From positions 60,001-92,000 of the forward strand of contig JBJLBP010000001.1 of assembly GCA_045568075.1 (NCBI GenBank): DNA of 32,000 nucleotides, in the 5' to 3' direction. This DNA comes from Candidatus Thalassarchaeaceae archaeon (GTDB lineage Archaea > Thermoplasmatota > Poseidoniia > Poseidoniales > Thalassarchaeaceae). Under the pieces are notes generated by a model. It worked only from the letters and a program-made list of their open reading frames with translations. It did no database searches and had not been told where the DNA came from. Made by a program: the position numbers and the translations under genes. Positions 1-32,000 of this stretch are shown piece after piece. How positions within the stretch are numbered: position 1 is the first letter of the stretch; every line of letters begins with the position of its first letter.

Positions 1-1612
1 CCACGCCGCCATCCAGCCAGTAATCAACCGCTGAGCGGTCGAAAGCCTGCGAGTCATTTGCAGAATCTGCGAAGCGTAGGAAATACCAAGATGAATCGTA
101 AAAAGTGTCCATAGTATCAGTCTCGCGACGAGCGGGACCGTTGCACTGCGGACATGTTGAGACAAGGAATGATTCGCTAGCCGCGAGGGGGTTGCCACTC
201 TCCTCCCAACTGAAAGTAACATCGAGAGGCAATTCGACAGGGAGTTGATCGTAAGGCACTGGCACAACTCCACAAGCCTCGCAGTGAAGCATTGGAATCG
301 GCGTGCCCCAGAAGCGCTGTCGGCTTAGCAGCCAATCCTTGAGCCGATACTGAACGGTGCCCTGTCCGGTTCCCTCAGCCTCCAGCGCAGAAATCACCGC
401 AGCCTTCGCTTCGTCACCAAATAGCCCATCAAACTCAGCCCGTGTCGAATTAATCATCCAACCTAGACCATCGAAAACGGGATTCTCCTCAACGCCCTCA
501 CCGCCCTCGCGTCGAGACAAAACTGGCTTCACTGGAATTCCGTATTTCTTGGCAAAGTCGTAATCGCGCTGATCGTGACCAGGCACGGCCATCACAGCTC
601 CAGTTCCGTAACTGGCGACAACGAAGTTGCCAGCGTAGATTGGAATCTCTTCGCCGGTCAGTGGATTGATTGCAGAGCGACCGAGTGGAACACCCTTCTT
701 TTCCTTCAGCATGTTGATTCGCTCGAACTCGGATAGCTTGGCGCACTCATCAGCAAGAGTTCGCCATCCAGCCTCATACTCAGTCCCGGCAACAAGAGGC
801 TCGCAAAGCGGATGCTCGGGTGAGAGCGTCACGAAAGTCACGCCAAAAATAGTGTCAGGGCGTGTAGTGAACGCCCCGATAATGGCGCTCTCACCATCAA
901 CTTCACCGGCAACAGGAAACTCGATTTGAGCGCCATGAGATCGTCCAATCCAGTTGCGTTGCATCGCTTTCACATTCTCAGGGAACTCGATGTGGTCCAA
1001 TTCATCGAGCAACTCATCGGCGTACTCAGTCATGCGGAGGAACCACTGAGCCATGTCCTTCTGAACGACCTCGAGACCACATCGCCAGCAGCGATTATTC
1101 TTCACCTGCTCATTGGCAAGCACAGTATCACAATCGTCGCACCAATTGACTGGAGCAAAGCGTCTCTCAACCAACCCAGCCTCATTGAAACGAAGGAAAA
1201 GTTCCTGATTCCAGCGATAATACTCAGGCGTCGACGTAGCGAACGTCCTTCGCCAATCGTACGAATATCCCATCCTTTCCTGATCAGCACGTATCATCAC
1301 GATGTTACGCTCCGTCACGGAGTGCGGATGTCCGCCTTCCTTCTTCGCAGCATTCTCGGCGGGCATCCCGAAGGAATCGTAGCCCATCGGATAGAGGACA
1401 TTCTTGCCCATCAAGCGTTGGAAGCGAGCCATAGCATCGCCAATGGAGTAGTTGCGTACATGACCCATGTGCATGGAGCCAGAGGGGTATGGGAACATTT
1501 CGAGGCAGTAGAACTTCGGACGTGAGTCATCGACTTCCGCTTCAAACAAGCGCGCCTCTTGCCAGCGTGACTGCCAGCGCGTCTCGATATCTTGTGAATC
1601 GTATGCCATCAT
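1..1612 (-). CDS. leuS: Leucyl-tRNA synthetase, bacterial type, N-terminal ~537 aa (3' end runs off the window)
   Basis: Manual minus-strand translation from ATGATG at 1612/1609 gives MMAYDSQDIETRWQSRWQEARLFE..FYCLEMFPYPSGSMHMGHVRNYSIGDAMARFQRLMGKNVLYPMGYDSFGMPAENAA (class I HIGH-type motif HMGH). Later blocks are LKDWLLSRQRFWGTPIP and ETDTMDTFYDSSWYFLR. The frame stays open to position 1. It is absent from the ORF track only because there is no in-window stop. Confidence 0.9.
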   Translation of the reverse strand, partial: MMAYDSQDIETRWQSRWQEARLFEAEVDDSRPKFYCLEMFPYPSGSMHMGHVRNYSIGDAMARFQRLMGKNVLYPMGYDSFGMPAENAAKKEGGHPHSVTERNIVMIRADQERMGYSYDWRRTFATSTPEYYRWNQELFLRFNEAGLVERRFAPVNWCDDCDTVLANEQVKNNRCWRCGLEVVQKDMAQWFLRMTEYADELLDELDHIEFPENVKAMQRNWIGRSHGAQIEFPVAGEVDGESAIIGAFTTRPDTIFGVTFVTLSPEHPLCEPLVAGTEYEAGWRTLADECAKLSEFERINMLKEKKGVPLGRSAINPLTGEEIPIYAGNFVVASYGTGAVMAVPGHDQRDYDFAKKYGIPVKPVLSRREGGEGVEENPVFDGLGWMINSTRAEFDGLFGDEAKAAVISALEAEGTGQGTVQYRLKDWLLSRQRFWGTPIPMLHCEACGVVPVPYDQLPVELPLDVTFSWEESGNPLAASESFLVSTCPQCNGPARRETDTMDTFYDSSWYFLRFADSANDSQAFDRSAVDYWLDGGV

Positions 1613-1884
1613 CTTCACCCCAATCGAAATGGGAGCCCTCTCAGGCTCCCAAGCTAAGCAGCAGGCCGAGCGAATCGCCCGCCGCGAAGGTTGGTGAAGC
1701 AGGCATTCGCGCCATGCGCCAGCGTCATGCCGTCTCGCTTTCAATGCACCCCTGAGAAAACGAGTTCGAAAGGAGATTATTCCTGAGAATGAAAGAGTCT
1801 AGTGTAAATCAATGGGTTTCTACTTAGATCGATAGTTTATACTCCCCCTTTCATGTTATAACTCGAACTTGTTCTAGTCCCCAC

Positions 1885-2280
1885 ATGAATTGGAAGTATA
1901 CGTTAGGTGCTGGTGCCGGAACTGGGGCAACTTTGGCAACATTGGTGGCGGTGCTAATGGTGATGATTGGACTAGAACCTCCAAACTTTTCAAGCGCTTT
2001 AGCCATTTTTATTGGTATGATATTGACTTCCGCATTTGTAGTTAAAAAAATATCACAACGAATTGGTTTCTGTGAACCAACCCTGAAGCAATTAATTCCA
2101 GTCTCATTTCTAACTTTCTTATTACCTATATTGGGGGCATCTTTCGGAGCACCGAATAGTGACTTGGATACAATAGTTAGCATTATTTTACTAGGAACTG
2201 CAGGTGGAGTTTTCTGGTCAAGTCCTTTCGCATTATGGTCATTTATTAGCGAAAGAAAATTGACAATAGAAGAGGAGTAA
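1885..2280 (+). CDS. Small hypothetical integral membrane protein (about 4 predicted TM helices) in a low-GC islet
   Basis: 131-aa ORF with a Gly/Ala-rich N-terminus (GAGAGTGATLATLVAVLMVMIG) and further hydrophobic stretches. TATA-like GTTATAA at 1855-1861 lies 30 nt upstream of the ATG. No family recognised. An antisense ORF (1851-2183) also exists, so coding status is moderate. Confidence 0.5.
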   Translation: MNWKYTLGAGAGTGATLATLVAVLMVMIGLEPPNFSSALAIFIGMILTSAFVVKKISQRIGFCEPTLKQLIPVSFLTFLLPILGASFGAPNSDLDTIVSIILLGTAGGVFWSSPFALWSFISERKLTIEEE

Positions 2281-2378
2281 AACTTGCAAAGCCCACACTG
2301 AGGCGTATGTGGAGTGGGTACCCATGCAATTAGGGGTAATCGCCATCGCTATGCGGGAGAAGCCCCTCGCCAGCCTCA

Positions 2379-3074
2379 ATGCTTGCCGACGGAGAGTTCG
2401 ACATACACATCGATGAGGCCGGTATCGAAGTCTGGGTAACTCAGATGGGCGCATACATGAACATGAATACAGCGTGGATCGATAGAGAAAACGGAATCGT
2501 CGCAATCACTGATCCATTCGATTCCGACCGCTGGGTCGAGGCGCTTGAACAACAAGGCCTACGCCCGACCCACCTACTCTACACGCACACGCACCGCGAT
2601 CACACTGCAGGATTCGCGCGGATGCTCGAGCTCGTTCCAGAGGTGGAAGTTTGGGGGCACTCTGAGTCGATTAACGAGTCACTGCTTGCGCGTGTCGTCT
2701 TCGGAAGAATTTCGCTGACGCATCAGTGGAGTCACGAATCGAATTCGACAGTCGAATGGTCAGCCGGTGGCATCTCACTCGCCGTCACACACTCCCCCGG
2801 CCACGCGCCCGGACACTGCACACTCCACGGACATGGGGTGTATCATGCGGGCGATTTGCTGTTTACCGCAGGTTCGGGCAGGGTTGACCTGCCCGGCTCT
2901 GATCCCGCGGCTCAAACAGCTTCTCTGCTATTCGCGCGGGGGCTTCTTCGTGAGCTTGATTCCAATTGGAGGTTGATTCCTGGGCATCGATATGATTGGG
3001 TCGATGGTTCTACGCCAGATTGGGTCACCATTGGTGAGGCGCTTGCGCACAATTACGCTCTGAACATGCTCTGA
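2379..3074 (+). CDS. Metallo-beta-lactamase fold hydrolase (glyoxalase II-like)
   Basis: The HxHxDH motif is present as YTHTHRDHTAGF, with downstream His/Asp ligand blocks (SPGHAPGH, HAGD, PGH). Confidence 0.8.
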   Translation: MLADGEFDIHIDEAGIEVWVTQMGAYMNMNTAWIDRENGIVAITDPFDSDRWVEALEQQGLRPTHLLYTHTHRDHTAGFARMLELVPEVEVWGHSESINESLLARVVFGRISLTHQWSHESNSTVEWSAGGISLAVTHSPGHAPGHCTLHGHGVYHAGDLLFTAGSGRVDLPGSDPAAQTASLLFARGLLRELDSNWRLIPGHRYDWVDGSTPDWVTIGEALAHNYALNML

Positions 3075-3193
3075 GTAGAACGATTTCGATTGTCGTCATT
3101 TTCGAAGGCGGCGGATGAATTTTGTAATCATCGCGAGGCCTGCGAAAAATCTCCAAGCGACTCTGAACGTGTCGATGATTTTGCCCATTTCAA

Positions 3194-5848
3194 TCACTCT
3201 GTCTTGTCGTAACGTGTGTTGGCCACACCGAGTTCCTTGGCAGCAGCCGCAGTCGTCCCAGCATCCAGCGATCCGTCCTGCTCAAGGGCTGAGAGTGCTG
3301 CTACGACGATGCTCGCGGTATCGATTTCGAAGAAGCGACGCAGAGAGTCTCGCGTATCTGAGCGCCCATAACCATCGGTGCCAAGCACGACGTATCGTCC
3401 GCCAACCCAACGCTGAATCATCTCAGGGACCGCTGCGATGTAGTCTGAGGCGGCGACCGTTGTCGTCTCGTCGCCGAAGCACTCGGCGACGAAAGCACTC
3501 TGCGGATTCTGTGGGTCGAGGCGGGTTGCTCGCTCGGCCGCAAGTCCGGCTCGGCGCAATTCGCCGTAAGAAGGAACAGACCAGATTTCCGCTCTGACAC
3601 CGCGGCCAGCTAGTATCTCGGCCGCCTCTTGCACATGCGAGAGAATCGGCCCGGAGCCAAGCAAACGGATCATCGGGCCGTCTCCGGCGCTAGCCTCACT
3701 CAACCGATAAGCGCCGCGAATCAAATCCGCATCAATCCCAGCCGGCTTTGCCGGCTGTTGCTCATTCTGATTATACAGCATAACGTAATGGAAAACATCC
3801 TGCCCCTGCCCCCACATCTCATCGATACCATGCTGGATGATTGTCGCCAATTCGTAAGCGTAAGCAGGATCCCAAGCGCGGCAGGATGGTACGGTGCTGG
3901 CGTGAAGTAGCGAGTGACCGTCCTGATGCTGCAATCCCTCGCCATTGAGAGTGGTTCGACCAGCTGTGGCGCCCATCAAGAAGCCACGAGATCGCGCGTC
4001 AGCAGCCTGCCAAATCTGGTCGTTAACCCGCTGGAATCCAAACATCGAGTAGAACACATAGAATGGAAGCGTAGGCGTTCCGGCGTGGGCGTATGAGGTT
4101 GCACTGGCTATCCAAGAAGCGATGGAGTTGGCCTCTGAAATTCCTTCCTCAAGAATTTGGCCGCTTGTCGATTCCTTGTAATTCATCAGCATTTTGTGGT
4201 CAACAGGAGTGTATTGCTGACCGAAAGAAGAGTAGATTCCGAACTCGCTGAACAACGGATCCATTCCGAAAGTTCGCCCCTCATCTGGGATAATCGGTAC
4301 CACCAGCTCTCCAATTTCTGATTTCATCAAATTTCGCAGAAGACGAACGAAGACCATGGTGGTGGAGACCTTCTGGCCTTCGGACGTGCCCTCGTCGAAA
4401 GCGGAGTAAGTCTCCTCACCAGGGAGGTTTTGCTCAATCGGTGGGGCTCTGCGCTCAGGCAGGTAACCGCCGAGTTGAGTGCGTCGTTCGTGCAGGTATG
4501 CTAGGGCTTCACTATCCTCCTCGAATTGGTGGAAGGGATCGTCTTGGAGGTTCTCATCAGGGATTGGAATACCGAGGTCGTCACGGTATTGCGTGAGGTC
4601 CTCGAGACTCATTTTCTTCTTCTGGTGGGTGGTGTTCCTTCCTTCGAAGGAGTCGATTCCCCAGCCTTTGACGGTGTGTGCAAGTATGACGGCTGGCTTG
4701 TCGGATTGTTTTGCTGCGTGGTAGGCGGCCCAGACCTTGATTGGGTCGTGGCCGCCGCGGCGCAATTGGCCGATTTGGGCATCGGTAAGAGAGGCTCCGA
4801 GGGCATCAAGTTCGGGATTGCCAGTGAAGAATTCTGTACGGAATTCGGCGGGTTCGAGTATACTCATGCGCTGGAAGTCGCCATCGGTAATCGATTCGAA
4901 GCGTGCGAGTAGGGCTCCTGTTGCGTCTTGGGCTAAGAGCCGGTCCCAATTCGAATCCCAGAGGACCTTGAAAACGTCCCAGCCGGCTCCGCGATAGAGC
5001 CCTTCAAGCTCTTGCACAATCTTTGCATTTCCACGAACCGGGCCATCCAGTCTTTGCAGATTGCAATTGACGATGGTGATTAGATTGTCGAGTTTCTCGC
5101 GGCCAGCGACGGCTATCGCAGCTATTGCTTCTGGTTCATCCATCTCGCCGTCGCCTAGGAAGCTGAAGATAGTGGATTCAGAGGTGTCTGCGAGTCCTCG
5201 ATTGTGCAGGTACTTCCAGAAGCGTGCGTGCATCACTGCTGAGAGTGGGCCGAGCCCCATCGATACCGTTGGGTACTCCCAGAACTCGGACATCAGTCGA
5301 GGATGTGGGTAAGATGAGAGCCCGTCTACGAAGGCTTCCTGACGGAAGTTTGCCAATTGCTCTCGGGTAAGACGTCCCTCAAGGAAAGCTCGAGCGTAAA
5401 TACCCGGGCTACCATGACCCTGGATGTAGAGAGCGTCGCCGATTCCGTTGCTATCCTTACCGCGGAAAACGTGATTGAAACCCACCTCGTAGAGGGTTGC
5501 CGATGAGGCGTAAGTCGAGATATGTCCACCGATCCCGTCGATGCGGCGATTAGCATCAGAGACGATGACTGCGGAGTTCCAGAGAATCGAATTTAGGATT
5601 TCTCGCTCGGTCTTTAGGTCGCCAGGGTAAGGTGGTTGCTGATCCCAAGAAATTGTGTTGACGTAAGGTGTCTGGGCGATTGGAGCAATCTCGACATCGA
5701 GGTCAATTGACTCCGCCATAACCTCGTGAAGTAGCATACGAGCTCGCTCGATTCCATGAGCATCGACGACCGAACGAAGGGCTTCCAACCACTCGTCTGT
5801 CTCCTCCGGGTCAATGTCTGGAAGACGTTGCCTGTGATTGACCGACAT
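3194..5848 (-). CDS. aceE: Pyruvate dehydrogenase E1 component, homodimeric (AceE) type
   Basis: The N-terminus MSVNHRQRLPDIDPEETDEWLEALRSVVDAHGIERARMLL parallels E. coli AceE. The ThDP motif is FLGDGEMDEPEAIAAI, and length is ~884 aa. ATG at 5848; the track's alternative GTG start is at 5857. Confidence 0.9.
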   Translation of the reverse strand: MSVNHRQRLPDIDPEETDEWLEALRSVVDAHGIERARMLLHEVMAESIDLDVEIAPIAQTPYVNTISWDQQPPYPGDLKTEREILNSILWNSAVIVSDANRRIDGIGGHISTYASSATLYEVGFNHVFRGKDSNGIGDALYIQGHGSPGIYARAFLEGRLTREQLANFRQEAFVDGLSSYPHPRLMSEFWEYPTVSMGLGPLSAVMHARFWKYLHNRGLADTSESTIFSFLGDGEMDEPEAIAAIAVAGREKLDNLITIVNCNLQRLDGPVRGNAKIVQELEGLYRGAGWDVFKVLWDSNWDRLLAQDATGALLARFESITDGDFQRMSILEPAEFRTEFFTGNPELDALGASLTDAQIGQLRRGGHDPIKVWAAYHAAKQSDKPAVILAHTVKGWGIDSFEGRNTTHQKKKMSLEDLTQYRDDLGIPIPDENLQDDPFHQFEEDSEALAYLHERRTQLGGYLPERRAPPIEQNLPGEETYSAFDEGTSEGQKVSTTMVFVRLLRNLMKSEIGELVVPIIPDEGRTFGMDPLFSEFGIYSSFGQQYTPVDHKMLMNYKESTSGQILEEGISEANSIASWIASATSYAHAGTPTLPFYVFYSMFGFQRVNDQIWQAADARSRGFLMGATAGRTTLNGEGLQHQDGHSLLHASTVPSCRAWDPAYAYELATIIQHGIDEMWGQGQDVFHYVMLYNQNEQQPAKPAGIDADLIRGAYRLSEASAGDGPMIRLLGSGPILSHVQEAAEILAGRGVRAEIWSVPSYGELRRAGLAAERATRLDPQNPQSAFVAECFGDETTTVAASDYIAAVPEMIQRWVGGRYVVLGTDGYGRSDTRDSLRRFFEIDTASIVVAALSALEQDGSLDAGTTAAAAKELGVANTRYDKTE

Positions 5849-5921
5849 CGCTGTCACCTGCCCTATGGGCAGGTCTGCCGAACTTACGGCCTGTTTTGAA
5901 TGGTCGCGTCTTCAACGGCCC

Positions 5922-6557
5922 TCATAGAGGGCCGGTATCAGGACCAATTGAGATGAGATGACACTCGTGAGGAGTACGGACTCCTGCGACGGTTATCGCT
6001 GAATCTCCCGTCACGCAGCGACTACCTCCCCATTGTCTCACAGTGCGCTCAACGGTTCGCTTTCCAGGCGCATTATTCGGGTCGACCTTGAGTTCGACGG
6101 ATACCGTCTCAAGGTCGCCAAGCCAGCGCAGTGCGGCTTCGATTGCGCGACCTGCCACACCCCTGCGCTGCTCAGAAGATCTGACCCAATATCCGAGATT
6201 CCACTCGGCCTCGGCCGAGCGAGTGATGCGGTCGAATCCAAGCAAGCCCAAGACCGCTTCATCCCACGGCCGAATCAATACCCAGTGATGCATCCGACCA
6301 ACGCGCCCAGTACGCTCGGTTTCATCGAGAAAATCGGCTATCTGCGGCTCGATTTCATTCTCAGGGAGAATCCACGGCATAGCCCTGCTAACCTCGGGCC
6401 AAGTCTCTTCGAAAGCCTCGAGCAAATCGCGAGTGTAAGTGGTGTTCGCCGGGCGCATTACGAGCTCATCGTCGACCATAATGGTCGTCGTCGCGCGCAG
6501 TTGCATATCGACTGCGCTGGCACGCACCCGCATTACGGCTGCGGCTAAACGAATCAT
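5922..6557 (-). CDS. GNAT family N-acetyltransferase (RimJ/RimL-like)
   Basis: Acetyl-CoA binding block GYWVRSSEQRRGVAGRAIEAALRWL. The start is uncertain: ATGs at 6557, 6533, 6506 and 6479. The track ORF start at 6644 would overlap the upstream gene, which ends at 6574. Confidence 0.75.
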   Translation of the reverse strand: MIRLAAAVMRVRASAVDMQLRATTTIMVDDELVMRPANTTYTRDLLEAFEETWPEVSRAMPWILPENEIEPQIADFLDETERTGRVGRMHHWVLIRPWDEAVLGLLGFDRITRSAEAEWNLGYWVRSSEQRRGVAGRAIEAALRWLGDLETVSVELKVDPNNAPGKRTVERTVRQWGGSRCVTGDSAITVAGVRTPHECHLISIGPDTGPL

Positions 6558-6573
6558 CCGAATTCTAGTGATT

Positions 6574-7968
6574 TCAGGGTCGCAATTTGGCCTTCGCCGC
6601 CTGCACGTCTTTGTCATCGGGCTCGGCCTCGACAGCTGCAGCAATCATCTGGTCGACGGCCGAAGCCCGTCCAACTCTCTGCAATAACGCGCCGATTGGA
6701 TAGAGCAATTTGGTCCGGTCACCCAAGTGAGGCCCGACCTCATCGAGAAGGACCATCACCTGTGCCACATTTTTGCGCTTGGCCTCCTCCATCGCTTCCT
6801 TAATCTTCAGAGCGACTTCTCTATTCGGCCATTCTTCCTGTTGCGGCCACGGCCAAAATCCATTGTTTTCCGGCATATCCAGAGCCTCATTGGCCTGAGC
6901 GATGTGAGGCATTGTCGGAATTTTCGGTATTCGCGGGATTCGTGGTGGACTTGCTCCACCATCGAAGGCCGCATCCATTGGATCGACACTTTTGGCGACG
7001 GCTGGATTTGGAGGTGGGGGCATTCCCGCAGGTGCGGCAGGAACCACAATCGGAGGTTGAGGAGCTGGTTTTGGCACTGGTTCTGCCTCAGACTTCGGCT
7101 CAGGCACCGGCTCGGCAACTTCCTCAATTTCCTGAGGGCCGGCAATAATTCTAGCAGCGAGTTCGGCCTTGGTTCCGGATGGTGAGAGGCCTTCTGCCTC
7201 GGCCATTTCTACCAATTCGACCTTCTTCAACAAGAGTAATGATTTCTCGGTAATCTCTGTTGATTCGACCTGCGTCTCGACAGCCACCTCAGGTTCGGCT
7301 TCAGATTCTTCCTCGGCATTCTCGGGCTCGGACTCAACCTGAGGCTCTATCTCCGGTGATTCCTCAACCGAAGGAGCGGGTTTCTCCGCTGCCGGCGCTG
7401 GCTCGGAAAAAGAGCCATTTCGATCAGGGATCGCATCGGCGGCAACGACCTCAACGGTCTCCGCCGATTCAGCAGTCGGTTGAATGAGTTCAATCTGCTG
7501 AGATGGAACTTCTTCAAGGGGCTCAGGCTCGCTCTCCGGCATCTCAAATTTGGTGACAAAGGCCGGAGCATCCGCTGCAGTTAGTTCGTAGTCCCCCTCT
7601 TCTTCGTCGACCGGATCGGGATTATCTACAGTCATCGCGAAAGTCGGGTTTCCACTGACTTTGATTCCGTCGTCCTTGCCATATTGTTCGACATCGATTG
7701 TGACATCATCCATGGTGAAAGTACCCTTCGACCAATCGATGACCTCCTCCTCTTCATCTTCATCAAAATCGGCTAGCAATTCGTCGAAAAGAGTACCTGC
7801 TTCTTTGTCATCGATAGAAGCTACCTGCTCGAATGCAGCCTTGCCCAATTGGTACATACATTGGGAGCACTGCATCGTATCCTCAGGATTCAATGTGTGA
7901 CACAGTGGGCATTCAACAGTAGGTCCGGCTGCCCCCTTACGCCAGTTCTTGAACTTGTCAAATACCAT
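6574..7968 (-). CDS. Hypothetical multi-domain protein: N-terminal zinc ribbon, long acidic disordered region, SAP/HeH-like motif, proline-rich segment, C-terminal helical domain
   Basis: CPLCHTLNPEDTMQCSQC (CxxC..CxxC) sits near the N-terminus, followed by ~200 aa rich in D/E/P. LLLLKKVELVEMAEAEGLSPSGTKAELAARII resembles a SAP/HeH DNA-binding motif. A PxP-rich stretch (PKPAPQPPIVVPAAPAGMPPPPNP) follows. ATG at 7968 is preceded by SD-like AGAGGT and by TTATAC (8015-8010 on the minus strand). Confidence 0.6.
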   Translation of the reverse strand: MVFDKFKNWRKGAAGPTVECPLCHTLNPEDTMQCSQCMYQLGKAAFEQVASIDDKEAGTLFDELLADFDEDEEEEVIDWSKGTFTMDDVTIDVEQYGKDDGIKVSGNPTFAMTVDNPDPVDEEEGDYELTAADAPAFVTKFEMPESEPEPLEEVPSQQIELIQPTAESAETVEVVAADAIPDRNGSFSEPAPAAEKPAPSVEESPEIEPQVESEPENAEEESEAEPEVAVETQVESTEITEKSLLLLKKVELVEMAEAEGLSPSGTKAELAARIIAGPQEIEEVAEPVPEPKSEAEPVPKPAPQPPIVVPAAPAGMPPPPNPAVAKSVDPMDAAFDGGASPPRIPRIPKIPTMPHIAQANEALDMPENNGFWPWPQQEEWPNREVALKIKEAMEEAKRKNVAQVMVLLDEVGPHLGDRTKLLYPIGALLQRVGRASAVDQMIAAAVEAEPDDKDVQAAKAKLRP

Positions 7969-8023
7969 GACCGGACCTCTACAGACGAGGGCGTTCGGCC
8001 GTGTTCCGCGTATAACCCTCACC

Positions 8024-8040
8024 CGCCGTTGTAAACGGCG
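8024..8040. promoter_or_regulatory. Perfect 7-bp palindrome (CGCCGTT gta AACGGCG) in the divergent promoter region
   Basis: Read directly from the sequence. It lies between the starts of the zinc-ribbon gene (7968, minus strand) and the helicase gene (8081, plus strand), next to both TATA-like boxes (8010-8015 and 8053-8060). Confidence 0.25.
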
Positions 8041-8080
8041 AACTTCAGACTCAGTATTTTCTCTAACTCGGCGAAACGTG

Positions 8081-10030
8081 ATGTGGCGCCGGCCGCGCAG
8101 GGTGGGTGTGGACTCGGATGGTGGGCTTGCAGCGAGGTTTACTCGCAGCCAGGATCATCACGAAGCATACATGCGGCTGATTCAATGGGAATTGGATGAT
8201 GAATTAGACGCGACCGAAGAGCGTTTACGGAATTGGTCGCGGGCCAAACTCGCTGCCCACGGACTTGCGCTTTTCGACCTGAGGGCTCGCCCGGATGGCT
8301 GGTTATTCGGGCAGCGAATCGTCAAGCTGGAACTCGATGGGCGCGCCAACATGGGTTCACATCGCTTCCGTCAGGGTGACATCGTGATGTTGAGTCGGGG
8401 TGATCCTGTTGGTGAGAAGCCCATCGAAGCGATTGTTTCTGACCGCTCGCGAAATCGGATTCGCATCGTTCTGCCAGAATTGCCGAGCGGTCTTCGCAGC
8501 GGATTCTGGAGGATGGACCGCGCCGCGAATAAAGTCGCATTCGATAGGATGCGGGACGCCCTCAATTCACTCTTCGAAGAGGAAGGAGGGGCACCCCTTC
8601 GAGACCTCCTCCTTGGAACTGTCCATGACCCAGTAGGAACCGCTGGATTAGGGCCGGAACTTGGAGGTGCTAATCGACGCCCTGCGAGCCGACCAGATGA
8701 TCTGAATGAATCTCAAACAACTGCTTGTGAAGCTGCAGTAAATCAACGCTTGACACTTATCCAGGGACCGCCGGGAACCGGCAAAACCTACACCGCTGTC
8801 CGAATCTTACAATCTTGGTCTAGTCAGGAGGTCGGAACGATTCTCGCCGTCGCTGATTCGAATGTCGCGGTCGACAATCTGCTTGAGGGATTGCTCGGGC
8901 TTGGAGTTCGCGCAGTCAGGCTCGGGCAGCCGGTGAAGGTCCGCGAGTCATTGCGTGAGGCAACAGTCGATGCACAGATGGAAGGACATCCACTTCGCCG
9001 CGACCTAGAGGAGCATCTCGAACTCAATGAGAAATTAGCGCGGCGCATCTCTGGAATGAAAGGCAAAGAGAAGGGTTTGGCGCACCGTGATTTGAATCGT
9101 GGCTGGAAGGAGGTGCGTCGTATCGAACGTCAGATGCGCGACGATATTCTCGAACGCGCGCAGGTTCTCTGCTGTACCTGCATCGGCGTCGGCCATCAAT
9201 TGCTTGACGGACGCCGCTTTTCGCGAGTTCTACTAGACGAAGCGACCCAAGCCACTGAGCCTGCCAGTCTTGTCCCCTTGGTTCGTGGCGCGAGGCAAAT
9301 TGTCCTAGTCGGAGATCATCAACAATTACCACCTACAGTCATCAGTCGCCGCGCTGAAAACGGAGGACTGCGCCGCTCTCTCTTCGAGCGTCTCGTCGCC
9401 ATGGGCATCGAGCCAATTCTACTCAATACCCAATACCGAATGCACCCGGCCATCTCGCAATTTCCCAACCAGACCTTCTACGATGGCCGCCTAATTGACG
9501 GTGTCCAAGCCGCTGAACGACCCAATCCGGCAGGACTTCTCTGGAATGATTGGGAGGTACCGATCGCATTCCTTCCAGTCAATGGTGACGAGCTTCTCTC
9601 ACCCGATGGCGCTTCGAAGGAAAATCCAGCCGAGGCCGGATGGGTCGCCCGCATTCTCGAAGGCCTCCTCGAAGCGGGCGAACTACAACACTCAGACATC
9701 GGCATAATCACCCCCTATGCAGGTCAGGTTAGAGCTATCCGCGACGCTATTCCCGAACGCAATGAAGCCGTCGAAGTACGTACTGTAGACGGTTACCAAG
9801 GCCGCGAGAAAGAGGTCATCATCTTCTCCTGCGTACGCTCAAATCCCGACGGAAACGTCGGATTCCTCGCCGACCCGCGCCGCCTCAATGTCGCCCTAAC
9901 TAGAGCGAGGCGCGGGCTCATTGTCATCGGTGACCCTGACACTCTGCGCAACGATGAGACTTGGGGCGCCTGGCTGGCACATATCCGCAGTCGTAACCTT
10001 GAGGCGTGGCACATTCTCGGAATGGCTTGA
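8081..10030 (+). CDS. Superfamily 1B helicase, Upf1/IGHMBP2/DNA2-NAM7-like
   Basis: Walker A is LIQGPPGTGKT and motif II is LLDEATQATEP. Other blocks are VLVGDHQQLPPTV, LNTQYRMHPAISQFPNQTFYDGRL, VDGYQGREKEVIIFSCVRSN and NVALTRARRGLIVIGD. ATG at 8081 is 28 nt downstream of the TATA-like GTATTTT. An alternative ATG is at 8171. Confidence 0.85.
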   Translation: MWRRPRRVGVDSDGGLAARFTRSQDHHEAYMRLIQWELDDELDATEERLRNWSRAKLAAHGLALFDLRARPDGWLFGQRIVKLELDGRANMGSHRFRQGDIVMLSRGDPVGEKPIEAIVSDRSRNRIRIVLPELPSGLRSGFWRMDRAANKVAFDRMRDALNSLFEEEGGAPLRDLLLGTVHDPVGTAGLGPELGGANRRPASRPDDLNESQTTACEAAVNQRLTLIQGPPGTGKTYTAVRILQSWSSQEVGTILAVADSNVAVDNLLEGLLGLGVRAVRLGQPVKVRESLREATVDAQMEGHPLRRDLEEHLELNEKLARRISGMKGKEKGLAHRDLNRGWKEVRRIERQMRDDILERAQVLCCTCIGVGHQLLDGRRFSRVLLDEATQATEPASLVPLVRGARQIVLVGDHQQLPPTVISRRAENGGLRRSLFERLVAMGIEPILLNTQYRMHPAISQFPNQTFYDGRLIDGVQAAERPNPAGLLWNDWEVPIAFLPVNGDELLSPDGASKENPAEAGWVARILEGLLEAGELQHSDIGIITPYAGQVRAIRDAIPERNEAVEVRTVDGYQGREKEVIIFSCVRSNPDGNVGFLADPRRLNVALTRARRGLIVIGDPDTLRNDETWGAWLAHIRSRNLEAWHILGMA

Positions 10031-10038
10031 GGAAGCAC

Positions 10039-10614
10039 ATGGCTGACCACGACTCACCCATCTCACTGCAGAGCGGCGGCACTCTCGCGAAGCAGATATT
10101 GAGCGCAGAAGAAGGTGGCCATTGGCCTGTTCCTGAAGGCACGATTCTAGCATCGGGAGTTCGCAGAACCGCTGCATTGAGCGTCGATGTAGTCATCGTC
10201 ACAACCATTTTGATGGTAGCAACTCGTTGGCAAATCATGAATGCTTGGAACCTCACACTTTGGGCTTCCTCATCGTTCCACCACGCCCTCGCAATGGTCG
10301 CCATTCTCCTTGTCAGCCACTGGCTTTACTGGCGCTGGACTGGATTGTGGCTTTCACGCTCTCTAGGTCAGCGCATGTTCGGCCTAGCAGTGCTGGCTGA
10401 AGACGGCTCAGAGATGACCAGCGAGATGTGGGACCAACGCGCTGCACGCAAGTTGGTCTTCCTGATTCCAATTCTCAACCTCGTTCAGGGAATCCGTGAA
10501 CTTCTGCGAATCTCGCAGCGCCACACTCACCAATCCAATATCGATCTACATGTCGGATCGATTGTGGCGCACAAGGATTCCCTGCCGCCGGCGAACCGCA
10601 AGCATATCCGCTGA
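10039..10614 (+). CDS. RDD family membrane protein
   Basis: RRTAALSVDVVIVTTILMV and SLGQRMFGLAVLAEDGS match the R..D..D pattern with TM segments between. The ATG is 9 nt after the helicase stop. Confidence 0.65.
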   Translation: MADHDSPISLQSGGTLAKQILSAEEGGHWPVPEGTILASGVRRTAALSVDVVIVTTILMVATRWQIMNAWNLTLWASSSFHHALAMVAILLVSHWLYWRWTGLWLSRSLGQRMFGLAVLAEDGSEMTSEMWDQRAARKLVFLIPILNLVQGIRELLRISQRHTHQSNIDLHVGSIVAHKDSLPPANRKHIR

Positions 10615-11268
10615 GTGAGGACAATGGAGCAAGCGATTTCTGACAGTGCCCTCGCTCTGGTCTCCGCTGGTGCATGCATTATCTATCCAACATCGACGCA
10701 GCCGGCTCTCGGTTGCATACTAACCTCGGCTGCTCTGGATAATCTATACAACGTCAAAAAACGCCCCAGTGAAATGCCGGTGAGCGTCGGTGTGGTTGAC
10801 CTTGAACAGGCTGCAAACCTCGTCGAGCTAACTGACGACATCTCTGAGATTCTATCCTCATTTCCCGAGGGCTCTCTTACTATCATCTTACCCGCAAAGG
10901 AACCCCTAGATGCGCGCCTAGGTACAAACAAAATCGCCATCAGAGTCGTCGCTCATCCCACTGCAAAAGCCCTGCTGCGAGCGTGTGGACCACTGACTGC
11001 AACCTCCGCCAACATCAGCGGCACACCACCTGCAGCAACTTGTGAAGCAGCAGCCGAAACTCTGCGTCAAGCAGGCCATGAGGTGGCTTTAGTGGCTGGA
11101 GAAACGCTCGGAGGGGCACCCAGTACGTTGATAGCGTGGTATTCGGTCTGTGATTTACCCGATTGTGCAAGCATAGAGGTGCTGAGAGAAGGAATTGTTC
11201 CAGCTAAGGAGGTTATCGCATGGTGGAAGAATCGGACCTCAAACAGTGGCGAGACGCCGGGCATGTAG
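10615..11268 (+). CDS. tsaC: L-threonylcarbamoyladenylate synthase (YrdC/TsaC/Sua5 family, short form)
   Basis: Supporting blocks are IIYPTSTQPALGC, YNVKKRPSEMPVSVGV, LTIILPAK and LTATSANISGTPPA. GTG at 10615 directly abuts the previous stop. The first ATG is at 10624. Confidence 0.8.
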   Translation: MRTMEQAISDSALALVSAGACIIYPTSTQPALGCILTSAALDNLYNVKKRPSEMPVSVGVVDLEQAANLVELTDDISEILSSFPEGSLTIILPAKEPLDARLGTNKIAIRVVAHPTAKALLRACGPLTATSANISGTPPAATCEAAAETLRQAGHEVALVAGETLGGAPSTLIAWYSVCDLPDCASIEVLREGIVPAKEVIAWWKNRTSNSGETPGM

Positions 11269-12236
11269 CCCGAAGAACGCTTGAAGGAATCAAGGGCGAG
11301 ATCGTCGCTGGCAAAGCTTGGGATGAAGTGATTGATTCTGCAGAACGCTTCATTCGTCGACACGGTGGGACTCCTGCTTTCCCGGTCACTATCTCAGTCA
11401 ACGACATAGCTGCCCATTACACAACGGATTCTCGACAGAATCCACCCGAAGGATTCGAGGGGGAGATGGTCTTCCAGGATGGCGACCTCGTCAAACTCGA
11501 TGTCGGTGTGCACATCACTGGAGCTCTAGCCGACAACGCGCTGACAATCGAGGTCGGGAACGGTGGAAATCATACCGATCAGATCAAGGCGGCACGGGAG
11601 GCAAGGGATGCTTCAATCGAGAAGATGCATCCTGGGACACCTTGGTGGGAAATCGGTGCGGCTGCGGACCAAGTCCACACCGACGCTGGATTCCAACCAA
11701 TTCGCAATCTTTGTGGACATGAATTGAAGCGCTGGAATCTACATGCTGGTACATCGATTCCATCCTACGATATCGGGCCGACCGACGCGTCCGGATTCAA
11801 GGGCTCAGTCGAACTCGGAAGCGTCTACGCTGTCGAACCATTCAATACAACTGGAAAGAGCGGGATGATCGAGAATATTCCGCCCGCTCATTCGAGCAAT
11901 ATCTTTCGCGTCACCGGAGATATCACCATTCGAAAAGCGATGTTAAAGGGTAAATTGAAGCCGCTTGGTGCGACGATGGCGCGGTATATCGAGGAGCGCT
12001 ATCACACCCTGCCTTTCGCTGAGCGCTGGGCATATCCTCTACTCGAAAAGCCATTCCCGGGTGAAGAGGAAGACGTTCTACGAAAGAAGTGGAATGCGCT
12101 TGTGAAGAAGCTGATTTCGATTCGTTTCCTCGAGACTTATGCTGCTCTGCGCTGTGAAGATCGAGGAATGATTGGTCAGTTCGAACATACTGTCTGGATA
12201 ACTGAGGGTGGGCCTGAAGTGCTCACCATCGAGTGA
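11220..12236 (+). CDS. map: Methionine aminopeptidase, type 2 (archaeal form)
   Basis: Supporting blocks are GGTPAFPVTISVNDIAAHYT, GDLVKLDVGVHITGALADNALTI, CGHELKRWNLHAGTSIP, YAVEPFNTTG and QFEHTVWITEGGPEVLT. Confidence 0.9.
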   Translation: MVEESDLKQWRDAGHVARRTLEGIKGEIVAGKAWDEVIDSAERFIRRHGGTPAFPVTISVNDIAAHYTTDSRQNPPEGFEGEMVFQDGDLVKLDVGVHITGALADNALTIEVGNGGNHTDQIKAAREARDASIEKMHPGTPWWEIGAAADQVHTDAGFQPIRNLCGHELKRWNLHAGTSIPSYDIGPTDASGFKGSVELGSVYAVEPFNTTGKSGMIENIPPAHSSNIFRVTGDITIRKAMLKGKLKPLGATMARYIEERYHTLPFAERWAYPLLEKPFPGEEEDVLRKKWNALVKKLISIRFLETYAALRCEDRGMIGQFEHTVWITEGGPEVLTIE

Positions 12237-12526
12237 TTCGCCCGATATCTTTCGCCATAGCAGAATCGTCGACGTAGTGCGGTTTCTGAAACTTAACAGG
12301 CGCTCAGTGTATCGTTCTATGGTCTTGGAGCGGCTTTTCGCACAACGATTATCAATCGCGGGCTCCAAGCCTCAGCCGTACGGGGCCGTTGAGGTTCTCG
12401 CTGAGTGCATCCCATCCCCTCGCTTGTGTCTCTCGCCCTGTACACCTATTGGATGCGGCCGGTAGGCTATCCGTGCCGTATTGAGAGGAGAAATATCCTG
12501 CCGATTCTGGAGGATCTATCTACGAT

Positions 12527-13447
12527 TTAATCAGTTGATTGAGTACTATCTTCAGTAGCTCCGAAGAGGGTCACTGCGATGATTGCGGCGAAGATGAGAA
12601 TCATGCCCGTGGACTGCTGCATGGAGGGTGATTCTGAAAGCAGCAGGACGCCCCAAACAATCGTCAAAACAGGTTGGAGCAGTACTGCGAATGATGTGTG
12701 TGCGGCGGGTAGTCGCGGAAGCGCGTAAGTGATGGCTATCCAGCCGACGACTTGGCAAGTGATCGCCAAAAGAAGCAACCAGCCGTGTCCGGGCCAAGTA
12801 ATCGTGTGGTCGATGGCCTCTATGCCGACGCCAGAAAGTGGCATCGAACCGAGAACGAGTAATCCGATAGTGGCTCCAGCGGTCGCATCAAATTGCGCAT
12901 TCACCGCTGGCCCACCGACCCTATTCGATTGACGATAAGCAATCAAGAAGGATGAATAGAATACTGCTGCGACTATGCCTCCGATTACTCCCTTGACTGG
13001 ATCTTCACCATAGGGTGCATCATCCCAGATTCCTGAAATCAGTACTAATCCAAACATCACCATAGGTAAAGCGAGAAGAATGAAGCGATTCGGACGCTCT
13101 CCAAGAATCCACCAACTTACCAAAGTGACAATGATTACCTGAGAATTACCAATCATGGTTGCAATCCCACTGCCGATGTAGTCGATAGCGCTGTGATAGC
13201 CTGCGAAATCGATAGCAAGAAGAATTCCTGCCCCGAATGCAAGCCAGCGAGAATTAGATTCGCGAGGGTCTTCCTTTTTGGAGGTCCAAACCAATAATCC
13301 CAACAAAGGAAGAGCGTACAACATTCGATAGAATGCTCCGGTTAATGGAGTGGTATCAGAGCGAATGTAAAGAAGAGGTGCAAATGAGATTACAGTGGCG
13401 CCAGCCAGCGCTATCAACATCGTTCGACGGTCCTCGGCCGTCGCCAT
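12527..13447 (-). CDS. EamA/DMT superfamily transporter (10 TM)
   Basis: 306 aa, almost entirely hydrophobic helices arranged in two similar halves, which is typical EamA duplication. Confidence 0.75.
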   Translation of the reverse strand: MATAEDRRTMLIALAGATVISFAPLLYIRSDTTPLTGAFYRMLYALPLLGLLVWTSKKEDPRESNSRWLAFGAGILLAIDFAGYHSAIDYIGSGIATMIGNSQVIIVTLVSWWILGERPNRFILLALPMVMFGLVLISGIWDDAPYGEDPVKGVIGGIVAAVFYSSFLIAYRQSNRVGGPAVNAQFDATAGATIGLLVLGSMPLSGVGIEAIDHTITWPGHGWLLLLAITCQVVGWIAITYALPRLPAAHTSFAVLLQPVLTIVWGVLLLSESPSMQQSTGMILIFAAIIAVTLFGATEDSTQSTD

Positions 13448-13456
13448 GTAATCGCC

Positions 13457-13813
13457 TCACTCGGAGGCACTTTCGCCTTCGGCGACCATCTGTTTTAACT
13501 CGCCTGATTGATACATTTCAAGAGCGAGATCAGAGCCTCCAATCAGCTCTCCATTAATGAAAATCTGCGGTATTGTGGGGAAGTCTGACCACTCCTTCAA
13601 TGCAGGTCTAGCCCTGTGATCCGCGAGGACATTGACACAAGCAAATGTGTCTATCCCTAGCTCAGCAGTAATTGCGCTGAGGACTTGCGCCCCCCTTGCA
13701 GAGAATCCACACTGAGGTTGCTCTGGCGTGCCTTTCATAAAAATCACAATTTGATTATCTTCAACAACTTGCTGCAGTTCTTCTGGTGTCCAATTGAAAC
13801 TCATTTTTCTCAC
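13457..13813 (-). CDS. grxD: Monothiol glutaredoxin (Grx4/GrxD family)
   Basis: The CGFS active site appears as MKGTPEQPQCGFSARGAQVL, and the C-terminal block is TIPQIFINGELIGGSD. Confidence 0.85.
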   Translation of the reverse strand: MRKMSFNWTPEELQQVVEDNQIVIFMKGTPEQPQCGFSARGAQVLSAITAELGIDTFACVNVLADHRARPALKEWSDFPTIPQIFINGELIGGSDLALEMYQSGELKQMVAEGESASE

Positions 13814-14136
13814 TCCTTTTCGGGTCTACGGATGTGCACTCCGAAGAACTCCATCTCGTCCCCGCCGTGGGGGTCAAAAGATGTGTCCCCCGCCTCCTGT
13901 GCCTGAGTTGGCGTCATGCACTTGAGGTCAAGCGCGTGAACTAAGTTCTGCGCCATATGATGTTTGAAGTGGCGCAGAATCGGACGTTGTCGCTGCAACG
14001 GCCGTACCCCTTCGAAGCTCTCGGAGATGACTCGCACGTGGAAATGGTCGCCGCTACCGTGCAGATCCTTCGCCTCCACAGTCGCGTCGGGGACTACCTT
14101 CAGGACTTCTCCAACCATCCACTGTTCCGTGACCAT
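13810..14136 (-). CDS. bolA: BolA family protein
   Basis: The block GSGDHFHVRVISESFEGVRPLQRQRPILRHF...VHALDLKCMTP supports the call. Its stop overlaps the grx start by 4 nt (ATGA). Confidence 0.8.
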   Translation of the reverse strand: MVTEQWMVGEVLKVVPDATVEAKDLHGSGDHFHVRVISESFEGVRPLQRQRPILRHFKHHMAQNLVHALDLKCMTPTQAQEAGDTSFDPHGGDEMEFFGVHIRRPEKE

Positions 14137-14193
14137 TACGATGGGGTTGGGTGGGTGTGATTTGAATGCTCGCGCGTGTAAGAATGACGTAAT

Positions 14194-14904
14194 TCAATGG
14201 CCAAGGGCTGAATTTATTGCTGCAAAATTCTCAGCTATTGTTCCACGGTCGTTAATCAGACCACTGCCGACAACTGCTACATCGATTCCCCATTCTGCGA
14301 CCATGGCTGAGTTGTGGTCTTTGATACCGCCGTCGATCATCAATTTGGTTTCACGCCCGCCATCTGCGATTTGAGCATCGATGGCGGCGCGGAATGCGCG
14401 GGTTTTGTTTTCCACCTCGGGCATGAATGACTGGCCTCCCTTACCTGGAATTACGGACATCACGAGGACTAAATCGAGGTCAGCGAGGTATGGCAAGATT
14501 GCCTCCGCGGGAGTGTCCGGATTGAGGACTAAGCCAGCTTGGCAACCGGCCTCGTGAAGATTAGTGATTAGCGCGGCTGGATCTTCAACTGCTTCGATGT
14601 GGGCAATTACCAAATCAACTCCCGCATCGACGTATTGGGACCAACTGTCTTCTGCGTTCGTGATCATCAGATGACAGTCAATGAAGACATCAGGACCGAG
14701 CCTGTCGCGCACCGATCGAATCAGCGCTGGTCCGAATGTGATCGTCTTATTGACGACCCAATTACCGTCCATCACATCCATGTGCATCCAATTGATTCCG
14801 GCTTCGACAGCCTCTTCGAGGGTCTCACCGAGTCGAGCAAAGTCGGCTGTCAGAATACTCGGTGCGACCTCCACAATGCTTCCCTCATACCGTGCGAATC
14901 GCAT
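14194..14904 (-). CDS. rpe: Ribulose-phosphate 3-epimerase
   Basis: Supporting blocks are VAPSILTADFARLGETLEEAVEAGINWMHMDVMDGNWVVNKTITFGP, IDCHLM, PGKGGQSF and IDGGI. ATG at 14904 was chosen because the longer track ORF (to 15114) overlaps trx. Confidence 0.9.
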   Translation of the reverse strand: MRFARYEGSIVEVAPSILTADFARLGETLEEAVEAGINWMHMDVMDGNWVVNKTITFGPALIRSVRDRLGPDVFIDCHLMITNAEDSWSQYVDAGVDLVIAHIEAVEDPAALITNLHEAGCQAGLVLNPDTPAEAILPYLADLDLVLVMSVIPGKGGQSFMPEVENKTRAFRAAIDAQIADGGRETKLMIDGGIKDHNSAMVAEWGIDVAVVGSGLINDRGTIAENFAAINSALGH

Positions 14905-14985
14905 TAGGTTCTCAACAGTTCGGCTCAAGCATTCGTGATAGGATTCATAGGATGTCGATGCAGCGAAGGGTTCTGAGGCGATAGA

Positions 14986-15303
14986 ATGGGTCGAGTGATC
15001 AATGCTGGTGATGCTGATTTTGAGGCAGTGACGAAGAGCGATGAATGGGTAATTGTTGACTTCTGGGCCCCATGGTGCGGTCCGTGTAAGATGATCGCGC
15101 CTATGCTTGAGCAAGTCGCTGGGGAGCGCGAAGTTACCGTGGCTAAGGTCAACACCGACGTTAACCCCCTCTCCGCTGGTAAGTTCGGCATTCGAGGTAT
15201 TCCTGCCCTTCTCCTATTCCATAACGGAGAACTCATAGATCGGCAAACTGGTGCAATGCCTAAGCCGATGTTCGACCAATGGTTGAACCGTTACATGAGT
15301 TAA
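14986..15303 (+). CDS. trxA: Thioredoxin
   Basis: The WCGPC active site appears as VDFWAPWCGPCKMIAP, with GIRGIPALLLF downstream. 105 aa. Confidence 0.9.
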   Translation: MGRVINAGDADFEAVTKSDEWVIVDFWAPWCGPCKMIAPMLEQVAGEREVTVAKVNTDVNPLSAGKFGIRGIPALLLFHNGELIDRQTGAMPKPMFDQWLNRYMS

Positions 15304-16850
15304 TCGAGAGAATCACGAAGTTTGCGAGCACGCTCTTCGAGCGGCGCTCCGACTTCTCTCAAGAGACGGGATCGGAGCGCTTCATGCAACCACATGCCAC
15401 TCTCCAGTTCTAGCATGAGGCCACGAGTGACTAGGGCTTCTGGCGGCGTTCCATCGTATCCTGCGGCCGCTGCCAGATTCTCCCATGGAATTGGTCGGTC
15501 AGCAACCGCGAGCAGGGCCAGTAATTCTCTGTGGTCGGATGGAAGAACATCGAGGATCTCCTCGTCAAGGAAGCGTAACCAATCATCGTGCAGAGTTTTG
15601 CCGTAGAGTTCGAGCAATTCCACCGCAAGAGGGTGGCCTCCAGTGGCACGATGAATCTCCTCGGCTGGCGCGTCAGAAGGGAGTTCGATGGATTCGAGCC
15701 AAGCGGCAATCTCCTCGAGAGAGAGGCCGGTGAGGCGGAGTTCGACGACGCGACCGCGAGTATGCACATCGCGTCGGTCATAGAATGCAAGATTGGTTCT
15801 AGAGACCAGTAGCAGACGCATGCTGGTCGATTCGGCGACCTGTAGTAAGGCTCCGAAGAGATAATCTCCGTCAGCGGAGATATTGTGAACGTCATCGATG
15901 ATCACAAGGATTTCACCTGTCGCAGACTCACGCTTACCCTCCTCATCAGTCAAATGTGCGGTCAAACGGCGGCGCAGTAAGTCGATATCGAGGCGGGCCC
16001 CTGGCTTGAGAGGAAGCGCTTCTAGGACTCCATAAGGGTCCTGGCCGTCTTCATCCGAACTGATTTCGAGCCTGTGGAGCAAGCTCGTCGCAATACCCAG
16101 TGTGGTATCCCACGGCTGGCATGGATAGTACATCACCGAAAGGTCGGAACGAGTCTCCAAAGCGTGTGCAAGCCAATGGCTGGACAGAGTTGTCTTCCCA
16201 CAACCTGCGATGCCAGAGATCACTGCCATTGAGGCATCTCCCGAGAACCATTCGTCGAGAGTTCCAACCTCTTCTTCACGCCCGTGAACAGTTCGAGTCT
16301 CGGGTGGCCTTGTGTGATATGTCGAATGCGCTCCGGCCAGTAATTTGAGAGAGCCCGGAGCGAGCTTTTCTTCACTTTCAGTACGCACAATTGCACCAAA
16401 TCGAATGTCGCCGAAGTTCAGCACACCCTCGTGCTGCGCGTGCATAAGCACCTGAAGCAAGGTCAAACCTGTCTCAAGTCGAGCACCGGCCTCATCCGCC
16501 CGAATCTCCAAGAGATTCCCATCGCGCTCGCGCAGCAAAACCTTCGTCTGACGCAACTCAAGTAAGCGACGAGTGACCTGTTCGCGCCCCTCATCGGTCA
16601 ACTGCCAAGTCTTCTGCCGCCTTTCATCGCCGCGAATAACACGTGTGTGTTCGCTAACCATACCATCGAGATCTAAATCACGCATTGTACGCGATACATT
16701 AGGTGGATGAAGGGCACAAATCTCAGCGATTCCCGGCCGAGTCACCTCACGGTTGACGAGATAGTGATCGGCCTGGTGATCCTGCTCCCAAAGGTGCAAT
16801 AGAATTCGATCGGCAACAGCGATGTTCACCTTACTCACAGGTTGCGCCAT
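15300..16850 (-). CDS. Winged-helix DNA-binding domain fused to a STAND (MalT/AP-ATPase-like) P-loop NTPase; putative transcriptional regulator
   Basis: The N-terminal wHTH is GIAEICALHPPNVSRTMRDLDLDGMVSEH..RRQKTWQLTDEGRE. Walker A is ISGIAGCGKTTL and Walker B is ILVIIDDVHN. The STAND GxP-type motif is ATGGHPLAVELL. ATG at 16850 is 4 nt after the peptidase stop. The track's GTG start is at 16871. Confidence 0.65.
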   Translation of the reverse strand: MAQPVSKVNIAVADRILLHLWEQDHQADHYLVNREVTRPGIAEICALHPPNVSRTMRDLDLDGMVSEHTRVIRGDERRQKTWQLTDEGREQVTRRLLELRQTKVLLRERDGNLLEIRADEAGARLETGLTLLQVLMHAQHEGVLNFGDIRFGAIVRTESEEKLAPGSLKLLAGAHSTYHTRPPETRTVHGREEEVGTLDEWFSGDASMAVISGIAGCGKTTLSSHWLAHALETRSDLSVMYYPCQPWDTTLGIATSLLHRLEISSDEDGQDPYGVLEALPLKPGARLDIDLLRRRLTAHLTDEEGKRESATGEILVIIDDVHNISADGDYLFGALLQVAESTSMRLLLVSRTNLAFYDRRDVHTRGRVVELRLTGLSLEEIAAWLESIELPSDAPAEEIHRATGGHPLAVELLELYGKTLHDDWLRFLDEEILDVLPSDHRELLALLAVADRPIPWENLAAAAGYDGTPPEALVTRGLMLELESGMWLHEALRSRLLREVGAPLEERARKLRDSLD

Positions 16851-16854
16851 CGAG

Positions 16855-18705
16855 TCACTCCTCCACGACACACTGAGGATATGGATCGGACATCATTGGC
16901 GGCATGAACAAGTCATCACAGCCTCGCTCTACCGTCGATAAGGAGAGAATGCTCGTCGCCCCAACACCAACCGTCACAGGTTGCATCGAAACGGGGCTAG
17001 GGATGTAGTCCTCTCCAGTCTGAGAGATGATCAAATGGATTCCATCGCCGGCAGGAATCAATACATCCATGCCAAAGAATTCCATCTTGGCATTCACCGT
17101 CTCGCCAGGTCCGAGCACCTCGCCATCCTTGCCACCAGCGTGGAATCTTAGATCCATCACAGCGTGCCCAAGATGCATTCCAGTACTCGCCTGAACCATC
17201 TCAACAAACAGATGACCACTCGTCGAGAAAGCCGACACCGTCGCATCGACATGGAAAGTGGGTGTGCCTACAATCCTCGTATCTTCATCGAAGAAAGGAC
17301 ACTCTATGCGTAGACTCGAAGACGAAGTAATCGTCTCTCCACCACCAATAATAGAACACTGATCCATCCCAACACGTAGCCAATCTTGCTCGGCTGGCGG
17401 ATAAGTCCCCTCGACTCGCCAGCCGCCCATATTGTCCTGAACCTCAGCTATCAGCCGAGGTTGTGGCCCCTCCTCTTTGAGATAGAAATCAAACCACTCG
17501 AGTAGGTCGTCAGCCCAATCCCATCGCAAAGTGAATGGGAATGCTTCACCGCCGCGACCGCTTGAAAGTCCCTGATGCCCACTGAGGCGGTCGGGGTAAT
17601 CGTGCCCCCACTGGCCGTAGAGTCCCTTGACATCGAAGCCAGCGTCTTGCATCATTCGATGGACGGGGAAGGCCATGTGGGGGTCGACATTCCAGTCTTG
17701 CAGTCCGTGGATGATGTAGACCGAGCCAGCGTAGTTTTCCATCGCGCGCGCGAGGAAGTGTCGCTCTTGCCAATAATCAGAGCCCATCCAAGCGAGGTTG
17801 TCGCCAGTGACATACGCAAGCGGTCCAGCATAGTAACCCTCGACATAGCCCTCACAGGCATTCTCGATATCTCCCGAATCACCGTCTAAGCCGAAACTTC
17901 CGTACACGCCGTTGTGCATGATGGCGCCACGGGCTTCCATGCTACCATTGCGCCACATGAGATCCTGTACGCCGATTAATCCAGACATCGGCACGATGGT
18001 CTTGAGATATTCAGAACCCATCGCTGCCGCCTCCCAAGGTGTAGAGCCGTCGTAGGATTTCCCGATGACGCCAACAGCGCCGTTGGAGAAGGGTGCCGTT
18101 CCTAGGTATTCGACGGCTGCGTGGATTCCTTCTTGTTCGTCGAGACCCATGAGGTCCATGCAATGGTTGGAGTTGCCTGTGCCAAAGACGCTGACCTGAG
18201 CGATTCCGAATCCATGAGGTACGAAGTTCTCGATGAGAAAACGACCGAGTCGATTAGCAGGAGTCAGTGCATCGACATCGCCGTCGTCGTAGTAAGGGCC
18301 TATCTCGGCGATGATGGGTACTTTGCATTCTTCTGGAAGTTCTGCCGCATCGTAATCGCAACCTTCGATTTGCGGCAGCCAGAGTCCCAGATGGACTTCA
18401 GCTTCACCGGTTGCGCCAGCGCCTCCGTCAGCCAGAGTGATGGCTGGGACTGAGACGTAGATGGATCGAACTGCATCGATTCCGTGACTGCCGTTACTTG
18501 AGACGCGACTGAATACGTCGCCATTCTCGTAGGTCATCTGCTCGCGATCTTCGACTGGCGGTAGCCAATGGTCTGAATCGTTAGAACCACCACCAATGAC
18601 ATCGTTGCCGAAGCAGCCCGAAAGCATCGGGGCCACGAAAAGCAACACGAGAACTAGGCTCGTTGTGGTGCGAGACACGCGCTTCGCGCGTCTTGGCGCA
18701 CTCAA
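16855..18705 (-). CDS. Secreted S15 family peptidase (Xaa-Pro dipeptidyl-peptidase / CocE-NonD hydrolase), probable lipoprotein
   Basis: The nucleophile motif GxSYxG appears as VIGKSYDGSTPW. An N-terminal signal with a lipobox-like LSGC (RRAKRVSRTTTSLVLVLLFVAPMLSGCFG) is present, as is a C-terminal beta-sandwich-like region. The start is non-ATG (TTG at 18705 or GTG at 18678). Confidence 0.75.
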   Translation of the reverse strand: MSAPRRAKRVSRTTTSLVLVLLFVAPMLSGCFGNDVIGGGSNDSDHWLPPVEDREQMTYENGDVFSRVSSNGSHGIDAVRSIYVSVPAITLADGGAGATGEAEVHLGLWLPQIEGCDYDAAELPEECKVPIIAEIGPYYDDGDVDALTPANRLGRFLIENFVPHGFGIAQVSVFGTGNSNHCMDLMGLDEQEGIHAAVEYLGTAPFSNGAVGVIGKSYDGSTPWEAAAMGSEYLKTIVPMSGLIGVQDLMWRNGSMEARGAIMHNGVYGSFGLDGDSGDIENACEGYVEGYYAGPLAYVTGDNLAWMGSDYWQERHFLARAMENYAGSVYIIHGLQDWNVDPHMAFPVHRMMQDAGFDVKGLYGQWGHDYPDRLSGHQGLSSGRGGEAFPFTLRWDWADDLLEWFDFYLKEEGPQPRLIAEVQDNMGGWRVEGTYPPAEQDWLRVGMDQCSIIGGGETITSSSSLRIECPFFDEDTRIVGTPTFHVDATVSAFSTSGHLFVEMVQASTGMHLGHAVMDLRFHAGGKDGEVLGPGETVNAKMEFFGMDVLIPAGDGIHLIISQTGEDYIPSPVSMQPVTVGVGATSILSLSTVERGCDDLFMPPMMSDPYPQCVVEE

Positions 18706-18820
18706 GAGAGTTCTGACGCTTGGTGTGAAATCTTCAGAGGCCGAAATTCCCTAGAGTTTGCGACTGAAAAGCCGAAGACGAGGAGGCTAGCAGTCATTTG
18801 AGCGGGGGAGCCAGCCAAAT

Positions 18821-18834
18821 CGAAGGGTTTGATG
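18821..18834 (+). promoter_or_regulatory. BRE/TATA-like box (CGAAGGGTTTGATG) for the M32 carboxypeptidase gene
   Basis: The TTTGAT begins 30 nt upstream of the ATG at 18858, which matches leaderless spacing. It is near-identical to the box at 21554-21566. Confidence 0.35.
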
Positions 18835-18857
18835 TGGGAAAGTGGCTCCGCGGCCCT

Positions 18858-20360
18858 ATGGATGCATACGAGGAACTCCTCTCGCGAATGAAAGGTATGG
18901 ATTTGATTAGCCAAATTGGAAGCCTAGTCAGCTGGGATCAGGAAGTAATGATGCCTCCAAAGGCCGCCACTCTTCGCGGCGAGCAACTCTCCTGGATTTC
19001 GAAGACCGGTCATGAGAAAATGACCGACCCGCGAGTCGGGGAGTTACTCGATGAATTGGAAGCGCGCGATGACCTCAACGAGGTTGAAGCGGCAAACATC
19101 CGCCTCGCGCGCGATAGTTACGATAAGGCGACGAAACTCCCTACCGAGTTCGTCGGTGAAATGGCCAAGCTTCAGTCAAAGTGCCAAATCTCCTGGACTG
19201 AAGCACGAGCCAAGGATGATTTCTCTATCTTCCGAGACGATCTCGCAAAGATGATCGAAATGTGCCGTCAAAAGGCGGACTATCTCGGCTATGATGAATT
19301 GCGTTACGATGCTCTACTAGACCTATACGAATCTGGGCTGAGTGTTTCTCGTCTTGATCCGCTTTTCGCTGGACTGCGAGACAATGTAGCACCTCTTATC
19401 AAGGCTGTAGTTGAATCAGGAAAGCACCCAAACATGGCCTTCGTCGAAGACAATAAATGGAGTCAAGACGGGCAAGAAGCACTCTCACAGGCTGTCTCCG
19501 AAGCTATTGGCTTCGACTTTCAAGCCGGCCGACGCGACGCATCAACACACCCATTCTGCGGTGGCCCAAACCCAGACGATGTTCGCTGGACAACTCGTTA
19601 CTCAAATGACGACCCATTCGGCTCCCTATACGGGTCAATGCACGAAACAGGGCACGGAACCTACGAGCAGGGGCGACCGCGAGAACTCGACTTCCAACCA
19701 GCCGGCAAGGCGGCTGGACTCGGTGTTCACGAGAGTCAGAGCCGACTGTGGGAGAATCAGGTTGGTCGAAGCCGAGAGTTTTGTGAATGGGTTTTGCCAA
19801 TTTGGCAGGAGAATTTCCCTGAACAGATGACGGGCGTCAGCGTTGATGACCTTTGGCAGGCTGTGAATTTGGTTGGGCCGAGTCTGATTCGAACGGAGTC
19901 GGACGAGGCGACTTACAATGTTCACATCATGATTCGATACGAGATTGAGAAGCGCTTGATCTCGGGCGAAATCGAGGTCGATGACTTACCCGATGTTTGG
20001 GATGATATGTACGAAGAATTCCTTGGAATCAGGGCACCAAACCGCACTTTGGGAGTCCTACAAGATATTCACTGGTCCTTCGGCGCCTTCGGTTACTTCC
20101 CAACCTACACACTTGGTAATCTGTACTCGGCGCAGCTGCTAGCGGCTGCTAGAGAGGATTTGCCAGAGCATGATGAGCAGATGCGACGAGGTGAGTTTCA
20201 ACCACTTTTGAGTTGGATGCGCGCGCGCGTGCACGCGCGAGGAAGTATCCTCGAACCGGCAGCTCTCATCGAGGAAGCGACCGGTTCGCCACCCTCTCCT
20301 GATGCTTTCGTGACTTACTTGCGAGACAAGGTTGAGCGGCTTTACGGCGTGACTGCTTGA
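18858..20360 (+). CDS. Carboxypeptidase Taq-type metallopeptidase (M32 family)
   Basis: HEXXH is present as SMHETGHGTYEQG. Other blocks are HESQSRLWEN and DIHWSFGAFGYFPTYTLGNLYSAQL. Confidence 0.9.
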   Translation: MDAYEELLSRMKGMDLISQIGSLVSWDQEVMMPPKAATLRGEQLSWISKTGHEKMTDPRVGELLDELEARDDLNEVEAANIRLARDSYDKATKLPTEFVGEMAKLQSKCQISWTEARAKDDFSIFRDDLAKMIEMCRQKADYLGYDELRYDALLDLYESGLSVSRLDPLFAGLRDNVAPLIKAVVESGKHPNMAFVEDNKWSQDGQEALSQAVSEAIGFDFQAGRRDASTHPFCGGPNPDDVRWTTRYSNDDPFGSLYGSMHETGHGTYEQGRPRELDFQPAGKAAGLGVHESQSRLWENQVGRSREFCEWVLPIWQENFPEQMTGVSVDDLWQAVNLVGPSLIRTESDEATYNVHIMIRYEIEKRLISGEIEVDDLPDVWDDMYEEFLGIRAPNRTLGVLQDIHWSFGAFGYFPTYTLGNLYSAQLLAAAREDLPEHDEQMRRGEFQPLLSWMRARVHARGSILEPAALIEEATGSPPSPDAFVTYLRDKVERLYGVTA

Positions 20361-20431
20361 ATTGAACCACTGAGGCACAGACAACACTGGGTCTGAGGAA
20401 TTACGAAAGGCACGAGCGTGTGAGCGTAGTC

Positions 20432-21481
20432 ATGGCTGAGCGCTCGTTGGAGGGAGTCGCGTCGTTCGTACGTGACTTAGGCAGCGCCTGCTCAGCAGTC
20501 CGGCTCGTCGGTGATATGCTGCTCGCTGGCTCGCACGATGGCTTGCTGCTTTGCTTGGATGCTGCGACTGGGGGCGAGCGCTGGCGATTACAGGTCGATG
20601 GGCCTGTGTCGGATATTGCGCTCGATAGCGATCGTGTCTATGCAACCGCGTCAGCTTCACTGCACGCGGTCGACGCGGCTGGCGGTGAGTTGCTGTGGAG
20701 CCGCGAGTTGGAAGGAGCCAGTGATTACGTCCAGGCAGGGGATGGACATGTCTGGGCGACCTCATCAGTCTACGAATTGGAGGTTGCAGATTTTGTCGAA
20801 GCGACCGTCTGGCGATTCGATGCTGGTGGTGATGAACAGGAACGCTGGGTTTTCGCCGAGAGGCCTTGGCATGTCGGTCTACACGCAGATGGAGGCATTC
20901 TGCTTGGATTGGGCCGGCCTCGTTGTGGCTATTTGAGAATTGAAACTGGACAGAAAACCGAGCATTTCGAACTCGATAATGAGAGCCCTGTGACCTGTGG
21001 GGCTTGTGATTCGGCCGGTCGCTTCTTGTTTGGGCATGCAGATGGCACGATTAGCTCAGTTGGTTCGGTCGAAGCCAGTGAAAACCCCCGTGAATCCTTA
21101 GTGACCGCTTTGGCACCTAGTGATTCAGGATGGGTTTCCGGTCACGACGATGGAACTATCGCAACTTCTGACTCAACGGTGACGGCACCAGGCTCAATCG
21201 ACGCGGTCGCGAGTCTAGGCCCTAATGCGTGGGCATCGTCATGGAACGGATCCACTCCGACTTTGATGATTCTACAATTTGGAACGATCTCTATCGATGC
21301 CCGCGTACGCCAGATGCATTCCTCAGAAAGCTCCCTGGCGCTCGGCGATGACCTCGGAAGAGTCTTCCTCATCGAATCCGAGGTCGTCGGCCGGAGATTA
21401 TCAGACAATGAAGAAACATCTCCGGAAGACTTCCGGAATTCGGAGTTAAGAGCACGCCTCAGGATGTTAAGAAACAGGTGA
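20432..21481 (+). CDS. PQQ-like / WD40-like beta-propeller repeat protein
   Basis: Repeated motifs of the type LLAGSHDGLLLCLDAATGGERWR and LHAVDAAGGELLWSREL support the call. The C-terminus is a charged tail. ATG at 20432; the track's GTG start is at 20420. Confidence 0.6.
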   Translation: MAERSLEGVASFVRDLGSACSAVRLVGDMLLAGSHDGLLLCLDAATGGERWRLQVDGPVSDIALDSDRVYATASASLHAVDAAGGELLWSRELEGASDYVQAGDGHVWATSSVYELEVADFVEATVWRFDAGGDEQERWVFAERPWHVGLHADGGILLGLGRPRCGYLRIETGQKTEHFELDNESPVTCGACDSAGRFLFGHADGTISSVGSVEASENPRESLVTALAPSDSGWVSGHDDGTIATSDSTVTAPGSIDAVASLGPNAWASSWNGSTPTLMILQFGTISIDARVRQMHSSESSLALGDDLGRVFLIESEVVGRRLSDNEETSPEDFRNSELRARLRMLRNR

Positions 21482-21500
21482 TTGCGCATCTCGCAGCGCA

Positions 21501-21534
21501 CTGGAAATTAACACCTAGAGACCCCTATTTCCAG
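21501..21534. terminator. 8-bp perfect inverted repeat (CTGGAAAT ..18 nt.. ATTTCCAG) just after the beta-propeller gene
   Basis: Read directly from the sequence, 20 nt downstream of the stop at 21479-21481. Function as a terminator is inferred. Confidence 0.3.
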
Positions 21535-21553
21535 TCCACAGTGCCTCATTCGA

Positions 21554-21566
21554 CGAAAGGTTTATG
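21554..21566 (+). promoter_or_regulatory. BRE/TATA-like box (CGAAAGGTTTATG) upstream of the structured purine-rich region
   Basis: A purine-rich BRE-like CGAAAGG is followed by TTTATG. It matches 9 of the first 10 positions of the box 30 nt upstream of the M32 gene ATG (18821-18834). The predicted start is near 21588-21595. Confidence 0.3.
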
Positions 21567-21752
21567 CACCCCTGCCGCACAGACCTAAGTTGCCGCTCTG
21601 GGAGAGTGGTGTGGGGCGCGCTTCGGCGCAAACCGCGGGCCACAGAACCGAACCCCGAACTCGGGGTGGTAGAACCGGAAACCGCAAGGAATCCGGGGAC
21701 GATCGAACCTGGCACTTGGACCAGGGGAGATGCGGTCGAACCGAAGTGGAGA

Positions 21753-21811
21753 GAACTGGACGAAAGGAAAGGGAACTGGACGAAAGGAAAGGGAACTGAA
21801 CTCAAGGAAGG
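21753..21811 (+). repeat. Tandem 20-nt purine-rich repeat: two perfect copies plus one diverged copy
   Basis: GAACTGGACGAAAGGAAAGG occurs at 21753-21772 and again identically at 21773-21792. It is followed by GAACTGAACTCAAGGAAGG at 21793-21811. Confidence 0.85.
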
Positions 21812-21920
21812 GGAAGGAAGCGGAGGGGGAAGCTGGGGAAAACACAACCGCAACGCGCAAGCGAGGAAAACGGAACCGTGCCAGCCAACCAGACCGCGAG
21901 TGCATCGGCGAAGGGGGAGA

Positions 21921-21939
21921 GAACCGGACGAAAGGAAGG
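21921..21939 (+). repeat. Dispersed copy of the purine module (GAACCGGACGAAAGGAAGG)
   Basis: It differs from the tandem unit by one substitution and one missing A. Confidence 0.75.
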
Positions 21940-21983
21940 CGATACGAACCTGAGGCGGATCCACGGGGAACAAAGGAGGAAAA

Positions 21984-22002
21984 GAACCGGACGTAAGGAA
22001 GG
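21984..22002 (+). repeat. Dispersed copy of the purine module (GAACCGGACGTAAGGAAGG)
   Basis: 18 of 19 positions are identical to the copy at 21921-21939. Confidence 0.75.
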
Positions 22003-22333
22003 GGAAAAGAAACCGGAGAGAAACGTGGCGGGAACGAGAGCGCGGAGACGCGTGGAGGACCGGCACTCATTCCAACGAACGAACCGGCGAGAGCCGGGGA
22101 GGGAAGTGGAAACGCAGAAACGGGGAGCGATCCCGGTGGAAGCGGAAACGACAGAAGAGCTCCTTGGAGCGCTCGAGTCATCTACCCGGGGAGAAACCGG
22201 CCTTCGGGCCGGGGACGAACCGGACCCTGCGGAGTCAGCAGGGGGGGATGCTCCCCCATGTGCAGAACCCCCTGCTGCTCCCACCTTGTACCAAAGTACG
22301 GATGCGGCCCATTCCATCAGATTATCAATCATT

Positions 22334-22352
22334 GCGGAGCGATTCGCTCCGC
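22334..22352. terminator. Perfect 8-bp hairpin GCGGAGCG att CGCTCCGC
   Basis: Read directly from the sequence. It lies 77 nt downstream of the fumC stop (minus strand) and at the 3' edge of the candidate RNA (plus strand), so it could terminate either or both. Confidence 0.35.
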
Positions 22353-22428
22353 TGAGCTCAGTTTCGAATGGTCCGAGCGGAAGCCGAATTCATCATTTCG
22401 CAAAGCAAGAGATTTGTACCGTCTAGGT

Positions 22429-24030
22429 TCACTGCTTCGGGCCAATCATTTCCTTAGGCTTGACCCACTGATCGAATTGATCATTGGTGACTAGCCCTAA
22501 TTCGAGAGCTGATTCGCGCAGAGTAGTGCCATTCAGATGCGCGTGCTTAGCAATCTTTGCAGCGTTGTCGTAACCGATGTGATTGTTCAACGCCGTAACT
22601 AACATCAGACTATTCTCGAGGTGCGATGCAATCACACCCTCGTTCGCCTCGAGTCCGTTAACGCACTTGTCGGTAAATGCCCTGCATACATCGGATAGGA
22701 GACGTGTGCTGTGGAGTAAATTGTGGATCATCATCGGCTTGTAGACGTTGAGTTCGAAGTTGCCTTGACTGCCACCGATACTGATTGCAGTGTGGTTCCC
22801 AATCACTTGACAACAGACCATCGTCATGGCTTCGGCTTGTGTTGGATTGACCTTGCCAGGCATGATACTTGACCCTGGTTCGTTGGCTGGAAGAGACAGT
22901 TCTCCGAATCCACAGCGAGGTCCAGACCCCATCCATCGAATGTCATTGGCAATCTTCATCAGGCTCGCAGCAAGCGTGTTTAGTGAGCCTGATACGGCTA
23001 CTATTGCATCGTGTGCTGCGAGTTGAGCAAATTTGTTTTCGGCCGAGACAAATGGTAGACCAACCTTCTCAGCGATACGTTCGGCAACCTTGTCTGCGAA
23101 TTCAAAATGAGTGTTGAGGCCAGTGCCGACCGCAGTTCCACCTAGTGCGAGTTCGAGGAGATCATCCCAAGCAGCCTCTATGCGACGGAGGTCGGCGGCT
23201 ATCATCGAGGTGTAGCCACCGAATTCCTGGCCGAGGGTGAGGGGAACGGCATCCATCAAGTGAGTGCGGCCGATCTTGACAATGTTCTCGAATTCGTCGG
23301 CTTTGGCCGCCAGCGCGTTGTGCAGAAGGCGGATTGCTGGCAGGAGTCGGTTGTGGATTTCTTCTGCAGCTGCGATGTGCATCGCGGTCGGGAATGTATC
23401 ATTGCTTGATTGACCGCGATTGACGTGGTCATTTGGGTGGACTGGAGACTTACTTCCTAGTTCACCACCGGCCATCTCAATGGCTCGGTTGGCGATGACC
23501 TCGTTGGAGTTCATATTGGTCTGTGTGCCGGAACCGGTTTGCCAGACTCTGAGTGGGAAATGCTCGTCCAACGCTCCTGAGATTACCTCGTCGCAGGCGG
23601 CTGAGATGAGTGCTCCAATCTGAGGGTCAAGCTGACCGAGTCCAACATTGGTCTCTGCAGCCGCCTGCTTGAGTATGCCGAAGGCTCGGATTATTGAGGG
23701 ATCCATGGTATCGGTTCCGATGTCGAAATTTATCAGTGAACGAGCGGTTTGGGCTCCGAAATAGCGGTCTGCTGGAACTTCAAGTTCGCCCATTGTGTCC
23801 TTTTCGAGACGAACAGTCCCGGTTGCTCCCGAAGCTGCTCTGGGCTCGCTGGCTCGTTGCGTCGTTGGCACCGTTTGCTCGGTCTCGAGGTTGTTCTGGA
23901 TCATTTTCGCAATCGTCGCTGACCGACCCTGGCCACGACCCTTTCCTACACGCCTATCGAGCTTCTTTGCGAGGTCTTCTGGTATGCTAATACTGATGAT
24001 TCGGCGGTCGCCCGCCCGGTGTTTCGCCAT
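22429..24030 (-). CDS. fumC: Class II fumarate hydratase with an in-frame N-terminal ribbon-helix-helix (CopG/Arc-like) domain
   Basis: The FumC core runs from [30 protein letters not shown] and includes [37 protein letters not shown] and the signature [17 protein letters not shown]. The N-terminal ~45 aa ([40 protein letters not shown]) has a strand-helix-helix RHH pattern and is joined by a ~25-aa low-complexity linker. There is no stop between the two parts. Confidence 0.85.
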
Positions 24031-24040
24031 GTCTATGCTG

Positions 24041-24070
24041 AATAATTACTTATTAATAAAGATAATTATT
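24041..24070 (-). promoter_or_regulatory. fumC promoter: TATA box (TTTATTAATA on the minus strand) bracketed by the 8-bp inverted repeat AATAATTA / TAATTATT
   Basis: AATAATTA is at 24041-24048 and TAATTATT at 24063-24070, with the TATA-like core between them. The TATA box starts about 30 nt upstream of the ATG at 24030. Confidence 0.35.
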
Positions 24071-24087
24071 GGCTGCCTATGCAACGA

Positions 24088-24579
24088 TTATTCATTTATT
24101 CGCTCAACTTTAATGATTTTTTGAGGGTCATAGGGGCGATCTCCTCGAGCGGTATCGCAATTCTCAATCTTGTACACCACTTCCATCCCCTCAATAACCT
24201 CTCCAAACACGGCATGGTTACCATCTAACCAAGGCGTTGGGATGGTCGTAAGGAAGAATTGGGAACCACCTGTGTTTCTACCAGCATTCGCCATCGAGAA
24301 AAGTCCGGGCCTGTCGTGTTTTTTGGCCAAGGCAGATGGCTCACAAGGAATCTTCCAACCGGGGCCTCCTGTCCCGGCTCTGCCGTTGTTGGCGTCTCTC
24401 GAGTGGGGGCAACCACCTTGGATCATGAAGTCCTTGATTACACGGTGAAAGTGAAGACCGTTGTAGAATTCTTCATCCACGAGTTTGAGGAAGTTACCGG
24501 TAGTCTCGGGGCAATCTTCAGTGTAGAGACCTATCGTGATCTCCCCTGCACTCGTCGTCATCTTCACTACAGTAGGCAT
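24088..24579 (-). CDS. ppiB: Peptidyl-prolyl cis-trans isomerase, cyclophilin type
   Basis: Supporting blocks are FYNGLHFHRVIKDFMIQGG, SMANAGRNTGGSQFFLT and HAVFGEVIEGMEVV. Confidence 0.9.
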   Translation of the reverse strand: MPTVVKMTTSAGEITIGLYTEDCPETTGNFLKLVDEEFYNGLHFHRVIKDFMIQGGCPHSRDANNGRAGTGGPGWKIPCEPSALAKKHDRPGLFSMANAGRNTGGSQFFLTTIPTPWLDGNHAVFGEVIEGMEVVYKIENCDTARGDRPYDPQKIIKVERINE

Positions 24580-24667
24580 GACTCAGCCCCAGCGCGCTCG
24601 GCTCAAGAGCATGATGGTGCTCACCTCCGTATTTCTGAAGGGAGTTTGGTGTTGAGGAGGCCGTCAA

Positions 24668-25063
24668 TTAGGCAACCATCGACCCAGGTAGTATGCCATC
24701 AGGCAATTCCAGCAATCGGACCGTTCCATCGGGATCGAGGGCACCAAGAACCAGGAATTGGCTGACAAAACCTGTTGGCAGAGTCTTGTCACCCAAGTTG
24801 AGTGCGCCAACCACAGTCCGGCCAACCAAGTCAGACCGTGCGTAATTGGTAATTTGCGCAGAACTCCACCTGCGCCCAATAACCGGCCCGAAATCGACCT
24901 CGATCTTGTAAGAGGGCTTGCGCATCTCGGGAAATTCCTCAACTCGGAGAATCACTCCGGCGCGGAGATCCTGCTCGAAGTAAGCAGCAGCGCCGACATA
25001 TTCCTTCTCAGCCAACTTTTCGGGATGGTAAGGTTCGCTCGAATCGATGACGTGCGAGTCCAT
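24668..25063 (-). CDS. csaA: tRNA-binding domain protein (CsaA/Trbp111-like)
   Basis: The sequence DLRAGVILRVEEFPEMRKPSYKIEVDFGPVIGRRWSSAQITNYARSDLVGRTVVGALNL..FVSQFLVLG parallels B. subtilis CsaA. Confidence 0.8.
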   Translation of the reverse strand: MDSHVIDSSEPYHPEKLAEKEYVGAAAYFEQDLRAGVILRVEEFPEMRKPSYKIEVDFGPVIGRRWSSAQITNYARSDLVGRTVVGALNLGDKTLPTGFVSQFLVLGALDPDGTVRLLELPDGILPGSMVA

Positions 25064-25648
25064 TCACTCACCCGTCACGTCGGAGCGAACAATCAACGGA
25101 ACCAGAGTGATTCCGGCCGAATCAAAGGCGTCCTGGCCGCCCTCTTCCCGATCAAGAATCGTGATACAGGCGGCCACTTCGCAGCCCATTTCGGTGAGTC
25201 TTACAGCAGCCTTCAATGCTGAGCCGCCTGTTGTCGTCACGTCCTCGAGCAATACTACACGATCACCTGAGTTTAGCGTCGAACCCTCGATACCAGGAGG
25301 GTTTCCTGTCTTACGCCCGCCGCGGCCTTTGGCTTCCTTTCGCACCATGAAGCCGCGAAGATTCGATCCTCGTTCTGCCTTTGCGATGGCGATGCCGGCC
25401 AGCGGGACCGCTCCCAGTTCCAATCCACCGACGGCATCGATTCCGCCGAGTGAACCAATCTCAGCATGTAGCAACACACCGATCAAATGAGCGCACTCGG
25501 GATTCATCATCACCGGCTTCATATCGAAGAAATGTGGACTTTGTCGCCCACTAGCGAGGGTGAACAAATCATCCGGAGAGTGGAGGTAAGCGAGCTCACG
25601 AACGCGTTCAATGAGGCGTTGCTTGGCTTCGGCAACTGTGGTCGACAT
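25064..25648 (-). CDS. pyrE: Orotate phosphoribosyltransferase
   Basis: Supporting blocks are FTLASGRQSPHFFDMK and the PRPP loop VVLLEDVTTTGGSALKA. ATG is at 25648. The stop directly abuts the csaA start (TGAATG). Confidence 0.9.
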   Translation of the reverse strand: MSTTVAEAKQRLIERVRELAYLHSPDDLFTLASGRQSPHFFDMKPVMMNPECAHLIGVLLHAEIGSLGGIDAVGGLELGAVPLAGIAIAKAERGSNLRGFMVRKEAKGRGGRKTGNPPGIEGSTLNSGDRVVLLEDVTTTGGSALKAAVRLTEMGCEVAACITILDREEGGQDAFDSAGITLVPLIVRSDVTGE

Positions 25649-25788
25649 GTCACTTCCCTTCCATTTCGGCTCGGTGGGAACCGGATGAAGGTTCGCACTA
25701 GGAGAGGGCTTAGGCAGCGGGAAGACACTGAATGTTCTTGGACGGCCGCGTTCGGTGGTCGGATGTCCAACAACGGAGCGCATGAGAT

Positions 25789-28700
25789 ATGGTCGGAGCA
25801 GATGGTCCAGAAGTGGTGGTCGATGAAGCCCGACTTACCCACGAAATGGAGTCATACAGCCTCTGGCTTGACGAGCGAACGGAGGAGGCTTACCGCATCG
25901 CTGGTGAGGCTCGCTCGAAGGGTCTTGATTTCGCTGACGTGGTTGAGATTCCTCGCGCTGCTGACCTTGCCAGTCGCACCGAGAAATTGCTCGAAGATTA
26001 TCTCCGCCCGGAGCCAGATCAGGAACCACTTCGAATCGAGGATGATCTTCGTAAGTTGTTGAGTCGGGTCGACCGCGAGGCGGCTTCGATTCAGATTGCG
26101 GTCGATGTCGCAAAGCGAATGCACGCACTAACCGCAGATGTCCGGCGCTCAATCGATACCGGTTTGCGTGTGGGGCTTGCAGTTCTGACCGAGGCGGTGC
26201 TGGTAGCACCGCTCGAAGGAATCGGAAATGTCAAGATTCTCAACAATGAGGATGGAAGCGAATTTCTCTCAATCGAATTCTGTGGCCCAATCCGTGCCGC
26301 GGGAGGGACTGCGCAGGCTCTCGGTGTGCTGATTGGCGATATGGTCCGCCGTGAGCTCGGGCTTAACCGATACATCCCAACGACGCCTGAAGTAGAGCGC
26401 GTCAAAGAAGAGTTTGGCTTGTATCGAGCCGGTATGCAGTACAAGCCGCCACCCGAGGAGATCGAAATCATCGTCCGCGCCTGTCCTGTGATGATTAACG
26501 GCGAGGCGACTGAACAAATCGAGTGCTCGGGCTACAAAGAAGTCCGCAATATCGAGGGATCGAGGGTCCGCGGTGGTGTGATGCTGGTCATTGGAGAGGG
26601 TCTTTGTCTCAAGGCTCCAAAGATCCAGAAACATACTGAAAGGTTGAAAATTCCTGGTTGGGAATTCATCGCACATTTCGCCTCCAAGGGCAAATCCGAC
26701 GATTCCGAATCCACATTCAAACGCCGAATCATCAAGCGCGATGACCGTTTTCTCGACGATGTCATCGCTGGGCGCCCGGTCTTTGGTGAGCCATGTGAGC
26801 CGGGCGCATTTCGGCTGCGCTATGGGCGCAGCCGAGCCTCAGGTTTAGCGGCGGCAGGGATTAATCCGGTTTCGATGGAAGCGATGGGGTCATTCCTAGC
26901 AATCGGCACTCAGATGAAGACTGAGAGACCGGGGAAAGCAGCCGCAGTGACCCCTTCTGTGGATATCGAAGGGCCATCGGTTCTACTCGATGATGGTACT
27001 TTCAAACGCATCGATACGGCTACAGAATGGCGCGATGTGAGTGACCGAGTCGTCTCGCTGTGGGATAGTGGAGAGTTTCTGGTTGGTTTCGGTGAATTCC
27101 TTGAGAATAACAAGAATCTAGTTCCTTCGCCATACAATCGGGATTGGTGGGCAGCCGACCTTGCGGAGGCGCTAAACCAGCCACAGAAAGTAGATTCACT
27201 CGCGGAAATTTTGGGGTTGAGTCGCGAACAGATGCCTCCTGGCTTAGCATTCAACGGTGCCATCAATCGAGGAGGTGAGCCTGCACTCGAACGTGCTCGT
27301 CGGCGCCGCGATTGGAATCGATACTTGCGCGGGCTCGACTTGACGTGGGAGCAAGTCCGAAGCATCTGCCTCTCCTTTGGAACTGCACCACCGCCCCCAT
27401 TCAATCCGTGGTGGTCAGACCTACCACTCTCCTTCGCACCGCATTTGATTGAGGCTTTGCTATCTTCCAAGGTTGAGAGCCGAGGTTTACGAATCCCTGG
27501 TGTCGTCAAAGGTTGGACTCCAGAACAACACCTCGAGGATGTAGGTCTTGACACTCCTTCGACTGGTGTCTGGCCGCGCTGGACAGAAGTACAGCGTCAC
27601 GGTGTAGTAAAATCCTCACTATTGGTTCTCGGAATCCAGCATCATCACAAGCGCGGCGATATCGTCATTCCCTCTCTCTGGGAGCCTCTAATCGATGGAC
27701 TAGGGCTTGAACTGGATGGATCGAGCATTCGCCAGAGAACAGAGGCTGGCCCGCACGTTACCGATCGAGTAGCACGTATCAGAACAGCAACGAATACCAT
27801 TCGCGAAGAGGATGAGCGCCTAGCCGAAATCGAAAACGCGCGCAATGTCGAACGCATACGTGAGCAAACTTCCGCGCGCCAACGTGGAATGAGTATCGGA
27901 GAGACCGAAGCTGCCGGTGATGAGGCTGCAGCAAAAATCGAAGACCCTGGTGCCCCAAACCCGCAGGAATTGATGGCGGCTCGCCACCTTCTCGACGACC
28001 ATGAGGTCGACCGATCTCTGTGGCTAGCCCGCCGCCTCTCTGAATTGAGATGGGAAGACGCTGTATCATGCCGCGTTGGTTCAAGGATGGGGAGACCAGA
28101 GAAAGCTAGCAGGCGCGAGATGAAACCGCTAGTCCATTCGCTATTCCCAATCGGCGATCATGGAGGTCCACAGCGGCTCCTCGGTCACGCAGCATCGAGA
28201 GGAAGAGTGCGAGTAGACGCTGGTCCACGTATCTGCAAGAAATGCGGGATGGAATCTCCTATGCTTCGCTGCCATAACAGACCAGACCCCGGGGTGGCCG
28301 AGGAGTGCGGTGGCAAAACCAAGCCAAGACCCCTGCGAGGAAACAGAAGACCTCGTAGACTCGGACAGAGAACCAGCATTCCGGTAGCCGCCCTGATGGA
28401 AGTTAAACGCCGCTCACTTGGTCTCGATAGGCTCCCCGAACGCATCAAGGCAGTGAAGGGGCTAATGTCGTATCATCAGACCCCAGAACCACTTGAAAAA
28501 GGCATACTGCGGGGCCGCCATAACATCTCTGTATTCAGGGACGGCACTGCTAGATACGACATGATTGACGTGCCTGTCACCCACTTCAAGCCCTCAGAAA
28601 TCAATACCTCGTGGGAACTCCTCACTAATCTCGGCTACACCCACGATGTCGATGGAAATCCACTGACAAACGATGAACAAATTCTCGAGCTTTATCCTCA

Positions 28701-29757
28701 GGATTTCATCCCATCAACCCTCGCCATCGATCACCTGAAATCCACTTGTGATTACATCGATGAATTGCTCATCCGATTCTACGGCATGGACCCATTCTAC
28801 AAGATTGAGTCAGCCGATGACCTCGTTGGCCATCTCGCAATCGGCCTCGCACCGCACACCTCCGGCGGAGTGCTTTGCCGCATCGTCGGATGGACTGACG
28901 CCTCCGCCGGCTACGCCCATCCACTCTTCCACGCCGCAAAACGTCGCAATTGTGATGGTGATGAAGATAGTATCATGATGCTCATGGATGGATTGTTGAA
29001 TTTCTCCAAATCCATCCTACCTGCAAACCGTGGAGGACGCATGGACGCACCTCTAGTTCTGACCACGCGATTGAACCCCTCTGAGATCGATAAAGAGGCT
29101 CTCAATGTCGACTGCTCGTGGCAATATCCGCGCTCATTCTATGAGGCCACGCGCGAGCAACCGCATCCTTCTGAACTCAAGTCACAAATCGAAATCGTTG
29201 AGCATCGTCTCGGCACAATCGGCGACCTGCGCGGCTATGGTTGGACACACGACTCCGGTGCCCTCGATGCCGGACCTGCAAATTCATCCTACAAGACTCT
29301 GGAGACAATGGTCGACAAAATGAACGCGCAGTTGGCTTTGGGAAGTCTCCTCCGCCCCGTTGACGTCTCAAGGGTTGCCAGTCAGGTCATCGAGTCTCAC
29401 TTCCTGCCTGACCTGCGTGGCAACCTCGTAGCCTTCACTCGGCAGAAAGTGCGCTGCGTACGATGTGGCCATTCGTATCGGCGAATGCCTTTGGCGGGAA
29501 GATGCATACAAAGAAAACAGAATGAAGGAGGCTTGTCGAATGGACGTGATGATGGGTCATCTATGTGTAGTGGGAATGTTGTGTTGACCGTGTCCGAGGG
29601 CTCTGTTCGCAAGTACATCAAAGTCACCCGACACGTCATCGAAAACTACGGTGTCAACCTTTACACACAGCAACGAGTCGACTGGCTTTCTGACAGCGTC
29701 GACTCGCTTTTCAACGATGATACAGTCACAGTAATGACGCTTGGCGACTTCCTTTGA
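25789..29757 (+). CDS. polC: DNA polymerase II (PolD) large subunit DP2
   Basis: The N-terminus YRIAGEARSKGLDFADVVEIPRAADLASRTEKLL is DP2-like. Other blocks are RMGRPEKASRREMKPLVHSLFPIG, the catalytic FHAAKRRNCDGDEDSIMMLMDGLLNFS, and C-terminal VRCVRCGHSYRRMPLAG...VVLTVSEGSVRKY. An alternative start is ATG 25846 (MESYSLWLDE...). Confidence 0.9.
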   Translation: MVGADGPEVVVDEARLTHEMESYSLWLDERTEEAYRIAGEARSKGLDFADVVEIPRAADLASRTEKLLEDYLRPEPDQEPLRIEDDLRKLLSRVDREAASIQIAVDVAKRMHALTADVRRSIDTGLRVGLAVLTEAVLVAPLEGIGNVKILNNEDGSEFLSIEFCGPIRAAGGTAQALGVLIGDMVRRELGLNRYIPTTPEVERVKEEFGLYRAGMQYKPPPEEIEIIVRACPVMINGEATEQIECSGYKEVRNIEGSRVRGGVMLVIGEGLCLKAPKIQKHTERLKIPGWEFIAHFASKGKSDDSESTFKRRIIKRDDRFLDDVIAGRPVFGEPCEPGAFRLRYGRSRASGLAAAGINPVSMEAMGSFLAIGTQMKTERPGKAAAVTPSVDIEGPSVLLDDGTFKRIDTATEWRDVSDRVVSLWDSGEFLVGFGEFLENNKNLVPSPYNRDWWAADLAEALNQPQKVDSLAEILGLSREQMPPGLAFNGAINRGGEPALERARRRRDWNRYLRGLDLTWEQVRSICLSFGTAPPPPFNPWWSDLPLSFAPHLIEALLSSKVESRGLRIPGVVKGWTPEQHLEDVGLDTPSTGVWPRWTEVQRHGVVKSSLLVLGIQHHHKRGDIVIPSLWEPLIDGLGLELDGSSIRQRTEAGPHVTDRVARIRTATNTIREEDERLAEIENARNVERIREQTSARQRGMSIGETEAAGDEAAAKIEDPGAPNPQELMAARHLLDDHEVDRSLWLARRLSELRWEDAVSCRVGSRMGRPEKASRREMKPLVHSLFPIGDHGGPQRLLGHAASRGRVRVDAGPRICKKCGMESPMLRCHNRPDPGVAEECGGKTKPRPLRGNRRPRRLGQRTSIPVAALMEVKRRSLGLDRLPERIKAVKGLMSYHQTPEPLEKGILRGRHNISVFRDGTARYDMIDVPVTHFKPSEINTSWELLTNLGYTHDVDGNPLTNDEQILELYPQDFIPSTLAIDHLKSTCDYIDELLIRFYGMDPFYKIESADDLVGHLAIGLAPHTSGGVLCRIVGWTDASAGYAHPLFHAAKRRNCDGDEDSIMMLMDGLLNFSKSILPANRGGRMDAPLVLTTRLNPSEIDKEALNVDCSWQYPRSFYEATREQPHPSELKSQIEIVEHRLGTIGDLRGYGWTHDSGALDAGPANSSYKTLETMVDKMNAQLALGSLLRPVDVSRVASQVIESHFLPDLRGNLVAFTRQKVRCVRCGHSYRRMPLAGRCIQRKQNEGGLSNGRDDGSSMCSGNVVLTVSEGSVRKYIKVTRHVIENYGVNLYTQQRVDWLSDSVDSLFNDDTVTVMTLGDFL

Positions 29758-29770
29758 CAAATTTCGTGAC

Positions 29771-29810
29771 AGCGTCGTAGTCGCTTGATTTTACGCGAAA
29801 ATACGACGCT
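29771..29810. terminator. Bidirectional hairpin between convergent DP2 and mptE-like genes
   Basis: AGCGTCGTA (29771-29779) pairs with TACGACGCT (29802-29810). An inner TCGC/GCGA pair flanks a T-rich loop (ttgattttac). The element touches the mptE-like stop codon. Confidence 0.45.
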
Positions 29811-30568
29811 CAAACGAGAAAACCGAGGTGTTGTAGCACCTTGGCCATCCACTGTAATTTGACGAGTTTGCGCTCGGGGTCTGTCGCACCCGACCAGGCC
29901 CCAACCAAGTCGGTGCGTGTACCGAGCAATTTGATGCGCTCGCGTGAGACACCAAGTGCGCGAGCGAAGCAAACGGCTCGATCCCCATCGGTGAATCCGC
30001 CCGGATTGTGCATCCCTTCGATAGGTTCGGGCGTCTGATGGGTGAGTACGATAGGCGGTGGAGTTCGTCGCGCGCTCGAGAAAGTGAGTAATTCAGACCA
30101 CTCGGCAGTATTGTCGCCGTGCGCGTGAAGAATAATCGGAATTCCGCGTTTCACTGCAGCCACTGTCCCCTCGCCGCCATCGGCATCACTCACAACACAG
30201 GCCAAACGGGACCAAGCTCGATCGGCCATCGAATCTGGAAGAGTGTCGAGCACGCCGCAAGACCCATCCGCTGCAATCAGGAGAGTATTGCCTGCAAGAA
30301 CTTCCTCAACCTCCTCAATGGTGATTGCGGCACCGAGAATCGCAACATCTGTCTCTCGTAGAACAAGCCGTCTGTGCAACGAAGCCACCGTCTGAACTCG
30401 CCGTGCACGGGCCCAAGATTCAACATCGCAAGACTCGACCTCAGAGAGCAGTGCATGTGCACTCTCGACATCCTCGGTCAGGCCCCAGTCGAAGTGCGCC
30501 CTCACCTCATTTTGCAATTCCAGCAAGCGAACATCCACTGCAGCAAGGTCGGTTGGCTTACTCTGCAT
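29810..30568 (-). CDS. mptE: 6-hydroxymethyl-7,8-dihydropterin pyrophosphokinase, archaeal MptE-like (DUF115)
   Basis: Supporting blocks are LLIAADGSCGVL, VVSDADGG, IILHAHGDN and NPGGFTDGDRAVCFARALGVSRERIKLLG. ATG at 30568 was chosen because the longer track ORF (to 30868) overlaps priL. Confidence 0.65.
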   Translation of the reverse strand: MQSKPTDLAAVDVRLLELQNEVRAHFDWGLTEDVESAHALLSEVESCDVESWARARRVQTVASLHRRLVLRETDVAILGAAITIEEVEEVLAGNTLLIAADGSCGVLDTLPDSMADRAWSRLACVVSDADGGEGTVAAVKRGIPIILHAHGDNTAEWSELLTFSSARRTPPPIVLTHQTPEPIEGMHNPGGFTDGDRAVCFARALGVSRERIKLLGTRTDLVGAWSGATDPERKLVKLQWMAKVLQHLGFLV

Positions 30569-30635
30569 CCAGTGACTCTCCAGTGGAAGGATTCGGTGAG
30601 GCTTGAAATACCCTCTCGATACATTGCCACTCACC

Positions 30636-31829
30636 ATGCCGATGCCGCTCACACCTCCGAGCATCGAAGATGAGTCTGTGCTCGCACGATACCCCTTCCT
30701 ACCGCAGAGCCGTGAATACATCCTCGGCCAACTCAGCGGTAACGGAATCAACGTCGAGGGACTCATTGAGGAACCATGGCTCGAGGATATCCGTCGACGT
30801 GGTAGTCTACGCCTCGTCGAGTCCGTCGTCCACAAGGAAGGAGTCGATTCGGCAACCACCGTCGACATCTCTTCCGACGTCGGTCGGATGACTGAGGCTC
30901 TCTCATTCCTTCACGCCATGCTAGTGGTCTGCGCCTCCTTCGAGGATCGTCTCCTCAATCGCTGGGTGGAGGGAGAAGCCAGTAGGGCCGACCAACTCTT
31001 CGGCATAGATCGGCCCAATTTCGATATCATCGCCCGCACATATCTTTCCGATATCCGCAGCGAGGCGATACCCGGCACGACCGAGATTGTCTATCACGTG
31101 CCGATGGTCGATTTTCTCGAACTCTGTCCAAAGATTACGGGCGGTTATTGGCGCTTGATCAACCGCCCGGTCAAAGCCGGCTGGGTCAGGATGGATCCGG
31201 CTAGCGGAGAAACCAGTCAACAGCGGACTGCGCGCCTACTCAAGGAGCGCGTCCGCCGATCTCTGACTGAGGATTGTGTCGATAGAATGGCGAAGATGGA
31301 CGATGCATTCGCCGGACTCTTCGCGGATCCGGTTGACCGCATTCTCGGCTTACTCTCAGAACGAGTCACAGCCGAGATGCCGATGACAGCGGCCGTCCGC
31401 GAGGATTGGCCGCCTTGCTTCGAATCAGCCGTTGCCGAACTAGCCCAAGGAATCAACGTAAATCACACAGGTCGGCTTTTCCTCGCTGCAATGTCAAGAG
31501 CTATGCTGCACACACCCGAAGTCACGTGCTCATTCTTCGAGAATGCCCCCGACTACAATGCGGAGACTACTTCCTACCAAGTTGGCCACGTCTATGAGCA
31601 TCAATACACACCTCACGGATGCTCGTCTCTCAAGACAGGTGCTCGCTGTCCTGTGAGCCCTGGAGACGATCGTTTGTGCGACCAGGAATGGATGAATCAC
31701 CCTCTCAAATATCTGCGAGCGAAGCAGCGGCGGCGCTATCAGGAAGAGAGTCTCAATGAAGCCGCCGACGAATCGCCAGAACGCACCGAAGGTGCGTCGG
31801 AAACGAACGAAACGGACGATTCTTCATAA
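30636..31829 (+). CDS. priL: DNA primase large subunit PriL
   Basis: The N-terminus contains ARYPFLPQSREYI. The C-terminal Fe-S domain has WPPCFESAV, HTGRLFLAAM, PDYNAETTSYQVGHVYEHQYTPHGCSSLKTGARCPV and four Cys. ATG at 30636 is ~30 nt downstream of the TATA-like TTGAAATA (30603-30610). The track's TTG start is at 30603. Confidence 0.8.
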   Translation: MPMPLTPPSIEDESVLARYPFLPQSREYILGQLSGNGINVEGLIEEPWLEDIRRRGSLRLVESVVHKEGVDSATTVDISSDVGRMTEALSFLHAMLVVCASFEDRLLNRWVEGEASRADQLFGIDRPNFDIIARTYLSDIRSEAIPGTTEIVYHVPMVDFLELCPKITGGYWRLINRPVKAGWVRMDPASGETSQQRTARLLKERVRRSLTEDCVDRMAKMDDAFAGLFADPVDRILGLLSERVTAEMPMTAAVREDWPPCFESAVAELAQGINVNHTGRLFLAAMSRAMLHTPEVTCSFFENAPDYNAETTSYQVGHVYEHQYTPHGCSSLKTGARCPVSPGDDRLCDQEWMNHPLKYLRAKQRRRYQEESLNEAADESPERTEGASETNETDDSS

Positions 31830-31870
31830 TGGAGTAGACCCCATTGCGCTCCGTAGCAGGGGATTGGAAC

Positions 31871-32000
31871 ATGGTGCGCACACTCGTCCTCACTATCGAC
31901 CGAGACAATGATCTTGGCGTTAAGGCAGGAATCAGAGGTCCTGTCATCGGCCGTAAAGCCACTCTCACAGCAGCTCTCAGACTTGGTATCGCCGACCCTG
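31871..32000 (+). CDS. DUF373 family membrane protein, N-terminal fragment (runs off the window)
   Basis: Manual translation gives [43 protein letters not shown]. From memory this matches the conserved archaeal DUF373 N-terminus (..VDRDDDLG.K.G...P..GR..N..AA..L...DP). Confidence 0.55.

Follow-up and report, generated by a model that had tools for sequence, protein, structure and literature searches.

Large Structured RNAs of Bacteria and Archaea

OLE, GOLLD, ROOL, raiA and HEARO are bacterial non-coding RNAs of at least 0.4-1 kb, whose functions are unknown or only recently emerging. They have their own promoters, many covarying helices, GNRA and UUCG loops, a variable periphery around conserved parts and a narrow phylogenetic range. 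To our knowledge, unexpected biology has so far lain behind each large ornate RNA of bacteria, and, apart from rRNA, RNase P RNA and SRP RNA, we know of few non-coding archaeal RNAs that are large and structured. Few archaea of the surface ocean are more abundant than those of Marine Group II (MGII), none of which has ever been cultured. Transcriptome studies of this group identified canonical RNase P RNA (292-306 nt) and SRP RNA (305-315 nt), which match the Rfam models RF00373 and RF01857, respectively (PMC5069720). The same work described Tan1 (Thalassoarchaea ncRNA 1), an abundant 229-nt RNA whose function is unknown, whose secondary structure is complex and conserved, and whose homologues are approximately 75-79% identical (Hou et al., 2016, Sci Rep 6:35470; PMC5069720).

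The RNA gene described here lies in a 32,000-nt stretch of Thalassarchaeaceae DNA (the window). It shares with OLE, GOLLD, ROOL, raiA and HEARO its size, promoter, covarying helices, GNRA and UUCG loops, variable periphery and narrow range, but differs from them in its archaeal host, its lack of an Rfam match, its fixed chromosomal site (as opposed to phage or mobile elements) and the concentration of its conservation at the termini. Archaeal RNase P RNA (RF00373) and SRP RNA (RF01857) offer a second likeness, being stable, structured, protein-bound RNAs with their own promoters and helices that join their ends; however, the present RNA is two to four times larger, matches neither model and has an interior that is unconserved between sister genera. 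Tan1 is likewise a structured non-coding RNA and has its host clade (Ca. Thalassoarchaea, i.e., MGIIb) in common with the present RNA, but it measures 229 nt against 435-1258 nt for the present family, the two being compared by description only, and part of this RNA may already have been described as Tan1.

Locus, Promoter and Distribution

The gap between the convergent genes at 20420-21481 (+) and 22429-24030 (-) had been described in the original prediction as gene-free (21482-22428), open in all six frames and devoid of a believable protein, and indeed none of its six-frame open reading frames (ORFs) matches Pfam. The prediction of a large structured + strand RNA starting near 21590 was also borne out; every homologue retains the core of the promoter and the 5' end. 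On comparative grounds, 21591-22286 (+) is established as a large, highly base-paired non-coding RNA gene, with independent transcription from its own BRE/TATA promoter indicated and the transcript and its ends predicted (transcription start 21591 ± 2; conserved 3' end CUCCCACCU). The BRE/TATA-like box had been placed at the correct distance from this start: its core, invariant as AAAGRTTYA in every homologue, always lies 26 nt 5' of TGCYGC, and the AAAGGTTTA core is the sole perfect match within the window. The composition of 21590-22286 is heavily skewed (G263, A205, C170, T59), with an AT skew reaching 0.78 and a GC content of 0.58-0.63 for the region; the reported scarcity of T (18 in the 360 nt of 21781-22140) is exact. 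This base skew explains why all six frames are open.

A palindrome upstream of the promoter (Table 1) is present in all four subgroups of the RNA (A-D), with a third GGAAAA half-site in groups B-D, and its half-sites co-vary within group A. A regulon search within the window found no copies beyond this one (chance expectation 0.08). It would serve either as a transcription-factor site or as the hairpin that terminates the upstream propeller gene, and its conservation suggests regulated transcription. At the other end, the original 3' boundary of about 22350 had to be moved inwards, given that the conserved RNA stops at about 22286 and 22288-22352 is a less conserved trailer, kept only among closer relatives. 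This trailer probably serves as a common terminator region for the RNA and the convergent fumarase gene, whose stop codon lies only approximately 95-140 nt from the 3' end of the RNA.

Approximately 60 of 80 Poseidoniales genomes carry a homologue at the same site, as do 120 marine metagenome contigs, which were retrieved with a combined pattern of promoter and 5' hairpin. All homologues are of Thalassarchaeaceae (MGIIb) types, and the RNA is absent from the corresponding site of MGIIa loci; as far as sampled, the family is confined to the Thalassarchaeaceae (Marine Group IIb), with one copy per locus. Among contigs long enough to tell, a cytoplasmic-looking beta-propeller gene lies upstream in 83 of 83 and a convergent class II fumarase gene downstream in 41 of 41. 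This synteny may reflect general conservation of gene order and not a functional link. A cis-acting regulatory transcript, which would act by convergent interference, as an antisense to the fumarase 3' end or as a structured 3' extension of the propeller mRNA, would fit the invariant position between both genes, the short distance to the fumarase stop codon and the regulated transcription that the palindrome suggests. Such a role is improbable, however, for an RNA with its own conserved promoter; transcriptional interference needs no hundreds of covarying pairs, and the RNA, which stops short of the fumarase gene, therefore lacks extended complementarity to its neighbours.

Table 1. Positions in the window of the RNA gene, its structural parts and its flanking elements.
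Feature	Position	Strand	Description
Palindrome TGGAAA-N19-TTTCC	21502-21533	unassigned	20-55 nt upstream of promoter
BRE/TATA promoter	21554-21566	+	core AAAGGTTTA at 21556-21564
RNA gene	21591-22286	+	about 696 nt; nhmmer and blastn conservation begins and ends at these points
5' terminal hairpin UGCCGCUCU-GGG-AGAGUGGUG	21591-21611	+	9 bp, G-U-rich, 3-nt loop
Hairpin GCGC[UUCG]GCGC	21618-21629	+	double changes in 4 of 4 pairs
Long-range body-closing helix, 5' strand CCGCGGG	21633-21639	+	partner CCCUGCGG, 22225-22232
Three 5'-domain hairpins	21647-21670, 21675-21696 (GCAA loop), 21703-21730	+	compensatory changes, helices 6-10
Central domain	21733-21896	+	closed by CGGUC/GACCG, 21733-21737 with 21892-21896
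Tandem 20-nt hairpin module GAACUGGAC-GAAA-GGAAAGG	21753-21812	+	two good copies and one degenerate
Extra module copy GAACCGGAC-GAAA-GGAAGG	21921-21942	+	repeat family D1
Long hairpin CCACG/CGUGG	21961-22028	+	carries ancestral module, 21984-22005
Hairpin GCGCG[GAGA]CGCGU, then group-A-invariant block CGUGGAGGA (22051-22059)	22029-22062	+	helices 26-28
Hairpins 22072-22109 (inner CCGGC[GAGA]GCCGG) and 22121-22136 (GCGA loop)	22072-22136	+	helices 29-31 and 33, all covary
Conserved block GAGUCAUCUACCC and hairpin CCGG...CCGG (22186-22223)	22174-22223	+	encloses CGGCC[UUCG]GGCCG
Long-range closing helix, 3' strand CCCUGCGG	22225-22232	+	overlaps universally conserved GCGGAG (22229-22234)
3' terminal hairpin	22231-22281	+	GGAG/CUCC, 10-bp stem CAGCAGGGGG/CCCCCUGCUG, internal loop, small apical stem-loop
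3' tail, end of CUCCCACC(U)	22282-22286	+	CTCCCA in all groups; conservation lost just 3'
Trailer	22288-22352	+	hairpin GUAC[CAAA]GUAC, conserved block UUAUCAAUCAUUGCGGAG, hairpin 22334-22352

Covariation and Secondary Structure

The consensus structure of group A was derived from a 39-sequence alignment. Its 141 consensus pairs are 92.8% paired, compared with 34-46% when partners are slid, and 75 of them show compensatory (double) changes, compared with 17-28 in the slid controls. Neither the observed pairing nor the observed number of double changes was reached by any of 500 shuffles, and the covariation score was 0.325 against approximately 0.06 for the control. Compensatory changes were also found in group B (120 of 367 pairs), group C (65 of 188) and group D (20 of 140); covariation is strong in all four subgroups. 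The proposed comparison of folding energy with shuffled sequences went the other way: the window sequence itself folds no better than its shuffles (z of -0.34 and -1.81 for the + and - strands, respectively). Two relatives gave z values of -5.87 (L065) and -5.60 (L064).

The + strand orientation is supported by the direction of the promoter, the strand bias of tetraloop hairpins and the pairing itself (92.8% on the + strand against 88.5% when read on the opposite strand, with G-U making up 5.8% of paired cells). The strand-specific loops noted earlier are real, with seven UUCG or GNRA hairpins on the + strand, counting stems of 3 bp or more, and none on the - strand; dinucleotide shuffles yielded a mean of 2.2 and reached seven in 1 of 500. 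The individual hairpins of the original prediction are all in the sequence, and most match covarying helices (21618-29, 21653-66, 21675-96, 21708-25, 21854-63, 22041-52, 22084-97, 22123-34, 22197-212 and 22236-45/22268-77), but the one at 22159-70 falls outside the consensus structure. By eye, the 22159-70 hairpin is kept in close relatives within the alignment. The motif GAACC(G/U)G had been counted at least 12 times; the strict form GAACC[GT]G accounts for only 7 occurrences within the gap, compared with 12 over the + strand of the window as a whole, and it is the looser GAACYKR that reaches 12 in the gap.

The suggested closing helix of 21599-604 with 22278-83 was displaced by other pairings, since 21599-604 lies inside the covarying 5' terminal hairpin and CUCC (22278-81) pairs with GGAG (22231-34). 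The 5' terminal hairpin is found in all subgroups as UGCYGCUCY-NNN-RGAGYGGYG and covaries (CG/UA at the loop-closing pair; G-U to G-C in homologue L068). RNAalifold predicts, in two alignments, that the body of the RNA is closed by the long-range helix listed in Table 1; it is 99.6% paired but invariant, so covariation cannot prove it. The helix that closes the central domain does covary (UA/GC, 18:18; CG/AU, 19:19). Within this domain, the tandem module array (period 20, 3.2 copies and 90% matches according to TRF) is a 40-nt insertion present only in the closest relatives of the window, and the extra module copy downstream is missing (9-nt gap) in most other group A sequences. The closing helix of 21961-22028 shows double changes in four of five pairs, and in the ancestral module that it carries one pair is CG in 24 sequences, UG in 10 and UA in 5, with an invariant loop-closing C-G.

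Towards the 3' end, the block GAGUCAUCUACCC has a core (UCUACCC) that is invariant in group A, and its last three bases start the hairpin 22186-22223, in which helices 35-36 covary (GC/CG, GC/AU). The architecture of the 3' terminal hairpin is alike in groups A-D, with covariation in helices 37-39, and its internal loop consists of GGA (22246-48) opposite GAA (22265-67). Read from the sequence, the loop of the modules is identical to this internal loop; modules of the GGA/GAA-GNAA type exist only in group A.

Subgroups and Growth of the Interior

Only the 5' terminal hairpin, the 3' hairpin with its purine-rich internal loop and the CUCCCAMC tail are common to all four subgroups, which cover the length range given above and include a group D form of 436 nt. 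Sequence conservation across subgroups is limited to approximately 35 nt at the termini, with five shared hexamers, including GCGGAG. The interior is fast-evolving, densely hairpinned and not conserved between sister genera, and it grows through duplication of modules or domains. The modules number between 2 and 6 copies and are inserted in differing places, and in long group B RNAs the 3' domain and terminal hairpin are tandemly duplicated. The best conserved part of group A is the 5' domain of approximately 230 nt.

This last feature bears on the possibility that the RNA is a precursor cut into smaller stable RNAs, with the fragments as the functional species. One of them could be Tan1, an abundant MGIIb RNA of complex structure whose homologues are 75-79% identical (PMC5069720), and in group B the 3' terminal hairpin and tail recur internally, in a second copy that could be a processing signal. 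The matching passages of a second MGII transcriptome paper (PMC9723583) contain nothing on the locus. We regard a precursor as unlikely, though the most credible of the alternatives considered here, given that the long-range helices (21633-39/22225-32 and 21733-37/21892-96) tie distant parts together, which argues for one folded unit.

Coding Potential and Known RNA Families

A low-complexity, intrinsically disordered protein, rich in E/K/R/G on the + strand or in P/S/F on the - strand, could be proposed given that several frames contain ORFs of 129-198 aa and that MGII has been reported to express 'disordered protein' genes at very high levels. This idea is effectively refuted. The open frames are explained by base skew, and the compensatory pair changes run throughout the RNA. 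Furthermore, variability by codon phase has no period-3 signal (0.196, 0.194 and 0.188), 72 of 80 indels have lengths that three does not divide, most homologues have stops in every frame, and a search of 5.8 billion protein clusters at E<=1e-5 found no relatives. Together with the Pfam result, these tests effectively rule out a protein-coding gene.

By similarity search, the family is previously uncatalogued. None of the 4227 families of Rfam 15 matched the window or seven homologous loci at the gathering threshold, in line with the earlier view that the RNA is neither RNase P RNA nor SRP RNA nor a member of any nameable family; the models left unmatched include those of group I and II introns, GOLLD, ROOL, OLE, HEARO and raiA. 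The housekeeping style of this archaeal RNA, with its paired ends and its GNRA and tandem G-A loops, might suggest an RNase P or SRP RNA that has diverged or expanded. Short resemblances are also visible to the eye, of ACAGAACC to RNase P CR-V and of the GGAA-type hairpins to SRP helix 8. These likenesses (ACAGAACC, the GGAA-capped hairpins and, in L064, a possible P3 with a GGAAGUC-like segment after it) are unsupported by Rfam: RF00373, whose model covers the P1-P4 core and CR-I to CR-V, and RF01857, whose model covers the Alu and S domains and the helix 8 loops, had no match at E<=10 in 21400-22500 of the window or in the less skewed homologue L064. The order of elements fits neither family and MGII has separate canonical copies of both RNAs (PMC5069720), which leaves this identity, too, effectively refuted.

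Several other identities were considered and rejected. Box C/D sRNAs are defined by a C box (RUGAUGA), a D box (CUGA), a K-turn by the terminal stem and a length of approximately 50-70 nt. Only chance-level matches to such RNAs were found (snoPyro_CD at 14.4 bits against a threshold of 45, at 22365-22400 on the - strand and outside the RNA; sR10 and sR36 in L064 at E 4-9). K-turn or L7Ae sites were dismissed because the GA-rich loops are symmetric (3x3 or 4x4) and have no 3-nt bulge. A replication origin or centromere-like array, suggested by the recurrence of GAACC and by PolD and AAA+ genes in the vicinity, does not agree with a GC-rich, strand-asymmetric region that has a promoter and RNA covariation. 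A group II intron or retroelement RNA, suggested by a GUGUG motif near the 5' end, was rejected given the lack of an Rfam match and the fixed, syntenic locus; no reverse-transcriptase domain was seen among the flanking genes scanned. Mimicry of the 16S rRNA 3' end (CCUGCGG...CUCC) was set aside because the match is confined to subgroup A.

Proposed Function

The best overall explanation, to which we assign a probability of roughly 0.55, is an RNA gene whose product works as a scaffold. Our best guess at the function is a protein-bound scaffold RNA, i.e., a transcript that would act as RNA, most likely in a ribonucleoprotein. In this model, the terminal hairpins would protect against exonucleases and bind a conserved partner. 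In the lineage of the window, the extra modules, each with a GGA/GAA loop under a GNAA tetraloop, may add binding or docking sites and would make the RNA a multivalent scaffold or sponge. The scaffold proposal draws on the restriction of sequence conservation between subgroups to the termini, on the variable number and placement of the modules, on the identity of the module loop with the internal loop of the 3' hairpin, and on the duplication of the 3' domain in group B.

The idea of multivalent binding comes from the sponge RNAs CsrB and RsmZ, which, as here, have repeated GGA hairpin modules whose copy number varies between lineages. However, the modules described here are embedded in a large RNA that folds globally and has long-range helices, and they occur in subgroup A only; this restriction means that they cannot be the core function of the family. 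A ribozyme or other RNA machine has also been considered, with an active core formed by the terminal hairpins and their junction and an interior that would serve as peripheral scaffolding. Large catalytic RNAs typically have such a size and such a dense, covarying structure with numerous GNRA and UUCG loops, and the closing helices bring together elements conserved across all subgroups. We nevertheless consider catalysis a poor prospect, as the approximately 35 nt conserved across subgroups leave little for an active site, no Rfam ribozyme family is matched and neither a substrate nor a cleavage site is evident.

Significance

We put at even odds the broader proposal that this is a new class of archaeal RNA of 0.44-1.26 kb, distinct from Tan1, which forms the core of a lineage-specific ribonucleoprotein of MGIIb, is perhaps among the most abundant transcripts of these marine cells and adds hairpin modules and domains in its interior. 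In the Red Sea, 13 'disordered-protein mRNAs' made up 93% of MGII RNA-seq reads, and some of these could be ORFs miscalled on this RNA. The ORFs called in the gap, and perhaps other 'disordered protein' genes of MGII, may be artefacts over RNA genes. The restriction of the RNA to one of the two MGII families provides a marker that tells the families apart. The 436-nt form is a tractable target for structure determination and for the pull-down of partners from recombinant MGII proteins, and a new ribonucleoprotein in MGIIb is likely.

Locus and distribution

The original prediction of a large structured non-coding RNA on the plus strand has proved real as a finding and is supported as an interpretation. 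The gap that holds the RNA measures 947 nt and separates a PQQ-like beta-propeller gene from a convergent fumarase gene, the product of which is 96% identical to fumarases of Candidatus Thalassarchaeaceae MAGs. This places the window, a piece of an archaeal chromosome, in Marine Group IIb of the Poseidoniales. Homologues are present in related genomes. Among 80 Poseidoniales loci collected around fumarase, the gap sequence is conserved, being ~80% identical where the fumarase protein is ~90% identical, and 66-70% identical where fumarase is 76-79%. Gap conservation begins right after the stop codon of the upstream gene and takes in the invariant GAAAGGTTTA; conservation of the RNA spans TTGCCGC to GCTCCCACCT (22277-22286) and is lost beyond.

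Full-length copies were recovered by nhmmer in ~40 loci, and other Marine Group IIb (MGIIb; Thalassarchaeaceae) loci, which scored nothing, carry a diverged RNA of other length in the same place, with the same promoter and 5' hairpin. A metagenome scan using the promoter-plus-5'-hairpin pattern found at least 120 marine contigs. Among the matches listed, all homologues sort into four subgroups, with 90 contigs in A, to which the window RNA belongs, 39 in B, 13 in C and 5 in D. Lengths within the family range from 435 to 1258 nt. Where the listed contigs are long enough, the propeller gene lies upstream on the same strand in 83/83 and fumarase lies downstream and convergent in 41/41. The RNA could act in cis as a regulator of these neighbours, which we regard as improbable. 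No such RNA was found beside fumarase in the MGIIa (Poseidoniaceae) loci examined, in which fumarase adjoins DP2 or a 318-aa protein lies between the propeller gene and fumarase.

One contig with an archaeal fumarase and a group D RNA (L071, CAXRJJ010000018.1) has been assigned to a 'Yoonia sp.' MAG, which is bacterial, likely through binning contamination. An apparent 670-nt insertion in locus L011 (~7160-7927) was discarded because it consists of Ns, left by masking or by a gap in the assembly. The fumarase has an N-terminal extension of ~70 aa, also found in MGIIa orthologues without the RNA, with a weak ribbon-helix-helix match (RHH_1, residues 12-40, E 6e-4). The window also encodes a 523-aa protein, for which no NCBIfam match was found, and a 131-aa protein 2.3 kb from the RNA gene (Table).

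Features of the RNA locus, in window coordinates
Feature	Position	Strand	Remarks
523-aa protein	15300-16871	-	N-terminal Crp-like HTH, AAA_16/AAA_22 ATPase domain
PQQ-like beta-propeller gene	20420-21481	+	upstream of gap
Palindrome TGGAAA-N19-TTTCC	21502-21533		20-55 nt upstream of promoter
Promoter core	21556-64	+	predicted start ~21591
5' terminal hairpin, 9 bp	21591-21611	+	UGCCGCUCU-GGG-AGAGUGGUG
UUCG hairpin	21618-29	+
Long-range helix	21633-39/22225-32	+	predicted; CCGCGGG with CCCUGCGG
Three 5'-domain hairpins	21647-21730	+	covary
Central domain closing helix	21733-37/21892-96	+	covaries 18:18 and 19:19
20-nt tandem repeat	21753-21815		GAACTGGACGAAAGGAAAGG
Further hairpins	21961-22028, 22029-62, 22072-109, 22121-36, 22186-223	+
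3' hairpin, outer closure	22231-34/22278-81	+	GGAG with CUCC
3' hairpin, stem, 10 bp	22236-45/22268-77	+
3' hairpin, internal loop	22246-48/22265-67	+	GGA/GAA, then small apical stem
3' tail CACC(U)		+	after 3' hairpin
Trailer and hairpin	22320-22352		putative terminator
Fumarase gene, class II, 533 aa	22429-24030	-	convergent, downstream of gap
131-aa protein	24668-25063	-	putative tRNA-binding domain (PF01588)
PolD large subunit DP2	25789-29757

Evidence for a folded RNA

Every hairpin listed in the original prediction was found in the sequence, and the loops are strand-specific as claimed: when stems of 3 bp or more are counted, the plus strand has seven UUCG or GNRA hairpins and the minus strand has none. 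Dinucleotide shuffles gave a mean of 2.2 tetraloop hairpins and reached seven in 1/500. RNAalifold folded a group A alignment of 39 sequences (A1) into 90 pairs, half of which (45) show compensatory double changes, and a fuller group A consensus holds 141 pairs. On the plus strand, 92.8% of cells are paired in the group A consensus (34-46% in controls in which the partners were slid), 75 pairs are changed on both sides (controls 17-28) and the covariation score is 0.325 (controls ~0.06); the observed values were reached by 0/500 shuffles. Compensatory covariation was likewise found in group B (367 pairs, 95% paired, 120 with compensatory changes), group C (188 pairs, 65 with such changes) and group D (140 pairs, 20 with such changes), for each of which the slid controls were 34-52% paired. 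The minimum free energy of the window sequence itself does not beat that of shuffles (z -0.34 on plus, -1.81 on minus), so that this one sequence fails the energy criterion of the original prediction, yet the comparative evidence overrides this failure. In family members with less base skew, folding is much more stable than in shuffles (z -5.87 in locus L065, -5.60 in L064).

Read on the other strand, the group A structure is 88.5% paired. The plus strand is supported by promoter direction, the 7:0 tetraloop count and the frequency of G-U pairs, which are commoner on that strand (5.8% of cells). The long-range helix is unproven by covariation because it is invariant. The closing helix first suggested (21599-604/22278-83) was abandoned, since it clashes with both the 5' hairpin and the GGAG/CUCC pairing.

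The BRE/TATA-like box proposed to start a transcript near 21590 was upheld as a predicted promoter, the box and the RNA 5' end being kept in homologues; in diverged MGIIb homologues the box likewise precedes the 5' end by 26 nt. The palindrome further upstream is the single such site in the whole window, is kept in all four subgroups and is accompanied in groups B-D by a third half-site, GGAAAA. This palindrome could serve either to bind a transcription factor or as a terminator hairpin of the propeller gene. Beyond the 3' end of the RNA and short of the stop codon of fumarase lies a conserved trailer, TTATCAATCATTGCGGAG, that leads into the hairpin GCGGAGCGATTCGCTCCGC and repeats the GCGGAG word of the RNA 3' element; it may be a shared bidirectional terminator.

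Coding potential and known RNAs

The count given for the T-poverty of the strand was exact, since 21781-22140 contains 18 T. The composition of the RNA region is G263 A205 C170 T59, with AT skew up to 0.78. The motif GAACC(G/U)G, said to recur at least 12 times, occurs seven times in the gap in its strict form and 12 times only in the looser form GAACYKR. All six frames are open, as described, without a believable protein, and none of the ORFs matches Pfam. A coding gene was rejected and is scarcely credible given flat column variability by codon phase (0.196, 0.194, 0.188), indels between relatives that are not multiples of three (72/80), stops in all six frames in most homologues, and a concatenated six-frame translation that, searched against 5.8 billion protein clusters, retrieved no relative at E<=1e-5.

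Rfam 15 at gathering thresholds gave no match to the window or seven homologous loci. At E<=10, window positions 21400-22500 and the L064 RNA gave nothing beyond chance-level miRNA and snoRNA matches. MG-II transcriptomes contain a canonical RNase P RNA of 292-306 nt, matching RF00373, and a canonical SRP RNA of 305-315 nt, matching RF01857 (Hou et al., 2016, PMC5069720). Since MG-II carries canonical versions of both, there is almost no chance that the RNA is either.

The same study described Tan1 (Thalassoarchaea ncRNA 1, MGIIb), an abundant 229-nt ncRNA of unknown function (PMC5069720), and in our literature search no other paper linked such an RNA with MGII or Poseidoniales. The window RNA appears to represent a large archaeal ncRNA family that is new, the main caveat to novelty being that Tan1 may be part of this RNA. 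The RNA is unlikely to serve as a precursor from which smaller RNAs, Tan1 among them, are cut. In the Red Sea, 13 'mRNAs' for 'intrinsically disordered proteins' made up 93% of MG-II RNA-seq reads, and archaeal reads overall were ~4.5 times fewer in 5'-triphosphate-enriched libraries, a deficit that the authors ascribed to the disordered-protein transcripts (PMC5069720). Some of these 'mRNAs' may reflect ORFs called by mistake on processed ncRNAs of high abundance, such as the window RNA.

Family growth and possible function

Sequence is kept across subgroups at the termini only, where the 5' hairpin retains GAGUGGUG and the 3' element retains GCGGAG and CUCCCA; the interiors are unalignable between subgroups, though each is densely paired. 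Judging from the sequences, size changes arise by duplication. Group A, to which extreme purine skew is also confined, carries a hairpin module, AACYGGAC-GNAA-GGAARGG, in two copies ancestrally, four in the window and six in L025, with differing insertion points. It consists of a C-G pair, a C-G or U-A pair, three purine-purine oppositions (GGA/GAA) and a C-G pair closing a GNAA loop, and its second pair covaries (CG 24, UG 10, UA 5). Insertions at several positions, with up to six copies, are seen in L025 (6700-7553) and L028 (5136-5901, minus strand). In group B the 3' third (~335 nt), terminal hairpin and tail included, is tandemly duplicated, which accounts for the 915-nt and 1250-nt size classes; in L039 (5536-6786, minus-strand RNA of 1251 nt) the duplication takes in the CUCCCAAC tail, with a 78-nt copy at 87% and a 119-nt copy at 97%.

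As far as sequence comparison goes, the RNA is established as single-copy, lineage-restricted and globally folded, with conserved ends and a predicted promoter of its own. That it is a new structured ncRNA acting as RNA and probably protein-bound is, taken jointly, slightly better than an even bet (about 0.55); a ribozyme is a long shot. The 5' hairpin, starting at the start site, and the long, short-tailed 3' hairpin would shield the RNA from exonucleases. These terminal hairpins probably bind a conserved partner, because their sequence is conserved beyond pairing alone. The internal loop of the 3' hairpin recurs in the group A module, and several lineages have independently gained further copies of that module, which together suggest that additional binding or docking sites have been selected for. 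Such selection would make the RNA a multivalent ribonucleoprotein scaffold or sponge, a role that, taken on its own, we rate as somewhat less likely than not.

Follow-up and report, generated by a model that had tools for sequence, protein, structure and literature searches.

A ribbon-helix-helix module fused in frame to class II fumarase in the archaeal order Poseidoniales: a candidate DNA-binding autorepressor

The direct coupling of a metabolic enzyme to gene regulation has its classic example in PutA of Escherichia coli and Salmonella, a trigger enzyme which combines a ribbon-helix-helix (RHH) domain with proline dehydrogenase and P5C dehydrogenase and which is, to our knowledge, the sole enzyme fused to an RHH domain. 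The same principle, an enzyme carrying its own DNA-binding domain and repressing the genes of its pathway, is realized in BirA and NadR, which differ in their HTH fold and in the ligand-dependent dimerisation that constitutes the known switch. RHH domains are also found in NikR, joined to a tetramerising nickel-binding regulatory domain, and in small free-standing regulators of 45-90 aa such as SvtR of SIRV1, CopG-type proteins and ParD. The canonical class II fumarases FumC/CitG are without a DNA-binding domain, and in their reported DNA-damage-response role (PMC5711358, PMC6068284) the link to DNA is indirect, by localisation and metabolite signalling. Full-text searches of PMC and bioRxiv retrieved no description of an RHH-fumarase fusion, in agreement with the initial annotation of the DNA analysed here, to which no such protein was known either.

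Such a fusion is encoded in the window, by which the whole analysed stretch of 32,000 nucleotides from a Candidatus Thalassarchaeaceae archaeon is meant. The protein of 533 aa is composed of three parts, an N-terminal module assigned to the RHH type (residues 1-49), a linker (50-72) and class II fumarase (73-533), with the following coding features:

22429..24030 (-): complete RHH-linker-FumC open reading frame, 533 aa plus stop (open reading frame list and domain matches)
24007..24030 (-): basic N-terminal arm MAKHRAGD, residues 1-8, invariant or nearly so, disordered in the monomer prediction
23983..24006 (-): putative ribbon strand RRIISISI, residues 9-16 (conservation pattern, RHH_1 match from residue 12, NikR alignment)
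23947..23982 (-): predicted helix A, residues 17-28 (AF2 helix 18-28 in both models)
23926..23946 (-): Gly-rich loop GKGRGQG, residues 29-35, ending in the invariant G35-R36-S37
23884..23925 (-): predicted helix B, residues 36-49 (AF2 36-52 for the N-terminus alone, 36-49 at full length)
23815..23883 (-): hypervariable and probably disordered linker, residues 50-72 (alignment, codon information, AF2 coil)
22432..23814 (-): class II fumarase body, residues 73-533 (TIGR00979, Lyase_1, FumaraseC_C, confident AF2 core)
22843..22875 (-): intact catalytic SS-loop signature, residues 386-396 (read from the translation)

The open reading frame starts with the ATG at 24030, which is preceded at a distance of seven codons by an in-frame TAA, the interval being free of other start codons. 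That an RHH domain is fused in frame to class II fumarase, with no stop codon between the two parts, had been proposed in the initial annotation and is borne out by the reading frame, which is uninterrupted from the N-terminal segment into fumarase, by profile matches and by orthologous loci. Nearly all of the closest 120 relatives listed have a length of 529-545 aa and a coverage of 99-100%. The RHH module is encoded in 276 species-representative genomes, and all examined loci (80/80, from both Poseidoniales families) run in frame into fumarase, barring assembly errors and contig ends, so that the extension, for which a survey of orthologues had been suggested, is kept across the order without stop or frameshift. 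As the same module of 48 residues precedes fumarase in frame at every examined related locus, the fusion is far beyond chance. Codon-position information in codons 1-48 (1.52/1.78/0.52 bits at positions 1/2/3) demonstrates purifying selection as protein and rejects conservation of the 5' segment at the nucleotide rather than the protein level, while the linker codons (0.43/0.49/0.11 bits) are without purifying selection. The fusion is real, conserved in both families of the Poseidoniales (Marine Group II archaea) and maintained by purifying selection at the protein level. Fumarases from outside the Poseidoniales (65-71% identical, several of them bacterial) align to the fumarase part of the query only, and a protein search with a divergent variant, itself also within the Poseidoniales, returned mostly partial fumarases and no informative outgroup for the fusion.

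The internal start candidates pointed out previously, an ATG at M43 and a GTG at V55, are both present; the alignment shows Met or Leu at codon 43, whose Met is thus not conserved (position-1 information 0.99 bits). Some gene callers truncate the RHH domain or lengthen it. The linker, first described as rich in Thr/Ala/Ser/Pro, fits residues 50-72, which are equally rich in Glu/Gln and hypervariable in the alignment; it has acquired a 10-residue insertion in one relative (P0102) and is a coil in the full-length AF2 model, with pLDDT <50 for residues 47-58. RHH module, linker and fumarase are almost certainly translated as a single protein.

The assignment of residues 1-49 to the RHH fold is derived from the conservation pattern, profile comparisons and structure prediction. 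In the N-terminal arm, M1, H4, R5 and G7 are invariant and A2, K3 and D8 at least 90% conserved, and in the putative strand the invariant or polar residues R9, I11, S13 and S15 alternate with variable hydrophobic residues at positions 12, 14 and 16. In loop and helix B, G29, K30, G31, G35, R36, S37 and T39 are invariant among 77 sequences. A G-x-S/T/N turn at the start of helix B is a hallmark of RHH domains, and the invariant G35-R36-S37 fits this turn. Pfam RHH_1 matches residues 12-44 with 20.1 bits in the full protein, just below the gathering score of 20.5, and with 21.7-21.9 bits, above this cut-off, in the isolated N-terminus. The profile search that had been suggested earlier has thus given an RHH signal, since RHH_1, the sole Pfam family matched, recognizes 76/77 orthologous N-termini (E<=0.01; best E 2.3e-5) and four NikR N-terminal models match the same region weakly (residues 12-57, E 0.008-0.12). 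The protein is no member of the NikR family, as the best model reaches 16.2 bits versus a cut-off of 83 and the C-terminal part is fumarase; what resembles NikR is the RHH module only. With hhalign, the NikR RHH domain aligns over 41 columns (E 1.4e-3), the strand being matched to VTITL and GRSATI to NRSEAI, while neither the PutA RHH sequence used (E 0.34 over 6 columns) nor that of CopG gave a meaningful match. By these comparisons the module appears to stand nearer to RHH domains of the NikR/CopG type than to that of PutA. A sequence-profile search of the PDB with the N-terminal alignment returned no RHH protein and a spurious match to RNase PH (E 0.74).

The module is essentially specific to fumarase, since a HMMER profile search against 1.84 billion representatives gave 43 matches, almost all of them fragments or chimeras of RHH-fumarase, and no other enzyme carrying the module; apart from fumarases, its sole relatives there are two weakly matching stand-alone proteins of RHH-like type, 58 and 85 aa long (E 6.5e-4 and 3e-5, respectively). 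Structure prediction of the N-terminus alone (AF2, pLDDT 69) gives an extended segment 9-16 followed by helices 18-28 and 36-52. In the full-length model, helices 18-28 and 36-49 are found, the RHH segment has a pLDDT <55, the fumarase core is confident and the placement of the RHH segment relative to this core is not. The pLDDT of the N-terminal arm falls below 50 for residues 1-5 in the first and 1-16 in the second model. DSSP assigns no strand to residues 9-16 in either AF2 monomer model; the strand of RHH domains forms only in the dimer. Three of four Foldseek matches in the PDB are RHH proteins (SvtR, ParD2 and ParD), none of them significant (E 7-10), with SvtR as the best match (TM 0.63, rmsd 2.1 over 44 columns). 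The order of strand, helix and helix, the alternating strand residues and the G-x-S/T/N turn expected of an RHH domain are found in the AF2 monomer and the alignment taken together. The signal is weak but consistent, and residues 1-49 very probably adopt the RHH fold.

The second part of the protein is recognized as fumarase by the equivalog model TIGR00979 with 755.7 bits versus a cut-off of 664.75, residues 73-530 corresponding to model positions 1-458, and by the Pfam domains Lyase_1 (residues 81-411, E 1.7e-110) and FumaraseC_C (477-529, E 7.2e-25). Fumarase is favoured over aspartase because the aspartase model TIGR00839 reaches 488 bits on the same protein, below its cut-off of 681. Residues 386-396, the fumarase/aspartase signature (GSSxMPxKxN loop), are invariant across 17 aligned sequences, and by its motifs the class II fumarase part of the fusion appears catalytically intact.

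A potential target of the RHH module can be looked for in the short region upstream of the gene, where GC drops to 0.43-0.455 in 200-nt windows and the following features are located:

24031..24087 (-): AT-rich 57-nt spacer from the cyclophilin stop codon to the fumC ATG, containing the entire promoter
24053..24060 (-): TATA-like octamer TTTATTAA, 30 nt upstream of the ATG
24042..24052 (-): AT-rich 11-nt extension TAAGTAATTAT between TATA box and start codon, candidate operator
24041..24070 (strand not applicable): 8-nt inverted repeat AATAATTA / TAATTATT flanking the TATA box (arms 24041-24048 and 24063-24070)

In 72/80 scored sites the exact octamer TTTATTAA precedes the ATG by 29-32 nt, with flanks of ~0 bits; one of the remaining sites has it at 43 nt and seven carry one mismatch. 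It occurs 79 times in 493 kb of related DNA, 73 of these occurrences being fumC promoters. No promoter-like all-A/T octamer was found at -33..-27 of other long open reading frames in the examined loci, the few all-A/T octamers at other frames being located inside coding sequence. A scan for sigma-70 promoters and intrinsic terminators found none, as expected for an archaeon. Because of the invariant TATA-like box ~30 nt upstream of the ATG, we strongly infer that the fumC mRNA is leaderless and begins at the ATG of the RHH module; the geometry of the promoter places the start of transcription and translation where the upstream beginning of the frame had initially been put. The 11-nt extension has the order-wide consensus TAACTAATTAA, with 0.7-1.4 bits per position and flanks near 0. 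The 17-18-mer of this promoter element is confined to fumC, both within the window, where 0 matches are expected by chance, and within the 493 kb of related DNA. The region 24041..24070 includes the internal palindromes TTATTAATAA and TAATTA, and the left arm of the inverted repeat is conserved in the closest sub-clade only. The 11-nt extension is the best operator candidate.

Taken together, these features can be integrated into a model in which a single polypeptide would join an intact class II fumarase, by way of a flexible linker of ~23 residues, to a DNA-binding module of the RHH type. Since class II fumarases assemble into homotetramers and the functional unit of RHH domains is the dimer, each enzyme tetramer would be expected to carry two flexibly tethered RHH dimers, much as in NikR. 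The (near-)invariant residues, K3, H4, R5, R9 and R10 of the basic arm, I11, S13 and S15 of the strand and G35-R36-S37, would fit DNA contact, as they occupy positions where exposure and contact with DNA are expected. That the fusion protein binds DNA is likely. Sequence-specific binding by the RHH module would turn the enzyme into a repressor of transcription, and the AT-rich element over its own TATA box and the 11 nt up to the start would be the target, giving negative autoregulation as in PutA; binding to its own promoter is, taken by itself, put forward tentatively. Modulation of binding by fumarate or malate would create a true trigger enzyme, a function which the initial annotation had called possible and which is speculative and at present rather unlikely. 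The best explanation overall is that RHH-fumarase acts as a DNA-binding autorepressor, with a probability of roughly 0.45.

Alternatively, the RHH module might anchor the enzyme on the nucleoid, where fumarate or malate would be made or used locally, with no role as a transcription regulator. Such a tethered fumarase would be an archaeal, hard-wired equivalent of what class II fumarase does in the DNA-damage response of Bacillus subtilis, yeast and human cells: in B. subtilis, DNA damage reportedly induces the enzyme, which co-localises with the bacterial DNA, and in eukaryotes an action at double-strand breaks is reported (PMC5711358, PMC6068284). The conserved basic arm would suit a general affinity for DNA, and the long flexible linker would allow the tethered enzyme to keep working. 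Equally, no regulon emerged among the matches listed from a metagenome scan for the 18-nt element before leaderless genes other than fumC; these matches were taken up by a promoter, identical by chance, of a Bacteroides-like outer-membrane receptor gene of gut metagenomes, and the only one of archaeal type was another RHH-fumarase. However, near-invariant strand residues point to one conserved target sequence, fumarase's own promoter possesses an unusual conserved AT-rich element and linkage of fumC to DNA-repair genes was not seen in the inspected loci. RHH domains, moreover, are typically binders of specific operators. Tethering is considered improbable.

Somewhat less probable still is that RHH-fumarase regulates other genes, for example of the TCA cycle or C4-dicarboxylate metabolism, without autoregulation, the fumC element being a strong TATA box with a proximal promoter element. 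Promoters in these genomes normally have a conserved core near -30; the cyclophilin promoter, analysed as a control, has an order-wide conserved core of ~12 nt 28-29 nt upstream of its ATG, without such an extension, and conservation alone consequently does not prove an operator. Protein and operator were not found to covary across the compared loci: in many Poseidoniaceae the extension is not kept and replaced by TTTATTAAACGCC... with the RHH contact residues unchanged, while a variant with R9S (L196) retains the canonical promoter element, so that there is no clean protein-DNA covariation. On the other hand, neither a further copy of the motif nor an alternative candidate site was seen in the 493 kb, which is a weak test as this DNA comprises fumC neighbourhoods only.

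There is also a small chance that nucleic acid is not bound by the N-terminal module at all and that the module serves dimerisation or assembly, cross-linking fumarase tetramers or recruiting a partner. The scores of the RHH assignment are weak, and the RHH parts of some antitoxins mediate protein contacts, two of the Foldseek matches being ParD antitoxins. Yet conservation is highest in the basic arm, at the exposed positions of the strand and in the G-R-S turn and not in a hydrophobic core alone, and class II fumarase tetramerises unaided. Finally, an artefact of annotation or assembly, with a small RHH gene and fumC joined in error or a start at M43 or near residue 73, is very improbable and the version with two separate genes or a downstream start effectively refuted, for although one gene call (P0012, 491 aa) begins at M43, the frame is uninterrupted in independent assemblies, M43 is Leu in many species, purifying selection starts exactly at codon 1 and the TATA box precedes this codon by 29-32 nt with unconserved sequence further upstream.

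The fusion would be a second, independent case of an RHH enzyme, archaeal and on a core enzyme of the TCA cycle, and it is present in both families of an uncultured order of very high abundance in surface ocean waters. The RHH domain has been overlooked by annotation, as named records give plain 'class II fumarate hydratase' and precomputed Pfam lists two fumarase domains only. One protein, a 57-nt promoter and two candidate ligands offer a testable entry to gene regulation in organisms without a genetic system. The locus equally bears on why class II fumarases repeatedly gain DNA-related roles, here by direct attachment of a domain of DNA-binding type. That the fumarase is physically and sequence-specifically coupled to DNA, as a metabolite-sensing transcription factor or as a hard-wired fumarase-DNA link, is a rather unlikely proposition; if true, it would be the first directly DNA-binding fumarase, conserved across very abundant surface-ocean archaea, and would report the state of the TCA cycle (fumarate/malate) directly to promoters or hard-wire the connection to DNA for which the damage response of bacteria and eukaryotes gives indirect indications only.

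Among the known systems, the small RHH regulators, with SvtR as the best structural match, differ from the module, which has been found fused to fumarase only and possesses a longer Gly-rich loop between the helices. NikR, the closest RHH protein by sequence with weak scores, shares the expected tetrameric core with two RHH dimers, and the 8-nt inverted arms of the window, 14 nt apart, resemble its split palindromic operator; all NikR models, however, stay well short of their cut-offs (16 bits versus 83-175), the C-terminal part is an enzyme and not a nickel sensor, and a linker of ~23 residues replaces direct joining. The architecture of PutA had been invoked in the initial annotation, and the combination of enzyme and RHH domain in one polypeptide is borne out at the level of sequence; as hhalign favours NikR (E=1.4e-3) and gives nothing to PutA, PutA is an architectural analogue and not a relative. 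The RHH modules are without detectable sequence relationship, the enzyme partners are unrelated, PutA is bacterial whereas RHH-fumarase is archaeal with a TATA-type promoter, and the PutA switch by flavin reduction and subsequent membrane binding has no counterpart in the cofactor-free fumarase. Like PutA, however, RHH-fumarase combines an N-terminal RHH module of ~45-50 residues, a flexible linker and a central metabolic enzyme in one polypeptide, with its own promoter as the target, here as a candidate.

An in-frame TAA stands seven codons upstream of the fumC ATG with no start codon to be read between the two, so 24030 is the first possible start of the frame, from which one polypeptide runs through a ribbon-helix-helix (RHH)-like module and a variable linker into an intact fumarase. 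Residues 73-530 are aligned end to end by the NCBIfam equivalog TIGR00979 (class II fumarate hydratase) with 755.7 bits at a cut-off of 664.75 bits, which identifies the enzyme part, as judged by family models, as a bona fide FumC.

22429..24030, minus strand: fumC (RHH-linker-fumarase) ORF, 533 aa, ATG start
Residues 81-411 of the 533-aa protein: Pfam match to Lyase_1
Residues 477-529 of the 533-aa protein: Pfam match to FumaraseC_C

The first 72 residues lie outside every fumarase model. Residues 12-44 are matched by Pfam RHH_1 (ribbon-helix-helix, CopG family) with 20.1 bits in the full protein, below the gathering score of 20.5 bits, and with 21.7 bits, above it, when the N-terminus is scanned alone; the same residues are also weakly matched by four NikR N-terminal models (E 0.008-0.12). 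ORF calling and family models on the window have recovered all features of the initial annotation where it had placed them, including the RHH signal in front of the fumarase. In public records the protein is named a plain class II fumarate hydratase and the precomputed Pfam lists hold the two fumarase domains only, so that the RHH is invisible in current annotation.

Among the 120 closest database relatives listed (74-99% identical), nearly all have 529-545 aa with a query coverage of 99-100%, and the named records are Candidatus Thalassarchaeum, Thalassarchaeaceae or Thermoplasmatota. In an alignment of 17 relatives, residues 1-48 hardly vary, residues 50-72 form a hypervariable stretch with a 10-residue insertion in one relative, and conservation is back from R74 on. 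Scanning the N-terminal alignment against one genome per GTDB species identified 276 loci encoding the RHH module, the best 80 of which span both Poseidoniales families, Thalassarchaeaceae and Poseidoniaceae/Poseidonia. The unbroken frame from RHH into fumarase, claimed for the window, continues in all of these 80 loci, and the extension, proposed for a check in archaeal orthologues, is hence kept across the order. An automatic check for a complete ORF of 519-538 aa including the fumarase signature was passed by 74/80 loci; L012 and L060 start with MARHR, outside the search pattern, and read through into the fumarase on inspection, L040 is full length with an ambiguous base inside the signature, L045 and L051 have frameshifts or ambiguous-base runs, and L047 and L053 are ended by contig ends. 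In locus L073 (NZEQ01000005.1), both RHH-fumarase and promoter are almost the same as in Poseidonia sp. L070; the contig, deposited under the bacterial MAG name Verrucomicrobiales bacterium ARS100, is probably archaeal and mis-binned.

In 77 distinct sequences at species level, the information at codon positions 1, 2 and 3 is 1.52, 1.78 and 0.52 bits for codons 1-48 and 0.43, 0.49 and 0.11 bits for the linker codons. As first and second positions are fixed and third positions free, selection is on the protein and not on an RNA or DNA element, and sequence comparison demonstrates that the RHH-linker-fumarase arrangement is conserved and selected as a protein across the order. The internal ATG at M43, earlier considered as a start candidate, does exist as a codon but is not conserved, being replaced by Leu in many species in the alignment and the codon statistics. 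The N-termini of the public calls P0012, P0032, P0063 and P0116 disagree, with the RHH lost in one and the others reaching 3-11 residues beyond the conserved Met; the call starting at M43 (P0012, 491 aa) was rejected as a gene-calling artefact, as were several calls extending upstream of the conserved Met.

The N-terminal module very probably has an RHH fold. In a Pfam scan of the N-termini of 77 species, RHH_1 was the sole family matched (76/77 at E<=0.01, best 2.3e-5). With hhalign, the 77-sequence profile matched the RHH domain of E. coli NikR at E 1.4e-3 over 41 columns, pairing the strand IS-I-S-I with VTITL and GRSATI with NRSEAI, and CopG marginally; no RHH protein came up in a profile search against PDB sequences. 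From the N-terminal alignment, AF2 predicts two helices, 18-28 and 36-52, joined by a loop and preceded by an extended segment (pLDDT 69), and three of the four Foldseek PDB matches of this model are RHH proteins (SvtR, ParD2, ParD), led by SvtR of virus SIRV1 with TM 0.63 and an rmsd of 2.1 Å over 44 columns, though all E-values are 7-10 and, for a domain this short, not significant. A monomer model does not allow the ribbon to form; full-length AF2 gives low confidence for the first 60 residues and no confident position for them relative to the enzyme. The conservation pattern fits the fold, as the core side of the strand (residues 12, 14, 16) consists of variable hydrophobics, the groove side has R9, R10, I11 and S15 invariant and S13 near-invariant, and the invariant G35-R36-S37 at the start of helix B matches the G-x-S/T/N turn, which contacts phosphate in RHH proteins. 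The basic arm MAKHRAGD equals the fold in its degree of conservation.

Searched by HMMER with the module profile, 1.84 billion cluster representatives gave 43 matches only, nearly all of which proved on inspection to be RHH-fumarase, either fragmentary or in chimeric assemblies; apart from two weak matches to stand-alone RHH-like proteins (58 and 85 aa), this particular module is known from nowhere else in that set. A divergent RHH version (MGKHNVGGSRIVSVSIPEDVAQELDRWTG...) is likewise fused to fumarase and likewise from Thalassarchaeaceae/Poseidoniales, and non-Poseidoniales fumarases (65-71% identical, several bacterial) match the query in the fumarase part only. With module matches near-confined to RHH-fumarase and outside fumarases devoid of the module, the fusion seems to have arisen once, at or before the base of Poseidoniales. 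Within Thalassarchaeaceae, the divergent RHH-fumarase lineage of L201 (2971-3819) and L202 (MGKHNVGGSRIVSVSIPEDVAQELDRWTGGGKNMGRSAWIVQAIR...) has altered arm, strand and helix B residues, and an inserted 89-aa coiled-coil-like ORF separates its fumC from the cyclophilin gene.

Apart from one block, the 120 nt in front of the fumC ATG are unrelated between clades, and the preceding gene differs too. When sites are anchored on this block, 72 of the 80 scored have the exact octamer TTTATTAA at 29-32 nt from the A of the ATG, one further site has it at 43 nt and seven have one mismatch; positions further upstream carry ~0-0.4 bits. An archaeal TATA box is centred ~26-27 nt before the transcription start, so that transcription would begin at or within a few nt of the ATG. 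Such a start strongly argues for a leaderless fumC mRNA, necessarily translated from the first RHH codon.

Directly after the octamer, 11 positions are conserved at 0.7-1.4 bits, with background reached again before the ATG.

24042-24052: candidate-operator extension, window sequence TAAGTAATTAT, consensus TAACTAATTAA
24041-24048 and 24063-24070: 8-nt inverted arms flanking the TATA box
24603-24609, minus strand: cyclophilin promoter element, upstream of the cyclophilin (Pro_isomerase) gene 24088-24579

Of 79 copies of the octamer in 493 kb of related DNA, 73 are at fumC promoters; the combined 17-18-mer is present in 34/80 loci, each with a single copy that invariably sits at the fumC promoter; in the window it occurs once even with 3 mismatches allowed (0 expected by chance). 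At -33..-27, all other long ORFs in these loci are without a promoter-like all-A/T octamer, such octamers being few and lying within coding sequence, and long A/T-only runs in intergenic DNA are nearly all immediately upstream of fumC. Within the element, the centres of two short palindromes, ATTAAT and TAATTA, are ~9 bp apart. As a control, the cyclophilin gene has a conserved ~12-nt element, A..CT[CA]TTG[AG]AC, which 55 of 60 scorable promoters carry 28-29 nt before the ATG, the other five having a one-base variant. This non-AT-rich element is conserved order-wide, so that conservation at -30 is ordinary promoter conservation in these genomes; it suggests that the cyclophilin gene is leaderless as well and that resemblance to a classical TATA box is not required of promoters in these archaea. 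The peculiarity of fumC is the AT-only sequence, prolonged by 11 nt toward the start; the control has no such extension. In a metagenome scan (L083-L197) for the 18-nt element TTTATTAATAACTAATTA, the matches listed are dominated by a region, identical by chance, upstream of an outer-membrane receptor-like gene (MKQKSSFFKALG... / MKQKVTFMLLAM...) that bears a signal peptide and is abundant in human-gut metagenome contigs.

Many archaeal repressors work by blocking TBP/TFB or polymerase recruitment. The fumarase tetramer would display two RHH dimers on ~23-residue tethers, as in NikR; these could plausibly occupy the AT-rich site and block such recruitment, whereby RHH-fumarase would bind and repress its own promoter and enzyme level might be set by negative feedback. 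On the other hand, in many Poseidoniaceae the extension is replaced by TTTATTAAACGCC... with the RHH contact residues unchanged, and L196 combines an N8/S9 variant with the canonical element, both of which count against a simple operator. The most divergent RHH lineage, L201/L202, has a different element (TTTAATAAC ATCATC CAATTG...) and gives, as a single lineage, the only hint of protein-promoter co-change. We therefore hold autoregulation at a probability of about 0.4-0.45. Among its rivals is a nucleoid-tethered fumarase, which would connect with the part in DNA damage described for class II fumarases (PMC5711358, PMC6068284); another is a regulator of other genes. A non-DNA assembly module would have to accommodate the conserved basic arm and groove side. 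An annotation artefact is effectively excluded.

Between the fumC stop and the next gene, ~900 nt (window about 21,500-22,420) hold no credible ORF, with T at ~6% of the plus strand, an AT skew up to 0.78 and a 20-nt tandem repeat at 21753-21815. All Thalassarchaeaceae loci (L001-L021, L023-L025, L029, L034-L036, L041-L046, L060, L071 and others) have this block in the same position, and it is absent from Poseidonia. It has long near-identical nucleotide stretches with 1-2-nt indels and hairpins with pairing kept through compensatory changes, looped on the window plus strand by UUCG, GAAA, GCAA and UCCG (UUCG/GNRA tetraloops); Rfam gave no match even at E<=1, and thermodynamic folding z-scores are unremarkable or weak. 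The block may give rise to a large, unclassified non-coding RNA, with transcription convergent to that of fumC. DNA-replication genes lie nearby, along with a possibly Orc1/Cdc6-like ATPase:

25789-29757, plus strand: DNA polymerase D large subunit DP2
30603-31829, plus strand: primase large subunit
15300-16871, minus strand: HTH + AAA ATPase

The ORF 29810-30868 has no Pfam match, and neighbouring M32 and S15 peptidases fit the protein-degrading life style ascribed to Marine Group II.

Full-text literature searches gave no description of an RHH-fumarase or any DNA-binding fumarase fusion, in line with the initial annotation, and the one fumarase fusion mentioned in the main text of a 2024 survey of archaeal fusion proteins is that of the class I subunits. 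RHH-fumarase is predicted to be an enzyme with a fused RHH regulator domain, its architecture solid and order-wide in a very abundant archaeal group, its regulatory function putative. In both sequence and expected quaternary logic the NikR RHH comes nearest, although RHH-fumarase falls outside the NikR family. The proposed likeness to PutA holds for the architecture but not for the RHH, which is unrelated by sequence (no hhalign match). A metabolite switch by fumarate or malate, if true, would make RHH-fumarase a true trigger enzyme like PutA.
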